Under the pieces are notes generated by a model. The model was not told where the DNA came from. It made no database searches and saw nothing but the letters and a program-made list of their open reading frames with translations. A DNA stretch of 64,000 nt, from the IMG/VR virus record IMGVR_UViG_3300021958_000028, positions 61,108 to 125,107 of that record; one strand, written 5' to 3'. Origin of the DNA: a virus. Lineage: Duplodnaviria > Caudoviricetes. Shown piece after piece: positions 1-64,000 of this stretch; positions within the stretch are counted from its first letter, which is position 1; every line of letters begins with the position of its first letter. Made by a program: the position numbers and the translations under genes.

Positions 1-53
1 ATACTCCATTTGGTATGAGGTCTTGGGTCATTGGAGAAGTGGTGTCAGTATAA
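1..53 (+). CDS. purM: C-terminal end of a gene truncated by the window edge, probably PurM (AIR synthetase)
   Basis: Reads ...TPFGMRSWVIGEVVSV*; the WVIGEV ending is typical of PurM, which some cyanomyophages carry. Only 16 codons are visible. Confidence 0.45.
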   Translation, partial: TPFGMRSWVIGEVVSV

Positions 54-98
54 TGACTGTCACATGGTTTGACAAATACTACTAAAACCTGTTATAGT
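42..98 (+). promoter_or_regulatory. Sigma70-type promoter with upstream palindromic box
   Basis: GTGTCAGT-N6-ACTGTCAC (42-63), TTGACA (69-74), 18 nt spacer, TATAGT (93-98). Confidence 0.65.
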
Positions 99-126
99 TA
101 AGGGAGTTCAAAGCCTCCCTTTTTTT

Positions 127-468
127 ATGGAATACTCTGAGTATATTGAGATTAAAACCAAAGTGGATGATGCCAAACAAGCACGAGTCCGTATTGGAGT
201 CTCTTGGTTACTTCATATGTTCACTGTTCCACCTGTTGTTTCTGTTGTTTATTCGGTAAAAACAAACAACTGGATTCCTACTCTTGCAGCAACAGGTGTT
301 GCATTGCTTGCAGCACCAATCTCACTGGTTGACTTTGGTCTGACACTTGCAGTTGCACCTCCTGTAACATCTGCGGTTCTTGTTCATACCAAGGCACAAG
401 AAAAACGTCGTAAGTTGGGTATTTTTGGTCCTGAACAGGCAGACAAACTTGTATATGAGGCACTATGA
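127..468 (+). CDS. Hypothetical membrane protein
   Basis: 113 aa ORF with hydrophobic segments, downstream of a promoter. Confidence 0.7.
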   Translation: MEYSEYIEIKTKVDDAKQARVRIGVSWLLHMFTVPPVVSVVYSVKTNNWIPTLAATGVALLAAPISLVDFGLTLAVAPPVTSAVLVHTKAQEKRRKLGIFGPEQADKLVYEAL

Positions 469-779
469 TGATCGAAAACCTAGAACCTGAAGATCGAGTA
501 CTAGATACTCCATCTGTTTACGAACAAGTTGCTTCTCTTGTCCAAAAGTACGGATGGGAAGTAGGTGACAATATTGTAGTTGAAATGGCAGGGACTCAAG
601 TTTCTGGTATTGATGTGGGCGAAGTCTATAATAAGAAATGGCAATCACCTATTGGGACTCGTAAGTGTAATAAAGAAGCATTTATTGTTATTAAAAATCT
701 TTCACGAGACCCATGGACACCTTCTCAACCTATGGATAGAGAACACAAACCTCAACACCCCTATGAGAAAAAAGACTAA
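465..779 (+). CDS. Hypothetical cyanophage protein
   Basis: 104 aa ORF overlapping the previous stop (ATGA). Confidence 0.7.
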   Translation: MMIENLEPEDRVLDTPSVYEQVASLVQKYGWEVGDNIVVEMAGTQVSGIDVGEVYNKKWQSPIGTRKCNKEAFIVIKNLSRDPWTPSQPMDREHKPQHPYEKKD

Positions 780-969
780 GTTCCCATTCAATCATGTTGT
801 TCTGGAAGATAGGAAAGAAGTATGGATTAAGAGAGGTTATCCTAGTTCTATGGGTGTTCCTGCTGCCATGAAACAATTCTATCCCGGATACACATCTCAT
901 TTGGCTAGAAATGAATTTATTGAAGAACTCAAAGTAAATCCAGAGGCACGAAACAAACTAGACATTTGA
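763..969 (+). CDS. Hypothetical protein (start moved to ATG 763)
   Basis: MRKKTKFPFNHVVLEDRKEVWI...; the 580 extension overlaps the upstream gene. Confidence 0.6.
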   Translation: MRKKTKFPFNHVVLEDRKEVWIKRGYPSSMGVPAAMKQFYPGYTSHLARNEFIEELKVNPEARNKLDI

Positions 970-971
970 TT

Positions 972-1226
972 ATGACATACACAATTTATTCTAAGGATGG
1001 TTGTCCTTTCTGTACTAAAGTCCAACAGGTCCTACAACTTACAGAACAGAAACATGTAGTCCTTAAACTTGGTAGAGACTACACAAGAGAGGAGTTTTAT
1101 TCTAAGTTTGGTAAGGGTTCTACATTTCCTCAAGTTATATTGAATGTTGAGGGCCCTGATGACGGAACTCATCTTGGTGGATGTACAGAAACTGTTAAAT
1201 ACCTGAAGGAAAATAATATTGTTTGA
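972..1226 (+). CDS. Glutaredoxin (NrdC/NrdH-like)
   Basis: CPFC active site, TFPQV and GG motifs. Confidence 0.9.
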   Translation: MTYTIYSKDGCPFCTKVQQVLQLTEQKHVVLKLGRDYTREEFYSKFGKGSTFPQVILNVEGPDDGTHLGGCTETVKYLKENNIV

Positions 1227-1579
1227 TGGACAACCAAGATCTCTATGATATCATTGAGCACACAATCGATTATGCATTTAATGGAAAGTACATGCTCAAC
1301 ATGTATGACTACCTAGTACTTAGTAAGTCATCAAAAAAAGATGTTGAAGAGTTTCTTGAAAGTTCATCAAGAAAAGAGATTGATGAACTGATTAGTGACC
1401 TAGATAATTATCTTGAAGGTGGTTCTGATGAGAAACACAAACAATTGAGAGAGGGTTATGGTTATCTGGGTAAACCAGAAGCCAGAAAAATAAGAAACTA
1501 TTTGAATGGTATTGTTGAGGATGCTGTAAAATATGGAAGAGAAAAAAGACCAGGAAGAAAAAGAAAACCCTCTAAATAA
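1226..1579 (+). CDS. Conserved cyanophage hypothetical protein
   Basis: Coupled ORF with YLEGG...LREGYG...KPEARKIRNYL motif. Confidence 0.75.
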   Translation: MDNQDLYDIIEHTIDYAFNGKYMLNMYDYLVLSKSSKKDVEEFLESSSRKEIDELISDLDNYLEGGSDEKHKQLREGYGYLGKPEARKIRNYLNGIVEDAVKYGREKRPGRKRKPSK

Positions 1580-1772
1580 GAGAAATGATGATGAACCTCA
1601 AGAAATTAATAGAGGTTTAGAGTTGTTATTGAGAAAAAAACAAAGGAGAGAAAGACGACCAAAGACTTTTGAACTAAGGTTTGGAAAGTTGGTTTCTCTC
1701 TTCAATAGAGAAATTAACTTTTACTTTAATGTTCATCTAGACATAAAGAAAGTAAGTTCTCGGAGAGATTAA
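1533..1772 (+). CDS. Hypothetical protein
   Basis: 79 aa ORF (INRGLELLLR) in a tightly packed operon. Confidence 0.65.
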   Translation: MEEKKDQEEKENPLNKRNDDEPQEINRGLELLLRKKQRRERRPKTFELRFGKLVSLFNREINFYFNVHLDIKKVSSRRD

Positions 1773-1991
1773 ATGGAAACAGCAATCATTATATTGTCCG
1801 TTGCAGTCACAGCACTTTTTCTTTTAGTAGGAACTCTCCTAGGTTGGTTAGTAAAAGATTACCTAGACCAAACAAGAATGCCATTCATTCATCCAGAATT
1901 TTTTGATGAGAATGGTAACATCATACCAGACGAAATTTTATCAGTGAGATTTGAAAATGACTTCATCAGCGAAGACGAAGAAAACGACTAA
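1773..1991 (+). CDS. Small single-pass membrane protein
   Basis: GGAG RBS, N-terminal TM helix, HPEFFDENG motif. Confidence 0.75.
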   Translation: METAIIILSVAVTALFLLVGTLLGWLVKDYLDQTRMPFIHPEFFDENGNIIPDEILSVRFENDFISEDEEND

Positions 1992-2439
1992 CACAAAACT
2001 ACCACCAAATCCATTTATCTTTGAGATTTTGGACTTGGTAAGTGCGCAAAGATCAAAAGCAAAGAAGATTGCAATTCTTCAAGAGTATTCCACAGAGGCA
2101 CTCAAAGCAATTCTAATTTGGAACTTTGATGAAACTGTAATTTCTATGCTTCCAGAAGGAGAAGTTCCCTTTGAGAAGAATGATGTTCCTCTAGGGACTG
2201 ACCATACTTCTCTAAGGAAGGAATGGAAGAACCTTTATCACTTTGTAAAGGGTGGTAATGATTCACTCTCCAAGACCCGTAGAGAGACTATGTTCATTCA
2301 GATTCTTGAAGGTCTTCATCCTCAAGAGGCAAACATTCTTATTCTTACTAAAGATAAGGCTCTAGAATCCCAGTATAAGATTAATAAAGGTGTTGTTGAA
2401 GTGGCATTCCCTGACATTCAGTGGGGAGGTAGGTCTTAA
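1957..2439 (+). CDS. Conserved T4-like phage hypothetical protein
   Basis: LPEGEVP...RETMFIQILEGLHPQEA motif. Confidence 0.8.
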   Translation: MTSSAKTKKTTNTKLPPNPFIFEILDLVSAQRSKAKKIAILQEYSTEALKAILIWNFDETVISMLPEGEVPFEKNDVPLGTDHTSLRKEWKNLYHFVKGGNDSLSKTRRETMFIQILEGLHPQEANILILTKDKALESQYKINKGVVEVAFPDIQWGGRS

Positions 2440-2687
2440 TGGGAAAAGGCGTTAGAGAAATTCAAAAGGATTGTGACCCTACATTAGCACAAGATAAAAC
2501 TCTTCCAACCAGTGCGTTCCTGGTTGAGTATCTTCAAGATGGTATGACCAAATTTGATATTGTCATCGCACAAAAAGTATCAGAAATATTTGATCAATAT
2601 TGGGACAACTATCGTAGTGACCTGATGAATATTACTCAAGCAGATGGGAGAGCAAACCCTAAACTTTGGAATCCTTCTAAAAAATGA
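2439..2687 (+). CDS. Hypothetical protein
   Basis: 82 aa, TAATG coupling. Confidence 0.7.
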   Translation: MGKGVREIQKDCDPTLAQDKTLPTSAFLVEYLQDGMTKFDIVIAQKVSEIFDQYWDNYRSDLMNITQADGRANPKLWNPSKK

Positions 2688-2959
2688 AAGACGAAGAACT
2701 GAGAGAACAAATTAACTCACTTATCCGAGGTGAGATTCAAGAAGTCATCAATGATTATATTGATGACAAAGAGTCTCAAGTCTTCAGTATGGAACAATCT
2801 GGATTAGGATTTGTTGAGAAAGAAGATGAGAATGAACTTACAGTCAATGTTTCTAATCAAGAAGTTGAAAGACTCATCAAAGAATATAAAAAGATTAAGA
2901 AAGGTCAGAAGTCTAACCTTGGTCAGATAATGAAAATGGATAAAAAAAGTTCTTCTTGA
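2684..2959 (+). CDS. Hypothetical protein
   Basis: 91 aa, ATGA coupling. Confidence 0.7.
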   Translation: MKDEELREQINSLIRGEIQEVINDYIDDKESQVFSMEQSGLGFVEKEDENELTVNVSNQEVERLIKEYKKIKKGQKSNLGQIMKMDKKSSS

Positions 2960-2984
2960 CTAAATAGATACAATGGTCTATAAT
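2956..2984 (+). promoter_or_regulatory. Sigma70-type promoter
   Basis: TTGACT-17-TATAAT; the -10 lies inside the inverted repeat GGTCTA-TAA-TAGACC. Confidence 0.75.
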
Positions 2985-2990
2985 AGACCT

Positions 2991-3221
2991 ATCGTTCATC
3001 CAGGAAACTGGACGCAAGTAAGTCGCGGAACGGAGCGTTCATCCCATGCTAGAACTACTATTCTATTCAACACTCACTTGTTCTGAAGCTGACGCAATCA
3101 TGCTGAGGATGCAAGCCAATGAAAATCTTAGTAGTCAAATTAAGATTGAGTTAGTAGAGACCGTAAAGGAATCTGTACCACAGTGTGATTGGTATTGGGA
3201 CGCAAACGACTAAAGGAACGG
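2991..3221 (+). ncRNA. Tandem glutamine-riboswitch-like element (glnA / Downstream-peptide class)
   Basis: Two units CGTTCATC...GACGCAA...GGAACGG (2993-3033 and 3036-3221) with CGTTC/GAACG P1 and a P2 stem, upstream of a DUF4278-like gene. Confidence 0.6.
3046..3213 (+). CDS. 55 aa ORF nested within the second aptamer
   Basis: MLELLFYSTLTCSEADAIMLRMQ...WYWDAND*; GGAG 10 nt upstream; below the ORF-track cutoff. Confidence 0.6.
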   Translation: MLELLFYSTLTCSEADAIMLRMQANENLSSQIKIELVETVKESVPQCDWYWDAND

Positions 3222-3253
3222 ATCTAAACATCCAACTACTTTAGGAGTCAATC

Positions 3254-3421
3254 ATGAATACACTACTCATGATCAAAAAGCAGATCAACAAGGCATCTGC
3301 ACTTCATGACGCACAAATCTCTCACGCCTCATATCGTGGTGTTGAGTATGATACACGTTGTGTCAAATCCAAAGAGACCCACGGAACATTCTGTTACAGG
3401 GGTCGTACTTACACCAAGTGA
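3254..3421 (+). CDS. DUF4278-like small protein
   Basis: TAGGAG RBS; two YRG motifs (YRGVEY, YRGRTY); follows the riboswitch-like RNA. Confidence 0.7.
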   Translation: MNTLLMIKKQINKASALHDAQISHASYRGVEYDTRCVKSKETHGTFCYRGRTYTK

Positions 3422-3437
3422 ATTAAACTTACTACAC

Positions 3438-3466
3438 AGAGAGAGTTAAGAACTCTCTCTTTTTTT
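3438..3466 (+). terminator. Rho-independent terminator
   Basis: AGAGAGAGTT-aag-AACTCTCTCT followed by a T run. Confidence 0.85.
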
Positions 3467-3563
3467 GTATTTAAATAACAATTTAGTAAAAGTTAGGATT
3501 TCCTAACTAAATAATGATAGAATTAAGAGGTATGGATGTCCAACCATATTATGATGTAAACTA

Positions 3564-3758
3564 ATGGAGAAAATCATGCATAACATTATCTCGTATAATC
3601 AACTTGCAGGATGGAAACAAAATGTTGACGGTCTTATAGGTAGTCTAGAAAAAACATCTGAGGAGTCTGATATTCTTAATGACTACTATGACTGTCTAAT
3701 TGAATGTGATGATTCACAACAAGTATGTAAACGAATCTGTAGGAGGATTCTAGCTTAA
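3564..3758 (+). CDS. Small cyanobacterial-type hypothetical protein
   Basis: YYDCLIEC...CKRICRRIL Cys-rich C-terminus. Confidence 0.7.
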   Translation: MEKIMHNIISYNQLAGWKQNVDGLIGSLEKTSEESDILNDYYDCLIECDDSQQVCKRICRRILA

Positions 3759-3762
3759 CTTC

Positions 3763-3801
3763 AAGGACGGGATTGACTCCCGTCCTTTTTTTGTGTATAA
3801 T
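3763..3801 (+). promoter_or_regulatory. Terminator hairpin overlapping a sigma70 promoter
   Basis: AAGGACGGGA/TCCCGTCCTT stem plus T run; TTGACT(3773)-17-TATAAT(3796). Confidence 0.75.
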
Positions 3802-3824
3802 TATAATGTATACTCTAGATTCAT

Positions 3825-4049
3825 ATGACTACTGTTACTGATTGGCGATACAGTGATGACCGACTAGAGACCAGACAGAAAGTATATACATTCTTACTGA
3901 ATAGGTTTGGTTCTCAGATAGATGAGAATGGTGAACCAGTGTACAGTATGAAAAGTATTACTGAATGCTCTCATGACTGGGTTTCTCAAGGTAATGTTGG
4001 TACATCTGGAATTATAAAATACTTTGAGGCCTACTATACGAATGGATAA
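3825..4049 (+). CDS. Hypothetical protein
   Basis: 74 aa ORF after a promoter. Confidence 0.7.
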   Translation: MTTVTDWRYSDDRLETRQKVYTFLLNRFGSQIDENGEPVYSMKSITECSHDWVSQGNVGTSGIIKYFEAYYTNG

Positions 4050-4209
4050 GGAAAGACTGAGGGCAACAATTTGTAAAATGGAATTTCTTTTAGGAACACT
4101 AAGGGAAGAATTGTTTTCTGATGAATTGGAAAGTGTCGTCACAGAAGAACCTACATATACAAATGTTCCTGTTGATGATTATGATGAAGTGTTCTATGAT
4201 GTTGACTAA
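4042..4209 (+). CDS. Small acidic hypothetical protein
   Basis: MDKERLRA... ending DYDEVFYDVD; GAGG RBS. Confidence 0.65.
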   Translation: MDKERLRATICKMEFLLGTLREELFSDELESVVTEEPTYTNVPVDDYDEVFYDVD

Positions 4210-4406
4210 TGGTTTACTCTAGTCTATCAGAGTTTGAAAGAGCTCTTGCAAGATTTGGTGATAAAGTTTCTATGGTAGTAGGACTTGAAATTAGTGGTAA
4301 GATGTCACCTGAGGCAACATACCAAGAAATCAAAAGTATGATGAAAGAGTTAAAAAAACTCAGAAAAATTGAAAAAGATGAATGGGATGAGGAAGAACTA
4401 ATATGA
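4209..4406 (+). CDS. Hypothetical protein (cyanobacterial-type)
   Basis: LE..GK.SPE..YQEIK motif, coupled ORF. Confidence 0.7.
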   Translation: MVYSSLSEFERALARFGDKVSMVVGLEISGKMSPEATYQEIKSMMKELKKLRKIEKDEWDEEELI

Positions 4407-5035
4407 GTGTAAAAGTAATTAGTGTAACACCTGATGCTGAAAAGCATATGGCATACTGTGCCAGGGTAAGTAATCCAAACAACCAGGAGAATGAAAAAAT
4501 TTCTGGTCTACTTGGGTATTGTATTAAACATCAACACTGGAGTATTTTTGAACAAGCATACTTGACTCTAGAGATTGAAACTAATCGTGGTATTGCAGCC
4601 CAGATTCTAAGACATCGTTCTTTCACCTTCCAGGAGTTTTCACAGAGATATGCTGACAGTTCTATGTTAGCAGACGTAATCCCTCTTCCTGACCTTCGTA
4701 GGCAGGACACAAAGAACCGTCAGAACTCTATTGATGATATCGATCCTCATATTCGTCAAGAATATGAAATGAAAATTCAGAAACATTTTGAAGAGGGTAT
4801 GGAACTCTACAAAAGTATGTTAGAATATGGTATCGCAAAAGAGTGTGCTCGCTTTGTATTACCTCTTGCAACTCCTACCAGAATTTATATGACAGGATCA
4901 GTGCGGTCGTGGGTGCATTATATCGATCTTCGTTCTGCTAATGGAACACAGAAAGAACATATGGACATTGCAGTTGCATGTAAGGAGGTATTTAAAGAAC
5001 AGTTCCCTACCATTTCAGAAGCTCTGAATTGGTAA
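4403..5035 (+). CDS. thyX: Flavin-dependent thymidylate synthase
   Basis: HWSIFE and RHRSFTFQEFSQRY ThyX signature, ARFVLP. Confidence 0.95.
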   Translation: MSVKVISVTPDAEKHMAYCARVSNPNNQENEKISGLLGYCIKHQHWSIFEQAYLTLEIETNRGIAAQILRHRSFTFQEFSQRYADSSMLADVIPLPDLRRQDTKNRQNSIDDIDPHIRQEYEMKIQKHFEEGMELYKSMLEYGIAKECARFVLPLATPTRIYMTGSVRSWVHYIDLRSANGTQKEHMDIAVACKEVFKEQFPTISEALNW

Positions 5036-5069
5036 TAAATATTTACTTATTGTTATTGAGGAGAATAAA

Positions 5070-5321
5070 TTGGCCACATATCCGGTAAAACATAATGAGA
5101 CTGGTGAAACCAAAGACGTGAAGATGAGTGTTCATGATTGGGATCAGTGGAAGATTGACAATCCTGATTGGGAGAGATATTACACTCCAGACAATGCACC
5201 CAAACTTGGAGTAGAAATGGGTGACCCACTCAGTAAACTTTATACTAAACATCCAGGATGGAAGGATGTTATCTCCAAAGCGAAGCAACAACCAGGATCA
5301 ACCCTAAAACATTACGACTAA
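5070..5321 (+). CDS. Conserved small cyanophage protein upstream of phoH
   Basis: TTG start with GAGGAG RBS, AATAAATA late-promoter motif at 5034. Confidence 0.7.
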   Translation: MATYPVKHNETGETKDVKMSVHDWDQWKIDNPDWERYYTPDNAPKLGVEMGDPLSKLYTKHPGWKDVISKAKQQPGSTLKHYD

Positions 5322-5327
5322 TTAAGT

Positions 5328-6092
5328 ATGCCTAGAAAGAGTAAGTCTGGTATTGGAAGTACTAACCCAGTTCCATTTGGTATGAGTAACAAACAAATGA
5401 AAAGAAAGAAACCAATTAATCTTGATTACATCAAGAAGATTGAACCTCTTACAGATAATCAGGAAATATTTTTTGATCTGTATAAGAAAAATCAAAACTT
5501 GGTTGCATATGGTTGTGCTGGCACTGGTAAGACCTTTATCACCCTCTACAATGCTCTTCTAGATGTTTTAGATCCAAGGACTCCCTATGAGAAAATCTAC
5601 ATCGTCAGGTCTCTTGTAGCCACTAGAGAGATTGGTTTCCTTCCTGGTGACCATGAGGATAAGTCTTCCTTGTATCAGATACCATATAAGAACATGGTGA
5701 AATACATGTTTGAGATGCCTGATGATAATGCATTTGATATGTTGTATACCAACCTCAAATCACAGGGAACTATTTCATTCTGGTCTACTAGTTTCATTCG
5801 TGGAACAACATTGGACAATGCAATCATTATAGTGGATGAGTTTCAGAACCTGAACTTCCATGAATTAGACTCTATGATCACCCGTGTTGGTGAAGATTCT
5901 AAGTTGATGTTCTGTGGAGATGCAACTCAGACTGACTTAGTGAAGACTGCTGAGAAGAATGGTATCATTGACTTCATGAGAATCTTGAATAATATGCCAT
6001 CCTTCGATACAATTGAATTCCAAGCAGAGGACATTTGTAGAAGTGGTCTTGTCAAGGAATACATTGTTGCAAAACTTGAACTGGGTATGTAA
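5328..6092 (+). CDS. phoH: PhoH family ATPase
   Basis: GCAGTGKT Walker A, IGFLPG, RGTTL, DEFQN, GDATQTD. Confidence 0.95.
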   Translation: MPRKSKSGIGSTNPVPFGMSNKQMKRKKPINLDYIKKIEPLTDNQEIFFDLYKKNQNLVAYGCAGTGKTFITLYNALLDVLDPRTPYEKIYIVRSLVATREIGFLPGDHEDKSSLYQIPYKNMVKYMFEMPDDNAFDMLYTNLKSQGTISFWSTSFIRGTTLDNAIIIVDEFQNLNFHELDSMITRVGEDSKLMFCGDATQTDLVKTAEKNGIIDFMRILNNMPSFDTIEFQAEDICRSGLVKEYIVAKLELGM

Positions 6093-6760
6093 TGTTTAAT
6101 CATGTTGAAATAGAAGTCCCACAGTTGTCACGAAAGACAATCGATGGGGTTAGGTATTATGATACACCCTCTGGTAAGAAGTTAGTTTCTATCACATCGG
6201 TCATCAGTCACTATAACCGTGAGATATTTGTTAATTGGAGGAAGAGAGTTGGTAATGAAGAAGCAAATAAAGTAACTAAACAATCCACCAGTCGTGGAAC
6301 TGATACTCATACTTTGATCGAACATTACTTAAAGAATGAGGATCTTCCCACAGTTCAACCTCTTTCTGATATGTTATTCAAGATTGCCAAGGGCGATCTA
6401 AAGAACATAGATAACATACATGGACTAGAAACTCCTCTATACAGTGAGTATCTGGGTATTGCAGGAACCGTAGATTGTATAGCCGAGTATAATAAAGAAT
6501 TGGCTATCATCGACTTCAAGACATCCAAGAAACCAAAGAAAAGAGAATGGATTGAAGGATATTTTGTACAGTGTGCAGCCTATGCTTGTATGTTGTATGA
6601 ACTGACTGGTTTGACAGTCAAAAAATTCGTTATTATTATGACCTGTGAAAATGGAGAGTGTGAAGTCTATGAAGAGTATGATAAAGCCAAGTATATCAAA
6701 CTACTCACAAAGTATATTAGAGAGTTTGTTGAATTTCAATTGCATGACACTAATGCCTGA
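6092..6760 (+). CDS. PD-(D/E)XK exonuclease
   Basis: SITSV, RGT..H, AGTVDC, IIDFKTS, Q..AYA motifs. Confidence 0.85.
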   Translation: MFNHVEIEVPQLSRKTIDGVRYYDTPSGKKLVSITSVISHYNREIFVNWRKRVGNEEANKVTKQSTSRGTDTHTLIEHYLKNEDLPTVQPLSDMLFKIAKGDLKNIDNIHGLETPLYSEYLGIAGTVDCIAEYNKELAIIDFKTSKKPKKREWIEGYFVQCAAYACMLYELTGLTVKKFVIIMTCENGECEVYEEYDKAKYIKLLTKYIREFVEFQLHDTNA

Positions 6761-7016
6761 AGAAAATGACATCAATAAACTTCTGGAGAGTAAGTTCTAC
6801 TGTCCTAGAAAGTTTACAGAAGAGATTGAAAAAATTCATTCTGACAATGCCGGTATGACATACATTGATTCTATTGTTTTCTTCTGTGAGAAGAATAGTA
6901 TTGATGTTGAGTCTGTTCCCAAACTTATCTCAAAACCTCTGAAGGAAAAGATTAAATGTGAGGCTATTGAACTGAACTTTTTGAAGAGAACATCTCATGC
7001 AAAACTTCCTATATGA
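6753..7016 (+). CDS. gp33: Late promoter transcription accessory protein gp33
   Basis: YIDSIVFFCE...KLISKPLKEKIK.EA.ELNFL; conserved position before gp59. Confidence 0.85.
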   Translation: MPEENDINKLLESKFYCPRKFTEEIEKIHSDNAGMTYIDSIVFFCEKNSIDVESVPKLISKPLKEKIKCEAIELNFLKRTSHAKLPI

Positions 7017-7618
7017 TTCCAAAATTGAAAGCATTTGACGTTTATAAGTCCTATCTGGGATTAAAAAATCATTTTACTAAAAAGACTTATGATTATCACA
7101 AATATTGTGGTAAGTCAAGAGCATCTTTACAATCCTTTTACAAACGTCGTGACAGATTTTTCTTTGAGAAATTGTCTAGACAGAAGGATGATAGTGAGGT
7201 TGTAGAATACTTCGTTGCAAACTTTGTCTCCTGTGATGACCCTCAGGCTCTCTGGATTGGTCAGATTATGAAGGAAGGAGAAGAGAATTACTCTGACTGG
7301 AAGAGAAAGAATCAATCAATGTCTTATGTCTTCAAGAATGAAGTCAGTGATTTATTTGATATGAAAAAGTTTGATGATGTGTTCTTCATTGATGGAACTA
7401 GACATCCTCTTATTGTAAAGGAACACCTCGCAAATAAAGTTTCACTAGAGACACTGATCATTCTGGATAGGATTCTAGGATTCAAAAAGAACTTTGATAA
7501 GAAACTGAAAGATCCTGTTTGGGAATTTCTGTCAATGAGGATTGACAAATATAGTCCCTTCATACATACTGATATATTCTCATACAAACGTATTTTAAAA
7601 CAGGTAATAGGAGTCTAA
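7013..7618 (+). CDS. gp59: Helicase loader gp59
   Basis: Y..YL.LKNHF...YDY.KY.GK, F.KRRDRFFFEKL. Confidence 0.88.
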   Translation: MIPKLKAFDVYKSYLGLKNHFTKKTYDYHKYCGKSRASLQSFYKRRDRFFFEKLSRQKDDSEVVEYFVANFVSCDDPQALWIGQIMKEGEENYSDWKRKNQSMSYVFKNEVSDLFDMKKFDDVFFIDGTRHPLIVKEHLANKVSLETLIILDRILGFKKNFDKKLKDPVWEFLSMRIDKYSPFIHTDIFSYKRILKQVIGV

Positions 7619-7956
7619 TGAGTAGTTTCTTTGATTCAGAATTAGTTCAAAAGGAGATGGGGAATATTACTAAACTTCAAGAAGAAGTTTATAAAAAGGT
7701 CTTTGAATTTCCTACAATGACCAAGCAAGATAAACTTGATCATGTTGAAAAACTAAGTAATCTTTTAGAGAAACAACAGATTCTTTACACACGTTTGAAA
7801 TTATCTGATGATCCAGAGGCAAAGAAAATGAGAGAAGAGATTATCAATAATGCTAAGGAGTTAGGTTTCTCACAGGATGTGGATATTAGTTACGTCTTCT
7901 CAAACATAACCAAGGTTCTTGGTCAAATGAAAACTGCCATCCTTGACAACCCCTGA
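7618..7956 (+). CDS. DUF1825-like cyanobacterial/cyanophage protein
   Basis: FFDSELVQ.E...RLKLSDDPEA. Confidence 0.75.
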   Translation: MSSFFDSELVQKEMGNITKLQEEVYKKVFEFPTMTKQDKLDHVEKLSNLLEKQQILYTRLKLSDDPEAKKMREEIINNAKELGFSQDVDISYVFSNITKVLGQMKTAILDNP

Positions 7957-7957
7957 C

Positions 7958-8089
7958 CAAAGGGTTATGACCTGGAATGTCATTAAACTTATCCAGGGGT
8001 ACGAGAGACGGTAAGAGACATAGTAGGTAAGTCTGGGGAGACATAACTCTATAAGTCTTACCTTCTCTCTTAACCTTTTGACTTTTTTT
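7958..8089 (+). ncRNA. Candidate structured RNA upstream of the HNH gene
   Basis: Closing stem 7958-7967/8071-8080, hairpin 7971-7976/7992-7997, stem 8003-8016/8056-8069, T run after; the loop is complementary to the HNH leader. Confidence 0.45.
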
Positions 8090-8111
8090 GAAAAATAATC
8101 TATAATAAATA
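8078..8111 (+). promoter_or_regulatory. Overlapping sigma70 and late promoters for the HNH gene
   Basis: TTGACT(8078)-17-TATAAT(8101) and AATAAATA (8104-8111). Confidence 0.7.
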
Positions 8112-8154
8112 GTGTGAGTCTCCCCGACTTTGCAACCTATTATAGAGTTATCTT

Positions 8155-8643
8155 ATGAATTATCAGAAAATTTATGCTGTCCACCCTGACGGAAAAGTAA
8201 TCAGGGAGGATGGAAAAGAGATGAGACAATATGAAAGAGATGGATACAAGTCCGTCTGTCTGAAGTGTACCGATCAAAAGTTTCGTTTCTTCTATATTCA
8301 CAGATTGGTATGTCATGAATGGGTCTCCAACCCTTCTAACTTACCTATTGTACTTCACTTAGACGACGACCCTTCCAACAACCACTGGACCAACCTCCAA
8401 TGGGGAACACAGAAGGATAATATTCGAGACATGATGAATAAGGGTCGAAGAGGAAACCCCCGAAGGATTAAACATTATAAACTCGTATCACCCGAAGGAG
8501 TGCTGTACGAAATAACCAACATGAGAGAGTTTTGTAAGGACAAAGACCTTGATCCTGGGGCAATGACAAAAATGCATGCTGGAATAAAAGGAAGAGCAAC
8601 ACATAAAGGTTGGACTAAATACCAGGGACAGTTGGGAAACTGA
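8155..8643 (+). CDS. Free-standing HNH homing endonuclease
   Basis: IHRLV...VLHLDDDPSNNHWTNLQWGTQKDN HNH motif plus a C-terminal NUMOD-like DNA-binding domain; inserted before gp32. Confidence 0.88.
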   Translation: MNYQKIYAVHPDGKVIREDGKEMRQYERDGYKSVCLKCTDQKFRFFYIHRLVCHEWVSNPSNLPIVLHLDDDPSNNHWTNLQWGTQKDNIRDMMNKGRRGNPRRIKHYKLVSPEGVLYEITNMREFCKDKDLDPGAMTKMHAGIKGRATHKGWTKYQGQLGN

Positions 8644-8651
8644 CCGTCACA

Positions 8652-8680
8652 TAGACACTACCCTTTTATTCTGTTATAAT
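8652..8680 (+). promoter_or_regulatory. Sigma70-type promoter of gp32
   Basis: TAGACA-17-TATAAT, preceded by GACAGT-N6-ACTGAC. Confidence 0.65.
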
Positions 8681-8755
8681 AAAGGGGTGGGTTTCTCGGA
8701 CAACCGAGAGACACACACTATACATACACACATTTCTAATACGGAAAATACGAAC

Positions 8756-9691
8756 ATGAACTTCAGCAATCTTAAAAAGAACTCCTCTCTGGGGAACCTA
8801 ACACAAAAACTTATCCAACAAGTCGAAAAGGATAACAAGGGTTCAGGTGGAGGACCAGACGAAAGACTCTGGAAACCTGTAATGGATAAGTCCGGTAATG
8901 GTTATGCCGTTATTCGTTTCCTGCCTGCTCCCAATGGAGAAGATCTTCCTTGGGTAAAAACATTCTCCCATGCTTTCCAGGGCCCTGGTGGATGGTACAT
9001 TGAAAATTCTCTGACCACTATTGGTCAACAGGATCCTATCGGTGAACTAAACCGTGAACTGTGGAACACTGGTAATGAGAGTGATAAAGATACTGTTCGT
9101 AAGCAAAAGCGTAAACTGTCTTACTATGCAAACATCTATGTCGTAAAAGATCCTGCCAATCCTCAAAACGAGGGTGGAGTATTCCTTTACAAGTTTGGTA
9201 AGAAGATCTTTGACAAGATCATGGATGCAATGCAACCTGAGTATGAGGATGAGACTCCTATCAATCCCTTTGACTTCTGGCAAGGTGCCAACTTCAAACT
9301 GAAACTGGCAAAAGTTGCTGGTTATTGGAACTATGATAAGTCTGAGTTCGCTGCAACATCTGCTCTTCTGGATGATGATGATGCCTTGGAAGCAATCTGG
9401 AATAAGGAGTATTCTCTCCAAGAACTGGTTGCTCCCGATAAGTTCAAGTCTTATGATGAACTGAAGAAGCGTCTTGATTATGTTCTTGGTAACAAGAAAG
9501 CAAAGGCCGTTGAAGCAGAAGAGACTGAGTATGATAGTTATTCTTCTACTGAACAAAGTCGTGTCAGTGAAGAAGATGCTTTGAAGAAACTGGAACAACA
9601 AATCATCCAGTCCAACTCTGCACCTCAGACTTCAACTAATGATGATGAGGATGATGCCATGTCATATTTCTCAAAATTGGCTGATATGTGA
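8756..9691 (+). CDS. gp32: Single-stranded DNA-binding protein gp32
   Basis: DERLWKP..DKSGNGYAVIRFLP, WYIENS, GANFKLK, acidic tail ending YFSKLA; start moved to ATG 8756. Confidence 0.95.
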   Translation: MNFSNLKKNSSLGNLTQKLIQQVEKDNKGSGGGPDERLWKPVMDKSGNGYAVIRFLPAPNGEDLPWVKTFSHAFQGPGGWYIENSLTTIGQQDPIGELNRELWNTGNESDKDTVRKQKRKLSYYANIYVVKDPANPQNEGGVFLYKFGKKIFDKIMDAMQPEYEDETPINPFDFWQGANFKLKLAKVAGYWNYDKSEFAATSALLDDDDALEAIWNKEYSLQELVAPDKFKSYDELKKRLDYVLGNKKAKAVEAEETEYDSYSSTEQSRVSEEDALKKLEQQIIQSNSAPQTSTNDDEDDAMSYFSKLADM

Positions 9692-9714
9692 TACCAAAAT
9701 CGGCAATTAAATCC

Positions 9715-9768
9715 AAAAAAGGGCCTTTAATTTTTCCCAGGAAAAATTGGGCCCTTTACTTTTTTTTA
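9715..9768. terminator. Bidirectional terminator between convergent gp32 and gp53
   Basis: A run, AAAGGGCC..AATTTTTCC/GGAAAAATT..GGCCCTTT stem, T run. Confidence 0.7.
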
Positions 9769-10437
9769 TTGGAACAATCTAATGTTCTCTCCCCTTACCA
9801 GTCTCTTATTAACGTATTGACTACTACCTTTTTTGTAAATCATTGACCCCCTAAGGTCATTTTCAATAATATTGACATATTCCTCTTTTAGAAGAAAAAT
9901 GTTTCTCTTTTCATCGTCTCTTTTTACTTCATAATCATGATTTGTAAATTCTTGAGTAATACCAGTCTTTGTCAATTCAGTTCCTAACTTGGTATCATAA
10001 TAGGTAATACTGAAGTCTTTATCAACTTCAAGACCTTTTGGAACTACAACAAACCCAGATTGGTCTTTTACTTCAATAGTCTCATAATGATGAATTGCGA
10101 AGAGATTTTGTTGTGTGACGTATTTTGTATCTAAGTAGTTTTCAAATGACTTTTGAGATAGTGGCCATTCGTCTTGAAAGTGAATTACATTGTTACAAAG
10201 AAGAACTAACCAATCATAGTATTGAGAACCATAATATTTGTATGCAACATTATCTGGTCTATCATCACCAACTATAGAGTATTTCGTAAAATATGATAAA
10301 TCTGTAAATATGTCTTCGCGAAGAACACCTCTCTTGAAGAGGTTTTTGGTTTGAATATATGCAGATATAGTCTTATTATCTCTGAGCCTATTGACATACT
10401 CAAAGTTAGGAACATATCTAAAGTATGGTGTTGACAT
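9766..10437 (-). CDS. gp53: Baseplate wedge protein gp53
   Basis: YF..PNFEY, RPDNVA.KYYG...WLVLL.N, IHHYET. Confidence 0.88.
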   Translation of the reverse strand: MSTPYFRYVPNFEYVNRLRDNKTISAYIQTKNLFKRGVLREDIFTDLSYFTKYSIVGDDRPDNVAYKYYGSQYYDWLVLLCNNVIHFQDEWPLSQKSFENYLDTKYVTQQNLFAIHHYETIEVKDQSGFVVVPKGLEVDKDFSITYYDTKLGTELTKTGITQEFTNHDYEVKRDDEKRNIFLLKEEYVNIIENDLRGSMIYKKGSSQYVNKRLVRGENIRLFQ

Positions 10438-10439
10438 TT

Positions 10440-11954
10440 TTAGTAACCTGTTGGGTGGTTGTCATTCTTATAATCAATATCGTAAATTGGTTCAAGTTCA
10501 CTGAAATTTAGAGTAAGTGTAGTTTGAACCATAGAACCACCACCAGCATATGTCATATATGTACCATTTGGTGTATAATTCACACTAACGTTAGTAAGAG
10601 CACAAGGTTTAATTTTATTTAAGTATGGATGAGTGTTACCGTCGGCGGTATCACTACCATCTCCATTATATATGTACTCTAACTGAAATATTTTTGGTGT
10701 TCTGAGGAAGATATTTCCAGTTTTTTCAATAACTGGGGCAGAGAACTTTTTGAATGTTTTAATAATTTCTCTAACCTGTTCTGCCTCTTTTTCAAATCTT
10801 GGTGCAAAATTAAATTGGAACGCAAATGATCTTAATTTTGGACCACTAAAGAGAAGTTCCATATTTGGGTTGATTGTGAGACCACTTTGTCTTGTGGCAA
10901 AAGATGTGTTTCCAATAACATATCCTGCAAGAAGTGCTGCAACACCATCTTTCTCTTTTTTTGCCTCATTAAGAAATCCTTTGGCACTGTTAAGAGTATC
11001 TCCTAGAATTTCTGTTGCTTTGCCCAATTTATCATCAAAATTAGCTTCAGAAACACCCTTCAGTAAATCACCAACACTAGCTGCCATTGCTAACTCAATT
11101 GCATTTGCATTACTTTCTCCCCAATTTATACCATTTTGTGTTCCTAAACCGTTGGTCATTGGAAGAATAATCGTTCCAAGACTTCCTTTTGTTTCTTTGT
11201 ATCTACCTACTGCAGCACTATTATTATTACCAGCACTCATAGAACTCACCCAGTCTTGGATGCTTATTTTAATGTAATCATAGGTAATACCAGTAATATC
11301 TTCGACAACTTCTAAGTTGACAAGAGGGTACTTTAAAACACCTACGCTTTCAAATTTAGGTTTTGATGTTGATTCGGTTTTTTTGGAGATATCTTTTGAA
11401 TCTTCTTCTATTACTGAAGTATTATCTGTAGATATTGGTTGATCGGCTACCGGTGAAGAGGATGGTGGTGCATCTTCTTGTCTTTCTGTTTGATCGTCTT
11501 CTACCGTGACTGGTGGTGTTACTGGTTCTGTAGTTACTTTACCGGTAGTAGGACTGACTGTCTGTCTAGTTTTTGGATCAGTAATACCCGGTGTCTTTTG
11601 ATCAAAAAATCTTTGACTTGCAACCACATAGTCTCTATTGCTAGGAAAATTTTCGGGATTCTTTAATACTGCAGCCCTATCATTATTAAAAACTTTATAA
11701 CCTTCTAAAAAGAATGCTTTCTGAACTTCTTTAACAGAACTCCGAGTATTATTTCTTCTATTATATACATCTGTAAAACTCTGAGGATTATTTAATTTCC
11801 AATCACTACCCTTTCCTTCACTTGATGCAATTAGTACATCTACACCAAAAAGTCCAGAACCAATTGCAAAAACTTCTATTTCTCCAGTTTCGGTATTTAC
11901 CTCTTGTTTAGTCTGAATCTTATTCCAGGTTCTATATTGGGGAATTATTGCCAT
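10440..11954 (-). CDS. gp48: Baseplate tail tube cap gp48
   Basis: NPNMELLFSGPKLRSF.F.F.F.PR...EA; next to gp53. Confidence 0.82.
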   Translation of the reverse strand: MAIIPQYRTWNKIQTKQEVNTETGEIEVFAIGSGLFGVDVLIASSEGKGSDWKLNNPQSFTDVYNRRNNTRSSVKEVQKAFFLEGYKVFNNDRAAVLKNPENFPSNRDYVVASQRFFDQKTPGITDPKTRQTVSPTTGKVTTEPVTPPVTVEDDQTERQEDAPPSSSPVADQPISTDNTSVIEEDSKDISKKTESTSKPKFESVGVLKYPLVNLEVVEDITGITYDYIKISIQDWVSSMSAGNNNSAAVGRYKETKGSLGTIILPMTNGLGTQNGINWGESNANAIELAMAASVGDLLKGVSEANFDDKLGKATEILGDTLNSAKGFLNEAKKEKDGVAALLAGYVIGNTSFATRQSGLTINPNMELLFSGPKLRSFAFQFNFAPRFEKEAEQVREIIKTFKKFSAPVIEKTGNIFLRTPKIFQLEYIYNGDGSDTADGNTHPYLNKIKPCALTNVSVNYTPNGTYMTYAGGGSMVQTTLTLNFSELEPIYDIDYKNDNHPTGY

Positions 11955-11973
11955 TAACTGTGGTTCATCCAGT

Positions 11974-12354
11974 TTAGTTATTTATCCTAAATTTTTGATA
12001 AGGTATAGACCTCATATCTTGTAATTCATTTGGATACACGACAAGTAGGTCATTATTTGCGACTTCTTGCCAGGTATAGTTTCTAAAATCTCCCCAATGG
12101 TAGTTAATACCTTTAAATCCCCACTTATAAACACCGACACATGCAATTAAAGGAAACTCATCATATTTAATTCTTGGTGTTTTTGGTTGATATATGAATG
12201 TGTAGTATTTACCAACTTCTGGAACCAAATCTTTGGTTGTCAATATTTGCATTATTTCCAAAAACATATCATCTGGACCACCAGAAGTTCTGATCTTATC
12301 GACGAGGTTTTCTACTCTTTGTGTGTCGCTTGCCAGATAATCTTCTTGTTCCAT
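11974..12354 (-). CDS. gp2: DNA end protector protein gp2-like
   Basis: YTFIY.PKT...YDEFPLI, GINYH; between gp4 and gp48. Confidence 0.7.
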   Translation of the reverse strand: MEQEDYLASDTQRVENLVDKIRTSGGPDDMFLEIMQILTTKDLVPEVGKYYTFIYQPKTPRIKYDEFPLIACVGVYKWGFKGINYHWGDFRNYTWQEVANNDLLVVYPNELQDMRSIPYQKFRINN

Positions 12355-12799
12355 TAGTTTTAATGCCCAACTCTATTTCCGTAATGATCTTAAATTCGCA
12401 ACCATTATCTAACGCAAATTCACGAGCCGCATTCCACTTTGCTTCATTGACAGCATAAGTGATACTCTCCATAATAAAAGATTTTGTCTCCCTTTGAGGT
12501 TTTGAAGGAGGTACACATTGTTTTGCAGGTTTCACCTCTACTATGTATTTTTTCGTCTTACCATCTCTGGTTTCTACTTCTACTAAACCATCAGGATAAT
12601 ATCTATGAACTCTATTATCCTTTGGTGAAACATAAGGAATACTAAACTCTTCTGATGCCCACTTTTTAACACTCTCTCTTCTATCACACCATCGAAAAAA
12701 TTCTAATTCCCAACTACTTCTGTAAATTATATTATTGATATCACCCATATACTTTTTAGGGTTTTGGGGATGAAATCTCCCTTGATGAAATTTACTCAT
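12296..12799 (-). CDS. gp4: Head completion protein gp4 (TnsA-like nuclease fold)
   Basis: NP.KY.GD..NIIYRSSWE, HRYYPD, EVKP, VNEAKW.AA. Confidence 0.92.
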   Translation of the reverse strand: MSKFHQGRFHPQNPKKYMGDINNIIYRSSWELEFFRWCDRRESVKKWASEEFSIPYVSPKDNRVHRYYPDGLVEVETRDGKTKKYIVEVKPAKQCVPPSKPQRETKSFIMESITYAVNEAKWNAAREFALDNGCEFKIITEIELGIKTNGTRRLSGKRHTKSRKPRR

Positions 12800-12803
12800 C
12801 CCT

Positions 12804-12837
12804 TATACATAGTATATAATAGTCAAGTGTATTTATA
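12804..12837. promoter_or_regulatory. Face-to-face late promoters for the divergent gp4 and tail-tube-like genes
   Basis: TATAAATA on the minus strand (12830-12837) and TATACATA on the plus strand (12804-12811). Confidence 0.6.
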
Positions 12838-12838
12838 G

Positions 12839-13594
12839 ATGGCTGGTGCATTACCTAATGGTATAAGAACGTCAGACCTAAAGAGTAGGATAATGCATCT
12901 TGCTCAAACTTCTGTATATCAAATTAAGATGAGTCCTACACCAGAGGTGATAGCACTCATGAACACAAGAGGTTTTAATTTTAATTTAGACTCACCGAAT
13001 ATTGAACTCCTATGTAATTCTGTAAGTCTTCCAGGTACAAGTCTTCAAACGGCAGAAGTAACTAATAATTATGCTGGTGTAACAGAAAAGATGGCAAATC
13101 GTCGTTCTTTTGATACCACCATGACGATGACATTTTATGTTGATAGAAACTATAAAGTGATTGATTTCTTTGAAAGTTGGATGGACTGGATTTCTAATCA
13201 AACAGACACCAGTGCATATAAGAATGTTACCGCATCTTATAGAATGAATTATCCAGCCACATATAGAGGACAGGTATTTATTAGTAAGTTTGAAAAAGAA
13301 GGTTATGGGACTGCAAATAGTTATACCTTAGTTGGTGCATATCCTATATCAATTAACTCCACACCTCTTTCATATTCTGCCAGTCAAATTATGGAATATA
13401 CCGTGAACTTCACATTCTTGAGATACACTAGAGATAAACTAAGGTGGAGGCAGAGTTCAAATTCATTATTGAACAATGCTAGTAGAGTAACCTCAGAAGT
13501 TCTTGCGGCATTTAATAGTAATACAAATCTTACCGGATTTTTGAGAGATGATGTGGGGGATGAAGGGAATACAAGACCTGGAACTGCCAACTAA
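12839..13594 (+). CDS. Tail tube-like / baseplate tail tube initiator (gp54/gp19 family)
   Basis: LLC..VSLPG, TFYVD.NY....FFE.W, AYP.SI...PLSY; divergent from gp4. Confidence 0.75.
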   Translation: MAGALPNGIRTSDLKSRIMHLAQTSVYQIKMSPTPEVIALMNTRGFNFNLDSPNIELLCNSVSLPGTSLQTAEVTNNYAGVTEKMANRRSFDTTMTMTFYVDRNYKVIDFFESWMDWISNQTDTSAYKNVTASYRMNYPATYRGQVFISKFEKEGYGTANSYTLVGAYPISINSTPLSYSASQIMEYTVNFTFLRYTRDKLRWRQSSNSLLNNASRVTSEVLAAFNSNTNLTGFLRDDVGDEGNTRPGTAN

Positions 13595-13626
13595 ATACTA
13601 ATAACTGATTTCTTTATTAAGTCATT

Positions 13627-14346
13627 ATGCCTTTACCAAAAATTGCAACTCCAACTTATGAGTTGACTTTACCCTCTACTAAAAAGAAAATTAAATATAG
13701 ACCATTTCTTGTTAAAGAAGAGAAACTTCTGGTTCTTGCTCTTGAAAGTGATGACACAAAACAAATCACTAATGCAATCAGGGCAGTTCTAAAGAGTTGT
13801 ATTGAAACCAGAGGTGTGAAGGTAGAAACCCTTCCTACATTTGATATTGAATATCTTTTCTTAAATATTAGAGGTAAGTCTGTTGGTGAAGAAGTTGAAG
13901 TAAATATTCTTGCTCCTGACGATGGTGTGACTGAAATTCCTATTACTATCTTATTGGACGAAATTGAAGTAAAGGAAGGTGAGGGTCATGACAAGAAAAT
14001 TAAACTTGATGATAGTTTAATGATGGAAATGAAATATCCGTCACTAGATGAATTTATTAAAAATAATTTTGATGTTAAGGGTGAGGTTGACGTTAATAAA
14101 TCATTTGAATTGATTGCAGGTTGTATTGATAAAATCTTTAGTGAAGAAGAAGTTTGGTCTACTGCAGATTGTTCAAAAAAGGAAGTTATTGACTTTTTGG
14201 AACAAATGAATTCTGTTCAATTTAAACAAATTGAAAAGTTTTTTGAGACTATGCCAAAACTTTCTTATGAAGTTGAGGTTACTAATCCCAAGACTGATGT
14301 AAAAAGTACTGTCGTCTTGGAGGGCTTATCCAGTTTTTTCGCATAG
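13627..14346 (+). CDS. gp26: Baseplate hub subunit (annotated gp26 in cyanophages); possible tail assembly chaperone
   Basis: MPLPKI.TPTYEL.LPST, YRPFLVKEEK, FDIEYLFLNIRGKSVGE; ends GLSSFFA. Confidence 0.85.
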   Translation: MPLPKIATPTYELTLPSTKKKIKYRPFLVKEEKLLVLALESDDTKQITNAIRAVLKSCIETRGVKVETLPTFDIEYLFLNIRGKSVGEEVEVNILAPDDGVTEIPITILLDEIEVKEGEGHDKKIKLDDSLMMEMKYPSLDEFIKNNFDVKGEVDVNKSFELIAGCIDKIFSEEEVWSTADCSKKEVIDFLEQMNSVQFKQIEKFFETMPKLSYEVEVTNPKTDVKSTVVLEGLSSFFA

Positions 14347-14348
14347 GT

Positions 14349-14528
14349 ATGATCCACATGGATCTTGAGAACTACTTCAGGTTAAATTTTGCCCTGATGC
14401 AGTATCATAAATATTCATTAACGGAGATTGAAAACATGATGCCGTGGGAGAGAGACATTTACGTAGCCCTCTTACAGCAACACTTAGAGGAAGAAGAAGA
14501 AAAAGCAAAGGCACAACAAAATGGCTAG
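14349..14528 (+). CDS. gp51: Baseplate hub assembly catalyst gp51-like small ORF (59 aa), in the -1 frame of the upstream gene
   Basis: MIHMDLENYFRLNFALMQYHKYSLTEIENMMPWERDIYVALL...; missing from the ORF track. Confidence 0.8.
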   Translation: MIHMDLENYFRLNFALMQYHKYSLTEIENMMPWERDIYVALLQQHLEEEEEKAKAQQNG

Positions 14529-17112
14529 AGATCCTCAAAAACTAAGAAAAGCTTATGAATATAAGTTAGGGAAGGATCTTGCCGATAAGTTAAGTGATGC
14601 TCATATTGCATCACTATCAAATTACTATAATCGTGCTTCAAACGAAGAACAGAGTAAGATTGATAGTGAACTTATAAAGGGAATGGGAGACTTTCTGAAT
14701 AGTGCCAGAGACCTGGCGAAGGAAGGTTTTGTTCGTGACCCAAAACTTCCTATTCAGAAGTATCAACCAGAGGATTTGAGTGAAGTTAAGGCAAAGGAAG
14801 ATGCCTTTCAGAAGTATCAACCAGAAGATAAAGCCAAAGACGATTTTGTAGAGAGTGTAGATAAGAAACTGGATGAAAAGCTGAGTGAGACTTCTGACTC
14901 TATTATGAGTGAGATTGATAAACTCATTGCAGAGTATCAGAAAAAGGTAGATGATTATAAAAAACCAAAAGAGGAAGAGGAAAAAGTTCCTGAGGGTCTT
15001 GATTCTCTTCTAAAAGATATTAGAAGTGAAGTTGGTGGTGACACTCCTAAGAAGGGCGGTGCTCTTGCAGTTATACCTAAACCAGACAACGCTAAAGAAA
15101 AGAAACTTTTAGGTGATGAAGATATTAATCCAGAAATACTTAAAATTCTTGGTATTGATGACGTTATAGACCTAGATTATGGTGAGTATCATACTCTCTT
15201 AAGAGAGTCTATGGTAAAAAATAAGGATAAATTTTCAGCCGAGCAACAGGCTCTATTTGCCGAGGAGAGGAGTAGGGTTCGTGGAAAAACAGGTTCATTT
15301 AAAGTTAAGTCTAAAAAAATTAATGCACAATCTTTTGTAGCAAAAACAAAACCAAGTTCTTATGTTAAAAAAGTAACACCATTATTACCATCAGTAACAC
15401 CACAAGAAACTGAACAACCTATTCAACCCGAGAGACAGGGGATGGATAAAACTCTTGCATTGATTGCAAGTAAGTTGAATAGTGTTGATAAGAATGTTCA
15501 ACAAACTACTAGGAATCTTCAGGATAAAGATGCTGCTGAAAATAAACAGAAAAACCAGGATAGACTTACTGCAGAAAATACAGCTGCTCAAAGAAAGGAA
15601 GAGAGAATAGAGAGAGCGGCGGTTCTGGGTGGGGTAGTTGCAGGTGTGAAGAAAACTGTTAAACCATTAACTGATATGATGGGTGGTTTATTTGATTTCT
15701 TCAAGAGACTTGGATTTGCTATGTTTATTATGGAATTGTTGAAATTCCTTCAAGATCCTGCAAAATATATTAATGGTATTACCAAATGGATAAATCTACA
15801 GATTGCCAAATTGGAAATGAAGATAGAAAATTTTGTTGTTGATCAGATTATCAAACCTACGAATGATATGATAAGAGGTCTTAACACAAAACTAAAAGAG
15901 TTTGTGGATGGTATTAATCCGTTCATAGAAGAGTTCAAAAAACTTCCTGGTATGGGAAATATTCCTAATTTACCAACACCACAAATACCAATAATTGAAG
16001 AATCCATTATCAGAGATAAAGTATTCTTAGGAAGACTTCCAGAGGTAGATGATGATTTTATGAAATTTGATAAGGCACCACCTGCACCAGAACTTCCTGC
16101 ACCAGGTACAACACAACCTGGAGGTGGGACTAGGGTGCAACCTCAAGAGACTTTAATGGGACAACAACCTTCTCAATCAGGAAATGGTTTAACCCCACAA
16201 CAACCTTCTCAATCAGGAAATGGTTTAACCCCACAACAAAAAGCCTTTGCTGAGACTGTTAGTTATGCAGAAGGAACATCTGGTAGTGCTGGTTATAACA
16301 CCTGGTTTGGCGGTCGCACTGATTTGGATCTAAGTAAACTGACGATCAATCAGGTTGTAGAGGAACAGAAGAAACGTATGAGGGAGAAAGATCCATCAGC
16401 ACAATTTATAAATGGTGCAGGTCAACCTGATGCCAGTTATGCTGTTGGTAAATATCAGATGACACATCCAGAAACTTATGCCAAAGCCGCAGGCCTTAAT
16501 CCGGCAGTAGATAAATTTACCCCAGAAAATCAGGATAAACTATTCTTATATGGTTACATAATGAAACAAGCCGGTGTGACAGAGGCTGAAATCAATGCTC
16601 CTGAAATGTCGGACCAGACTATTGACAAATTGGCACCAGTGTTTGCATCTTTCCCTAATCTTTTTGGTCCTGATTATAAAGGAAGAGATATTCAAGGAAC
16701 CAGTTATTATGGTCAGGGGGGTAAATCAAAAGAACAAATAAAGGAAGTATATAAAAAACAACGAGAAAAAATGCCGACCCAAACTACTGAACCGGCACCC
16801 CCACCAACTTCGGCATTACCAATAACTGTACCCCTAGAAGATGTGAATAGAAGGTTGGAAAAAGATCCAGACCAATTCCTTAAAGATCTAGATGCTGGAA
16901 AATTGACCCGTCCTAATCCTTATGCAATAAACCCACCAGTTCAAAAAGCTTCTTTGACTACAATTGGAGGTTTGACCGGTGGTGATGCTCCAGGTGTTGC
17001 TCTTGCAGCTGCAGGTGGTTCACAAAGTCAAGTGTTTCCATTTTCTGCAACCAATGGTGCAGATCTAAGTGTACTTTCTACAAAAGAAACTTTACGTGTG
17101 GTGGGGACATAA
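14521..17112 (+). CDS. Tape-measure/baseplate hub-like protein with C-terminal lysozyme (lambda R-like) domain
   Basis: Helical N-terminus; AEGT...YNTWFGG...AVGKYQ...F.PENQD muramidase motifs. Confidence 0.7.
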   Translation: MARDPQKLRKAYEYKLGKDLADKLSDAHIASLSNYYNRASNEEQSKIDSELIKGMGDFLNSARDLAKEGFVRDPKLPIQKYQPEDLSEVKAKEDAFQKYQPEDKAKDDFVESVDKKLDEKLSETSDSIMSEIDKLIAEYQKKVDDYKKPKEEEEKVPEGLDSLLKDIRSEVGGDTPKKGGALAVIPKPDNAKEKKLLGDEDINPEILKILGIDDVIDLDYGEYHTLLRESMVKNKDKFSAEQQALFAEERSRVRGKTGSFKVKSKKINAQSFVAKTKPSSYVKKVTPLLPSVTPQETEQPIQPERQGMDKTLALIASKLNSVDKNVQQTTRNLQDKDAAENKQKNQDRLTAENTAAQRKEERIERAAVLGGVVAGVKKTVKPLTDMMGGLFDFFKRLGFAMFIMELLKFLQDPAKYINGITKWINLQIAKLEMKIENFVVDQIIKPTNDMIRGLNTKLKEFVDGINPFIEEFKKLPGMGNIPNLPTPQIPIIEESIIRDKVFLGRLPEVDDDFMKFDKAPPAPELPAPGTTQPGGGTRVQPQETLMGQQPSQSGNGLTPQQPSQSGNGLTPQQKAFAETVSYAEGTSGSAGYNTWFGGRTDLDLSKLTINQVVEEQKKRMREKDPSAQFINGAGQPDASYAVGKYQMTHPETYAKAAGLNPAVDKFTPENQDKLFLYGYIMKQAGVTEAEINAPEMSDQTIDKLAPVFASFPNLFGPDYKGRDIQGTSYYGQGGKSKEQIKEVYKKQREKMPTQTTEPAPPPTSALPITVPLEDVNRRLEKDPDQFLKDLDAGKLTRPNPYAINPPVQKASLTTIGGLTGGDAPGVALAAAGGSQSQVFPFSATNGADLSVLSTKETLRVVGT
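16161..16239 (+). repeat. Exact 36 bp tandem duplication (QQPSQSGNGLTP x2)
   Basis: Units 16161-16196 and 16197-16232 are identical. Confidence 0.9.
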
Positions 17113-17115
17113 TAT

Positions 17116-18969
17116 ATGGCACTTCCAATACTGGCAAAGGGGATTACAAGTGCATTGGTAAAGAAGGGCAAGAGTGCAAAAAAAGATGATAAGGTATCAG
17201 CACAAAAACTTCTTCCTAACTCAACTACTTCTCCTGCAAAAAGTAGAGCACAATTCTCTAAGGTTGAACCTAGAAAACTTGCACCCTATAGAAAAAAAGT
17301 TGAGACGACTAAGTTTCTTCCCCCCTCAAAAGTTGATGAAAAGTTTAGTATCAATAAACTTGATGCTCTTCTCACGTCTTTAGTTGGTTCCACCGCTAAC
17401 TTACAGAGAATAACCAAGAAAGATTTAAGTGACGAGAGGAAAAATAATAGAACTAAGGAGAATATAAAGCAGAAATCAAAACGTCAAAGAAATGAAGAAA
17501 AAACAGAATCCAAGAAAACTGTAGCAAAAGTTTCAAAACCAATGAAACTTACGATGCCTTCCCTTTTTATGGATATTTTCAAGATAGGTGGCAGACTTAT
17601 CTTGTCGTTGGGTATCATGGAGTTATTAAAATTCCTTGATCCAGAGAAAAAAGAATCTATTTTTGGATTCTTGACGGAACACCTTGACAAAATTATTTTA
17701 GGAACTCTTGGGATATTGGGTATTACATTTGTAGCTTCATTTTTACCTGTTATTAGTATGGTAGGGACTATTCTCTCAATCGTTAGTCCAATTATAATGG
17801 CCATGGCAGGTCTTTTGTTAAATCCTATGATTTGGGCCCTTCTTGGTGTAGGATACGCCGCAACAAAACAGAAATTGGGTGATGGTGAGAAAGAAATGGT
17901 GAGACAGTTAGAAAATCAACTTCCTAATAAAAAAGATCGTGACAATCCTTTGAAAGTATTTGCTAAGAGTAATAGAAACAAACTTATTGAAAAATTGAAA
18001 AAACAAAAAGAAAACCTAAATCCATTAGAGATTGTTCAGGGTGTAGGTCTTGAAATTGATGAAAATATTGGTTTCTTGGAAACTGGAAAGTTTAGACATG
18101 GTATAGAAATTGAAGGTTTGAAAGTACCTGGACTTCCCTTTAATTATGAAATGGGAGGTGAATTGGATTTTGAAACAGGAGAAGCTACTGGTGGTTTCAG
18201 TTTTAAAAAGTCACCTGAAGTACAAACTCAACCACAATCACCTATGATGGGTGATACCAAATTGGGTGGTGTATCTGGTGATAGTGGTAGTGCAATGTAC
18301 AAGGGTCGAGGAAAAAAAGCGGCATTGTCCACAGGAATAACTCCATTCCTTCAGAGTGATATTGATAAACAAGGTATATCAATTATATCTGGATTTGGAA
18401 AAAGATTTGGTAGAGATCATAAAGGATATGATCTACCTGCGGCTGAGGGAACTCCACTTCATGCATACTTACCAGGAGTTGTTGTAAGAAACATGCCAAA
18501 TGTAAGTGGATATGGAAATCTTGTGGAATGGAAAGATGATGTATATGGTCAGACTCATATGTTTGCTCATATGATGGAACCATCCGAACTCAGATCTGGA
18601 ACTAAGTTTAAAGCAGGAACTGTGTTGGGAAAAGTTGGTACTACTGATGGTGGAACTGGCATATCTGAAGGTCCTCATTTACATTGGGAAATTGGTCCTC
18701 AAGGTTCTGAAGTAGATCCTGGAGAATGGCTCAAATCACATCCTATCAACATGGCACCAAAAAAACCACCCAATAAAGCACAGGAAGTTAGTTCTACTAC
18801 ATCTTACGAAGAAACAGGAACACAGGTTGCAATGATTCAAGTACCTTTACCAGTTCCTATGCCACTTCCTGGTGGCGGCGGTGGTGCTTCTTCCGGTGGT
18901 TCCCGTAGTTCTGGTGGTATTGATGATATAGATAGCATAATCTTAGGACGATCTTTTTCTAACGCATAA
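17116..18969 (+). CDS. Tail-associated protein with M23 peptidase domain
   Basis: H.G.D (HKGYD), GYGNLV, HLHWE M23 motifs; central hydrophobic stretch. Confidence 0.8.
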   Translation: MALPILAKGITSALVKKGKSAKKDDKVSAQKLLPNSTTSPAKSRAQFSKVEPRKLAPYRKKVETTKFLPPSKVDEKFSINKLDALLTSLVGSTANLQRITKKDLSDERKNNRTKENIKQKSKRQRNEEKTESKKTVAKVSKPMKLTMPSLFMDIFKIGGRLILSLGIMELLKFLDPEKKESIFGFLTEHLDKIILGTLGILGITFVASFLPVISMVGTILSIVSPIIMAMAGLLLNPMIWALLGVGYAATKQKLGDGEKEMVRQLENQLPNKKDRDNPLKVFAKSNRNKLIEKLKKQKENLNPLEIVQGVGLEIDENIGFLETGKFRHGIEIEGLKVPGLPFNYEMGGELDFETGEATGGFSFKKSPEVQTQPQSPMMGDTKLGGVSGDSGSAMYKGRGKKAALSTGITPFLQSDIDKQGISIISGFGKRFGRDHKGYDLPAAEGTPLHAYLPGVVVRNMPNVSGYGNLVEWKDDVYGQTHMFAHMMEPSELRSGTKFKAGTVLGKVGTTDGGTGISEGPHLHWEIGPQGSEVDPGEWLKSHPINMAPKKPPNKAQEVSSTTSYEETGTQVAMIQVPLPVPMPLPGGGGGASSGGSRSSGGIDDIDSIILGRSFSNA

Positions 18970-20360
18970 TGGCAAATACTCCATATAAACAATCCATTAG
19001 ACCTGGAGATATAAAATTCTTTAAGATCAAAGGATCTAATGGTAAGTCCACTGATCTTAGTGGTTCTATTGCAGAATTTTATTATTATGAAAGTATTCTA
19101 GCCAATACTGTGACGGCTACGGTTGCCTTTATAGATACTGGATTTGAAAAAGAAGGTAATACTAGACTGAATACCAGTGGTATTATTGATGACCTTGAAT
19201 TGGTTGGTGGTGAAGAAATTGAGTTTGAAGTTATTGATAATAACGATGTAACTTCTGAAAGTGAAGGAACACTTACCTCTGCAGTCTGTGATTCGGACGT
19301 AATGTACATTAAGAAGATCAGAAATGTTGCTACTCAAGGTACAAAGAAGATGTTTGTTTTGGATTTAGTTACTAAAGAGTACTGGACTAATGAAGAAACA
19401 AGAGTTACCAAGAGATATAATGGTAATCCAGGAGACCATGTTAAGGATATTCTTCAAAATATTTTAGGTTTAGGAGCAGATGTCTTTGATATTGAACAGA
19501 GTAGTTATGATTATAACTTTATCGGTAATACAAAGAAACCACTTTACACCTGTACCTGGTTAGCATCTAAGTCTGCAACTTCACAAACTGCATCAGATGA
19601 TCCAGAGAAAGGAACTCTTTTAGGTGCTACTGCAGGTTTTTTCTTCTTTCAAACTAGAGATAAGTATTACTTCAAGTCGGTTGATACTCTTGCTGACCAA
19701 TTGGTAAAACCAGGTCGTGATTTTATTTACAATAATACAGGTAAGGAACCAAAGGGTGGTATTGGTGGAAAGAAAATTAATATTTTAGATTATACTACTC
19801 AACAACAGGTAGATATTGGAAAAGACTTATCATTAGGTGTGTATAATAGTAAGACGATTTTCTTTGACTTATATTCGCTTAGTTACAGAGTAGTGGATTT
19901 TAGTTTTGATGAAAATAAAAAAGGCAAAGTAAAATTATTGAATGAGAGCACAAATAATCCACAAAAAGAAATTACAGAAAAACCTTCAAGGTTATTTTTT
20001 AGTTATCTTGATGTTGGAACTTTGCCTAATGATAGTAAAGATAGTAAAGATAGTAAATTAATAGATGATAGAAAGGATCCATCGTCTACCACTAGGTCTC
20101 CAGAGTCAATGGTTCAATCTATTACGAGATATAATGAACTATTCAGAACTAAAATAAATATAATCATACCCGGAGATTTTAGTATTAGGGCTGGGGACGT
20201 TGTAAACTGCACATTTGTAAATTTGAATACTGAAGTTTCTGGTGGTAGTCAAACTCTTTCTGGAAGATTTATTGTTGCAAATGTCTGCCACAAAGTAAAT
20301 TCAGAACAAACACTATCAAGCATTGATATCATTAGAGATAGTTTCGGAGACATTGGATAA
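18969..20360 (+). CDS. Baseplate hub protein (gp27-like)
   Basis: YYESIL, YNFIGN.KKP, GFFFFQT...FKSVD, PGDFSI.AGD; precedes gp5. Confidence 0.65.
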   Translation: MANTPYKQSIRPGDIKFFKIKGSNGKSTDLSGSIAEFYYYESILANTVTATVAFIDTGFEKEGNTRLNTSGIIDDLELVGGEEIEFEVIDNNDVTSESEGTLTSAVCDSDVMYIKKIRNVATQGTKKMFVLDLVTKEYWTNEETRVTKRYNGNPGDHVKDILQNILGLGADVFDIEQSSYDYNFIGNTKKPLYTCTWLASKSATSQTASDDPEKGTLLGATAGFFFFQTRDKYYFKSVDTLADQLVKPGRDFIYNNTGKEPKGGIGGKKINILDYTTQQQVDIGKDLSLGVYNSKTIFFDLYSLSYRVVDFSFDENKKGKVKLLNESTNNPQKEITEKPSRLFFSYLDVGTLPNDSKDSKDSKLIDDRKDPSSTTRSPESMVQSITRYNELFRTKINIIIPGDFSIRAGDVVNCTFVNLNTEVSGGSQTLSGRFIVANVCHKVNSEQTLSSIDIIRDSFGDIG

Positions 20361-22820
20361 ATGTTAGATCAAGTTCTACAAAATAAAGAATTTATAGGAA
20401 GAGACGGATTCTATTGGTGGGTTGGTCAGATTCCTAAAGAGGAGGTTTGGAGAGACAACATTTCTGGTTTTCCGTCAAATGATAATACAGAATCAAAAGG
20501 ATTTGGTGAGAGATATAAAGTCCGTATTATGGGTTCTCACCTAGGTGGATGGGAGAGTCAATCTGCATCAGAAGATCCTGATATTGCTGATGAGGATTTA
20601 CCTTGGGCAGTTGTGATGTATCCTGTGACTGCTGGTGGAGGAGGAGGTGGATGTTATACTTCTGCAAATCTAACACAAGGATCATTCGTATTTGGTTTTT
20701 ACTTTGATGGTAAGGATGGACAACAACCTGTTATCATGGGTACCTTTGGGTATAATGATTTCAACCAAGTTAGTGTCATTCCGTCATCATCATTCGAGCC
20801 ATTCACAGGATACGCTGATGGATTTGTTCCATATTACTCTCAGAAAAATAGTCTTGGTGGAACATTTGCTGATGCACTCCGAATTACTGGCAATCTTGCT
20901 GAGAAACAGTCAGAGTCTGTAAATGGTTCTAACACAGCATCGGATATTGGTTCTGTTAAGAGCGGGGAAGATGGTAAAGAAAAAACACAACTTCCTCCAC
21001 CACCAGATTGTAAGTCTCCTTTGACTTCAATGCAACTTCAAATAAAAAATACTATTCAACAAATTGAAAAGGCAAAGAAAAGCGTATATGATTTTAGGTT
21101 TAATTTAAACAAAGACATTGCAAAAACACAAGAATGGATTGATAAAAAAATTGTAGAAGGTGCAAAAATAATTGCAGGTGCTGTCAAGTGGTTGTTTACG
21201 GAAATTGAAAAGTTTGTTATTGGAAAGTTTAATTCTGTTGCAAAGAAATTTTATAACTTGTTGATGCCTAATGAACAACCTACCATGAAAGAGGCCATGG
21301 AGAAAGGTAGTGACATTATTGCATGTCTTTTCAAAAAAATTATTGGTAAATTGTTTGACATGGTTCTTGGATTCCTCAAGGGAGCAGTTGATAGAGTTGT
21401 TAACACTGCCGAGTGTCTTGTTAATAACTTCTTAGGTGGATTACTTGGTCAACTTGCTGGTTTGATTGATGGTGTAGTAAGTCAAGCCTTCGGTGCAATT
21501 CAATCTATTATCAATGGGGTTGGTGGTATTGTTGATAGTGTTCTTGGTATTGCTGGAGGAGGTCTGCAAATTATCTTGGATGTTATTTCTTTCTTGAGTT
21601 GCGAGGAGAAACCAGAGTGCTCCACGGTAGAAAACTGGAGTATATGGGATGGTAGTAATTCTGGAATAATTGATAATTTTGATTCATTGATTGAAAATAT
21701 TACAAGTACGGCAGAATCATTTACCAATGCAATAGACATTGATAATTTTAATTTCAACTTAGATTTTAATAATTTATTTGATGCGGGTTCTTGTTATACT
21801 GGACCAAGAACTTGTGGAACACCTACTCTTGATACTTTTGGTTCAGGTACAGGTGCTGCTATCAATCTTATCGTAAGTGGTGGTGGTGAGATTCTTGGTG
21901 GTGATGTGGTTAATGCGGGTTATGGTTATGTTGTAGGAAGTACTTATACAAAGGTTGTCGATGATTGTGGTATAGGTCAAGGTGGTATTGTAACTCCTGT
22001 ATTTGGAGGAACACTTCCTGATGGAACCCCAATTACTTCAGGAGATGGAGGAACACTTCCTGATGGAACCCCAATTACTTCAGGAGATGGAGGGACACCT
22101 GATGTTGACGTTAGGGATCCTAACGGCAATCCTACTGTTGGTATAGTTGATATTATAGTCGTTCAACCTGGTAAAGATTATCTTCCTACACCAAATGGTT
22201 CTATTGGTGGTGATGGTAGAGTATGGGCAAATCCAGAAGATACTAATATCACTAATGGAGATGGAACTATTAGAGTTCCTATTCCTCCAGAAAACCCTGT
22301 TAATGTAAGTCCTGGTGATGAGGTTACTATTCCACCGGGAACAGAGATTGAAACAGATGCTGGTCAAATTATTCCTGGTGGAATACCAACAATCATTACA
22401 CAAGAATCAGTTCTTACCACTCCACCACTTACTATAGTAAAACCTTTTGTAAATTACCCATCACTGGATACTGGTTCTTATCCAGTTATTCTCTATCTTT
22501 GTGAGGTAATTATTGACAATCCAGGTATTAATTATAGTGAAGGTGATGAAATTGTTATTGAACCCAATTTTGGTGCCAAGGCTGTACCCAAACTTGGAGA
22601 CTTTGGTAAAATTGTATCCATCAAAGTTACTGAAGGTGGTGAAGGATTTACTGAGATACCAAAGATTACTATGAAATCTCAGTCAGGCTTCAATGCAGAA
22701 CTGATTCCGAAGTTCTGTATAGATAGAATAGGAGAGAATGATTTGGAGAGAGAACCAGACTTCCAAGATAAGGTTATTTCTGTTATAGATTGTGTAGGTA
22801 AGTTTAATGTCCCAAACTAA
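20361..22820 (+). CDS. gp5: Baseplate hub/needle protein gp5 (N-terminal OB fold)
   Basis: FYWWVGQI, RYKVRIMG.H, LPWA, VFGFYFDG..GQQPVIMG. Confidence 0.85.
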   Translation: MLDQVLQNKEFIGRDGFYWWVGQIPKEEVWRDNISGFPSNDNTESKGFGERYKVRIMGSHLGGWESQSASEDPDIADEDLPWAVVMYPVTAGGGGGGCYTSANLTQGSFVFGFYFDGKDGQQPVIMGTFGYNDFNQVSVIPSSSFEPFTGYADGFVPYYSQKNSLGGTFADALRITGNLAEKQSESVNGSNTASDIGSVKSGEDGKEKTQLPPPPDCKSPLTSMQLQIKNTIQQIEKAKKSVYDFRFNLNKDIAKTQEWIDKKIVEGAKIIAGAVKWLFTEIEKFVIGKFNSVAKKFYNLLMPNEQPTMKEAMEKGSDIIACLFKKIIGKLFDMVLGFLKGAVDRVVNTAECLVNNFLGGLLGQLAGLIDGVVSQAFGAIQSIINGVGGIVDSVLGIAGGGLQIILDVISFLSCEEKPECSTVENWSIWDGSNSGIIDNFDSLIENITSTAESFTNAIDIDNFNFNLDFNNLFDAGSCYTGPRTCGTPTLDTFGSGTGAAINLIVSGGGEILGGDVVNAGYGYVVGSTYTKVVDDCGIGQGGIVTPVFGGTLPDGTPITSGDGGTLPDGTPITSGDGGTPDVDVRDPNGNPTVGIVDIIVVQPGKDYLPTPNGSIGGDGRVWANPEDTNITNGDGTIRVPIPPENPVNVSPGDEVTIPPGTEIETDAGQIIPGGIPTIITQESVLTTPPLTIVKPFVNYPSLDTGSYPVILYLCEVIIDNPGINYSEGDEIVIEPNFGAKAVPKLGDFGKIVSIKVTEGGEGFTEIPKITMKSQSGFNAELIPKFCIDRIGENDLEREPDFQDKVISVIDCVGKFNVPN
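22004..22093 (+). repeat. Exact 42 bp tandem duplication (GGTLPDGTPITSGD x2)
   Basis: Units 22004-22045 and 22046-22087 are identical. Confidence 0.9.
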
Positions 22821-23394
22821 AGATTACCATGTCATAAGATATGGTAACATGCATGGCGAGATAAAATTTGGTCACATTTGGCCAGATAATAATCAGTCTG
22901 CTGCACTCTTAAGAAGTGGTAAGAATGAAAAACATTATATCACTTTAGAGCAAAAGGGTGAAAATCATAGGAAACATGGTACAATCTGTAGATCACCCGG
23001 TGCATTTCAGGTAAAGGCTGGTGATAATTGTACTACAAAAGATGAACCTGCTGTCTTTATTGATGCGGTAAGTGGAAACCTGGTTCTCAACGCACTTAAC
23101 GGCAATGTTGAGATTAGAGGAAGAAACGTTCTGATTCAAACTACTGGTCCAGATAACAAGGGTGGTAGTATTAGAATGTATGCCAATGAGAAGATCATTG
23201 GTAAGGCACAAACCATTGATTTTAACTCAAAAATTTCTACAAAAATATTCTCTGAAAAGTCTGTAGAAGTTATTGGTAAATCGGTGTTAAATATATACGG
23301 TGGAATGATTGACTGTGCCGATGGTGCTACAGAAGTCAATGGATCTAAAGGAACACCATCATCTAATGAACAAAAAAACAGAGCAATAGTATAA
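22807..23394 (+). CDS. gp5 C-terminal-like beta-helix protein
   Basis: Short beta repeats, follows gp5. Confidence 0.55.
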   Translation: MSQTKDYHVIRYGNMHGEIKFGHIWPDNNQSAALLRSGKNEKHYITLEQKGENHRKHGTICRSPGAFQVKAGDNCTTKDEPAVFIDAVSGNLVLNALNGNVEIRGRNVLIQTTGPDNKGGSIRMYANEKIIGKAQTIDFNSKISTKIFSEKSVEVIGKSVLNIYGGMIDCADGATEVNGSKGTPSSNEQKNRAIV

Positions 23395-24092
23395 TGAAAG
23401 TACCTGACATTGCAGTAGGAAAAAGATTATTTTGTGGTTTAGGAAAACCTGAACTTCTTGGTCGTGGACCTTTAGAGGTTCGTGGTTCTGCTTATGTAGA
23501 GGGCCCGGAGATTGTTGGTGATCCTACTGGTCAGTTTGACCCTGTGACAGCTGTTGCCGATGGTTTACCTGCAGGACCAACTAATGGTATTGCCAATGTA
23601 ATGATTGGTCAGAACAAGAATATTGAGATGAAACCCATCCCGTTTTATGCGTTGATGGTGAAGTCATTTGCAAGAATCAAAAGTTTTTTGAAAGTTGACA
23701 CTCTTCTGACTGTAAAGACAATCAAGTCAAAGATTATCTACACTGAAGTTCTTCTTGCAAGATCAAAGAACTTCATGATCCCTCATCCAGACGACCCTAA
23801 CAAACAACTTGTTTATGCTTGTTTAGAAGGTCCAGAACATTCTGTATATGTAAGAGGACAACTAAAGAACAAAGATACTATTATTCTTCCAGAAGTTTGG
23901 AGAAACCTTGTGGATGAAAGGACTATCACAGTTTCCTTGACTCCAGTTGGAACTCATCAAGAGTTAATCGTGAAGAGAATACAAGATAATCAAATTGTCG
24001 TAGGAACAAAACCAGGTCTTCCTATCAACTGTTATTACCATGTATTTGCAGAAAGAAAAGATATTCCTAAATTAGTGACGGAGGTAGGTTGA
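23394..24092 (+). CDS. Virion structural protein with C-terminal chaperone-like domain
   Basis: KNFMIPHP...L.YACLEGPE..VYVRG, LPEVW..LVD. Confidence 0.65.
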   Translation: MKVPDIAVGKRLFCGLGKPELLGRGPLEVRGSAYVEGPEIVGDPTGQFDPVTAVADGLPAGPTNGIANVMIGQNKNIEMKPIPFYALMVKSFARIKSFLKVDTLLTVKTIKSKIIYTEVLLARSKNFMIPHPDDPNKQLVYACLEGPEHSVYVRGQLKNKDTIILPEVWRNLVDERTITVSLTPVGTHQELIVKRIQDNQIVVGTKPGLPINCYYHVFAERKDIPKLVTEVG

Positions 24093-24988
24093 TGCCAGGA
24101 CCATTTCAGTTAAGAAATTATGCAACATTTACTGGACCTCTCCAGAAAGATGAAGCCGCATATAATTATGAACTTTCAGAAAAAGAGGGTATTTGGCATA
24201 CTGACATTCCAACAGACACATCATTTCCGTTGACAGATGTTGGTCTTGTCTTTTTTAGAGATTTTAGCGACTTCAGTTATTTCCATCTTTATGCTTCAGC
24301 ACCACAAATTGTTGTTCTTGAAAAACAAGCAGGACAGAAACTTCCCAGTTTGTTTCTACAGGTTCTTAACACTATTGTAAATGGTAATATTATTGTTAAT
24401 GGAACTATTGTTGCCAATAAAACAATTACTTGTAATGGCATTGTTGTTTGTAATGGTGTGATGAAGAATACTGGAGCAGTTATTCATGGATCATCATCAA
24501 CTATGAATGGTGCAGTTGCTATGACTGCTACCGCAACACTGGCAGGTGTTGGTGACATGGCATCATACATGACCACCACTAGAGGTATTGCATTATCCAA
24601 GAAGTCATTTGATATTCCACACCCATCAAAGAAAGATCATAGACTAAGATATGTCTGTGTTGAAACTCCAAAGGCAGATGTATATGTTAGAGGTAAGTTG
24701 AAGGGTAGTAATGTAATCAATCTTCCTGAATACTGGAAAGGTTTGGTTGATCCTGATAGTATTGATGTTGTCCTTAGTCCCATTGGTTCTTTTCAGGAAC
24801 TTTATGTAGAGGATGTTCAGTGGGGAACTAAGGTGATTGTGAAGAATAGTGCTGGTGGTCCTGTTAATTGTAGTTATGTTGTCTATGGTGAAAGAAAAGA
24901 TACTGAACCTAACATTCCTGAGTATAAAGGATTGACAGAAGCAGACTATCCAGGTGATAATAGTGGGTATAATATTAATAGTGATTGA
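24089..24988 (+). CDS. Virion structural protein, paralogous C-terminal domain
   Basis: KSFDIPHP...LRY.C.E.P..VYVRG, LPEYW..LVD. Confidence 0.65.
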   Translation: MMPGPFQLRNYATFTGPLQKDEAAYNYELSEKEGIWHTDIPTDTSFPLTDVGLVFFRDFSDFSYFHLYASAPQIVVLEKQAGQKLPSLFLQVLNTIVNGNIIVNGTIVANKTITCNGIVVCNGVMKNTGAVIHGSSSTMNGAVAMTATATLAGVGDMASYMTTTRGIALSKKSFDIPHPSKKDHRLRYVCVETPKADVYVRGKLKGSNVINLPEYWKGLVDPDSIDVVLSPIGSFQELYVEDVQWGTKVIVKNSAGGPVNCSYVVYGERKDTEPNIPEYKGLTEADYPGDNSGYNINSD

Positions 24989-25662
24989 TGAATAAGGTAC
25001 ATGAGATATTCCCTCTGGTAATTTATCAAGATAGTATTGAATGTCATGAAGAGTTTAAAAAAGAAAATATAATCTCTATAAAAAAGTATTGGTTCAATGG
25101 ATATGAGAATGAGAGCCCAGAATACTCTGGGAAAATCTTTTTACACCTAGATCCACAATATAATCTTTTCTTCAGTGACCTAAAAAAATCTATTGATAAT
25201 TACTTTTATCATCTGAATGTTGACTACTCAAAACTTGATTATCATGTAACCAAGTCTTGGGTTGGGTATCATAACAAAGAAATACCTGGATTGAATCTAC
25301 ATAATCACAATGAGTCAAACATAAGTTTTGTTTACTATCTCAAGTCAAGTGATACCTCAGATAAATTTTGTGTATCACAATCTCGAAATGTAAATGAGAA
25401 TACTGGTGGACTATTTGAAACTAGTAAACAAAGGAATACAATCAAAGGATTTAACAAATACAATTGCAATAATTACACTATTACACCATATGAAGGTAGT
25501 GTTCTCATCTTCCCAAGTAGTACTCTTCACTCTACATTGAAAATATCAGAAAAAGAAGATGAAAGAATTGTAATAGCTGGTGATGTGAGAGTCACTCTTA
25601 AAGAAGAACATTACAATCATCATCAAGGTTCTACTCATCCAAATCAATGGAAACAGATCTAA
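24988..25662 (+). CDS. 2OG-Fe(II) oxygenase
   Basis: SW...HNH...SFVYY, LIFPS..LH, RIVIA. Confidence 0.8.
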   Translation: MNKVHEIFPLVIYQDSIECHEEFKKENIISIKKYWFNGYENESPEYSGKIFLHLDPQYNLFFSDLKKSIDNYFYHLNVDYSKLDYHVTKSWVGYHNKEIPGLNLHNHNESNISFVYYLKSSDTSDKFCVSQSRNVNENTGGLFETSKQRNTIKGFNKYNCNNYTITPYEGSVLIFPSSTLHSTLKISEKEDERIVIAGDVRVTLKEEHYNHHQGSTHPNQWKQI

Positions 25663-25686
25663 ATAACAAAATAGTAGTTTTATAAT

Positions 25687-26955
25687 ATGTCTACATTATC
25701 AACAACAGGACAATTTGTTACTACCGGACTTTCATCTGAAAAATCTGCTAGAGATGAGGAGAATAATGTATTTGACTATCCTATAGGAATTGCGTCAACT
25801 GCGGTAAATGAATTTCAGAAGGTATCGAGAGAACTTGACTTAAAAGTTCTTGAAGAAGTTACAGGACAGATAGAGATAATCAACAGTAAGAAGAAAGAGT
25901 TGGTTGATTTAGGTAATTCTGCACTAGGATTATTCAAACCAGGAGTATTTCCACCAGCTTGTGGAACATACGAATCTGTTGATAGTGGTAATAATGACAT
26001 TTCTTCAGGAAATGCATCAATTGGTGCAGAAGAAGATGCAGGTACACCTGGTATTGGTACAGCAACTCCGAAAGTTGGTTATTCGGTTGTAAGAGCTGAT
26101 GCGATTAGGATAATAAGATATCCTTATCTAGAGCAAAGAATTGCTCCTAATGATAATGCACTGGAAGGGTTGAAATATCCTATTTTGACCAATGGAAATG
26201 CGGGCGAGGGCGAAGAAGATATTTGGGTCAAAAACTCAATCTATGCTGATCCTGTAGGACTAAACATTTACATTAGTAGTGATGATGGTGACTGGGATGT
26301 TACTGGATTTCCTAGTGGTTTGGAGGGAGGAGATACATTAGGAAGATATTATCCCATTGATCCCACAGGAGTAGGAGTATCAGAATATAAAGTAACTGGT
26401 TCATGTACTATTGGAGGCCAATTTAATATTGATCCTTTGTATGAATCTGCAACTAGTTTCTATGTTGGAGTTCAGACAGGTTGTACTTGGTCTGTTGGTG
26501 TAGGATCTACTGGCAGTATTCAAATCGTAAGTTGGGATGTTGAAGATGGTTCATTAGGATTGACTACTTCTATTCCTGGATTTGGACCGGCGCCTGGAAG
26601 CGGAACACTACAAGTTCCTGTTAATCAAAATTGTTCTGATTTCCAATCAAAACAACAGACATTATTAACTGAAATTGATAATATCAGAGTTGGTGTTTCT
26701 TCTTATCTAGTTTCTGTTAACACAACAAAGGCAAGAAAGACGAATAGTCAACTAGAACTTTGGTCAGCAGAAAGAACAAAGACACGAAATAAACAAGAGA
26801 GTGAAGGTGTAAATAATAATCCAAGAGACATTCAAGAGACTATTCCTGCAACCGTAGAAATTGATCCACAATTACCAACCAATGAAAATACATCAGATGC
26901 AGATAGAGGTCAATTAACGGCAGACAGTACTGTATTTACTGCAGACAGTAAATAA
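25687..26955 (+). CDS. Putative virion structural protein
   Basis: 422 aa, Gly/Thr/Ser-rich; late-type CTAAATA upstream. Confidence 0.6.
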   Translation: MSTLSTTGQFVTTGLSSEKSARDEENNVFDYPIGIASTAVNEFQKVSRELDLKVLEEVTGQIEIINSKKKELVDLGNSALGLFKPGVFPPACGTYESVDSGNNDISSGNASIGAEEDAGTPGIGTATPKVGYSVVRADAIRIIRYPYLEQRIAPNDNALEGLKYPILTNGNAGEGEEDIWVKNSIYADPVGLNIYISSDDGDWDVTGFPSGLEGGDTLGRYYPIDPTGVGVSEYKVTGSCTIGGQFNIDPLYESATSFYVGVQTGCTWSVGVGSTGSIQIVSWDVEDGSLGLTTSIPGFGPAPGSGTLQVPVNQNCSDFQSKQQTLLTEIDNIRVGVSSYLVSVNTTKARKTNSQLELWSAERTKTRNKQESEGVNNNPRDIQETIPATVEIDPQLPTNENTSDADRGQLTADSTVFTADSK

Positions 26956-26976
26956 TAAATAACCCTACGGAGATAA

Positions 26977-27382
<406 letters not shown>

Positions 27383-27404
27383 AAGAGAGTTCATAATCAA
27401 GTTT

Positions 27405-27623
27405 ATGCAATACAATAAAGAGGATTTTCTCATTGAGAGTCCAGACGACGAGTATATTACAACTTGTGTTATTGATGTAATGAGACGTAAATTCATACTT
27501 TATTCTAACGAGGGTGGCAAGAACACTGCTAATTGTGAAACTCCAGAAGAGTTTATGAATGTACTTGAAGCAATTAGATCGGTAATTCCAGAAAAAATTA
27601 TTAAGTATGTGGATCCTCAATGA
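27405..27623 (+). CDS. Conserved cyanophage hypothetical protein
   Basis: YSNEG...C.T.EEFMNVL; start moved downstream of the promoter. Confidence 0.65.
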   Translation: MQYNKEDFLIESPDDEYITTCVIDVMRRKFILYSNEGGKNTANCETPEEFMNVLEAIRSVIPEKIIKYVDPQ

Positions 27624-27671
27624 TTCAACATCAATCTAATTTATATCAAGAAATTCTAACCTGTTACGATT

Positions 27672-27848
27672 ATGAGACCAGAAACCCGTCAGTCTATGGA
27701 AATGTTATTCACAGCAAAATGGAACTTACCCAAGGCAGCAAAGAATGCCAACTTGACAGACAAGGAGATGAAGATCACCTTCAATGAATATTGTGTTCTT
27801 CATCCTGTAACTTGGACTAGTGAAGATAAATTGAATAAATTGGAATAA
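27672..27848 (+). CDS. Small hypothetical protein (58 aa)
   Basis: MRPETRQSMEMLFTAKWNLPKAA...; below the track cutoff. Confidence 0.6.
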   Translation: MRPETRQSMEMLFTAKWNLPKAAKNANLTDKEMKITFNEYCVLHPVTWTSEDKLNKLE

Positions 27849-27855
27849 TATTCGT

Positions 27856-27987
27856 ATGAAGGATTATTTCTGTATCATGACATGGAATTTTATGCTTGAA
27901 TGTATACGTTATCATTGGATACATAAGTCAGAAAAAGATCCTGTGCAATTCGTGAAAAATCTCAATCCTGATGAGGTAGTTCTTTGA
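27856..27987 (+). CDS. Small hypothetical protein (43 aa)
   Basis: MKDYFCIMTWN...; fills the gap and overlaps the next start. Confidence 0.45.
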   Translation: MKDYFCIMTWNFMLECIRYHWIHKSEKDPVQFVKNLNPDEVVL

Positions 27988-28277
27988 AACAACTGTTTAT
28001 AGTATCTATTGGTGACAACTCCTGTGTTACTCATGACGGACACGTTCAGATGGGGATCTTCAATCATTCTGTAGAGAAACATCTTGAACTATGTTCCGAA
28101 CAAGAATGGCAAGTAACGTATTGGATGCCCGATCCATTAGGGTTACGATATAAGAGAGCAAACTTCCAGCATACTATGAAGGCAAATGAAGGTTCTGCTA
28201 GAACTGATAATGCTGGTGATAGTCGTCCAAGAGACTTTCCTGACCAAGCAACAAATAGATTAGAGAGAACCGTCTAA
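27984..28277 (+). CDS. Hypothetical protein
   Basis: TTG start with GAGG RBS, 97 aa. Confidence 0.6.
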   Translation: MKQLFIVSIGDNSCVTHDGHVQMGIFNHSVEKHLELCSEQEWQVTYWMPDPLGLRYKRANFQHTMKANEGSARTDNAGDSRPRDFPDQATNRLERTV

Positions 28278-28310
28278 CTATTAATAAATATCTCAAACGA
28301 GGGGTTTCTT

Positions 28311-28580
28311 ATGAAATATAAAATTGAAACCAAGTTTGTTTGGCTCAATGATACTTCTAACTTAGTGTTGATGTATTTCATTCAAGGTATACCATTTACT
28401 TTTGATGATGCTGAAGAAGAATATTACTATAACTACGATGTCATTGATGCTGCAAATAATTCTCCAACATATACCTTAGATGGTTTGTATAAGGCTTCAT
28501 CATATTTGTTGGCAGAAGAATGTCACCCCATGTTATATGACCTAGAATTAGAAAATCCCGAACTTTTACCTATAGAGTAA
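28311..28580 (+). CDS. Conserved cyanophage hypothetical protein
   Basis: MYFI.GIPFTFD, YL..EECHP; AATAAATA at 28283. Confidence 0.7.
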   Translation: MKYKIETKFVWLNDTSNLVLMYFIQGIPFTFDDAEEEYYYNYDVIDAANNSPTYTLDGLYKASSYLLAEECHPMLYDLELENPELLPIE

Positions 28581-28581
28581 C

Positions 28582-28761
28582 ATGCAAATAAATCTGTGGT
28601 ATTGTGATAAAATGGAACAGTGGAGATGGACTCTTTGTGGTAATGATAATGATGAGACTCTTTGGCAAGAGTCGGGTCAAAGAGAAGATTTGAGAATAGC
28701 AATGAATGATGTGGCAACAACAGTAGAGTATTTACTTGAAGAGAAAAGTGTGGTAAGATAA
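28582..28761 (+). CDS. Small hypothetical protein (59 aa)
   Basis: MQINLWYCDKMEQWRWTL...AMNDVATTVEY; below the track cutoff. Confidence 0.65.
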   Translation: MQINLWYCDKMEQWRWTLCGNDNDETLWQESGQREDLRIAMNDVATTVEYLLEEKSVVR

Positions 28762-28802
28762 TAGAGCCGTGTGAAGGAAGGCGCCACTCTGTGGTAATGT
28801 AT

Positions 28803-28826
28803 CCACCCTTTTTGGGTGGTTTTTTT
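28803..28826 (+). terminator. Rho-independent terminator
   Basis: CCACCC-ttttt-GGGTGG followed by T7. Confidence 0.8.
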
Positions 28827-28866
28827 ATGGATAAATAACTCATAATGAAGACGGCCTGTAGGTAAA

Positions 28867-31800
28867 ATGCCCTTATCACGTTTAGACAATTTTCTGAAGA
28901 ACGTTCGTGGAAATATTCTTTATGTTGATCCTAACAGTCTAGATGCTACTGATAGTATCACTAATCAGGGCAATTCACTTGCAAGACCCTTTAAAAGTAT
29001 TCAGAGAGCTTTAGTAGAATCCTCTAGATTTTCTTATCAGAGAGGTTTGGATAATGATAGATTTGAAAAGACAACTATCATGTTGGCTCCTGGTGAGCAC
29101 TTTGTTGATAATAGACCTGGATGGATTCCAGTCAATACCAATAGTTACAAACTAAGAAATGGTACGACTAGTAATGATTTTTCACAGTTTGATGTATATA
29201 CTAACTTTGATGTAAAGTCTTCCACTAATCAACTCTATAAACTGAATAGTATTCATGGTGGTGTTATCATTCCCAGAGGTACTTCTATTGTCGGACAAGA
29301 TCTTCGTAAATGTAAGATTCGTCCTCTGTATGTTCCAAACCCAGAGAATGATGATATTGAAAGATCTGCTATTTTTAGAGTAACGGGGGGTTGTTACTTA
29401 CAAAGTTTCACTGTATTTGACGGTAGTCCAAATGGTAATGTTTACAGGGACTATACTGAGAACACGGCTGTTCCTAATTTCTCACACCATAAACTAACCA
29501 CATTTGAATATGCAGATGGTGCTAATAACGTAAGCATTAACGATCAATTTATCAGTAACTATACCACTAATAGAACTGATCTTGACATGTATTATGAGAA
29601 GGTTGGTAAGGCCTACGGACCTTCTTCCGGTCGTGCAATCAGTCCTGACTATCCTTCATCTGGTGTAGACATTGAACCAAAGATTGATGAATTTCGTATT
29701 GTTGGACCAACTGGTGGTACTACAGGTATTAGTAGTATAAGATCGGGTAATGGTTCAGTTGTAGATACAACAATTACTGTCAATCTGAGTGATGGTATTA
29801 GTGGATTAAATGTTGACACATATTTCCAGGTCAATGGTGTAACTGACGATGCATATAATGGCACATTCGTTGCAACCGAAATTCTTTCTCAAGATAGTGA
29901 TGGAAAAACCACATCTTTTACATACGAGTCTTCAACACTTCCATCAAATGCTCTTCCATCAGTAACTGGTGTTTCTATAGAACTTTCGACGGATACAGTT
30001 TCTGGTGCTTCACCATATATCTTTAATGTGTCAATGAGATCTGTTTATGGTATGTGCGGTATGCATGCCGATGGCTCTAAGGCAGCTGGCTTTAAGTCAA
30101 TGGTTGTTGCGCAATTCACAGGTGTCAGTGTTCAGGTTGATGACAATGCATTTGTAAAATATAATTCAGTTACTGGTTCTTATGACGATTCGACAACAGT
30201 AACAAATATTCATTCTGATACTGAGGCACAATATAAACCAAGTTATTCTAACTTCCATATCAAGGCATCCAACAACTCTATCATTCAGTTGGTGTCTATC
30301 TTTGCAATTGGTTTCTCAAATCATTTTGTAACAGAATCTGGTGGTGACTTCTCCGTCACCAACTCTAACAGTAACTTTGGACAAACTTCTTTAACGTCCA
30401 AAGGATATAGAGAAGATGCATTTGATGTAGATGATATTGGTTACATCAGTAATACTGTTCCCCCAAGAAAAATTGACACTACAACTGTTAATCTTGAATA
30501 TACTTCAATTGATGTTTCTAGAACTGTTGGAGTAGGGTCTACAAGTAGACTTTACTTATATAATCAAAACAATCCAGACATTAGACCCGAATCCAGAATC
30601 CAGGGATATAGAGTTGGTTCCAAGAGTGATGATAGACTTTATGTTCTAATTCCTGATGGTGTAACTACTGAGGCATACAATGCAAGAATTGTGATGCCGG
30701 AGACTCATATTGGTTCAAGTAATGTAACCAGTGTGAAGGTCTCAAGAGTCGGTAGATCTGTAGGAACAGGTAATAGCATTGCAAGTAATATACTTACATT
30801 TACCGAAGATCATAGTTTTCAGAATGGTGAATCTATTAGAGTTGTGAGTGATAATTCAAGACTTCCTGATGGTCTTGAAAATAGTTATGTTTACTATGCG
30901 ATCACAAATGGTCTGAATGATGATCAAATTAAGATTGCACAAACTACAAAAGATGCTGAGTTTGGAACAGAGTTAGTTCTCAACAATCTTGGTGGTAATC
31001 TGAGTGTTCAGAGTAGAGTTAGTGATAAGAATTCTGGTGATATTGGACATCCAATTCAGTTTGACTCTGATGTAAACCAATGGTATATAACTGTTGGAAC
31101 TGCAACATCCGATAACACACTGTATTCTAAACTGGTAAGTCTTGGAACTACCACTCTTGGTGATTCAACTTCTAGAACATACATTACAAGAACACCTGAT
31201 ACCAGATCATCTGACGATAGGATTTATCAGTATAGATACATACTTCCTGCTTCTTCAGGTATTGGAACTGCTAGAGTTCCTAAAGATAGTTTCATTGTTC
31301 AAGAATCCAATCGTGTCAATGGACAAACAGATATTGAAGTAGGACTTCAATACAATCCAGGATCTGTTACTATGAGTAACAGTGGACAACTCCGAAATCC
31401 ATCTTACATCACTAATGCAAAGTATAGTGGTGGAATTGCATTCTATGAGACAGAAAGAAATCATCGTCTCTCTATTGGTTCCACTGTTGAAGTCAATAAT
31501 GTAACCAGTACAAACTTTACTGTTGGTACAGCACAATCTGGTTATAATGGCAAATTTAGAGTTGTTGGTATTCAAAGTGCCAGATCATTCTCTGTAGAAG
31601 GTGTTTCTACTGATCCTGGAACCTTTACTAATAATGTTTCTAACAGAACTACAAGTCTTCCTACTTTCAAACGTAAGAACTTTAATAATGATTATTTTGT
31701 TTATGATGTTCAACAGGTTAAGGAGTATGTTCCTGGTCAACAGGATGGTGTTTATTATCTGAATATTCTTAATACTTCAAACATACCTCAAGTATTACCA

Positions 31801-34800
31801 TTTAATGATTCTCAGGATCATAGTTTCAGACAACCTATTATCAATCTTTACCCACAAGTTGATAGAGATAATCCAATATCAGATCCAAGTCCCTCTATAA
31901 CTTATGCACTTCCTGATAAGATTGGTAAGACCGTTATCAGTGAACCAAAAAATAGTACTACCAAAGAAACACTTGACAAGATTAATAATGAAAACAATTT
32001 GGGTGTTGGTATCACTGATATCCAATCTGCAGCGGATGGTTCAAACATTGTTATCTTTACTGACCGTGACCATGGACTACAACAAATTACTAGAGTAAGT
32101 ATTAATAGTAGTGGTTCTGGATATGGTAATGGTAGTGGTGGAACAGAAAACCTCTATAATGCAATTCTGTCTGGTTCAAGTTCCGGTACTGGTGGTTTAG
32201 CAAGAATTACCGTTAATGCATCTGGTAGTATTACTGATGTTCATATTATGAATGGTGGTAGTGGTTATGTTCTATCAGAAACATTGAATGTTGTCGGAAC
32301 TTCTCAAACCACAGGTTATAGTCAAGGTTCGGTTACTGTTGATAAGGTTTATAATAATCTCAACGACACTATTCAAATTTCTGGTGTCGTATCCGATGAT
32401 CATGTACAATATAATCAACTCTATAGAATTTCTGAAATCATCAGTAATAACTCTATTAGAGCAATCCCTGTCGATACTATTACCTCTGGTATCAATACCA
32501 CTGGTATTGGTTCTGTTACAACTACAGATGCACTATTCAGTCTTACAGGTCCAACTCTTGGTATCAGTACATTTGTTTATGATAATGTTAGTGGTCTGGC
32601 AACAGTCACCACAAACCAGGGTCATGGTCTGAGAGTTAATAACACTGTTAGAATTGGTGGAGCTACGACAGATTTCTTTAATAAAGATTTCCTTGTTACT
32701 GATAACGTAGGTATCAATACATTTACAATCAACGTGGGTGTCAATACAGTTAATCCAGGAACCGGTGGAACTATTCGTGCATACTATCCTGGTAACACTG
32801 CTCAAGGTGGAGCACTTCTATCAGGTTCTGATGAAAACTTTGGTGGAAGAGATATCACCCCTTATATTGGTATCACTACTGTTATTTCTTCTCCCATCAC
32901 TAATGCAACAACAGATGAAATTAATATCAGAAATCTTACCGATTTTAACCTTCAGATAGGTGATTATCTGAAGATTGATGATGAAATTGTAAGAATTAAG
33001 ACAACCGTAACCTCTAATCCTGTTAAGGTATTCAGAGGTATGATGGGTACAAGACCCACCAGTCACCTAGATGAGAGTGTGGTCAAGAAGGTTTCTGTCT
33101 CACCTGTTGAATTTAGAAGAAACTCAATTATCCGTGCTTCTGGTCATACATTTGAGTATCTCGGTTATGGTCCTGGTAACTATTCTACTTCACTACCTGT
33201 CAAACAGAAGAAACAACTTTCTGTTGATGAACAATTGACCGCACAGTCACAAACTACCTCTGGTGGTGTTGTTGTTTACACTGGTATGAACGATGCTGGT
33301 GACTTCTTTATTGGTAACAAGAGAATTTCCTCCAATACTGGTAAAGAAATTGTTTATGACACTCCGATTCAAACCTATACTGGTGAAGACTTTGTTAATG
33401 GTGAGAATGCATCATTTGGTATTGATGTTCTTGAGACACAAGAGGTCATTGCTTCTAGAGCACTGAGAGTTAATGGTGGTCCTTCAAATAATATTCTTTC
33501 AGAATTTGATGGTCCAGTTGTATTCAATCAAAAACTGACATCTACCTCAGACAAAGGTATTGAGGCAAACTCATTATTCCTTCAAGGTGATACAACTGTT
33601 TCTAGAAACTATACTGTTGGTATTGCAACTCCTACAGACTCAGGAAACCCTGGTGATGTGGTCTACAATGCAAACCCAACTAAGGGTGGAACAATTGGTT
33701 GGACTTATACTGTAGAAAATGGTTGGTATGCCTTCGGTGGTGTTACCTCTGATGGTGACGAGTTTATCTTTGAAAAAGTTGGTATTGGGACTACAACTGT
33801 GGGAGATTGTACTCTGAAAGTTGGTTCTGGTTCTTCAATGTTCTGTGTTGATGAGAACGGTGTTGGTATTGGTACTACTTCTAGTGGTTATAACTTAAGT
33901 GTTGAGGGTAATGTCAATGCAAACTTCTATTATGGGGATGGTTCAAACCTTTCAAACCTATCATCCGATAGTCTTTGGAGTAATACTGGTACTGCAGGAA
34001 CTTCAATATGGTATGATAAGAATGTTGGTATTGGTACAACAGTAGTTAATACTGAATATACATTATTACTTGGTACTCCTGGTACAGGAAAAACTGATTT
34101 ATATGTCAGTAATCAGTCTAGATTTATCTCCACTGCCACATTTGATGGTGATGTTAATTTTGATGGACAAGTAAACATACAAAATCTGGTGTCTAATGGT
34201 GGTAATGTTCTTGCAGGATTCATTACAGCGACAAACGCACTGAGAGTCGGAGCAAGTAATACTACATTCTCTGCTGTAACTAGTCAGGGTGTTGGTATTG
34301 GAACCGCAACTCCTAGAGAAAATCTGGATGTTGAAGGTAGAGCAAGATTTAAGTCATATTATGAGATAACTCAACAACTTGTCTCTGTAAGTAACATTGT
34401 TACTATTGACTTGTCTCGTGGCAATTCCTTCACACATACTACCACAGAAGATGTTGGTTCATTTCAAATTATCAATCCTCCAGCGGGTGGTACATTTGCA
34501 TTCACACTGAAAATCTCACAAGGTTCTACACCTACGTCAGTTGGTATTTCTACATTTACTAATAGTGTTGGTGGTTCCGTTGCTGTCTATTGGCCTGGTG
34601 GATTGATACCTGAAGTTACTGGAGTTGGAACTGCTACAGATGTTTATTCCTACATGAGTTTTGATGGAGGTGCTTCACTGTTTGGTGGAGTTATTGGTCA
34701 GAACTTCATTACTGGTGTTGGTGGAACTGCTCCATATAGTGGTTGGACATATGATTCCACCTCTAGGACAGTCACCATCTATGACAATCTCACTACAATT

Positions 34801-34824
34801 GGTGACATTAACTCTGGTACCTAA
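28867..34824 (+). CDS. Large virion structural/tail fibre-like protein (1985 aa)
   Basis: MPLSRLDNFLKN...PFKSIQRAL.E, pectin-lyase-like N-terminus, VGIGTT repeats near the C-terminus; GATAAATA upstream. Confidence 0.8.
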   Translation: MPLSRLDNFLKNVRGNILYVDPNSLDATDSITNQGNSLARPFKSIQRALVESSRFSYQRGLDNDRFEKTTIMLAPGEHFVDNRPGWIPVNTNSYKLRNGTTSNDFSQFDVYTNFDVKSSTNQLYKLNSIHGGVIIPRGTSIVGQDLRKCKIRPLYVPNPENDDIERSAIFRVTGGCYLQSFTVFDGSPNGNVYRDYTENTAVPNFSHHKLTTFEYADGANNVSINDQFISNYTTNRTDLDMYYEKVGKAYGPSSGRAISPDYPSSGVDIEPKIDEFRIVGPTGGTTGISSIRSGNGSVVDTTITVNLSDGISGLNVDTYFQVNGVTDDAYNGTFVATEILSQDSDGKTTSFTYESSTLPSNALPSVTGVSIELSTDTVSGASPYIFNVSMRSVYGMCGMHADGSKAAGFKSMVVAQFTGVSVQVDDNAFVKYNSVTGSYDDSTTVTNIHSDTEAQYKPSYSNFHIKASNNSIIQLVSIFAIGFSNHFVTESGGDFSVTNSNSNFGQTSLTSKGYREDAFDVDDIGYISNTVPPRKIDTTTVNLEYTSIDVSRTVGVGSTSRLYLYNQNNPDIRPESRIQGYRVGSKSDDRLYVLIPDGVTTEAYNARIVMPETHIGSSNVTSVKVSRVGRSVGTGNSIASNILTFTEDHSFQNGESIRVVSDNSRLPDGLENSYVYYAITNGLNDDQIKIAQTTKDAEFGTELVLNNLGGNLSVQSRVSDKNSGDIGHPIQFDSDVNQWYITVGTATSDNTLYSKLVSLGTTTLGDSTSRTYITRTPDTRSSDDRIYQYRYILPASSGIGTARVPKDSFIVQESNRVNGQTDIEVGLQYNPGSVTMSNSGQLRNPSYITNAKYSGGIAFYETERNHRLSIGSTVEVNNVTSTNFTVGTAQSGYNGKFRVVGIQSARSFSVEGVSTDPGTFTNNVSNRTTSLPTFKRKNFNNDYFVYDVQQVKEYVPGQQDGVYYLNILNTSNIPQVLPFNDSQDHSFRQPIINLYPQVDRDNPISDPSPSITYALPDKIGKTVISEPKNSTTKETLDKINNENNLGVGITDIQSAADGSNIVIFTDRDHGLQQITRVSINSSGSGYGNGSGGTENLYNAILSGSSSGTGGLARITVNASGSITDVHIMNGGSGYVLSETLNVVGTSQTTGYSQGSVTVDKVYNNLNDTIQISGVVSDDHVQYNQLYRISEIISNNSIRAIPVDTITSGINTTGIGSVTTTDALFSLTGPTLGISTFVYDNVSGLATVTTNQGHGLRVNNTVRIGGATTDFFNKDFLVTDNVGINTFTINVGVNTVNPGTGGTIRAYYPGNTAQGGALLSGSDENFGGRDITPYIGITTVISSPITNATTDEINIRNLTDFNLQIGDYLKIDDEIVRIKTTVTSNPVKVFRGMMGTRPTSHLDESVVKKVSVSPVEFRRNSIIRASGHTFEYLGYGPGNYSTSLPVKQKKQLSVDEQLTAQSQTTSGGVVVYTGMNDAGDFFIGNKRISSNTGKEIVYDTPIQTYTGEDFVNGENASFGIDVLETQEVIASRALRVNGGPSNNILSEFDGPVVFNQKLTSTSDKGIEANSLFLQGDTTVSRNYTVGIATPTDSGNPGDVVYNANPTKGGTIGWTYTVENGWYAFGGVTSDGDEFIFEKVGIGTTTVGDCTLKVGSGSSMFCVDENGVGIGTTSSGYNLSVEGNVNANFYYGDGSNLSNLSSDSLWSNTGTAGTSIWYDKNVGIGTTVVNTEYTLLLGTPGTGKTDLYVSNQSRFISTATFDGDVNFDGQVNIQNLVSNGGNVLAGFITATNALRVGASNTTFSAVTSQGVGIGTATPRENLDVEGRARFKSYYEITQQLVSVSNIVTIDLSRGNSFTHTTTEDVGSFQIINPPAGGTFAFTLKISQGSTPTSVGISTFTNSVGGSVAVYWPGGLIPEVTGVGTATDVYSYMSFDGGASLFGGVIGQNFITGVGGTAPYSGWTYDSTSRTVTIYDNLTTIGDINSGT

Positions 34825-34850
34825 ATATCAATGTAGGGAAGTAGAAACTA

Positions 34851-36443
34851 ATGATACCATTCGGTCTTAGGGCATTTAGAACACCACCTACAGAGTTGTA
34901 TTTGAATGGTCCTGAGTTAGAAATACTAACTCAACCACAAAATACAATATCCGTTGTGGGTGGTACGTCTACTTTTACATCATCTGTTAGAGCTTTTTTT
35001 AAAAGTAGTCATGAAAGTGCGGTACCTGACGGTGTAATTTTGTATCAATGGTTTGATCAAAATGGTCCATTGAGTGATGGAACCAAAATTAGTGGTTCTC
35101 AATCAAATACACTTACCATAAGTAATGTACAATCTCCAAATGATAGTAGATCTCTTTACTTAAGAGGAACTTATATCCCTGGTGGATATGATAATAAGAA
35201 AGAAGATTACTACTTAGAACTTAAAACTTCAGGTAGCGCACACAATAGTCCGATATTTACAAATAATGTCTCACTGAATATTATACCTACAATTACAATT
35301 ACAACTCAACCTGACTCACAAACTGCGGGTTTGGGTCAGGATTTAACTTTCACAGCAGCTGCTTCTACTTCAGACCCATCAATACCTCTTAATTACTATT
35401 GGACTATTGACGGTACAATTCAACCTAGTTCAAATTCAACTTCTTTCACATTTACAACAACAACTATTGGAACACAGAAAATTCAGTTTCATACATTTGT
35501 AACTATTGATGGCACCCAATATGTTACTTCATCAAATGAAGCAGACATTATTACAGTAACACCCAGAAGTATTGTTAAGTTTGAAGCTTTTGATACCATT
35601 AATAATCTGATGGTATCACAAGAAGTAAATCTTGATGATGGTGTTTTCGAATTGACAGATTCTATCTTTTTGAGTAGTTACAGTGTTGTGACTTTCTATG
35701 CAAAAGAGAAGAATCTTACTCTAAACTTGAATATTAAGGCGTCTAAAGGATCTGATAGTTCAGGTAGTTCTGGTGGTCAGGGAGGAACATCTGTAATTGA
35801 AATTGATATGTTAAAAGATGTAGAACATACACTATTAGGTGTAACCAATAATTCATCAGTATTCCTTTATAAAGGGTCTCAATTATATGTGGTTGTTGGA
35901 CAAGGTGGTCAAGGTGGATTGACAAATGGCGGTGCTGGTGGTGGAATTGGACTTGCAGGAATAGATGGTATAGGAAGTAATGGTGGAACTGGAGGTCAGG
36001 TACCTACTGTCTCATTGAATGGTATATTTGGTTCAGTTCTTTCAAGTACAACACTACAGTCTGGTGACAGTTTAGCAACAACACCTGATGGTGGTAGAAC
36101 TATTTCATGTAGTAAAGGTCAGTATTGGTTAAGTCAAGGTGTTTCTCCATGTTCTGATAACTCTAATAATTCTATTAAGTTTAGATCTACTGATGGAACA
36201 GAAATTTCTGGTAGTGATGAGATAATTAGAGGATTCAAACCAGGATATACTATAACAACAACTGCTGGTGCAAAAGGTTCAATTAACGGTGGTAATGGTG
36301 GTAATGGTGCTGAAGGTGGTCAAGGTGGAACCACTGGAGGTGGTGGAGGAGGAAGTGGATATACTAATGGTTCAGTTACTCTTATTTCTTCAACTTCTGG
36401 TGGAAATAATACTAATAAGTCGTCTGTGTTGTTCTCTTTATAA
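34851..36443 (+). CDS. Ig-like domain, glycine-rich virion protein
   Basis: Two TQP...Y.W Ig-like repeats plus Gly-rich C-terminal domain. Confidence 0.7.
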   Translation: MIPFGLRAFRTPPTELYLNGPELEILTQPQNTISVVGGTSTFTSSVRAFFKSSHESAVPDGVILYQWFDQNGPLSDGTKISGSQSNTLTISNVQSPNDSRSLYLRGTYIPGGYDNKKEDYYLELKTSGSAHNSPIFTNNVSLNIIPTITITTQPDSQTAGLGQDLTFTAAASTSDPSIPLNYYWTIDGTIQPSSNSTSFTFTTTTIGTQKIQFHTFVTIDGTQYVTSSNEADIITVTPRSIVKFEAFDTINNLMVSQEVNLDDGVFELTDSIFLSSYSVVTFYAKEKNLTLNLNIKASKGSDSSGSSGGQGGTSVIEIDMLKDVEHTLLGVTNNSSVFLYKGSQLYVVVGQGGQGGLTNGGAGGGIGLAGIDGIGSNGGTGGQVPTVSLNGIFGSVLSSTTLQSGDSLATTPDGGRTISCSKGQYWLSQGVSPCSDNSNNSIKFRSTDGTEISGSDEIIRGFKPGYTITTTAGAKGSINGGNGGNGAEGGQGGTTGGGGGGSGYTNGSVTLISSTSGGNNTNKSSVLFSL

Positions 36444-36446
36444 ATA
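36439..36446 (+). promoter_or_regulatory. T4 late promoter
   Basis: Exact TATAAATA upstream of 36487. Confidence 0.8.
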
Positions 36447-36486
36447 TAAGAAAATGTGGGGTGGATAGTGAAACCCTAGGAGAACC

Positions 36487-38778
36487 ATGGCTGTAAACAA
36501 GAATTTTGTAGTCAAGAATGGTATAGAGGTCGCAACAGATCTTATTTTTGCCGAAGCTGTATTAAATAAAGTTGGTATTGGTACCACTATTCCTAATGCT
36601 GAACTTGATGTTATTGGAGAATTAAGATCAGAAAATTTAAATATAACTGGAATTTCTACTTTAGTTAGTGTTTCGTTAAATGACTTACAAAGTAATGAAA
36701 TTTCTGTTGGTGGAAGTATTACCGCAGTCAATTATTATGGTGATGGTTCAACTTTAAGTGGTATCACTACTACACTAACTCCTGCAGGAAAAACAATATA
36801 TGTTACTAAAAATGGTGATAACACTAATGATGGTTTAAGGGAAGCATCTGCGAAATCATCAATCGAGGCAGCACTTACTCAAGCAGTTTCGGGAGATACT
36901 ATCAAAGTATTACCAGGTGTTTATATTGAAACTAACCCACTTGTTGTACCAGAAGATGTTTCTATAGAAGGTGCAGAATTACGAAATTGTATCATAAGTC
37001 CAGCAGATCCAAATTTAGATTTATTTTGGGTCACTAATGGTGCTCACATTACCGATTTATCATTTCAGGGCCAAGCAGCATCTGCATCACCATTCCCTGC
37101 AATAATTTCATTTAAACCACTCATTAATGCGAATTCTGATAGATATTTTGATGCTGCAAGATTGATTCGATATAATTTAGATTTTATAGCATCGGAAGCG
37201 GTTGGGTATATCACAAGTACAGATTATAAAAGTCCAGCACTTACTTTAACACCTGGTGATTATATATCATATAAAAGTAGTATTAGAGATAGTATGAGGG
37301 CAACTGCCCATGATATCACTAGAGGTGGAAATTCAAAATGTGTTGGTGCAGGTGTATCTTATGTTGGTGTAGCAACAGACACTGCGGCTGCCATTTATTA
37401 CGCAGCAGGTATTGCAGTTTCTTGTGTTAATAATGTTTCTTGGAATGGAAATTATCAGTCAGAATTTTATCAATTAAAGGATTTAAGTATTCAAGCAGAT
37501 TCTGCAACAGGATCGAATACAAATATTCATTCATGTGCAAATGTGGTTTCAGCAGTTTATACATGTAGTAGTATTGTTAGAGACATTATTTTAAATGGAT
37601 CTACTTCTGGAATTACAACCACATATCCAGGCGGGGGTACAGATCCCAACGCCATCCCATCTCAAGGTGTAGGTGTAGTTACAAAAGGTCCATATATTCG
37701 TAACTGTACAAACTTTATTCCAAATACAGTTGGTATGAGAGTTGATGGATTCCATGCAGATCCTGGTAATGAGGAGGATATTGGTGTCCAAGGAGCAATG
37801 AGTGTTGATTCATATACTCAATATAATCAAGGTGGTACTGGTGTAGAAATTAAAAATGGTGCTTATGCGCAATTAGTTTCTATATTTACAATTTGTACAA
37901 ATGAAGCAATTGTGACAGAAGGTGGTGGCCAATGTGATGTATCAAACTCAAATTCCTCATTCGGAACTTTTGGATTAGTATCTAATGGTGTTGGAGGTCC
38001 GACATCAAAATCAATTTACAGATATAGTGGAGAAGTAATTTCATCAGTATCAGAAGGAGATACTACTATTAGTATTAGTGGTATCGGAACAAATAAACCA
38101 TATACTGGACAAGTCGTTTACTTTGATGAACTTTATTATGATGTTAAAAAGGTAACTATTACTAATGGTGGGTCTGGTTATGTAACCGCACCACAAGTAT
38201 CTTTTACTTCTCCAAGTGGTCCTAGTGGTATTGTCGCAGAAGGTATTGCAACAATAGAAAATGGTTCTGTTACGGGAGTTACTATAACTGGTAATGGAAG
38301 AAATTATCTTGAATCTGAAGCTGGAATTGTATTTACTTCTCCAGGAGCGGGAACAACTGCAGCTGGAGTAGTTATTGAAAGACCCTTGTATTATAAAGTT
38401 AGAAGTTCCACAACTCCATCATCAGGTGTTTCTACTGTATCTTTGGCAACTCAATTATTGACAGATGTTGGTATCGGAACAATAGCATATTTTTCAAGAC
38501 AAAGTTTGCAAATTGTTTCATCACATTCTTTTGAATTTATTGGTTCTGGAAATACAATTACTTTAGCAAGACCTTCATTGGGAGGTGTAACTATTACTGA
38601 GAATGAAGTTATTAAAAATAATGGTGGTGAAGCTGTATTTACTAGTACAGATCAAGATGGAAACTTTGCAATTGGTGAAGATGTATTAATCGATCAATCA
38701 ACCGGAACTATTTCTGGCAGAGCCTTCGATAAAAGTCTTCTAAATACAGTAACCCCTCTTATCATCGCATTAGGATAA
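36487..38778 (+). CDS. Tail fibre/structural protein with beta-helix domain
   Basis: MAVNKNFVVKNG, VGIGTT, YVTKNG.NTNDG, PYIRNCT, VDSYTQYNQGG. Confidence 0.75.
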   Translation: MAVNKNFVVKNGIEVATDLIFAEAVLNKVGIGTTIPNAELDVIGELRSENLNITGISTLVSVSLNDLQSNEISVGGSITAVNYYGDGSTLSGITTTLTPAGKTIYVTKNGDNTNDGLREASAKSSIEAALTQAVSGDTIKVLPGVYIETNPLVVPEDVSIEGAELRNCIISPADPNLDLFWVTNGAHITDLSFQGQAASASPFPAIISFKPLINANSDRYFDAARLIRYNLDFIASEAVGYITSTDYKSPALTLTPGDYISYKSSIRDSMRATAHDITRGGNSKCVGAGVSYVGVATDTAAAIYYAAGIAVSCVNNVSWNGNYQSEFYQLKDLSIQADSATGSNTNIHSCANVVSAVYTCSSIVRDIILNGSTSGITTTYPGGGTDPNAIPSQGVGVVTKGPYIRNCTNFIPNTVGMRVDGFHADPGNEEDIGVQGAMSVDSYTQYNQGGTGVEIKNGAYAQLVSIFTICTNEAIVTEGGGQCDVSNSNSSFGTFGLVSNGVGGPTSKSIYRYSGEVISSVSEGDTTISISGIGTNKPYTGQVVYFDELYYDVKKVTITNGGSGYVTAPQVSFTSPSGPSGIVAEGIATIENGSVTGVTITGNGRNYLESEAGIVFTSPGAGTTAAGVVIERPLYYKVRSSTTPSSGVSTVSLATQLLTDVGIGTIAYFSRQSLQIVSSHSFEFIGSGNTITLARPSLGGVTITENEVIKNNGGEAVFTSTDQDGNFAIGEDVLIDQSTGTISGRAFDKSLLNTVTPLIIALG

Positions 38779-38782
38779 TAAA

Positions 38783-39115
38783 ATGGCAGCAATTGCACTC
38801 AATACATATAAAACAGTAAGATCAGATGTCACAACTGGTATAACAACAGTTTATACTGCTCCAGTTGGTGTTGCTAGTATCATTCTTTATTCTCAAGTTG
38901 CGAATGTATCTGCAGGAATTGTGACGTTAACTGCATATCATGGTAGAGGTGGAAATCCTGTGGAACTTTTTAATGATTTTGAAATACCTGCGAACGATTC
39001 TTTAAATCTTGTTGATGGAAGACTGGTTCTAGAAGGTGGAGATACTTTTGAATTAGAAGGATCATCAAATGGTACTATGAGAGCTGTTTTAAGTATTCTA
39101 GAATCTGCAAAATAA
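38783..39115 (+). CDS. Small virion structural protein
   Basis: YTAP.G...I...QVAN, RLVLE.GD, SILES. Confidence 0.65.
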
Positions 39116-39119
39116 TCAA

Positions 39120-41828
39120 ATGGCAAGACTAAAAAGCGGAAAAGTTTTAAATTCTGATGGGAATTTTATAACTTTAGAAGAAACACAAAGATGGCTTAAC
39201 AACCCAAGTTTAAATGGTCAGGTATTATCATCAGATACTGCTGGTAATCGTTTTTGGATTAACCCACCAGCAGGAGCTCAAGGTGGTCCAGGTGCTCAGG
39301 GTTCTACAGGTTCAACTGGTCCTCAAGGTCTTCAAGGACCTCAGGGGCAAGATGGACCTCAAGGTTTTCAAGGTGTTTCTGGAATAAGTGGAAGTCAAGG
39401 ATTCCAAGGTGTTCAAGGTTCTCAAGGTGCTGCTGGAACATCAGTAATCATTATTGGATCAGTTCCTGATGTTTATGTAAATCCACCCAACGATCCTCAA
39501 ATAACATTAAATGCAGCATTTCCTTCTGCAGTTACTTCAAATGCTGCAATTGATCAAGGATTGGGTGAATTGTGGGTTTATGATGGAGCAACTTGGAATA
39601 ATGTCGGACAAATTGTAGGCCCTACAGGACCTCAAGGAAATCAAGGAAATCAAGGATATCAGGGTACACAAGGATCTGTAGGACCTCAAGGTAATGTAGG
39701 TGCTCAAGGATTACAGGGGGTTCAAGGTTCTACAGGTTTCCAAGGTATATCTGGTGGAGCTGGATTTCAGGGAAATCAGGGTGAACAGGGTTCTGTTGGA
39801 TCACAAGGAGTTCAAGGTGCTCAGGGATCTCAAGGTCGTCAAGGTGTTCAGGGATCAGTTGGTGCCACAGGTCCAACGGGTCCTCAAGGGGTCCAAGGTT
39901 CTACAGGGTTAAGAGGTTTTCAAGGTTACCAAGGTCGTCAAGGGGCTCAGGGATCACAAGGTTTTCAAGGTTCTCAAGGTAATGATGGAACATCAGTAAG
40001 TATTATTGGCGCAGTTCCTGATGTCAATGTAAATCCACCAAATAATCCACAAACAACATTAAATACTGCTTTCCCATCAGCTACTGTAGGAAATGGCGTA
40101 ATTGATGATGCTACTGGTGATTTATGGGTTCTTAATTCACAATGGAATAATGTTGGCCAAATTGTAGGTCCACAAGGTTCACAGGGTATTCAAGGTGTTC
40201 AAGGTTCACAAGGAAATCAAGGAATACAAGGATCTCTAGGATCTCAAGGAGTTCCTGGAATACAAGGTAGTGTTGGTGCACAAGGAGCACAAGGTTCTAC
40301 CGGTACACAAGGACCACAAGGTTTCCAAGGAGTACAAGGTGCTCAGGGAGCGGGAGTACAAGGTGCAACTGGAGCAACTGGACCACAAGGTTTTCAAGGT
40401 TCTACAGGTGATGTTGGGGCAACTGGGCCCACTGGAGCAACTGGACCACAAGGTGTTCAAGGTTCTACGGGTACTGGCGGAGCAACTGGGTCCACTGGAC
40501 CAGCAGGACCACAAGGTTTCCAAGGAGTTCAAGGTGCTCAGGGATCACAAGGTCGTCAAGGTCGTCAAGGTTCTACAGGTACTGGTGGAGCAACAGGTCC
40601 AACTGGTGCTCAGGGATCTCAAGGTCGTCAAGGATCTCAAGGTCGTCAAGGATCTCAAGGTCGTCAAGGATCTCAAGGTCGTCAAGGATCACAGGGACAA
40701 GGTGGTACATCAGTCACCATTGTAGGATCAGTTCCATCCGTAACAACATCAAGTCCAAACACAACACTAACTTCTGATGACACTGGATTTTCTTGGTACC
40801 CTCCATCAACTGGTAATGGTGTAATTGCAACAGATACTGGTGATTTATGGGTCTACGATGGATCTGATTGGAATAATGTAGGTCAAATTGTAGGTCCCCA
40901 AGGTTTCCAAGGAGTTCAAGGTGCTCAGGGATCACAAGGTCGTCAAGGTTCTACAGGTACTGGTGGATCAACTGGACCAACTGGACCAACTGGTGCTCAG
41001 GGATCTCAAGGTCGTCAAGGATCTCAAGGTCGTCAAGGTTCTGCAGGTCTAACAGGTTCTACAGGTTCAACCGGTCCAACGGGTCCTCAAGGTTTACAAG
41101 GTCGTCAAGGATCTCAAGGTCGTCAAGGTTCTACAGGTTCTACAGGTTCTACAGGTTCAACCGGTCCAACAGGTCCTCAAGGTAACCAAGGTCGTCAAGG
41201 ATCTCAAGGTCGTCAAGGTTCTACAGGTCCAACAGGTCCAACAGGTCCTCAGGGCAACCAAGGAAGACAAGGTTCTCAAGGTCGTCAAGGTGCTGTAGGT
41301 GCTCAAGGTTCTACAGGTCCAACAGGTCCAACAGGTCCTCAGGGCAACCAAGGAAGACAAGGTTCTCAAGGTCGTCAAGGTTCTACAGGTCCAGCTGGAC
41401 CTTCTAATGTAATATCTGCATCGGCCACTACTACTAATTCAACATTTTATCCAGTATTTGTTGCTGGAACTGGTAATCGAACACCAAGTATTAGAACGTC
41501 TTCTGTTGCATTAAGTTTTAATGCTTCCTCTGGAACTTTATCAGCAACTAATTTTAATTCTGGTTCTGATGAGAGACTTAAAGAAAATGTGGAAACTATT
41601 AATAATGCACTTTCTACAATAGAAAAAATACGTGGTGTTAAATTTAGTTGGAAGTCAAGTGGTAATCAATCAATTGGTGTAATTGCACAAGAAATTGAAG
41701 AAATTTTACCAGAACTTGTTGAAGGTGATGATAATAAAACTGTAAACTATAGTGGAATTATTGGTGTTCTTGTTGAAGCTGTGAAGGAACTTTCTACAAG
41801 AGTAGAGGAATTAGAAAATGATAAATAA
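39120..41828 (+). CDS. Collagen-like tail fibre with C-terminal intramolecular chaperone (peptidase S74)
   Basis: Long Gly-X-Y tracts separated by three related GTSV...LWV...[10 protein letters not shown] domains; SDERLKEN...GVIAQE..V.Y..L.EAVKEL C-terminus. Confidence 0.9.
40614..40690 (+). repeat. 18 bp tandem repeat x4 (GSQGRQ) in the collagen gene
   Basis: GGATCTCAAGGTCGTCAA, four exact copies. Confidence 0.9.
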
Positions 41829-41902
41829 TAACAGTATAACGTACCGAGTGGAGACGCGACGATGGTAAGAGACAACTTTTCATTGACATGGGAGGGTGAC
41901 TA

Positions 41903-42490
41903 ATGGCTATTCAGATTTCAGGAACTACTGTTATTGACAACAGTAGGAATATCACTAATTTTGAATCTGTTTCTGGTAATGGAGTAGCTACTCAGGCAGA
42001 GGCCGAAGCAGGTACAAATAATGATCAAGTAATGACCCCATTAAGGGTCACACAAGCAATCGCAGCTGCAGGAGGCGGTATGGTAGACGACGACATTAAC
42101 TGGTCAGGGTGCAATGTAGGATGTGCCGTCAGAGGTGGCGGTAATGTATTCCGTAAAACTACAGGACTCATTTGGATTGTAGCACCATCAACAACACAAG
42201 TAGGTTCCACATGGCCTATGGGTTATTGTAATGGTGAGGGTGGTGCTACTCCAAATCAAGCCCAAAGAATCACTGGTCGTTCCGGGTGGTTTATTCCTGA
42301 TCTAGGAATGCTTCAATGTGGTTATGCATGTAGAACTTATTGGGACAGTTACTCCACGACCAGCTACTGGAGTTCTACTGAGTTCACTACCAGCACTGCG
42401 TACGTTGTGTTCTTTAATAGTGGCGGCGCGCTCGGCGGCAATAAGAGCGGCATCCGCTGTGTTCGTCCGTTTCGGGTCGTGTGCTATTGA
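41903..42490 (+). CDS. DGR target protein: putative fibre-tip adhesin with C-terminal C-type-lectin-like (Lcl/DUF1566-like) variable domain
   Basis: MAIQISGTTVIDNSRNI N-terminus, ATQAEAEAGT fibre motif, W.IP...L, YWSSTE...A..V.F..G...VRPFR. Confidence 0.88.
   Translation: MAIQISGTTVIDNSRNITNFESVSGNGVATQAEAEAGTNNDQVMTPLRVTQAIAAAGGGMVDDDINWSGCNVGCAVRGGGNVFRKTTGLIWIVAPSTTQVGSTWPMGYCNGEGGATPNQAQRITGRSGWFIPDLGMLQCGYACRTYWDSYSTTSYWSSTEFTTSTAYVVFFNSGGALGGNKSGIRCVRPFRVVCY
42353..42476 (+). repeat. DGR variable repeat (VR)
   Basis: 124 bp ungapped match to 43024-43147 with 26 mismatches, all at TR adenines. Confidence 0.95.
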
Positions 42491-42531
42491 ACTTTGTACT
42501 TTGATTTTTGTATTTTGTAACGAGATTTTTT

Positions 42532-42867
42532 ATGGTAGAAGAATTGAAAATATATAAAGATACAAGTGAATTAGTTAAAAGAGTTTTTATAATAGTTAAA
42601 AATTTTCCTAGAGATTATAAGTATACTATTGGATCTAGAATTCAAAATACTGCATTAGATTGTGTTGAGTTGATTTATAAAGCATCTAGACATAAACAAA
42701 AGGAAAAAGACTTAGATGAGTTAGTATCTTCTTTAGATTTTTTATCTTATTTAATTAGAATTTCTAAAGATATGAATATCATTACTGAAAAACAATATGC
42801 TCTTTATATTGAAAGAAGTGTTCCTTGTGTAAAACAAGCATCAGGATGGTTGAGGTCTGCTAAATAG
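42532..42867 (+). CDS. avd: DGR accessory variability determinant (four-helix bundle)
   Basis: L.IYK....L......NFPRDYKYTIG.RI, L..LIRIS.D..II..KQY, KQ..GW; start moved to ATG 42532. Confidence 0.9.
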   Translation: MVEELKIYKDTSELVKRVFIIVKNFPRDYKYTIGSRIQNTALDCVELIYKASRHKQKEKDLDELVSSLDFLSYLIRISKDMNIITEKQYALYIERSVPCVKQASGWLRSAK

Positions 42868-43023
42868 TTGAGTCATTCATAATGAGCAGAATATTATTTC
42901 ATCAAGAAATAGTAGTGTACTCAACTCACGCGATTTTCATACCTTAATCGGGTAAAAGTTTTAAATTATATTTAAAACACTTTCTTCTAAAGAGAAACAT
43001 GTGAATGAAAATCAAATTGATGT

Positions 43024-43147
43024 TCCACGAACAACTACTGGAGTTCTACTGAGAACAATACCAACAATGCGTACAATGTGAACTTTAATAATGGCAACAC
43101 GAACAACAACAATAAGAACAACATCAACTGTGTTCGTCCGTTTCGGG
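43024..43147 (+). repeat. DGR template repeat (TR)
   Basis: Non-coding copy of VR with 18 AAC/AAT codons in the VR frame. Confidence 0.95.
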
Positions 43148-43158
43148 AGTGAGAAGTT

Positions 43159-44199
43159 ATGAATGACATCACATTTGAAGAAGTTGTAACAGCATATTAC
43201 GACTGCAGAAGAAATAAAAGAAATACATCACAACAATTAGAATTTGAGTTTCATCTAGAAAAAAATCTCTGGAAACTTTATGAAGAACTAAATCAAGAAA
43301 TTTTTATTCCAGAAGCACATAATTTTTTCATCATAACACATCCCAAACCAAGAGAAGTTTGGTGCTCAAATTTTAGAGATAGAATAGTTCATCATTTAAT
43401 TTATAATAGAACAAATTATATTGAGAGTGACTATATTGATAATACTTTTGCATGTTTAAGAGGAAAAGGAACTTTAAGATGTGCTCAAAAAGTACAAAAA
43501 ACTATGAGATCTTTATGGAAAGATAAAGATAATTACAAATTTCTTCATGTTGACATTGCAAACTTTTTTGTTTCCATTGATAGAGAAATTATTAAGAAGC
43601 AATTATATCCAAAAATAGAAAATGAAACTACAATAAAGTTAATAGAAATATTTTTAAATCAAAGTCCCACAGAAAACTATTATTATACTGGTGATCCAAA
43701 ACTTAAAGAATTAATACCTGATAGAAAATCATTATTTGGGAAATCTACTGGTCTTACTATTGGAAATTTGACATCTCAAATTTTTGCCAATCATTACTTA
43801 AATGAATTTGACTGGTACTGTAAAGAAAATATATCTCAATATTACTTTAGGTATATGGATGATTTATTATTTTTTATTCATAAAGATCAAAAAATATATC
43901 AAATTATTGATGATATTAATGATTATTTGGCAACTTTAAATATGACTTTAAATTCATCAAAAACAAAACATAATAAACTTGAGCATGGTGTGAATTTTGT
44001 TGGATACTTTATTAGACCTTTCTGCAAATATGTAAGAAATTCAACTAAACAGAGAGCAAAATTGGCAACAGAATGGCAATCAATTAATTCATATTATGGA
44101 CTCATGAGACAAGCAAACTGTTATAATTTAAGAAAAAAGATTGCTATTCAAAACAATATAAATATGATAAAATATGAAAAACTGAATCAATTAATATGA
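43159..44199 (+). CDS. DGR reverse transcriptase
   Basis: PKPREV, FRDRIVHH, DIANFF.SID, GLTIGNLTSQ (SQ motif of DGR RTs), RYMDD, NFVGY. Confidence 0.95.
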   Translation: MNDITFEEVVTAYYDCRRNKRNTSQQLEFEFHLEKNLWKLYEELNQEIFIPEAHNFFIITHPKPREVWCSNFRDRIVHHLIYNRTNYIESDYIDNTFACLRGKGTLRCAQKVQKTMRSLWKDKDNYKFLHVDIANFFVSIDREIIKKQLYPKIENETTIKLIEIFLNQSPTENYYYTGDPKLKELIPDRKSLFGKSTGLTIGNLTSQIFANHYLNEFDWYCKENISQYYFRYMDDLLFFIHKDQKIYQIIDDINDYLATLNMTLNSSKTKHNKLEHGVNFVGYFIRPFCKYVRNSTKQRAKLATEWQSINSYYGLMRQANCYNLRKKIAIQNNINMIKYEKLNQLI

Positions 44200-44822
44200 A
44201 CTTGATAAGCATTTATTCAACTCCAATTTGGCAAACAGAATATCCAGAATTTGAAGAAAATAAGACACAATTTATTCAAGCAATAAGAGACTTAAAAGAA
44301 AAAAGTCCAGAAGGAATTAATAAATCAAATCTTTTTGGATATCATTCTTCTGAAAGAATTCATGAAGAAGAACCAAGAATTCATCCATTACTTCAATATG
44401 TTGGAGAAACGGTAGTTAAGGCAGCAGAAGATCTTGGTTTTATTTCAGTTGATGTTGCATTGACTTCTGTTTGGTTTAATATTAATGATAGTCGTCAGTG
44501 TATGAATGCAGAACATACTCATGGAGATACATTTTCTGGAGTATTTTATCTCAAAGCACCAGAAGGTAGTGGTAAATTAGTTTTGCAAAATCCAGGAATT
44601 AACAGATTGTGGCAAGGACTTTCTTTGGTTGAAAAGAAAAATCAATTTACTGGAGAAAAGATTAGTATTGCTCCAGTAGAAGGTAATATTGTAATATTCC
44701 CTTCATATCTTCCTCATTGGGTAGAACCTAATGATCATGATGATGAAAGAATTTCAATTTCTTTCAATGCAATTTGCTTACCTGAAGGTTCACTTGGAGT
44801 TCCTCAACAAAATGCAGAATAA
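44196..44822 (+). CDS. 2OG-Fe(II) oxygenase (TIGR02466-like)
   Basis: W.NIN, HTH, SGVFYL, IFPSYL.H.V.PN, RISISFN. Confidence 0.88.
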   Translation: MNLISIYSTPIWQTEYPEFEENKTQFIQAIRDLKEKSPEGINKSNLFGYHSSERIHEEEPRIHPLLQYVGETVVKAAEDLGFISVDVALTSVWFNINDSRQCMNAEHTHGDTFSGVFYLKAPEGSGKLVLQNPGINRLWQGLSLVEKKNQFTGEKISIAPVEGNIVIFPSYLPHWVEPNDHDDERISISFNAICLPEGSLGVPQQNAE

Positions 44823-45621
44823 GCAATATTATTTTATCTCTGGACTTCCAAGATCAGGTTCTACACTACTTTCTGGAATATTAAAACAAAATCCAGAGTT
44901 TTATGCAGATATAACTTCGCCAGTATCTGGAATTATTCAAAGCACAATTAATGGAATTACTGGAAGTGAAAATAATCATAATGTCAATGAAGAAAGAAGA
45001 AAATCTGTTATTCATGGAATCTTTGATGGTTATTACTCATCCATAGAAAACCCAGTAATTTTTGATACTTCAAGAGGATGGACAAGTCAAACACCAACAC
45101 TTAAAGCACTTTTTCCTTACACCAAAATCTTATGTTGTGTAAGAGATATTGGATGGATTTTGGATTCCTTTGAAAGAATTTCTGCAAAAAATCCATTTCA
45201 TACAAATACATTAATTGCACAAGAACACAATACAAATGTCTTTTCAAGATGTGATGCAATGATGAGTAAAGAAGGTGGAATAGTCATGAGTGTCTGGGCA
45301 CTACTTCATGAAGGTTATGCAATGAATCCGAATATGATTAAGTTGATTGAATATGAGGACTTGTGTAAGACTCCAGAGAAAACTATAAGATCAATTTACA
45401 AATTCATTGATAAACCATACTATGATCATGATTTTGATAATGTAGAATACTCAAATGAAAATTTTGATTTATCATGCAATCTAAAAGACCTACACACAGT
45501 AAAGAGAAAAGTAGAGTGGATTGAGAGAAAATCTATTTTACCTCAAGATGTTTGGGAAAAGTATTCTAATATGGAATTCTGGAGACAAACAAACAAAAAA
45601 CCTACATTAGATTATAACTGA
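44812..45621 (+). CDS. Sulfotransferase family protein
   Basis: GLPRSGSTLL PAPS-binding loop, VRD....DS, YEDL...P; start moved to ATG 44812. Confidence 0.85.
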   Translation: MQNKQYYFISGLPRSGSTLLSGILKQNPEFYADITSPVSGIIQSTINGITGSENNHNVNEERRKSVIHGIFDGYYSSIENPVIFDTSRGWTSQTPTLKALFPYTKILCCVRDIGWILDSFERISAKNPFHTNTLIAQEHNTNVFSRCDAMMSKEGGIVMSVWALLHEGYAMNPNMIKLIEYEDLCKTPEKTIRSIYKFIDKPYYDHDFDNVEYSNENFDLSCNLKDLHTVKRKVEWIERKSILPQDVWEKYSNMEFWRQTNKKPTLDYN

Positions 45622-45622
45622 C

Positions 45623-47335
45623 ATGAACATTTTAGGACTTTATGGTGGATTTGATTGGGATGCAAATAAATCCTTTGATGAATATCAAGATCTAACATGG
45701 ACACATGATTCAGGAGCAACACTAATTTCTAATGAAAATCATGTTACAAGTATTTCACAAGAAAGACTTACCAGAATTAAATACGATGGAAACTTTCCAC
45801 AGAATTCAGTAGATTATTGTTTATCAGCCGGAAATTTATCTTATGAAGATATTGATTTAGTTTGTGTTCCTTCAATGTGTCTTACTATTTGGTATAAACA
45901 ATATTATGAGGGAACCATTCATACCAAATTAAATACATTATTTCCCAATGCAAAACTAAAGTTTGTTTCTCATCACTTAAGTCATGCAGCATCTGCAGTA
46001 TTCTCATCAGATTTTAATGAGGGTTCTTTTTTAGTTCTTGATGGTGCTGGTTCACTTTTATATGCTCATAATTACCAAGATGTAAAGCATGTTGAGACTA
46101 ATTCAATAGGATATTTTAATAAAGAAAAAGGAATTTTTAGATTCTTTCCAGGTCTTCCAAATGTCAATGAATTTGGTTCTTATTATCACTCATTGTCCCA
46201 CAAAATCTATTGTGAAAAAATACAAAGACAAATTAATGGTCATGATGAAAAATATAGAGAATCTTGGGATGGTAAAATCATGGGACTTTCTGCATATGGA
46301 AGTCATTTAAACTTTACAGAAGAACTCAAAGACTATCAACTCTCAAAAGATCTTGTTTATGAAGATGTTCCTTATGTGACTTTTGATAGTAGACCCTATA
46401 AAGAAAATCATACCTTTAAAAATCCAGATGAAAAAGCATATATTCTCCAAAGAAATTTTGAATGTGCTTTGATTGATTATGTAACCGAACTGAAAGAAAA
46501 ATCATATCTTGATGATTATATTTGTCTTGCTGGTGGTTCTTTCCTAAATGTTCTTGGGAATAGTCTTTTAAAACAAAGTGGTTTATTTGAAGATATTCAT
46601 GTTCCACCATATCCAAATGATGTAGGACTACATTTTGGTGCTGCTTGTTTTGGCGCATTCCAAAATAAAGAAGAAATTAATCTTCCAAATAATATTGCAC
46701 TTCTTGGGAAAGAATATACACAAGACACTATTGAACAACAATTAATAAGAGGTGATCTGAACTATCAGAAGTATGAAAGCTTTGAAGAACTTTGTGATTT
46801 TACTGCAAAGGAACTCAATAAAAACAAAATTATTGGCTGGTTCCAGAATAGAAGTGAATTTGGTCCAAGAGCATTAGGATCTAGATCACTTCTAATGCAT
46901 CCTGGTCCAGCAAAAAATAAGGACATCATGAACTCTAGAGTGAAACATAGAGAATACTGGAGACCTTTTGCTGGTATTATTCTTGAAGAACATCTTAATG
47001 ATTACTTTGAAGAAGATTTCTGTTCTCCTTATATGTTGTATTCACTTACAGTAAAAGAAGAAAAGAGAGGTGAGATTGCTGCCATTACTCATGTAGATAA
47101 TACCTGTAGAATTCAAACAGTTACCAAAGAACTTCAACCAGAAGTTACTACATTGATTCAAAAGTTTAAAGAAGTTTCTGGTATTCCTGTAGTTCTTAAC
47201 ACTTCATTTAATGATAACGGAGAACCTATCGTAGAAACACCAGAAGATGCGATCAAGGCATTTAATAATCTTGATATTGATTACTTGGTCATTGGAAACT
47301 ATATTGTCAAAAAAAATGAGGTTGTATATTCATGA
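45623..47335 (+). CDS. Carbamoyltransferase (NodU/CmcH family)
   Basis: HDS, ERLTRIK, HH.SHA, LDGAG, GKIMGL.AYG, EFGPRALG.RS, RPFA, LNTSFN..GEPIV. Confidence 0.92.
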   Translation: MNILGLYGGFDWDANKSFDEYQDLTWTHDSGATLISNENHVTSISQERLTRIKYDGNFPQNSVDYCLSAGNLSYEDIDLVCVPSMCLTIWYKQYYEGTIHTKLNTLFPNAKLKFVSHHLSHAASAVFSSDFNEGSFLVLDGAGSLLYAHNYQDVKHVETNSIGYFNKEKGIFRFFPGLPNVNEFGSYYHSLSHKIYCEKIQRQINGHDEKYRESWDGKIMGLSAYGSHLNFTEELKDYQLSKDLVYEDVPYVTFDSRPYKENHTFKNPDEKAYILQRNFECALIDYVTELKEKSYLDDYICLAGGSFLNVLGNSLLKQSGLFEDIHVPPYPNDVGLHFGAACFGAFQNKEEINLPNNIALLGKEYTQDTIEQQLIRGDLNYQKYESFEELCDFTAKELNKNKIIGWFQNRSEFGPRALGSRSLLMHPGPAKNKDIMNSRVKHREYWRPFAGIILEEHLNDYFEEDFCSPYMLYSLTVKEEKRGEIAAITHVDNTCRIQTVTKELQPEVTTLIQKFKEVSGIPVVLNTSFNDNGEPIVETPEDAIKAFNNLDIDYLVIGNYIVKKNEVVYS

Positions 47336-48123
47336 AACCAATACATGTATTTTTAAGACACTGCTATTATTCCAAACTTCAAGAACTTCCAACAAGGAAC
47401 AGACCAGTTTGGTTCAACAAAGAAAAGGTATTTGAGAACTTTAAGAACACAATAGATCCAGAACTTGCTGATTATACTATTGTGTATGATGAACACTTTG
47501 GTACTGTTGAAGATACTTTTCTTAAAGATGAAAAGAATGTAGAAATTATCAACTGTGGAAAAGAGACTACAAGTTTCTTAAAGACACTGGATATTGTTCA
47601 ATCTAAAAAATTTAATGATAATAAGATTATATATTTTTTAGAAGACGATTATCTACATCGTCCAAACTGGTGTAGTGTAATTCTTGAAGGATTAAATGTT
47701 AAACAATTTGATATCAGTTATATTAGTCTAACTGACTTTGATTTTCTTTATGGTTTTGAGGAATACAATAAACTCTTACATACTAAAACCACTCATTGGA
47801 AGTCTTCTAGTGGAACAACAAATACTTTTGCAACTAGATATAAGACACTAAAGGAAGATTTGGATGTTCATAAGCATTATTCATTGAATCCTTATATTCC
47901 AGAATTGGACGGACAAAAAATGATTGATCATGAGTTTTCAATTGATTTTGATAAGTTTGTTCAATTATTGGCAGAAAGAGATAGATTATTAATTTCTCCC
48001 ATTCCGGGATATGCAACTCATTGTCAATATGGTAAAGAAATTGCAGATCACTTGTCTCCATGTATCAGGTGGGAAGACTATCTAAATATTCCCAAATCAA
48101 ATAATACTTTATTATATTCATGA
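47332..48123 (+). CDS. Putative GT-A glycosyltransferase
   Basis: IYFLEDDYLH DxD-like motif, STTNTFA-like segment, PIPG.ATH. Confidence 0.65.
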   Translation: MKPIHVFLRHCYYSKLQELPTRNRPVWFNKEKVFENFKNTIDPELADYTIVYDEHFGTVEDTFLKDEKNVEIINCGKETTSFLKTLDIVQSKKFNDNKIIYFLEDDYLHRPNWCSVILEGLNVKQFDISYISLTDFDFLYGFEEYNKLLHTKTTHWKSSSGTTNTFATRYKTLKEDLDVHKHYSLNPYIPELDGQKMIDHEFSIDFDKFVQLLAERDRLLISPIPGYATHCQYGKEIADHLSPCIRWEDYLNIPKSNNTLLYS

Positions 48124-49136
48124 GTACTGTAATTGTTATTAGTGGTGGAGTCGGGAGAGCAATAGCAGCAATACCAGCACTTCTAAAATATCATAAAAAT
48201 CATCTAGATGAAGAGTGGTATGTGATGGTTCATGGTTGGGATTTTATGTTCTGGGGATTTCCAGAACTTCAGGAAAGAACATTTAATCCTGATGATAAGT
48301 CGGTGTTTAAAAATTACTTTTGGAATGCTACTAAAGTTCTCTCACCAGAACCATATTGTCTTCCTGCATACTATAGGAATGAGATCTCATTAAGAGAAGC
48401 ATTTGATATTCAAATTAATGGTTCCACTGATGAAGATTTACCAGAGATGCAATTAAAACTCTCTATGACTGAAATTAGAAATGGTCATAGAGTCATTGCA
48501 GAAGCAAAGAACCAACAAAAGAAAAATAAAACCATAGTAATTCAACCTTATGGAAGTGCGGCACTCATGTGTCCATTAGAAATCTATGACGAAACTTTAA
48601 GATCCATTCCACAAAAAATGTATCTTACTCTGGTCAAAAAACTATCAAAAGATTATAATATCATCTATATGGGTGCAAAGGAGTTTTATGATGGAAAAAC
48701 ATATAAACCAGATCCAGATCCATCATTAAGAGACTGGGCAGGAGTGATTAAAGTGGCAGACTATTTTATTGGGTGTGACAGTTGTGGACAACACTTTGCA
48801 AAGGCAGTAGGTCAAAATGCCTCTGTAATGGTTGCAGGAACCCATAAGAACAACACCACATACCCTGATACATTTCATATCATTGAGAGGGATCATAAGT
48901 TTCACCCAGATGCTATGAGAGTTTCACAAATTCAAGGACAACTTTCTACAAGATTGAATGAAGAAAGGTATATGTTCACTGATGAAGAGATTGAGAGCGC
49001 CTATCAAACTATTATTCAAAGGATTGAAGGTGAAAAGAAAGTTGAGATTAATGAGATTGAAGAATGGAAAACCAATTTGAATCCTCCTAGTCCTGGGAGG
49101 ATTCAGTTAGATCAACAAAATTTACTTTATGACTAA
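48120..49136 (+). CDS. Putative GT-B (GT9-like) glycosyltransferase
   Basis: GG.GR...AIPAL N-terminus, IVIQP.G, ADYFIGCDS.GQH.A.A. Confidence 0.7.
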   Translation: MSTVIVISGGVGRAIAAIPALLKYHKNHLDEEWYVMVHGWDFMFWGFPELQERTFNPDDKSVFKNYFWNATKVLSPEPYCLPAYYRNEISLREAFDIQINGSTDEDLPEMQLKLSMTEIRNGHRVIAEAKNQQKKNKTIVIQPYGSAALMCPLEIYDETLRSIPQKMYLTLVKKLSKDYNIIYMGAKEFYDGKTYKPDPDPSLRDWAGVIKVADYFIGCDSCGQHFAKAVGQNASVMVAGTHKNNTTYPDTFHIIERDHKFHPDAMRVSQIQGQLSTRLNEERYMFTDEEIESAYQTIIQRIEGEKKVEINEIEEWKTNLNPPSPGRIQLDQQNLLYD

Positions 49137-49138
49137 TT

Positions 49139-49780
49139 ATGAGTAGTGAAATTTGCAAATATTCAAATTCTAATTGGATCATAGAAACTCAATATGATCA
49201 ACTGGATCTATTAAAAGGTTTTTTGGATTCAAATGAAGGTGTTTCTTATAAAAAAGGATTAAGTACATCGGGTAATGCGGATCAACATTGGTTTCTTGGG
49301 AGGGGTGCTAATTACTTAAAGAATAAAACTTTTATAAAAATACACAAATCAATATCTAAAATAATATCTAAAGAACTAAATGATCATTCTCTTTTAGATG
49401 TTGATATATTTTTGAAACCAACTAATTCTTGGGAAGTTACTGGTAAAAAAGGAGGTTTTCATACAATTCATGAGCATTCATCTTCCCATGAAGTGATTTG
49501 CACAGTAATATACACACAAGTTCCTGAAACGATAACTGATACAAATATTGAAGGTCATGTTTATTTTGTAATGTCTGCCGATAGGAAATCGGAATTTTAC
49601 TCATCCGTTCCAAAAGCAGTAAATATTAAACCAGAACTTGGTAAAATGATTATATTTCCTTCTCATATGTTACATGGGGTTTATCCATATCCAGAAGGAA
49701 ATCGTCAATCTTTTAATATGGATTTTTTTATGATACCTTTGGATCAAATGCAAAATAAAACCTCATTGAGTTATGATTAA
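49139..49780 (+). CDS. 2OG-Fe(II) oxygenase
   Basis: SW, HEH, VIY, IFPS..LHGVYP, R.SFN.D. Confidence 0.75.
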   Translation: MSSEICKYSNSNWIIETQYDQLDLLKGFLDSNEGVSYKKGLSTSGNADQHWFLGRGANYLKNKTFIKIHKSISKIISKELNDHSLLDVDIFLKPTNSWEVTGKKGGFHTIHEHSSSHEVICTVIYTQVPETITDTNIEGHVYFVMSADRKSEFYSSVPKAVNIKPELGKMIIFPSHMLHGVYPYPEGNRQSFNMDFFMIPLDQMQNKTSLSYD

Positions 49781-50135
49781 AGTTCCTATTTCAGTTGGAG
49801 AATTGTTGGACAAAATCACAATACTCCAAATCAAATCAGAAAAAACAAATAATCAATTTGTTCATAAAGAACTTAAAGAACTCATACAGACTGCAAAATC
49901 TACTAATGTTTATAATGAGGAATATCTCAATCAACTAAAAGATGTAAATTCTACATTATGGGTTGTTGAAGATGACTTAAGAGTTCTTGAGAAACAACAA
50001 AGATTTGATGATCACTTTATTCAACTTGCAAGGTTGGTTTACACTACCAATGACGAGAGGTCTTTCATCAAAAGAGAAATAAATAAAAGATATAATTCCA
50101 CTTATCAAGAAGTGAAACTATATACAAATAAATAA
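49773..50135 (+). CDS. DUF6165-like protein (often adjacent to glycosyltransferases)
   Basis: PISVGELLDKITILQIK, LW.VED..R, LAR.VY..ND.R..IK..IN. Confidence 0.8.
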   Translation: MIKVPISVGELLDKITILQIKSEKTNNQFVHKELKELIQTAKSTNVYNEEYLNQLKDVNSTLWVVEDDLRVLEKQQRFDDHFIQLARLVYTTNDERSFIKREINKRYNSTYQEVKLYTNK

Positions 50136-50156
50136 TCCAACAAGTACATTATAAAA

Positions 50157-50471
50157 ATGGCAGTAACAAGATTAGTTCCAGAAGATCCATATAGTCCACC
50201 AAATATTCCTGTGGATGATATGAACAACACTCCATATGTTTATCAAAATAGATATTATCCAATAATGCCTCTTCCTTGGTATCCTATAGATTCTGGTGAT
50301 ACTAAAGATAGATTTGATTTGAGAGTTCTCCCTGATAGTAATCTTGCAGAACTTGGATGGACTCCTGCGCCAGCACAACCATCCTTTGATCCAGAAACTG
50401 AAATGTGTCAGTGGGATGATGAGACCGGTAACTGGACAGTATCTACAATTCCAGCAGAACCAGCAGAATAA
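50157..50471 (+). CDS. Small tail-fibre-assembly-like protein
   Basis: L.ELGW....P.FDP.T....WD....W C-terminus; AATAAATA upstream. Confidence 0.5.
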   Translation: MAVTRLVPEDPYSPPNIPVDDMNNTPYVYQNRYYPIMPLPWYPIDSGDTKDRFDLRVLPDSNLAELGWTPAPAQPSFDPETEMCQWDDETGNWTVSTIPAEPAE

Positions 50472-50475
50472 TTGA

Positions 50476-50970
50476 ATGACTTTTGAGATTATAGATAATG
50501 TTCTCACTGAAGATGAATTGATCCCGATCAGGAACGTCATATTTAATACATCATTTCCTTGGAATTTTACTCCAGTGGTATCATCATTAAATGATAGTGA
50601 TGATACTATCATGGGATCTTATTATTTTACTCATACTTTTTATAATAAATTTCATGCTGATGAATTTTGTCCTGTTTTTGCTCCAGTCTTAAATAAGATT
50701 GGTGTGAAGGCATTGATAAGAGTCAAAGGAAATTTATATACGTCTACAGAAAAACTGATTCATCACAATAATCATTGTGATTTTCCTTTTGAACATCGCG
50801 GTGCTATTTTTTATCTGAATACTAATGATGGATTAACTGTTCTTGAAGATGGTACCGAAGTTCAATCCGTAGAGAATAGATTATTACTTTTTGACCCATC
50901 TAAATCTCATCATAGTACAACTTGTACGGATAGTCAGTGTAGAATAAATGTAAACTTCAATTTCTTTTAA
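50476..50970 (+). CDS. 2OG-Fe(II) oxygenase
   Basis: FPW, H.D, IFYLNTNDG.T, SVENR..FD...H, RINVNFN. Confidence 0.8.
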   Translation: MTFEIIDNVLTEDELIPIRNVIFNTSFPWNFTPVVSSLNDSDDTIMGSYYFTHTFYNKFHADEFCPVFAPVLNKIGVKALIRVKGNLYTSTEKLIHHNNHCDFPFEHRGAIFYLNTNDGLTVLEDGTEVQSVENRLLLFDPSKSHHSTTCTDSQCRINVNFNFF

Positions 50971-50974
50971 AAAT

Positions 50975-51310
50975 ATGGAAAAACTGAATAAGAATGATAT
51001 TGTATCTCCAGTCAATTATGATGTGAATGATTTTCCTTTTCTAACTTATGAGCAACTTTTAGTTTTAAGACTTGAAGTTGCAGAAAGACTCACAAAACAG
51101 ATGAGTGAAGAGGAAAAGTTTGAATTTGTTAAGGAAAGTACTTATCACAGTCTACCATTACAGCATATTGAGATTCAAGCATTATTAATTAAATGTGGTG
51201 TTGGTGATTTACTTGATCAAGTATTGAAAGAAATTCTTGGAGAAGATTACAAACAAACTGCAAAGAAGACTTCTGAGCTCAGAAAAGAGAATGGTCTTCC
51301 ACCACCATAG
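50975..51310 (+). CDS. Hypothetical protein
   Basis: 111 aa ORF in the operon. Confidence 0.6.
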   Translation: MEKLNKNDIVSPVNYDVNDFPFLTYEQLLVLRLEVAERLTKQMSEEEKFEFVKESTYHSLPLQHIEIQALLIKCGVGDLLDQVLKEILGEDYKQTAKKTSELRKENGLPPP

Positions 51311-51311
51311 G

Positions 51312-51367
51312 TACACTTCTTAAAGTGTCACAGAACCCCTCTGGAAACCCTCCAGAGGGGTTATTAT
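51312..51367 (+). promoter_or_regulatory. Palindromic box plus stem-loop promoter
   Basis: TACACT-N6-AGTGTC, CCCCTCTGGA/TCCAGAGGGG stem, TATTAT. Confidence 0.55.
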
Positions 51368-51388
51368 ATCTGGAGACCCACAGATACC

Positions 51389-51493
51389 ATGAGACTTACA
51401 GGAACAGAAAAACTATTGTTCATCTCTTCCTTTCTTATCTTTCTTCAATGGGGCGTAAGACTTACAGAGAGGTTAGTGTATGCACTCTATTGA
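51389..51493 (+). CDS. Small hydrophobic protein (34 aa)
   Basis: MRLTGTEKLLFISSFLIFLQWGVR...; follows the promoter. Confidence 0.5.
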   Translation: MRLTGTEKLLFISSFLIFLQWGVRLTERLVYALY

Positions 51494-51830
51494 AGTCCTG
51501 GGTATACAAGAACACTCTAACACCTCTGAGACCCTCTCTAGACAGTTGTTTCATTGGTTTATGATGGAATACCTACCTGATAGGAGTATTGACCTTACAC
51601 TGGTTCATATGGACTTAACTGATGAAGGGGTTTGTGGGTGGATGATGAGGGAGAGTGATTATGAGTTTATTATTCAAATAGAGGAGACTCTTGAGGGTAA
51701 TGAATATACCAGAACTCTTCTTCATGAGTATTATCACCTCATGCAACATGTTCTGAATATTTCCAGGTGTGAGACCTGTGCATATCTCAGTGAAAAGATA
51801 AACCTTGACAAGTTGAACAAACTCCAGTAG
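51480..51830 (+). CDS. HExxH metallopeptidase-like protein
   Basis: TLLHEYYHLMQ. Confidence 0.6.
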   Translation: MHSIEVLGIQEHSNTSETLSRQLFHWFMMEYLPDRSIDLTLVHMDLTDEGVCGWMMRESDYEFIIQIEETLEGNEYTRTLLHEYYHLMQHVLNISRCETCAYLSEKINLDKLNKLQ

Positions 51831-51874
51831 GATAGGCTTGTCCGGGTTGATAAGGAATTTAACTTTAAGTAACT

Positions 51875-52069
51875 ATGAAGACAAAATTTGTTACAGTTCA
51901 ACCTAAGTCCAATAAAGCAAGGAACCGATTTGCAAACATGATGGATGGTCTTCACTCTTGTAAAGTTCAACAAGAAGATGATGGTCGAATGTTTCTTGAA
52001 TCAATCACTGGAAGGTATTTCTTTTGGATGAGTAAGTTCAATGACCCAAACTGGACAATCATTAAATAA
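51875..52069 (+). CDS. Hypothetical protein
   Basis: V.PKS.KA.NRFAN.M motif. Confidence 0.7.
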   Translation: MKTKFVTVQPKSNKARNRFANMMDGLHSCKVQQEDDGRMFLESITGRYFFWMSKFNDPNWTIIK

Positions 52070-52089
52070 ACACAATTACTAAAAGTAGA

Positions 52090-52278
52090 ATGAACTCTTC
52101 TGAAAAACATGACAAAAGAAAAGATGCACTTGGTCTTTTCGTTGAATCAGTAATTAAACCAGACTCACAACTTCGGAAATGTGCTCACAATCAAGGATGT
52201 TATAATGAACTAATGGAATGGAGACAGGATATTTTGGAATACCTATCAAATAGAAGAAAAGAAGAGTTTGAGGGTTAA
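52090..52278 (+). CDS. Hypothetical protein
   Basis: ESV.KPD..LR.CAHNQ.CYNELMEWR. Confidence 0.7.
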   Translation: MNSSEKHDKRKDALGLFVESVIKPDSQLRKCAHNQGCYNELMEWRQDILEYLSNRRKEEFEG

Positions 52279-52304
52279 ATAGACATAACCAGGAAAGATT
52301 GTTC

Positions 52305-52619
52305 ATGTTGTCAACACAGTATCGATTAAAACTTGAATTTATTTGTAAATGTATTGCCAATGGTGAAGAAGTCAAACTGGATGATATGGTCTGGGCACAG
52401 AAACTTGCTAAGGCAAATACATCAGCCAATGAGATGTTAAAGATGGCAAGACGCCAACACTCTCAAAACATTGAAGAAGGTAGTATGGACGACTTTATGA
52501 ACCGTATGGGACTAGGAGATCCCGACCCATCTAATCATAGGACAGGATTTGATAGTGCTGATGACATTAAAGATTGGTTTAAGAGGGATGATATTTCTGA
52601 TTGGCGCCAGAGGGATTAG
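52305..52619 (+). CDS. Conserved cyanophage hypothetical protein
   Basis: MLSTQYRL.LE.IC..IA, GLGDPDPSNH, DWRQRD. Confidence 0.75.
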   Translation: MLSTQYRLKLEFICKCIANGEEVKLDDMVWAQKLAKANTSANEMLKMARRQHSQNIEEGSMDDFMNRMGLGDPDPSNHRTGFDSADDIKDWFKRDDISDWRQRD

Positions 52620-52782
52620 TTTTAATATATCTAAATTAAAATTTAATGAGAATTGTTAAATAAGACAACTGTTATTATATCAATGACTACATCAAACAGA
52701 AGAAAGAAAAGAGACGATGAAGGTAAATTTTTCTTATATGTCGCATTCCATTCTGCATTTGTTGCCCTAGCTAATTTTTTTA

Positions 52783-52977
52783 ATGATGACTGATCTTTTT
52801 ACAATTTCTAACGTAGAAGCTCCCTCTGGTGTCGAATATGATAAGTGGGGGTTTACAATTAAACCTACTATCACCGATACAGAATTAATCTTGATGTGTT
52901 TAAGAAATGCTCCCTGTGGAGCAGATAAAAAACAGGTAGAAAGATTAGTTAAATACTACGAACAAAATCCTGATTAA
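52783..52977 (+). CDS. Hypothetical protein
   Basis: 64 aa ORF. Confidence 0.55.
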   Translation: MMTDLFTISNVEAPSGVEYDKWGFTIKPTITDTELILMCLRNAPCGADKKQVERLVKYYEQNPD

Positions 52978-53118
52978 CTATGTCTAAAGAACAATGGCAA
53001 GAAGTCATTCTATGTGTCAAGAAAGAACAGGACAAATCTCTTCAACACATGAACAAACCAAAGTATAAAGAACTGAGTGAAATCTTAGTTCAGCTACAAA
53101 AACTACAAAATACCTAAT

Positions 53119-53367
53119 ATGTCTAAAACTGCAGTCATTTATACAAATGGAAGTCAAGAATGTGAGAGAATGAGCTCTCTTCTCACTGCACTTCCAGAGG
53201 TGTCTGAATTTTTACAATACAGATTAGGTGAACATTTCACAGAGAAATCTTTTTCTGATGAATTTGGTGATGAAGCAACATTTCCACAAGTTGCAATTGG
53301 AAATGAACATATTGGGAGTATGAAAGAAACTCTCCAATTCTTATCAAGTGAGGGTTATTATGATTAG
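53119..53367 (+). CDS. Glutaredoxin-like protein (single Cys)
   Basis: IY...SQECER, EFG..ATFPQV.I...HIG. Confidence 0.7.
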   Translation: MSKTAVIYTNGSQECERMSSLLTALPEVSEFLQYRLGEHFTEKSFSDEFGDEATFPQVAIGNEHIGSMKETLQFLSSEGYYD

Positions 53368-53611
53368 TACAGAAACTAAAGAAGTTGTTGTACCTGAGGG
53401 TGCAGAATTGATTGATGATGTATTTTATATCTGGAAGACCAAATATGGTTTGTATTCATCAATGACCAAACAAGGTAGACAGATGATGACAGGATTACAT
53501 AAGAGTGATGTGACTAGTATGACAAGAGCTCATCTCATGTATGAACAGGATGGAACACTTGACCAACACTCAAGAGTTGTTGCTGGTGCCACTATGGGAG
53601 TCAAACTGTAA
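53360..53611 (+). CDS. Hypothetical protein
   Basis: PEGAELIDD.FY.W.T..GL. Confidence 0.6.
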   Translation: MISTETKEVVVPEGAELIDDVFYIWKTKYGLYSSMTKQGRQMMTGLHKSDVTSMTRAHLMYEQDGTLDQHSRVVAGATMGVKL

Positions 53612-53666
53612 CAGTTTACAGTTATTGATTAAAGTTGTATAATTATTACATTGAGGAAAAACTTGA

Positions 53667-53888
53667 ATGAAACTACTTACACTTGAAGACTACCAAAAGG
53701 CAGGAGAAACTTTCTGGCCAAAATATTTTTATGTGGCAAAAGAACTTGGTGAAGGTTCTAAACCAGAAGATATTCTAAAAGTTATGGAAGCTGTTGGTGG
53801 TGTAGCACTCAAGTTGAAATTGGAAGAGGACAAGTCCGGTCCTTTTGGTTTCAACAAAAAGAAAGAGGAAGAAGATGAAGTCATCTGA
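53667..53888 (+). CDS. Hypothetical protein
   Basis: LT..DY.KAGE.FWPKY.YVAKELG. Confidence 0.7.
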   Translation: MKLLTLEDYQKAGETFWPKYFYVAKELGEGSKPEDILKVMEAVGGVALKLKLEEDKSGPFGFNKKKEEEDEVI

Positions 53889-54279
53889 CATACAATTAAC
53901 AAAAGTTTCAAAGAATTTTGAATTTGAGAAACTCTCTAGAGAAATTGATACAGTTAATGATATCAATACTCTCAAAGAGATGTTAAAATGTTATGTTAAA
54001 CTTTATCTAAAACAACAAGAAACTGTACAAGCCATTGGTTTAATAGAAATTGAACCTCCAAGAAAAGAAGGTGAGATTCGTACTGGAGATAAAGTTATTT
54101 TTGTTGGTGGAACAAAAGAACAAAGAAATTGGGGAGGTTGTGACCCTGCACATCATTTAAATGAAGGTGTAACATATACTGTCACAAATGTGGAAGTTAA
54201 ATCACAACACACTAGAATAGAGTTGAAAGGTCTTCAGGGATGCTTTAATTCAGTTTTATTTCGAGTAGATGATGAGTGA
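53875..54279 (+). CDS. Two-domain hypothetical protein (helical N-terminus, possibly NblA-like, plus beta domain)
   Basis: L...SK.FE.EK.SREID...L..M.K.YVKLYLKQQE then GDKV.F.G...YTV..VEV. Confidence 0.6.
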   Translation: MKSSDIQLTKVSKNFEFEKLSREIDTVNDINTLKEMLKCYVKLYLKQQETVQAIGLIEIEPPRKEGEIRTGDKVIFVGGTKEQRNWGGCDPAHHLNEGVTYTVTNVEVKSQHTRIELKGLQGCFNSVLFRVDDE

Positions 54280-54481
54280 CAATTATTGGAAAGAAAGATT
54301 CTTCTCACTTAAAAGATGGGTAGAACAACAACCTAACATTTCAGAGGCAGCTGAAAAAGATTGGGAAGATTTTTGGTATAATAGTATTACAGTACCCACA
54401 CTAGAAGAAGTGTGGAATGAAGTGGAGGAAATTGAACCTCTTACACCTAAAATTAAAGGAGATACAAATGGCATTGAGTGA
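54272..54481 (+). CDS. Hypothetical protein
   Basis: Coupled ORF. Confidence 0.55.
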   Translation: MSDNYWKERFFSLKRWVEQQPNISEAAEKDWEDFWYNSITVPTLEEVWNEVEEIEPLTPKIKGDTNGIE

Positions 54482-54698
54482 CAGTGTAAATGAAAGTTTG
54501 GATGATGCAACATCAAGTCTAAGGAATGCCCTTGCATTTGCTGCTCGTAGTGAAAAACCATTCATCTGTAAAGAGATTGCAAATCTCATTCATAAGATTG
54601 AAAGTGTAAAACAATCAGAGAAAGTTCTTGACATGTTGGAGACCCGTAAAAAAGGTGATAATGGTCTATTTGGTTCCTTCTTTGATGGAGATGAATAA
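54468..54698 (+). CDS. Conserved cyanophage hypothetical protein
   Basis: MALS.SV.ESL..A...LRNALAFAAR.E; GGAG RBS. Confidence 0.7.
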   Translation: MALSDSVNESLDDATSSLRNALAFAARSEKPFICKEIANLIHKIESVKQSEKVLDMLETRKKGDNGLFGSFFDGDE

Positions 54699-54785
54699 AT
54701 ATCAAAACAACCTGAAAACAATCTAAAGAAGGGAAAGTTTCCAGGTTTTCTGGTCTAAACTATTGGTGTTTCAACACATACTCCC

Positions 54786-54950
54786 ATGACTCTTCAAAAC
54801 AAAAATTCAAAACTAACTCAAAATGAACTTGATAGTATTGAAATTGCTGTAAAAGAGACAGGAATCAGGGCAATTCACCCTGAAAGAATGGAAGCTTATG
54901 CTGATAGTCTAGTAGAACGACTCAAAAATATCTCTAACGAAAATAAATAA
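54786..54950 (+). CDS. Small hypothetical protein (54 aa)
   Basis: ...AVKETGIRAIHPERME...; below the track cutoff. Confidence 0.55.
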   Translation: MTLQNKNSKLTQNELDSIEIAVKETGIRAIHPERMEAYADSLVERLKNISNENK

Positions 54951-54970
54951 TAAGAAAACTGACAACCCAT

Positions 54971-55186
54971 ATGGAAAAAACTATCGAGGATCATATTAAT
55001 AAGGATAAAAATATCCTTGATGATCCCACTATCTCACCTCAACAACGTCGTCACATTGAGTCTGAACTTCATGATCTTGAAGAGTATCATGAACACAATC
55101 CAGAAGATCATCATGATCCCACTCCACTAGAAATGTATTGTGATGCGAATCCTTCTGAACCAGAATGTTTGGTCTATGAAGACTGA
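54971..55186 (+). CDS. cp12: Calvin cycle inhibitor CP12
   Basis: C-terminal LEMYCDANPSEPECLVYED; RRH...EL..L. Confidence 0.92.
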   Translation: MEKTIEDHINKDKNILDDPTISPQQRRHIESELHDLEEYHEHNPEDHHDPTPLEMYCDANPSEPECLVYED

Positions 55187-55214
55187 ACCAATTAAATAAG
55201 TGCCACAAGGAGGG

Positions 55215-55243
55215 TTGAAAGACCCTCTTTTTTATTGTATTAT
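55215..55243 (+). promoter_or_regulatory. Sigma70 promoter with stem-loop
   Basis: TTGAAA-17-TATTAT inside the GAGGGT/ACCCTC hairpin; AAGTGCCAC box upstream. Confidence 0.65.
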
Positions 55244-55289
55244 TGTTAGTAACCTCCAAAGTGTCCCAGTAGTGAATCCACACCACATT

Positions 55290-56171
55290 ATGACTCTCAA
55301 CACGCATTTGAACCACCCAGAAGATATGATCCTCACTGGTGACTTGGGTGTCATTAATGCACTTTATGGTGATGCATTCGTCAGCGTAAAAATAGATGGA
55401 AGCCCGGCTGTGGTTTGGGGCACTCACCCTGAGAATGGTGAGTTTTTCGTTTCGACAAAAAGTGCCTTTAACAAGAAGAAAATCAAGGTCTGTTATACCA
55501 AGAAAGATGTCATCCAACACTTTGGTCATCAACCAAATGTTGAAACTATTCTTATCAATTGTTTGAAGTATCTTCCTCGGACTGAAGGTGTCTACCAAGG
55601 AGATTTTCTGGGGACAGGAGGTAATACATCATACAAACCTAACACTATCGAATATGTTTTTGATGAGATTGTAACTGAAAATATCATCATTGCTCCTCAC
55701 ACATATTACACTGGTGATTGTCCTCTCTATGAGATGGAGGCTCATGCACTGGAGGGTGACCTTTGTGAGACTAATGACTGTAAGTTTGTTCAACCCTTTG
55801 TTGACCGTGTAAACTGTAACATTACCGCTCCAGTCATTGATACTGACAAATACACATTCCTCACAGAGAAAGAGGCTTGTCAGGCAAAGGTTGCCATCAA
55901 TGCTCTTATCAGGTCTGGACAGAAACTCCATGAGGTTGACCTGATTGACATCCTTGGTTCACTTCAACTTGCCAATCTTTACCTATTAGTTGTTGAGATG
56001 AAGGAAGAACTTATGGAAGACATGATTGTCTACAACTGCCCTAAGTCTTACATTGGTGGACTAAAGGTCAATCAAGAAGGATTTGTCATGTCCACAGAGT
56101 ATGGTATGATTAAACTCGTAGACCGTGAACAGTTCAGCTACGCCAATTTCGCACAGGGTAGATTTCAATGA
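55290..56171 (+). CDS. DUF6267-like conserved cyanophage protein
   Basis: NTHL.HPED.ILTGDL, VKIDGSPA.VWG, TKS.FNKK, QGDF, EGFV, KLVDR..FS.ANF; start moved to ATG 55290. Confidence 0.75.
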   Translation: MTLNTHLNHPEDMILTGDLGVINALYGDAFVSVKIDGSPAVVWGTHPENGEFFVSTKSAFNKKKIKVCYTKKDVIQHFGHQPNVETILINCLKYLPRTEGVYQGDFLGTGGNTSYKPNTIEYVFDEIVTENIIIAPHTYYTGDCPLYEMEAHALEGDLCETNDCKFVQPFVDRVNCNITAPVIDTDKYTFLTEKEACQAKVAINALIRSGQKLHEVDLIDILGSLQLANLYLLVVEMKEELMEDMIVYNCPKSYIGGLKVNQEGFVMSTEYGMIKLVDREQFSYANFAQGRFQ

Positions 56172-56479
56172 GTGATGAACAACTTCAACAAATGGAACCG
56201 GTAGAACTTGAACGGTTCTTGGAGGAATGTGCCGATAAGGCCAAAGAATATGGTGTCTCATTTGAATACTACATGGCGGAGTTCGCATGACTGAAACCCA
56301 AAAGATCACCAGTGCATTGTCACAAATTGACAATCTAACTATTCTTCTTGAGGATAATGAATGGAAAACCTTTCTTTATTCACATCTCATTCCACTCAAG
56401 TATGAGCTACAGAGACAACAAGGTCTCTTGACTAATCAGACTAATTCCACTAACATTGAAGAGTAATCAAACCAAACCA

Positions 56480-56713
56480 ATGAAGACCCTGTTTATTGTT
56501 GACCACTTTGTCCCATTCCCACAATCAGAGTATGGTGGAGTTTGGAATGTTATTGCCGATGATGAAGATGAGTGTTTTGATTTGATTACATCTGAAGATG
56601 ACAGTAATTATTTTGAGTATTATGGTGTTTTGAGAGAAAATATTAGTAAGGCATATAAATATACTATTACATCCGAGGCAGAACCAGGAATTGTTACCTC
56701 ATTCCTTACTTAA
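56480..56713 (+). CDS. Hypothetical protein
   Basis: VD.FVPFP.SEYGG.WNVIA. Confidence 0.65.
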   Translation: MKTLFIVDHFVPFPQSEYGGVWNVIADDEDECFDLITSEDDSNYFEYYGVLRENISKAYKYTITSEAEPGIVTSFLT

Positions 56714-56873
56714 ACTCATATGTCAAACTATTCAACAGAGTCTCTTCTGATTGATCTTCAACGTACGATAAAACATCTTGAAGACAATATCAAAGAGAAG
56801 AACAAAGAGATTGAAAATCTTAAAGGTCTAATTTTCAAACTCCAAGACAACATTCAAAAAAGTGACTAACTAA

Positions 56874-57173
56874 ATGATTGAACTTGAACTCCCCAATGAT
56901 TTTATTCATGAAGCCCCAACAGGTTATTCATATTCAGTTAGTGAATTCAAAACCAATGTCTTATCAATTTGGTTAAATCATCACAAAGAATATATCTACA
57001 CATCAGAACCTGTTAAGACTATCTGGGGGTTCGTGCGGTTCACAAAGAAAGGTCACAAATACTATTCACCAATCAACTCTAAAAAAGTTGGTAAGGAAAT
57101 AGATATTGATGAAACACGCCCATTCACTTCAATGAGACTTCACCTCAATCCTCTAGAGGCGGCATTTTTCTGA
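56874..57173 (+). CDS. Conserved cyanophage hypothetical protein
   Basis: TIWGF, PINSKK.G, T.PFTSM...LNPLEAAF. Confidence 0.7.
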   Translation: MIELELPNDFIHEAPTGYSYSVSEFKTNVLSIWLNHHKEYIYTSEPVKTIWGFVRFTKKGHKYYSPINSKKVGKEIDIDETRPFTSMRLHLNPLEAAFF

Positions 57174-57442
57174 TGGAAACCCGTAAAGATCGTATGGCCT
57201 ACCCATATATCCCACAGGTTGATGATTACGTCATCTGGAGACGTACTACTGGACAGATTGATAAAGGATGGGTATATTTTGTTGATAAGGAATATATTAC
57301 TATTGAGACTGGTGTAAAGGATAAACCCAACTGTGAATATACAAGAGAAGAGAAACATAAGAAGATTCACACTTTGGTAGTATGTCATCCTTGTTTCTGG
57401 AATCAGTTAGAATATGTCAAGAACAGAAGAGGTGATGACTAA
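57173..57442 (+). CDS. Hypothetical protein
   Basis: Y.PQVDDYVIW, GWVYF...YITIE. Confidence 0.7.
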   Translation: METRKDRMAYPYIPQVDDYVIWRRTTGQIDKGWVYFVDKEYITIETGVKDKPNCEYTREEKHKKIHTLVVCHPCFWNQLEYVKNRRGDD

Positions 57443-57514
57443 CAATACTGAATTACTAACCAATTATTGTTAGTAACCTCTAAAGTGTCCCTGTAGTGTA
57501 ACCAATCAATCATC

Positions 57515-57727
57515 ATGACGACTCCAATCGTAACCCAACTCTCAGAAATTCGTGACCAAGTTCGTAAACAGGATTACAAATGGACTAACGACCAACGTCA
57601 ACGTTATGCCACCCTTATCGATCAACGTCACGCACAAATTGCACAATGGCGTGAGGAAGGTCGTGTCTGGGTAGGCCCTTCTAACATTGGTAAGGATAAG
57701 CCACAGGAGCAAGAATCAGACGATTGA
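57515..57727 (+). CDS. Hypothetical early protein
   Basis: Follows the repeat copy at 57465. Confidence 0.7.
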   Translation: MTTPIVTQLSEIRDQVRKQDYKWTNDQRQRYATLIDQRHAQIAQWREEGRVWVGPSNIGKDKPQEQESDD

Positions 57728-57745
57728 TAAACTGTCTATTACCTC

Positions 57746-57774
57746 TTGACTTTCACCAAGTCAGGGGGTATTAT
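57746..57774 (+). promoter_or_regulatory. Sigma70 promoter with stem-loop
   Basis: TTGACT-17-TATTAT within the TGACTT/AAGTCA hairpin; GACGAT-N6-ACTGTC upstream. Confidence 0.7.
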
Positions 57775-57825
57775 TGTTAGTAACCTCTAAAGTGTCCCTT
57801 TAGTATGACCACCACCACACCTGAA

Positions 57826-59010
57826 ATGATTACTCTTCGGCCTCACCAGCAACGTGGACTTGACGCACTTGAAAAATACTCCAAAGGACAATGCATTGTC
57901 CCGACTGGAGGCGGTAAGACTCTGATTGCAATCATGGATGCAAAGAGACAACTAGAGACTAAACCTTCTACCATTGTTGTTGTCTGTCCTCGTATTCTTC
58001 TTGCAGAACAACTCTGTAGTGAGTTTCTTGAGGTTATTGATACTTCTACTGTTCACACTATTCATGTTCACAGTGGTGAAACTACTCACTTTAGTTCCAC
58101 CAGACCAAAAGATATTCACCTATTCACCAACGTAGCACGTAGTGAAGGTGAGAGTGTCCTTATTTTCACCACATATCACTCTCTACATCGCGTACAAGAG
58201 GCAGACATTGAAGTCAATACCATTTACTTTGATGAGGCACACAACAGTGTTCAACGCCACTTCTTCCCTCCTACAGAGTTCTTCTCTAACGAAGCAGATC
58301 GTTCATACTTCTTTACTGCAACCCGTAAGACTTCTGTCACTATCAATAAGCCTGGTATGAATGATCGTGAGGTTTATGGTGACATTATTTGTCGTGTTTC
58401 TGCACCTGAACTTGTTCAAGGTGGATACATTGCTCCACCTAAAATTCATGTGAAAGAATTTGACGTTCATAACAATACCAAACTGATTACCTGTGACACT
58501 GATTGTGAACATCTCATCTCCACTGTTGATGAAGTTCAGATGAAGAAACTTCTGGTCTGTGTGAAGACTTCCAAACAACTGGTAAATGTCATCACTCATA
58601 CCGATTTCACTACTCAGTTGTCTGATCGTGGTTATTCTTACCTTTATATTACCGCAAAAACTGGTGCAGTTGTTGATGGTAAGAAGGTCAATCGTGAGGA
58701 GTTCTTCAACGTCCTAAACACCTGGGGTAAAGATCCTGATAAAAAGTTCGTTGTTCTTCACCGTTCTATTCTGTCAGAGGGTATCTCTGTCAACCGTCTG
58801 GATTGTGTTATCTTCCTTCGTAATATGGACACCATTGAATTAACTCAGTCGATCGGTCGTGTTCTTCGTACCTGTCCTGATAAGGCCTTCGGTCTATGCG
58901 TCGTACCGATTTACAGCCGAGTGGGTATTGCCACAGAAAGAGCTCTTCAAAATGTTGTTGATGCCGTGTTTGAGAAGGGTGAGTTGTTAGATAGTGTAGT
59001 GCGGAAGTAA
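57826..59010 (+). CDS. SF2 DEAH-box helicase (ResIII/UvsW-like)
   Basis: LRPHQ, PTGGGKT, FDEAH, FTAT, LSEGI, QSIGRVLR; probable start ATG 57826 (57805 also in frame). Confidence 0.88.
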   Translation: MITLRPHQQRGLDALEKYSKGQCIVPTGGGKTLIAIMDAKRQLETKPSTIVVVCPRILLAEQLCSEFLEVIDTSTVHTIHVHSGETTHFSSTRPKDIHLFTNVARSEGESVLIFTTYHSLHRVQEADIEVNTIYFDEAHNSVQRHFFPPTEFFSNEADRSYFFTATRKTSVTINKPGMNDREVYGDIICRVSAPELVQGGYIAPPKIHVKEFDVHNNTKLITCDTDCEHLISTVDEVQMKKLLVCVKTSKQLVNVITHTDFTTQLSDRGYSYLYITAKTGAVVDGKKVNREEFFNVLNTWGKDPDKKFVVLHRSILSEGISVNRLDCVIFLRNMDTIELTQSIGRVLRTCPDKAFGLCVVPIYSRVGIATERALQNVVDAVFEKGELLDSVVRK

Positions 59011-59163
59011 TTATGGACATTAAAAGAGAACTGACTAATAGTTTATTACAGGCGTCATTGTGTAACACAAGAGAAGAAGCAAGAAATATTATCAGGAAGG
59101 CTGATCAGGCATCAATAAAGTTGTCAGGATTACCCTATGGATTCCCTATGAACATAAAAACAG

Positions 59164-59373
59164 ATGAAACTAACTGAACACAGAAGTGATATCCTAGATG
59201 CCAAAGTTCGGGAACTAGGGTTCACTGTAGGTAAAGATGATGAGTATGCAGCCATACCTTTGACAGGTAGTGAGACCAAGTTGGTTATCATTCACAAGGG
59301 TAATATCCTGAAGACTTGTCGTAACCGAAAGGCAGCACTTACCTTTATCAAGAAACATAGTAAAACTAAATAA
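59164..59373 (+). CDS. Hypothetical protein
   Basis: 69 aa ORF. Confidence 0.6.
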   Translation: MKLTEHRSDILDAKVRELGFTVGKDDEYAAIPLTGSETKLVIIHKGNILKTCRNRKAALTFIKKHSKTK

Positions 59374-59394
59374 GACATAGGATAAAGAAAGAAG

Positions 59395-60027
59395 ATGCAG
59401 ACCTTTCAACAATTTCAAGAAAAATTGACAGAAGTCTATGACCCTGAAGTACAAGGAAGGTCACAGATTCGTAAGACGGGTGAAGGTGGAAGAGTAGGAA
59501 GAGACCGCAGAAAGAGTGAACCAGAACGCCGTAGAATGAAGGCCACTGGTGGTGGTAAGACTGCACCAGTTAGTTACAAGGACCGAAAGGACATTGGTGA
59601 TCAGAAACAGGCAGCAAGTAGAGTTCAACAACCAACCAAAGAACGTGGCTCTGCAGAAGTCAAACAGTCATATGCTGATAAAGTCAAGGCAGAAAGAAAG
59701 GCCGCAGCATTGGCAAGACGCCAGGCCAAATCAGGTGGTGGAGAGGTAACTAAAACTAAAACATCTTCTAAAGACGCTGAGAAACAAGCATCCAAACTTC
59801 TGACCAAGAAGACACCATTGAAGAAAGTTGATCCTGATTATAAACCAGCCAAGGCGTCTGGACTTACTCGTAAAGAGAGAATGTCCCAGCAACGTAAGGG
59901 TGAGACCATGTTACGTGGTATATTTAAAGACCAAGAAACTGACAAATACCGCAAGGCAACGGGCAAGAATCCCGATGCCAAAGGTAGAACCAAGATTATG
60001 GGTAGAGTTCATGCAAGAATGAAATAA
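59395..60027 (+). CDS. Basic low-complexity protein, internal-head-protein-like
   Basis: MQTFQQF.E N-terminus, Lys/Arg-rich; CTAAATA upstream. Confidence 0.6.
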   Translation: MQTFQQFQEKLTEVYDPEVQGRSQIRKTGEGGRVGRDRRKSEPERRRMKATGGGKTAPVSYKDRKDIGDQKQAASRVQQPTKERGSAEVKQSYADKVKAERKAAALARRQAKSGGGEVTKTKTSSKDAEKQASKLLTKKTPLKKVDPDYKPAKASGLTRKERMSQQRKGETMLRGIFKDQETDKYRKATGKNPDAKGRTKIMGRVHARMK

Positions 60028-60042
60028 AAATATAATCAAAGT

Positions 60043-60100
60043 AACCAGTTTTTGAACTGTCACAAACCCTCTTGACTTTTTGTCAGAAGGGTTTTATAGT
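60043..60100 (+). promoter_or_regulatory. Sigma70 promoter with palindromic box and stem-loop
   Basis: ACCAGT-N6-ACTGTC, TTGACT(60072)-17-TATAGT(60095). Confidence 0.75.
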
Positions 60101-60106
60101 ATGCAT

Positions 60107-60298
60107 ATGAACTACCAACAACTGACAGATACAATCTATCCAGACTTTGTTGAATACACTCTGGATAAACATTCAAAAGAAATAAAAGATTTGTACAGGG
60201 GTTTCATTGATGAATATCTCAATGAAAGTCTTGGTGAGTTGAATCCAAAGACACGTAATAAACTGACAAAAGAGTTACTTAATCGACTTATTAGTTGA
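60107..60298 (+). CDS. Hypothetical early protein
   Basis: MNYQQLTDTIYP...; start placed after the promoter. Confidence 0.55.
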   Translation: MNYQQLTDTIYPDFVEYTLDKHSKEIKDLYRGFIDEYLNESLGELNPKTRNKLTKELLNRLIS

Positions 60299-60353
60299 TA
60301 TTATTGTTAGTAACCTCTAAAGTGTCCCTGTAGTGTAACCACACAAACAACTC

Positions 60354-60701
60354 ATGACTTTCACCGCTCCACAATACAAAACTGAATTTCTGACTGAATC
60401 TCTTGTTGAACAACTAAACATCCGTTTTAAGGTTGATTCTGTTGAGTCTGGTCACAATCACACATATCTCTTCAAGTATGATGTGGCCAAGAAATACATC
60501 AAGGTCTGGCGTCATGATGTATACAATGGTGAGGTTCGTGAGGGTCGTTCAATCTTCCTCTTTGTTGATAAAGAGACTGGAGCTGTGTACAAACCTGCAT
60601 CATGTAAGGCACCAGCCAAAGGTATCAGGTTCTACATTGATTTCCTGGTTGATCATCCTGAGCTTGTTGACCAATACGGTTCCTTCCTTTATCTTCGTTG
60701 A
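60354..60701 (+). CDS. Conserved phage hypothetical protein
   Basis: KKYIKV, FVDK.TG.VYKPAS.KAPAKG.R, YGSFLYLR. Confidence 0.75.
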   Translation: MTFTAPQYKTEFLTESLVEQLNIRFKVDSVESGHNHTYLFKYDVAKKYIKVWRHDVYNGEVREGRSIFLFVDKETGAVYKPASCKAPAKGIRFYIDFLVDHPELVDQYGSFLYLR

Positions 60702-60751
60702 TATTGTTAGTAACCTCTAAAGTGTCCCTGTAGTGTAACCACTCAATTATT

Positions 60752-61330
60752 ATGACCACCACTTATCAACAATTTGTTGATGATCTTCATTCTATCCCTG
60801 ATAAAGTTTTTATCGATTTTCTAATTGAATGTAAGAAAATTTATATGAGATATTCTGGAGTAGGACTTTATAATTTTGTCAAAGGTCATAAGGTTGAACA
60901 TGAATTTGTGAAATATGTTAAATCATATATTGACTTGAGAGCCAGTAAAAAACAATCACCAGATGATCCCGATTGTGTTTATGGTGAGAATTATCTCCCA
61001 GATATTAAAACAAAGCAAGATGGTCTTAAGACAAAGAAAAATGGCGAATTTTATGCAAATCCATGGATCTTAAAGAATCCCTATTCAAATAAAGATGTTT
61101 TTACAACTAGGGCAGACTCATATATCTTAATTGATCCCACTTGTAGTAAAATTGCGGTCGTTGATTCAGAATATTTCTCTGGATGTTTTAATAATCAAAA
61201 CTCAACTACTTGTTATTTCAATGTATGTCGAGATCAAGTTGACATGATTTTTGATGGTACCGGCAAAATTCCTTATGTCGAACCAATTGAACCCATCAGT
61301 GAGTATGATTTAATGGAGTCAATTCCATGA
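60752..61330 (+). CDS. Hypothetical protein, possible PD-(D/E)XK nuclease
   Basis: E...PD(C)...DIKT arrangement; flanked by repeats. Confidence 0.5.
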   Translation: MTTTYQQFVDDLHSIPDKVFIDFLIECKKIYMRYSGVGLYNFVKGHKVEHEFVKYVKSYIDLRASKKQSPDDPDCVYGENYLPDIKTKQDGLKTKKNGEFYANPWILKNPYSNKDVFTTRADSYILIDPTCSKIAVVDSEYFSGCFNNQNSTTCYFNVCRDQVDMIFDGTGKIPYVEPIEPISEYDLMESIP

Positions 61331-61383
61331 ATGTTATTGTTAGTAACCTCTAAAGTGTCCCTGTAGTATAACCATCCAATCAA

Positions 61384-61587
61384 ATGCCACTTTCTGAATC
61401 CACTGTCTCACGTATTGTCGATGCACTAAAAGATGACATCATCGAACACATTTATACAAATGAGAAATACAATGAGGTTATGCGTCAATGTATTGAAGAG
61501 GCATTAGATGCTAAAATGGGTGAGATGGATGAGGATCTATATTTTGACCTTGGTATGTGTTTATACGAACGAATTGAATTGAAATAA
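61384..61587 (+). CDS. Hypothetical early protein
   Basis: Flanked by repeats. Confidence 0.7.
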   Translation: MPLSESTVSRIVDALKDDIIEHIYTNEKYNEVMRQCIEEALDAKMGEMDEDLYFDLGMCLYERIELK

Positions 61588-61640
61588 AGTTAGTAACCTC
61601 TAAACTGTCTCTATAGTATAACCACACGCCGAGCAATCAA

Positions 61641-61808
61641 ATGAGCATCTATGTAAGATTCGATTCAGTTGAATGTGATGAGCCACAATTCATCGGTCCG
61701 TTTCAAACTGAAGAGGCTGCTGATGATTATGCAGACTATCAGAACACAGGTCTTTCACTAAATGGTGTTCCTGGTCATGTTGCATCCTATTCTGTATCTG
61801 GTTGTTGA
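61641..61808 (+). CDS. Small hypothetical protein (55 aa)
   Basis: MSIYVRFDS...IGPFQTEEAADDYA; fills the interval between two repeats. Confidence 0.65.
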   Translation: MSIYVRFDSVECDEPQFIGPFQTEEAADDYADYQNTGLSLNGVPGHVASYSVSGC

Positions 61809-61866
61809 CATTATTGTTAGTAACCTCTAAACTGTCTCTATAGTATAACCACTCTCCCCCAACACC

Positions 61867-62058
61867 ATGAGCAACAATATCAAACAAGAATCTGTTGATC
61901 TAATGGCAGAACAACTTTATCAACAGATGGTACAACATGTTGATAATGACAACTATGGTAATTCTGACGCCATCCATTCTGAATGGGTTGTTGATGGTCA
62001 AGATCCCGAAGATGGTGAATATGAGTTCATGTTCATTGACTATCTCTCACAAGTTTAA
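61867..62058 (+). CDS. Hypothetical early protein
   Basis: Follows the repeat at 61812. Confidence 0.65.
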   Translation: MSNNIKQESVDLMAEQLYQQMVQHVDNDNYGNSDAIHSEWVVDGQDPEDGEYEFMFIDYLSQV

Positions 62059-62082
62059 TTTACATCACACACAAACTAAATC

Positions 62083-62625
62083 ATGAAAAAGTTTCTCACC
62101 TCTGTTATTGCAGGCGCTTCTGTTATTTTCACACCAGGATCAGCCATTGCTGGTAACACTTATGAAGACCATGTAGATCTCTTTAATGCACTCAACGAAG
62201 TTGGTATTATTACTAGTATCAACTCTAAACTTCATTGTAGGTCTGGCGTAGATGGCAAGTATAATACAAGGTCAGGTATGTTGATCGTATGCCAAGACAA
62301 TGGCGTTCCTGGTGGCCCTCAAGTAACCTGGACTTTAAATGACTTAGACACACTTAGACATGAATCTCATCATGTTGTTCAGGACTGTAATGAGGGAACA
62401 ATTGCAGATGGGTTAACGGATAACCTTTTTTATGAAGAACAAGAGTTAATTGAATTTATCTCAAAGTCATCACTTACTACAGAGCAATTAAAAAATCTGA
62501 TGGAGTCATTAAAAAATGATGGACTGAGTTACACCTCAATCATGATTGAAGTTGAGGCATACATTGTAGCAAAAGATATTGAGGCATCAAGTATTGCTAA
62601 CAAAGTTAGGGAGTTCTGTTCCTGA
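62083..62625 (+). CDS. Secreted HExxH metallopeptidase-like protein
   Basis: Signal peptide MKKFL...AIA, LRHESHHVVQDC, E.EAY. Confidence 0.7.
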   Translation: MKKFLTSVIAGASVIFTPGSAIAGNTYEDHVDLFNALNEVGIITSINSKLHCRSGVDGKYNTRSGMLIVCQDNGVPGGPQVTWTLNDLDTLRHESHHVVQDCNEGTIADGLTDNLFYEEQELIEFISKSSLTTEQLKNLMESLKNDGLSYTSIMIEVEAYIVAKDIEASSIANKVREFCS

Positions 62626-62631
62626 TGATTG

Positions 62632-62742
62632 ATGGGCATATGTAACATGTTTTGGTGTGGTTACCTTGTTACATTGTAAGACCCATGTAGTAGAGGCATC
62701 AATCACATAATTGTGGTGGTTACAGTGATTGAGTAAGGCCTC
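62632..62742. ncRNA. Candidate twin-hairpin RNA
   Basis: Two hairpins with different stem sequences but a shared GTGGTTAC loop and GTAAG bulge. Confidence 0.5.
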
Positions 62743-62805
62743 ATTGTTGGATAATAAAGTTAGTAACCTCTAAAGTGTCCCTATAGTATGACTAACACCA
62801 AAACC

Positions 62806-63072
62806 ATGTTTCCACACCTCCACATTTCAGAGTCCAACCTTGGACCTCACACATCAACATTTTTCAAAGTATCATCACAACACAAAGATGAGTGGAGTAA
62901 TGGTATTTTTCACAACTCACCTTATGGTATCTTTCATCTTCATTCTGAGAAAGGTGTTTATAAGTTAGAACTCACATCTGGTGGGTTAGGAACTCCCAAG
63001 TTCCGCAAGTGTAAGTGTCAAGACGAACTCACTGCACTCTCTAAGATTCGCAAATGGATGGATAAGTTCTGA
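62806..63072 (+). CDS. Hypothetical early protein
   Basis: W.NGIFHNSPY, KFRK.K; probable start 62806 (62788 also in frame). Confidence 0.65.
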   Translation: MFPHLHISESNLGPHTSTFFKVSSQHKDEWSNGIFHNSPYGIFHLHSEKGVYKLELTSGGLGTPKFRKCKCQDELTALSKIRKWMDKF

Positions 63073-63126
63073 ATAGATTGTTAGTAACCTCTAAAGTGTC
63101 CCTGTAGTGTAACCGCAACAAGCATT

Positions 63127-63324
63127 ATGACATTTCTCAACTGGGTTCAAGAATCAATTGGTTGTAAAGTAGAAGACGAAAAAACTGGAATGGTTCATAC
63201 CATTACCGGTGGTAAGTTGTTAGCTGATTCACCTATGTGGCCTATGATTCAACTCACAGATGAGAATGGAGTTGTAAGATATGCAACTCTTGATAGGTTT
63301 GAAGAACTGATCTCTGTGGGATAA
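63127..63324 (+). CDS. Hypothetical early protein
   Basis: Follows the repeat at 63076. Confidence 0.65.
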   Translation: MTFLNWVQESIGCKVEDEKTGMVHTITGGKLLADSPMWPMIQLTDENGVVRYATLDRFEELISVG

Positions 63325-63351
63325 GTTTTGAATTGATAAGATAACACTTTC

Positions 63352-63376
63352 ACCCTCTCTTTGAGAGGGTTTTTTT
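63352..63376 (+). terminator. Rho-independent terminator
   Basis: ACCCTCTC-ttt-GAGAGGGT plus T run. Confidence 0.8.
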
Positions 63377-63592
63377 ATGCGTAGAGACCATCACCCATCA
63401 GACAGAACAAACCTACTACTCAAGACCCCAGTGATACCAAGGGCTCTCACGATATCAAAAACTCTTTTTTCCATATCGGGGGTTTTCAGGTGTGATAGGT
63501 CGTTTGACCCGATAAAATTATGGAAAAATCAGTTTATGACACTAACTGGTTCAGGGTATTATTGTTAGTAACCTCTAAAGTGTCCCTATGGT

Positions 63593-63766
63593 ATGAATAC
63601 TTCTAATCCTTACATTGAAACGCTAACCCAAAAGGGATACTCTGTTAAAGAGTGTCAAACACCATCAAAGACTAAAAAGTCTTTCCCATGTGTGATTCAT
63701 GGAAGAACATTCCAAACCGAAGAAGAGTACCACGAAGCTCTTCATGAGTTCCTGAATGGTAACTAA
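63593..63766 (+). CDS. Small hypothetical protein (57 aa)
   Basis: MNTSNPYIETL...; fills the interval between the repeats at 63560 and 63767. Confidence 0.6.
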   Translation: MNTSNPYIETLTQKGYSVKECQTPSKTKKSFPCVIHGRTFQTEEEYHEALHEFLNGN

Positions 63767-63819
63767 CATTGTTAGTAACCTCCAAAGTGTCCCTGTAGTA
63801 TGAGAACATCTTCAAACTA

Positions 63820-63972
63820 ATGCGTTACACAAACCCCTCTGGTCAAGAGTACATTTTTCCTTATTCAATCTCCCGTGAAGAAGCACTACAACGTATGGAA
63901 GAATATGAAAAGAAAGTAGAACAAGATGAACGTTCTGGACAACAATTATTCGATGATATGTTCGGAGGTTGA
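63820..63972 (+). CDS. Small hypothetical protein (50 aa)
   Basis: MRYTNPSGQEYIFP...; follows the repeat at 63767. Confidence 0.6.
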   Translation: MRYTNPSGQEYIFPYSISREEALQRMEEYEKKVEQDERSGQQLFDDMFGG

Positions 63973-64000
63973 TTAACATTATGCAAGAGACTAAGTTTAT

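Follow-up and report, generated by a model that had tools for sequence, protein, structure and literature searches.

How do the T4-like cyanomyoviruses, which rank with the main killers of Synechococcus and Prochlorococcus in the sea, keep pace with the surface variation of their hosts? This question of marine virus ecology is raised in a concrete form by one locus of the window, i.e., the 64,000-nt stretch analysed here (positions 61,108 to 125,107 of IMG/VR record IMGVR_UViG_3300021958_000028). A reading made from the sequence alone had proposed that this locus is a complete, apparently active diversity-generating retroelement (DGR). The analysis supports a complete DGR in a T4-like cyanomyovirus. 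It is very probably a canonical one, which sits in the tail-fibre and hyperplastic region and homes cDNA derived from its template region (TR) into the gene of a lectin-fold target protein. All features described below lie on the plus strand of the window.

Host genome and lifestyle

The assignment to the T4-like cyanophages stands, and the genome is that of a large virus of Synechococcus-like marine cyanobacteria. The DNA polymerase gp43 is 70-74% identical to those of RN05-S, S-SCSM1, P-TIM68, and S-SM2, with the Synechococcus phage RN05-S at 74%. UvsX, a gp41-type helicase, NrdA/B, a gp5-type baseplate hub, and tail proteins are also encoded in the record (125 kb, with an estimated completeness of 62%), and the core genes are closest to those of cultured Synechococcus and Prochlorococcus myoviruses, as in a cyanomyovirus of the Kyanoviridae type. 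The DGR is located in the tail-fibre and hyperplastic region of this genome. T4-like cyanophages are lytic. When the 125-kb record was searched for lysogeny genes, neither Phage_integrase nor Resolvase was matched; as the record is only 62% complete, this does not in itself prove a lytic lifestyle. The phage is presumably lytic, and mutagenic homing would take place during lytic infection.

Repeat pair and adenine bias

The cassette is ordered as target gene, avd, a 156-nt leader, TR, and reverse transcriptase (RT) gene. Its signature is a near-repeat formed by the variable region (VR, 42353..42476) and TR (43024..43147), which align without gaps over 124 nt, as first noticed from the sequence alone. 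The recount returned the same 26 mismatches, all of them at TR adenines (15 to G, 6 to T, and 5 to C), an outcome with a probability of 3e-14 under random placement. Ten of these mismatches fall on position 1 of the codon and 16 on position 2, with none elsewhere; the third codon positions of TR, read in the VR frame, hold zero adenines. The earlier counts of 47 adenines and 18 AAY codons in TR were also recovered, and AAG (Lys181) is indeed the sole TR codon that adenine substitution can convert to a stop. VR covers the final 41 codons of the target (residues 151-191 of 195), followed by RVVCY and the stop, and is thus placed at the 3' end of an ORF for a C-type-lectin-fold domain.

The two repeats are identical over an invariant, IMH-like 3' end of 20 nt (42457..42476 in VR, 43128-43147 in TR) and diverge directly after it, as had been claimed. 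This end is free of mismatches across all six of the TR/VR pairs compared, and internal IMH/IMH* differences of the kind seen in BPP-1 are not visible. Hairpins and cruciforms downstream of VR, of the type found in BPP-1, are not universal among DGRs. None was found here, the DNA fold of 42455-42535 reaching only -1.8 kcal/mol (z = 0.76), and the post-VR hairpin is likewise missing from the DNA fold of one distant clade member. The scan for promoters and terminators gave a signal no higher than shuffled expectation. When the whole 125-kb record was searched for further VRs, TR was matched only by itself and by the one VR.

Avd and reverse transcriptase

The accessory gene avd (42532..42867) encodes 111 aa from its ATG, the longest ORF beginning at TTG 42508. 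Its product is recognized as Avd by Pfam bAvd (4.8e-19, above the cut-off) and by NCBIfam DivGenRetAVD (9e-18, although its 64.5 bits are under the curated 80-bit cut-off). The RT gene (43159..44199; 346 aa; Pfam RVT_1, 2.5e-16) begins 11 nt downstream of TR and carries the DGR-type motifs IGNLTSQ (IGxxxSQ in motif 4) and YMDD (YxDD); both genes are intact, in agreement with the sequence-only reading. The closest solved relative of the RT is the Bordetella phage bRT (8ub7_A, 8.5e-26). R65, I201, and Q207 are the conserved equivalents of bRT R74, I181, and Q187, the roles of which are taken from a preprint, and the catalytic and dNTP-contacting residues are conserved. The conserved right-hand neighbour of the RT gene is a 2OG-Fe(II) oxygenase (44196..44822; Pfam 2OG-FeII_Oxy_5, 1e-20), in a cluster of oxygenase, sulfotransferase, carbamoyltransferase, and glycosyltransferase genes directly downstream.

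Structured leader RNA

Between avd and TR lies a structured, covariation-supported leader RNA of ~140 nt (42872..43013), with a hairpin at 42883-42923 and a three-way junction whose closing helix joins 42932-42940 to 43005-43013. RNAalifold predicted 36 pairs in nine clade members, 18 of them with compensatory changes. Pairing is kept in 96.6% of cells, versus 34-50% with the partners slid, and none of 500 shuffles equalled the observed values. Two long-range helices bracket TR, namely, one of 5 bp (42925-42929 with 43149-43153), the end of which is 1 nt away from the TR/VR homology boundary, and one of 8 bp (42872-42879 with 43160-43167, at the start of the RT ORF). Taken together, they are paired in 115/117 cells, with three covarying pairs, compared to 18-42% in the slid controls. 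In a scan of 5-bp windows, a single one out of 19,980 reached at least 95% pairing with at least two covarying pairs, and it was that of the 5-bp TR-bracketing helix.

No Rfam family matched. The initial 240 nt of the RT gene showed only weak conserved structure, and pairing of the 45 nt before TR with the RT 5' region, as in a BPP-1-like duplex, was weak as well. An 11-bp pairing spotted by eye in the window alone failed in the relatives. With only 11 nt between TR and the RT gene, a non-coding spacer (Sp) of the BPP-1 type would not fit after TR. The leader and the two TR-bracketing helices may serve to position or prime reverse transcription, and the leader with its upstream-downstream helices could correspond to the Sp of BPP-1.

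Target protein and upstream fibre

The ORF of the target gene (41903..42490; 195 aa) is intact, as reported, and comprises an N-terminal part of ~60 aa and a C-terminal DUF1566/Lcl_C C-type-lectin-fold domain. The latter is matched weakly by Pfam Lcl_C (8e-5), as the target is by NCBIfam adhesin_Lcl. Residues 15-55 hold a weak tail-fibre-type motif (PHROG 910, tail collar fibre, 1e-4), of which no paralogues were found elsewhere in the genome. In the AlphaFold2 model, the C-terminal domain (pLDDT 77-95) adopts the DUF1566/Lcl_C C-type-lectin fold, and the N-terminal fibre-motif region is poorly modelled. The Foldseek PDB matches listed for the target are lectin-fold domains only, headed by the Lcl C-terminal domain (8q4e, 1.4e-5, TM 0.71 on the target), with C-type lectins next; its BFVD matches are DUF1566 phage proteins and fibre proteins. 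The target has 335 metagenomic homologues. Among 80 homologues, entropy reaches 3.27 bits at AAY-coded residues versus 0.58 bits over residues 1-150.

Directly upstream lies the fibre gene (39120..41828), for which an intramolecular chaperone had already been noted. Pfam identifies a collagen-like fibre (Collagen, 4e-74) that ends in this chaperone domain (Peptidase_S74, 5e-16), and many PHROG tail-fibre families match as well. The lectin domain is most likely a fibre-associated adhesin for a host surface glycan, and the target would be present in the virion and bind the receptor.

The target and its fibre had been likened to the gp37-gp38 pair of T2/T6. What holds of this likeness is a small gene after a long fibre gene, with a product proposed to carry a receptor-binding surface with hypervariable segments; no homology was detected and the adjacency is not conserved (in L007 and L017, see below), and the comparison can be read as an analogy only. 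Neither Pfam nor PHROG gave a gp38 family match, no gp38 chain is among the Foldseek matches listed, and the target thus resembles the gp38-type adhesins of T2, T6, and S16 neither in sequence nor in fold. The window target has a lectin fold instead, and a retroelement takes the place of the point mutation and recombination at work in gp38.

In the proposed mechanism, a transcript of the leader, TR, and the start of the RT gene would be bound by RT and Avd. TR would then be reverse-transcribed with random misincorporation opposite adenines, and the resulting cDNA would take the place of VR in the target gene; the invariant 3' end of 20 nt would serve as its anchor, and its 5' crossover point would vary. 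Up to about 41 adenine positions could be rewritten in this way, and with 18 AAY codons, the ligand-binding face of the lectin domain could exist in about 15^18 protein variants.

Variation among natural relatives

The suggestion that the element is active is supported by the variation among natural relatives, which is confined to VR and to adenine sites. In six independent, related TR/VR pairs, 156/156 mismatches are at TR adenines, and 41 of the 46 shared TR adenines are variable. Because of these 156/156 mismatches, selection alone cannot explain the TR/VR pattern. Two related contigs, L007 and L027, show no difference over 2,173 nt (5' part of the target, avd, leader, TR, and RT), versus 21 differences in the 124 nt of VR. 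For the window itself, the metagenomic protein P0002, found on six contigs, equals the target except for 16 residues, all in 161-185 and all at codons holding TR adenines. Two assemblies of a more distant clade member are set apart by nine differences in 15,032 nt, of which seven fall within VR, each of these at a TR adenine. Between lineages, TR differs at 2-3 of 124 nt, while the VRs differ at about 26 nt, and the lineage-private, non-adenine TR changes (repeat positions 3, 101, and 114) are mirrored in the lineage's own VR. At the level of sequence comparison, information flow from TR to VR is demonstrated, and so is, by comparison across assemblies, an ongoing diversification of natural populations that is confined to VR. 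The closest contig with a TR identical to that of the window (L028) ends before VR.

Distribution, gene order, and repeated loss

The RT belongs to a discrete clade, with a constant gene order in large cyanomyovirus contigs. This clade is absent from 50,697 GenBank phage records, in which the best RT match is 40% identical, and blastn of the cassette against the same records returned a single 62-nt match at chance level. As there is no real match among these records, from which those of the window's own genome may be missing, no isolate in them carries the DGR cassette. The order fibre, target, avd, TR, RT, and 2OG oxygenase recurs in IMG/VR, JGI, NCBI, and Logan assemblies. In most relatives, the target directly follows a Peptidase_S74 fibre; in two related lineages (L007 and L017), it comes after glycosyltransferase/methyltransferase genes instead of a fibre gene.

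The cassette is present in some near relatives and absent from others. In close relatives, avd-TR-RT has been deleted at three different junctions, the right-hand ends of which map to window positions 44107-44150. In L015 and L019, remnants of avd (its 5' end) and of the RT gene (its 3' end) survive at the junction, and these remnants show that the indel of L009, whose direction is ambiguous from that locus alone, is a deletion. One DGR-less relative carries four tandem, frozen target paralogues. About 60% of TR-adenine columns differ between tandem paralogues versus about 31% of the others, and the paralogues of RT-less arrays have many non-adenine changes, as expected after DGR loss. In one clade member, TR is A-poor, VR-like, and bears indels. 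The DGR has persisted vertically in this phage clade, with repeated loss.

A broader scheme is offered tentatively, as possible rather than probable: T4-like cyanomyoviruses would own a vertically inherited DGR lineage with an RNA arranged unlike that of BPP-1, the structured scaffold being upstream of TR. The 5-bp helix (42925-42929/43149-43153) would set or prime the cDNA start and the 8-bp helix (42872-42879/43160-43167) would tie the leader to the RT start codon, while the phages would switch back and forth between one adhesin gene served by a live DGR and, once the DGR is deleted, tandem frozen ex-VR paralogues.

Alternative explanations

An active DGR could act on a target that is not a host-receptor adhesin and instead recognizes an environmental polysaccharide, a phage protein, or a host defence component, or is not part of the virion. 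This is rather unlikely. It would fit the lack of any tblastn match of the target in the 50,697 GenBank phage records, its position behind glycosyltransferase/methyltransferase genes in L007 and L017, and the enzyme cluster directly downstream of the cassette. However, the target lies right behind Peptidase_S74 fibres in most relatives, other phages have the DUF1566 fold as part of collagen, Peptidase_S74, and tail-fibre fusion proteins, and the solved structures closest to the target in fold, Legionella Lcl and Bdellovibrio Bd2740, are adhesin tips. Viral DGR targets are, moreover, mostly tail proteins (Roux et al. 2021, PMC8144416). That the window holds a recently frozen fossil, with a VR written by past homing and a DGR now dead, is improbable, even if decay is common in the clade, as seen from the three deletion junctions and the A-poor, indel-bearing TR. 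Here, avd, TR, and RT are intact, with catalytic and dNTP-contacting residues conserved, TR retains all 47 adenines and is 2-3 nt from sister TRs, and a natural target variant with an identical scaffold has all of its 16 changes at adenine-bearing codons.

Two further readings have a negligible probability. An assembly artefact or a chimeric join that placed a foreign DGR cassette on a cyanophage contig could account for the low GC content of avd and RT (25% versus 37% for the genome) and for the presence/absence polymorphism among near relatives, but neighbouring phage genes are AT-rich too (31-32% GC), and avd 5' and RT 3' remnants are found at the deletion junctions of relatives. The same junctions and gene order are repeated in at least 10 independent assemblies from four sources, and chimerism, a worry raised with the initial proposal, is excluded because of this shared gene order. 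A process free of reverse transcription, in which target paralogues under diversifying selection exchange sequence by recombination or gene conversion, would agree with the tandem arrays of up to four paralogues in relatives and with the enrichment of their variable positions at TR-adenine columns. Nevertheless, the 125-kb record holds a single target copy, zero synonymous or non-adenine changes occur among the 156 mismatches, and it is the array paralogues lacking an RT that gained many non-adenine changes. A canonical DGR that is still homing into the target gene remains the reading adopted here.

Comparison with known systems

The DGR mechanism is well known; what is unusual is the host group, the T4-like cyanophages. 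As in the BPP-1 prototype (mtd-avd-TR-brt), a target with a 3' VR is followed by avd, TR, and RT, substitutions are restricted to the adenines of an AAY-rich TR, the target has a C-type-lectin fold and would be associated with the tail fibre, and the RT carries IGxLTSQ and YMDD motifs. The RT is, however, distant from bRT, with only two local stretches that align, and the target domain is DUF1566/Lcl_C rather than Mtd-type. BPP-1 is a temperate 42-kb podovirus, whereas the window comes from a T4-like myovirus of roughly 200 kb, in which no integrase was detected. The prototype has a hairpin after VR, unlike the window, which also has no non-coding Sp downstream of TR but, instead, a covarying RNA upstream of it. 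This compact layout, with a structured leader and a TR abutting the RT gene, constitutes a second system for the study of RNA positioning and priming in DGRs. The DUF1566-class DGRs of uncultured phages and bacteria share the target fold class, the placement of VR at the very C-terminus, and a scaffold whose residues between the AAY positions are conserved; a large survey by Wu et al. in 2018 reportedly covered DGRs with variable proteins of this class.

Viral DGRs are mostly found in phages of gut Firmicutes, Bacteroidetes, and Proteobacteria, and are rarely detected in open-ocean samples (PMC8144416). No mention of cyanomyoviruses was found in that study (Roux et al. 2021), and full-text literature searches returned no published report of a DGR in T4-like cyanophages. 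The context had been called unusual: this applies to the T4-like cyanophage host group but not to lytic growth as such, DGRs on lytic phages having already been published for cattle-slurry virome contigs (Cook et al. 2021, PMC7981956). Both these and the crAss-like phages, records of which are among the RT matches, carry a DGR without lysogeny genes, as the window phage presumably does, and homing in such phages must, for that reason, occur in lytic replication. They belong to other phage groups, with RTs at most about 30-40% identical. The slurry study was unable to show VR-specific SNP enrichment (PMC7981956), whereas VR-specific variation was seen in the clade of the window by cross-assembly comparison.

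DGRs therefore also occur outside temperate phages and those of the gut. With a working DGR that rewrites a lectin protein of the fibre region, a lytic phage would have a concrete means of changing its host range rapidly, and one that can be tested: sister genomes differing only in VR constitute natural experiments, for which the DGR-less relatives, with their fixed paralogue arrays, are the controls. The best structural match, Lcl of Legionella pneumophila, is not known to be diversified by a DGR. It combines a collagen-like stalk with a lectin domain, a design echoed here by the fibre gene that precedes the target, except that stalk and lectin domain are separate genes in the window and sequence identity is about 20%.

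The DGR cassette and its host genome

On every defining feature tested, the cassette agrees with the DGR family. After the target gene (41903-42490, 195 aa) come avd, which probably starts at the ATG at 42532 and matches Pfam bAvd (4.8e-19) and NCBIfam DivGenRetAVD (9e-18), a 156-nt non-coding leader, the template region (TR), and the reverse transcriptase (RT) gene (43159-44199), starting 11 nt after the TR. The gene upstream of the target encodes a collagen-like fibre of 902 aa that bears a Peptidase_S74 chaperone domain; downstream of the RT are genes for a 2OG oxygenase, a sulfotransferase, and a carbamoyltransferase. The closest solved relative of the RT is that of Bordetella phage BPP-1, the carrier of the prototype DGR (bRT; 8ub7_A, 8.5e-26). 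In the bRT alignment, the IGNLTSQ and YMDD motifs are kept, and R65, I201, and Q207 are the conserved equivalents of bRT R74, I181, and Q187, which touch the template base and the incoming dNTP (cryo-EM preprint, 10.1101/2023.10.23.563531). The GC content of avd and RT is 25% (low-GC stretch 42508-44199), compared with 37% for the genome, 31-32% for the neighbouring genes, and 56% for the variable region (VR), which is consistent with long residence of the two genes in AT-rich phage DNA. From the fibre onwards, the downstream region is AT-rich throughout (31-32% GC).

The source record comprises 125,107 nt and ends with the 64-kb window. The gp43 DNA polymerase, encoded outside the window, shares 70-74% identity with those of the Synechococcus/Prochlorococcus myoviruses RN05-S (originating from seawater), S-SCSM1, P-TIM68, and S-SM2. 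UvsX, a gp41-type helicase, and NrdA/B are also encoded in this other half of the record, while a gp5-type baseplate hub and further tail genes are found inside the window. Together, these genes support the assignment to a T4-like cyanomyovirus that had been made from the sequence alone. T4-like cyanophages are known as lytic phages, and neither a tyrosine integrase nor a serine recombinase was found in the 125-kb record, estimated to be 62% complete; for this partial genome, a lytic lifestyle is presumed from that of the group. Between 20000 and 40000, only 27857-28271, covered by small hypothetical genes, matches cultured cyanophages (S-RIM12, Syn1, S-RIM44) at the nucleotide level, at about 77-81% identity.

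The template and variable repeats

The VR (42353-42476) and the TR (43024-43147) form an ungapped pair of 124 nt with 26 mismatches, all 26 at TR adenines (replaced by G 15 times, T six times, and C five times). As the TR holds 47 adenines, the probability that 26 randomly placed sites would all hit adenines is 3e-14 for this pair alone. Read in the VR frame, the TR contains 18 AAY codons and no adenine in any third codon position, so that substitutions are restricted to positions 1 and 2; a stop can arise by adenine substitution at a single codon, AAG (Lys181). The repeat length and the mismatch, adenine, AAY, and stop-prone codon counts of the sequence-only reading were thus all reproduced. 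VR and TR are identical over the final 20 nt (42457-42476); past them, the VR is followed by the four final target codons, and the TR leads on towards the RT. Within the 125-kb record, no sequence other than this single VR matches the TR.

Evidence of activity in natural relatives

Sister cassettes were found by protein and DNA pattern searches of IMG/VR, JGI, NCBI, and Logan assemblies. Six distinct TR/VR pairs present 26, 28, 27, 28, 22, and 25 mismatches, 156/156 at TR adenines. Across these pairs, 41 of the 46 shared TR adenines are variable in at least one VR, and the five that never changed belong to scaffold codons for Tyr, Ser, Glu, and Lys. Between lineages, the TRs differ at just 2-3 positions, and private non-adenine TR changes (repeat positions 3, 101, and 114) are matched by the same base in the VR of their own lineage; information has thus passed from TR to VR after the lineages separated.

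Comparisons between closely related contigs show that the variation is confined to the VR. L007 and L027 show no difference over 2,173 nt, spanning the 5' part of the target, avd, leader, TR, and RT, and their VRs differ at 21 of 124 bases; L025 and L026 add two more VRs on an identical TR. A metagenomic variant of the window's target (P0002, on six contigs) differs from it at 16 residues, all within residues 161-185 and none elsewhere, and all 16 fall at codons holding TR adenines. The same is seen in a distant clade member whose RT is 60% identical to that of the window, available as two NCBI metagenome assemblies of one large phage (L021 and L022; contigs of 247 kb and 69 kb; VR 6187-6304). 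These show nine differences in 15,032 nt, seven of which lie within 25 nt in the 3' part of the VR, all seven at TR adenines. In DGRs, the IMH end anchors the integrating cDNA and the 5' crossover varies; the 3' clustering of the VR changes agrees with this. Among 80 full-length homologues of the target, entropy reaches 3.27 bits at AAY-coded residues, against 1.05 at other VR residues and 0.58 at residues 1-150. The element was first described as apparently active; its natural relatives vary in the VR at TR adenines, and these sequence comparisons answer much of the question of its activity.

RNA structures around the TR

In BPP-1, an essential structured RNA of 140 nt, Sp, is located between TR and brt; it supplies the adenosine used for priming and base-pairs to the 20 nt that precede the TR (10.1101/2023.10.23.563531). 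The window's DGR lacks such a gap and has instead a conserved leader between avd and TR. It also differs from the prototype in host virus type, target domain subclass, and the absence of a post-VR hairpin, which was looked for downstream of the VR and not found. A search of Rfam gave no match.

The leader is conserved in nine clade members, with a predicted hairpin (42883-42923) and a predicted three-way junction closed by a helix of 42932-42940 with 43005-43013. Of its 36 predicted pairs, 18 show compensatory changes; 96.6% of cells are paired, versus 34-50% with slid partners, and none of 500 shuffles reaches the observed values. Two long-range helices bracket the TR, with 115/117 cells paired jointly. 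One, of 8 bp (42872-42879 with 43160-43167), overlaps the RT start codon and contains one covarying pair, compensated by a synonymous AAT-to-AAC change. The other, of 5 bp (42925-42929 with 43149-43153), has two independently covarying pairs; of the 19,980 possible 5-bp windows of the leader against the TR or downstream region, no other combines 95% or more pairing with two or more covarying pairs. Its end lies one nucleotide past 43147, the last base common to TR and VR. We infer from this layout that the leader may take an Sp-like scaffolding role and that the 5-bp helix could set or prime the cDNA start.

In all clade members, GGAGTG and then the RT start codon come after the 3' boundary of the TR (43145-43158 in the window). 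GGAGTG is likely the RT ribosome-binding site and overlaps a strand of the 5-bp helix, so that the RNA fold and translation of the RT may be in competition. Conserved structure over the first 240 nt of the RT ORF is only weak, in a test limited by coding constraint.

The diversified protein

The AlphaFold2 model of the target, built with 100 homologues, has a mean pLDDT of 74, with residues 60-195 at 77-95. Its best Foldseek match in the PDB is the C-terminal domain of Legionella Lcl (8q4e, 1.4e-5), followed by Bdellovibrio Bd2740 and many C-type lectin-like domains; Pfam Lcl_C matches weakly (8e-5). In BFVD, it matches best with DUF1566 phage proteins and with larger phage proteins that carry Peptidase_S74, collagen-repeat, or tail-fibre annotations. 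Modelling is poor for the N-terminal 60 residues, which match only, and weakly, a tail-collar-fibre PHROG; no paralogue of this region was found elsewhere in the genome.

Because of the lectin-type fold, the fibre-protein matches in BFVD, and the weak PHROG match, the target is best read as a putative fibre-associated adhesin, which would bind a receptor. The earlier reading of a fibre-tip adhesin is supported as a putative one, with the gp37-gp38 pair as an analogy only. In L007 and L017, glycosyltransferase genes, and not a fibre gene, precede the target. Legionella Lcl combines collagen-like and lectin domains in one adhesin, whereas a similar layout is spread over two genes in the window (39120-42490). 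Other phages have the Lcl_C-type lectin fold as a fused part of collagen or Peptidase_S74 fibre proteins (BFVD); here it forms a separate gene.

Distribution, loss, and decay of the DGR

The RT belongs to a discrete clade of 57 clusters (at 90% identity), whose members are 310-349 aa long and share 59-92% identity with the RT of the window; outside it, identity falls to 44% or less. IMG/VR holds only nine other contigs of the clade, the next best matches being 41% identical. No member was found among the 50,697 GenBank phage records, where the best RT is 40% identical and the target is also absent. Gene order is conserved in the clade: fibre(s), target(s), avd, leader, TR, RT, 2OG oxygenase, and sulfo- or carbamoyltransferase. 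Judging by the sizes and completeness estimates of their contigs, clade members have genomes of about 200-245 kb. Other arrangements of the repeats include one TR with two tandem VRs (L035, 1103-1798 and 2342-2471; 14 and 19 mismatches) and a VR in a target gene downstream of the RT (L036, 1-113 and 2434-2546; 12 mismatches), all mismatches being at adenines.

DGRs on lytic phages have already been published (PMC7981956), and very large DGR catalogues exist, in which viral DGRs come mainly from gut phages and DGRs are described as rare in open-ocean samples (PMC8144416). A literature search found no paper describing one in T4-like cyanophages. The weight of the present case lies in the ecological importance of the host group and the clean natural evidence of activity, and further in the pattern of gain, loss, and paralogue arrays and in a testable RNA architecture.

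Several relatives are devoid of the element. L009 and L010 are 99.7% identical to the window over 1.2 kb downstream of the RT, yet lack avd, TR, and RT. They carry four tandem target paralogues of 143, 196, 197, and 198 aa (L009:3587-5977), with nearly identical N-terminal parts and distinct, decayed VR-like ends, an array that looks like a frozen repertoire in place of the DGR. In L015 and L016 (L015:6650-6975), the first 248 nt of avd are fused to the RT's final 93 nt, and in L019 and L020 (L019:6588-6693) the first 28 nt of avd are left. RT remnants at the junctions comprise its last 50-93 nt, and the three junctions are distinct (42513|44149, 42559|44150, and 42779|44107 in window coordinates). 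The avd and RT remnants show that an ancestral DGR was deleted in the relatives and did not enter the lineage of the window by insertion; the DGR is therefore ancestral and has been lost repeatedly. A chimeric contig is ruled out by the gene order common to independent assemblies and by the deletion-junction remnants. L031 apparently illustrates another route of decay, by overwriting or erosion of the template: its avd and RT are intact, and an A-poor, VR-like sequence occupies the TR position (8851-9000), with eight gap positions relative to its VR (8166-8298).

Follow-up and report, generated by a model that had tools for sequence, protein, structure and literature searches.

T4-like cyanophages are major mortality agents of marine Synechococcus, and the timing of their early genes is poorly understood; to our knowledge, they have neither the MotA/AsiA of T4 nor circuits of the RegA type. 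The locus described here raises the question of what a pair of hairpins does that stands between a stop codon and a putative early promoter in the early gene array of such a phage. The window analysed comprises 64,000 nucleotides, the last 64 kb of a 125-kb IMG/VR contig from a T4-like cyanomyovirus whose nearest named relatives are Synechococcus phages of Kyanoviridae; positions are those of the window unless another record is named. A preliminary description had seen at 62632-62742 a twin-hairpin non-coding element with loops antisense to the leaders that follow a 39-bp repeat. The structured non-coding element and its enriched complementarity have held up, whereas pairing with transcript 5′ ends and a guide function on DNA have not.

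From 55.2 kb to the contig end, the window consists of an array of small plus-strand genes without assigned function, most of which are headed by a 39-bp repeat found in 12 co-oriented copies (55241-63824). The repeat closes with a -10-like hexamer (TATAGT/TGTAGT); next come GTAACCAC and an A/C-rich leader, 10-20 nt long, that lacks a Shine-Dalgarno sequence. The same repeat class occurs in S-B05 (9 copies in 14 kb, with the consensus ..TTACTCACCTC.AAA.GTC..CTATAGTGTAACCAC). Its form and position suggest a promoter, and no minus-strand copies of it were found. True terminator hairpins precede two of the repeats, at 55207-55230 (before the 55241 repeat) and at 57740-57770 (before the 57772 repeat); most cassette junctions have no predicted terminator according to a terminator scan. 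Metagenome contigs break and rejoin at the repeats. Also embedded in the array is a 401-aa superfamily-2 helicase (ResIII/DEAD/Helicase_C; 57805-59010), the leader of which, GACCACCACCACACC, contains 8-9 nt complements of both hairpin loops.

The hairpins follow an early gene of 180 aa without assigned function (phrog_16003; 62083-62625, plus strand), whose stop codon precedes the first hairpin by 6 nt and thereby places the pair in the 3′ UTR of that gene. The nearest upstream copy of the repeat lies at 61812-61850 (plus strand), and since the scan predicts no terminator between it and the hairpins, transcripts from this promoter should include them. On the other side lies the next plus-strand copy (62755-62795, with the -10 TATAGT at 62782-62787), the core of which begins at 62759, about 15 nt past the second hairpin. 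It is followed by a plus-strand cassette gene matching phrog_3308 (62806-63072), and because the PHROG profile, which covers residues 7-94, begins at residue 7, the true start is probably the ATG at 62806 and not the mechanical ATG at 62788 that abuts the -10. The first canonical intrinsic terminator downstream of the hairpins is found at 63352-63370 (plus strand). One sequencing run, guessed to be RNA, covers 63111-63394 only.

The first hairpin (unit 1, type B; 62632-62687, plus strand) has an outer stem of ATGGG (62632-62636) and CCCAT (62682-62686), an inner stem of ATGTAACA (62640-62647) and TGTTACAT (62667-62674), a 19-nt loop, UGUUUUGGUGUGGUUACCU, and a 3′ internal loop, UGUAAGA. The second (unit 2, type A; 62692-62744, plus strand) has an outer stem of GAGGC (62693-62697) and GCCTC (62738-62742), an inner stem of TCAATCAC (62699-62706) and GTGATTGA (62725-62732), written as RNA UCAAUCAC/GUGAUUGA, an 18-nt loop, AUAAUUGUGGUGGUUACA, and a 3′ internal loop, GUAAG. 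In both, the loop contains the octamer GTGGTTAC (62657-62664 and 62716-62723, plus strand), and the 3′ internal loop contains GTAAG (62676-62680 and 62733-62737, plus strand). On the plus strand of the window the octamer has two occurrences only, namely these loops. A base-by-base check agreed throughout with the coordinates, stems and loops of the preliminary description, including the shared octamer, the loop sizes of 19 and 18 nt and the 3′ GTAAG bulge. Both hairpins are copies of one module. In its consensus, the internal loop A(U)/(U)RUAAG separates a short outer stem, whose GGC/RCC core is invariant, from an inner stem of 6-11 bp, and the latter carries a loop of 17-20 nt whose 3′ end is the invariant GUGGUUAY. 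A covariance model built from 13 units (R1) finds the two units in the 64 kb at 74.2 and 58.2 bits (E about 1e-18 and 1e-13), the next best match reaching 14 bits.

The case for selection on this structure comes from comparison. Across 41 distinct units, 11 of the 14 stem pairs show compensatory changes, and 87.5% of the cells are paired, versus 33-46% when the partners are slid against each other; none of 500 shuffles equalled the observed value. The third pair of the outer stem covaries (G-C in 28 units, U-A in 7, A-U in 6), and in the inner stem compensatory changes occur at all 8 modelled pairs. The internal covariation proposed from the two units alone is thus borne out by the family, whose diversity is modest (roughly 12 distinct stem types). 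While the stems are free to vary, the internal loop is invariant and the loop octamer is constant except for a C>U change at its last base. In BLAST comparisons, S-B05, RN05-S and RB11-B match unit 1 over 49 nt with about 90% identity, and the type B unit keeps about 90% identity between the window and S-B05 despite unrelated flanking genes. S-B05 also carries a twin, with other stems and the same loops and internal loops, and the loop type of unit 2 recurs with other stems at four further loci (L075, L112, L258 and L195).

The suggestion that the element belongs to no described family likewise stands, given that Rfam holds no match. Specifically, cmscan with Rfam 15 at E up to 10 returned nothing overlapping 62632-62744 when applied to 62000-63400, and at E up to 1 nothing at the units of five other loci with variant units; the families without a match include C4 antisense RNA, 6S, mini-ykkC, glnA/Downstream-peptide, manA, wcaG and PhotoRC. 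ARAGORN finds no tRNA or tmRNA gene in the whole window. A coding micro-ORF (with a CGGY/WCGY peptide) was rejected on account of indels that are not multiples of three and in-frame stops: the units of S-B05 and of L020 differ by 1-nt indels (ATGGGCATTGAGTGT versus ATGGGCATGAGTGT), unit 2 of the window reads ATG TAG in the frame that would yield CGGY, and the minus-strand frame is not conserved, the L010 type stopping after 4 codons. A pseudoknot between UUAC of the loop and GUAA of the internal loop fails on geometry, as the two segments flank an 8-nt 3′ arm with linkers of 0-2 nt, and two G>A changes in the internal loop are uncompensated. A closing helix around both hairpins, which appears in the minimum free energy fold, was discarded because it is not conserved.

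Folding energy adds little to this. The plus-strand pair (141 nt) has a stability z-score of 0.08 and single units range from -0.3 to -2.8; since these energies are ordinary, the case for the element is comparative, from covariation, and not energetic. The minus strand scores better (-1.98 for the pair, -4.2 and -1.2 for single units), and the hints as to the functional strand point both ways. In favour of the plus strand are the co-orientation of the element with the genes, an internal G.U in the inner stem of L195, and substitutions (one A>G, four independent C>U) by which a G.U would be kept in a possible apical helix (UAAUU/GGUUA or GGUG/UACC), which is predicted on the plus strand only. 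In favour of the minus strand, the C.A beside the internal loop in the outer stem of 14 of the 41 units is a G.U there. Neither set of hints is decisive. Taken together, the element is very probably selected, structured and non-coding, and forms a new sequence family restricted to one cyanomyovirus lineage.

The distribution of the module delimits that lineage. One to three tandem units are present in the Synechococcus phages S-B05, RN05-S and RB11-B, all isolated on Synechococcus sp. MW02, and in at least about 70 uncultured marine or estuarine contigs. Pattern scans and R1 together identified about 37 IMG/VR contigs with the module, and many metagenome contigs are among the matches listed, giving at least 41 distinct unit sequences overall. 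The 125-kb contig, the complete 208-kb genome of S-B05 and the 206-kb genome of RN05-S each have one locus with two units, and one further locus (L258) has three in tandem. A close relative of the window (L228, metagenome contig WLWG01004713.1, with units at 2571-2628 and 5213-5325 on the minus strand) combines the same twin with a lone third unit, which lies 2.6 kb further downstream, behind a gene that ends in ..VSASTR; the phage of the window may also have a third unit, as its contig ends 1.26 kb past the twin. Twins always pair one type B loop (..UGUUUUGGUGUGGUUACCU) with one type A loop (..AAUU..GUGGUGGUUACA), the A unit coming first in S-B05-like loci and the B unit in window-like ones. 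Neither Syn9, ACG-2014f, S-B43 and SynMITS9220M01 nor any of 185,579 prokaryote genomes (one per species) has the module. Host origin or mimicry was rejected, because the pattern matches among prokaryotes reach 28 bits at most and none is cyanobacterial, against at least 48 bits for real units. S-B43, with at least five promoter copies and no unit, is a relative that has the repeats and lacks the element, a situation that the preliminary description had held against its own reading. This promoter class therefore exists without the element, which is accessory and not part of the basic promoter mechanism.

Around the element, spacing is kept while the genes change. At 15 of 15 loci it points the same way as the genes; it begins 3-4 nt past the stop codon in 10 of the 15 (the gap is 6 nt in the window and three close relatives, 13 nt in L075 and 25 nt in L094) and ends 15-17 nt before the core of the early-promoter repeat in 13. 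The upstream gene belongs to at least five unrelated kinds, and the downstream gene varies too, often being the 65-aa gene found at 63127-63324 of the window. The phrog_3308 cassette (62806-63072) is missing in the close relatives L017, L056 and L100 and is an extra cassette inserted in the window. Such variation of neighbours around a constant element indicates a module that is independent of them and stays in the early region while cassettes are exchanged. There is also one metagenome contig, a single and weak case, that joins 61853 to 62755, so that two genes and the hairpins are deleted between promoter repeats. At two loci the setting differs: in L075 the hairpins end the operon and face a convergent small gene, where the window has the terminator at 63352-63370, and in L094 there is one unit only, after which come CTTTTT and the next start codon. 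A convergent ORF of 27 hydrophobic aa (MEKRVFDIVRALGITGVLSSRFVLSDG; 63391-63474, minus strand) is conserved in L075 and L228, and its stop codon in L075 lies inside the outer stem of the second hairpin.

This arrangement recalls the promoter-early stem-loop (PeSL) cassettes documented in T4-type phages (Arbiol et al. 2010, PMC2839356; Comeau et al. 2014, PMC4122927). Common to both are the hyperplastic early region of a T4-like myovirus, the order of small ORF, stem-loop and repeated early promoter, and junctions at which cassettes are gained and lost, so that neighbours differ between relatives and contigs break or join at repeats. The position agrees in detail (stop codon at 62625, hairpins at 62632-62744, repeat core from 62759), and the gap of 15-17 nt between hairpins and promoter core is kept in 12 other loci. 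PeSL stem-loops, however, are short, terminator-like and present at many junctions, whereas the terminator scan flags 55207, 57740 and 63352 and not the hairpins, and while the promoter is repeated, the hairpin module stands at one or two loci per genome. Also unlike PeSL stem-loops, the element has a two-tier stem, an internal loop that is conserved and loops of 17-20 nt whose sequence is invariant, and it lacks a U-run. In ACG-2014f (L133; KJ019098.1, 47034-60295), the repeated early module is instead composed of GTGGCACA, a G+C-rich hairpin, TGCTATACT and an A/C-rich leader, a difference suggesting that each cyanomyovirus lineage has its own PeSL sequence.

The loops are related in sequence to the early promoter: base for base, their octamer complements GTAACCAC, the consensus that directly follows the -10. 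In the 64 kb, GTAACCAC occurs twice on the plus strand, both times in a promoter (60335-60342, directly 3′ of the -10 of the 60302 repeat, and 60735-60742), and its reverse complement twice, in the two hairpin loops; near copies follow most of the other repeats. This promoter octamer lies within the consensus of the window (11 copies), of S-B05 (9 copies) and of the promoters beside the element in other contigs, and an exact 8-mer coincidence between two short conserved features would be expected by chance at an estimated order of 0.001-0.005. The leader matches reported earlier are all in place: GTAACCACAC at 60335, ACACCAAAAC at 62795-62804, which complements loop 1 over 10 nt in its 5′ half, and, behind the 60702 repeat, TGTAACCAC..CAATTAT, which matches loop 2 over 9 + 7 nt. 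In relatives that share these loops, the cassette concerned is absent or the leaders are different.

Duplex energies were computed between the loops and segments running from the end of the -10 to the AUG (11 promoter-proximal segments in the window). For window loop 1 the mean is -13.0 kcal/mol when positions -6 to +2 are included and -8.3 when the first 7 nt past the -10 are left off, the background being -6.8 (sd 2.7); for window loop 2 the corresponding values are -11.8, -7.1 and -5.6 (sd 2.6), for S-B05 loop A -11.2, -7.2 and -6.9 (sd 2.9), and for S-B05 loop B -11.4, -7.5 and -7.1 (sd 2.8). Complementarity to the sequence just after the 39-bp repeats, as first proposed, is thus enriched in duplex energy in both phages. 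About half of the loop matches of at least 9 nt fall in promoter-proximal sequence, which makes up roughly 0.5% of the DNA; genome-wide, long loop matches are no more numerous than for shuffled loops. With the transcript start placed by sigma-70 geometry (7 nt after the -10, at the C-A position), the energy advantage is gone in four of four loops. That the element pairs with the common 5′ ends of the cassette transcripts, as proposed, then no longer follows: a target at promoter positions -6 to +2 can be reached only in read-through RNAs, which hold the whole promoter sequence, or in DNA. Read-through RNAs are plausible, because most junctions have no predicted terminator. Covariation between loops and leaders, also expected at the outset, is not seen, since loops and promoter octamer are both invariant, and nothing speaks for the two-loop guide on repeat DNA.

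Several other resemblances of the locus lead elsewhere. An accessory element of a diversity-generating retroelement (DGR) was rejected because S-B05 and RN05-S carry the hairpins and have no reverse transcriptase; none was found in S-B43 or ACG-2014f either. The window itself has an RVT_1 gene (43348-44007, 61 bits) adjoining a pair of direct repeats (42353-42476 and 43024-43147; 124 nt, 79% identity), an arrangement consistent with a DGR, and at 39263-41408 it has dense repeats with a 9-nt period (families D1 and D2, up to 58 copies) that constitute a collagen-like Gly-X-Y coding region. A resemblance to integron attC sites (GTAAGRC beside GTTRRRY) was set aside, as position 3 is an A and the cassettes bring their own promoters. 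Finally, GGTTACCTTGTTAC in unit 1 (62659-62672, plus strand) coincides with the first 14 nt of the universal 16S primer 1492R and would thus pair with 16S rRNA at about 1497-1510. The match is limited to type B units whose stem has GTTAC, type A units matching over 6-7 nt, and it is probably fortuitous.

The explanation that we prefer, tentatively and as a possibility short of a probable one, is a lineage-specific conserved RNA module that pairs through its loops with read-through early RNAs bearing GUAACCAC, in the logic of c4 and CI. The twin hairpin would be transcribed from the plus strand as a 3′ UTR or intercistronic part of early cassette RNAs in an S-B05-like T4-type cyanophage, and would fill the stem-loop slot of a PeSL-type junction as a sequence-specific recognition element and not as a plain terminator. 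Each unit would display the invariant loop GUGGUUAY. As most cassettes have no terminator, read-through early RNAs would contain the full promoter sequence, with GUAACCAC lying 10-20 nt upstream of start codons that lack a Shine-Dalgarno sequence, and the loops (GUGGUUAC) could base-pair, in cis or in trans, with these internal copies. Such pairing may mark or mask the initiation regions of internal cistrons, so that their translation would be repressed or their processing guided; the RUAAG internal loop might be a site of processing or protein contact. This model accommodates the 11 of 14 compensatory pairs together with stems that vary around an invariant loop octamer and internal loop, the duplex energies, which for promoter-proximal segments beat the background by more than 2 sd in each of the two phages, and the order of stop codon, hairpins and early promoter, with co-orientation and no terminator after the 61812 promoter. 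It is harder to square with a sigma-70 +1 start, which would leave the octamer target out of promoter-initiated mRNAs, with the lack of covariation between the invariant loops and the promoter octamer, and with S-B43, which uses the promoter class and does not have the element. Moreover, the adjacent downstream promoter (62755) lacks GTAACCAC, only 2-3 loops would face at least 12 targets per genome, the conservation of the RUAAG internal loop is left unexplained, some complementarity between G/U-rich loops and A/C-rich leaders is expected from composition alone, and on the minus strand the outer-stem C.A seen in 14 of 41 units would become a G.U wobble. To the broader idea that the loops recognise the invariant core of the early promoter, be it in read-through RNAs or as melted promoter DNA, we can give little credence.

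Two alternatives share with the antisense loop model a role for the element in RNA. It might be a protein-recognition module, acting as a decoy (sponge) or as a cis site, in which an RNA-binding protein reads the GUGGUUAY loop and the RUAAG internal loop; the partner would be a phage or host nuclease, a chaperone or a ribosomal or translation factor, tandem copies would raise avidity, and the match to the promoter octamer would be incidental or due to shared descent. Two separate unpaired motifs that are invariant between variable stems suit this idea, as do a copy number of 1 to 3 in tandem with a second locus in L228, like that of multi-hairpin sponge RNAs, the interchangeable order of type A and type B units, and the restriction to only one or two loci per genome, which is gene-like rather than punctuation. 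A candidate partner is lacking, since the neighbouring genes are variable and of unassigned function, and the exact complementarity of 8-9 nt to the promoter consensus goes unexplained; we consider this explanation rather doubtful. That the element is simply a specialised PeSL stem-loop is unlikely. As a cis-acting 3′-end element it would stop or pause read-through, protect the upstream mRNA against 3′ exonucleases and insulate the next promoter, and it does occupy the slot held by true terminators before other repeats (55207-55230, 57740-57770), in an architecture that is documented in T4-type phages (PMC2839356, PMC4122927); the hairpins that end the operon in L075 and the single unit followed by CTTTTT in L094 fit as well. 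Nevertheless, the element is not terminator-like, with A/U-rich stems, loops of 17-20 nt, no U-run in most copies and average stability. It is also found at one or two junctions per genome, with more than 10 junctions doing without it, and neither termination nor protection needs an invariant loop or internal-loop sequence.

The remaining two place the function in DNA or on the other strand. Covariation fits RNA and single-stranded DNA alike, and the hairpins could form while the DNA is replicated, recombined or injected. A DNA enzyme might then recognise them, be it for priming, in connection with an origin, or as a hot spot of recombination through which cassettes are shuffled. The site is nearly unique in each genome and lies in a region of cassette exchange, with contig ends and joints at the repeats, and its loops contain GTT, the recognition triplet of T4-type primase. 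We nonetheless judge this improbable: loops of 17-20 nt make cruciform extrusion unlikely, G.U-compatible substitutions are present, neither iterons nor an AT-rich unwinding element lie nearby, and the element is absent from related phages with the same replication machinery. Very improbable, in our view, is a minus-strand mimic of leader and promoter, in which an antisense RNA or the bottom DNA strand would show GUAACCAC, an A/C-rich tract and AUG, and this copy of an early leader would titrate its reader (RNA polymerase, sigma factor or ribosomes). Read on that strand, the loops give GUAACCACACCAAAACAUG and UGUAACCACCACAAUUAUG, close to real promoter-leader-AUG strings, the z-scores are better and the outer-stem C.A becomes G.U. 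Against this, there is no conserved minus-strand promoter (the one consensus match, at 62702-62673, lies in a variable stem), the promoter repeat is confined to the plus strand, as are all genes here, the internal G.U of L195 would turn into an A.C mismatch, and the minus-strand ORF is not conserved.

Among known systems, the closest parallels to the antisense loop model are c4 of P1/P7 and CI of P4, which are co-transcribed phage antisense RNAs. By analogy, the element would be a small structured RNA within the operon that it regulates, as in c4 (Rfam RF01695) and CI, with exposed loops complementary to repeated sites near downstream translation starts of the same transcripts. It differs from c4 in having no match to the Rfam C4 family, in its tandem, near-identical modules and in a target that lies within a promoter consensus. 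The guanidine-II (mini-ykkC) riboswitch also consists of two similar hairpins with covarying stems, conserved loops and a variable linker, and single hairpins occur in both; its loops, however, are ACGR tetraloops, whereas the element has loops of 17-20 nt, an extra internal loop and no Rfam match, and guanidine-II is found in the 5′ UTR while the element is in a 3′ UTR upstream of a promoter. Candidate structured RNAs have been catalogued from IMG/VR, of which 10,006 are unnamed (Fremin et al. 2023, PMC10690425), and they are likewise covariation-supported intergenic motifs on uncultured phage contigs from the same database. The absence of the element from described families refers to Rfam 15, those 10,006 candidates being outside that comparison.

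What the locus offers, on the strength of its sequence, is a testable candidate regulator: a conserved structured RNA at a single locus in an early cassette array, with loops that complement the early-promoter core, and moreover one for which phage and host are in culture (S-B05 or RN05-S on Synechococcus MW02). Should it prove to be no more than a specialised 3′-end element, it would still be a new covariation-supported RNA motif, and PeSL-type junctions may in that case, too, be able to carry functional RNA cargo. If recognition of the promoter core is true in its read-through RNA version, the element would be a RegA-like, RNA-based global switch for dozens of early cassettes without Shine-Dalgarno sequences; if it is true in its promoter-DNA version, it would amount to RNA-directed promoter control. 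Either version would be a regulatory principle undescribed in T4-type phages.
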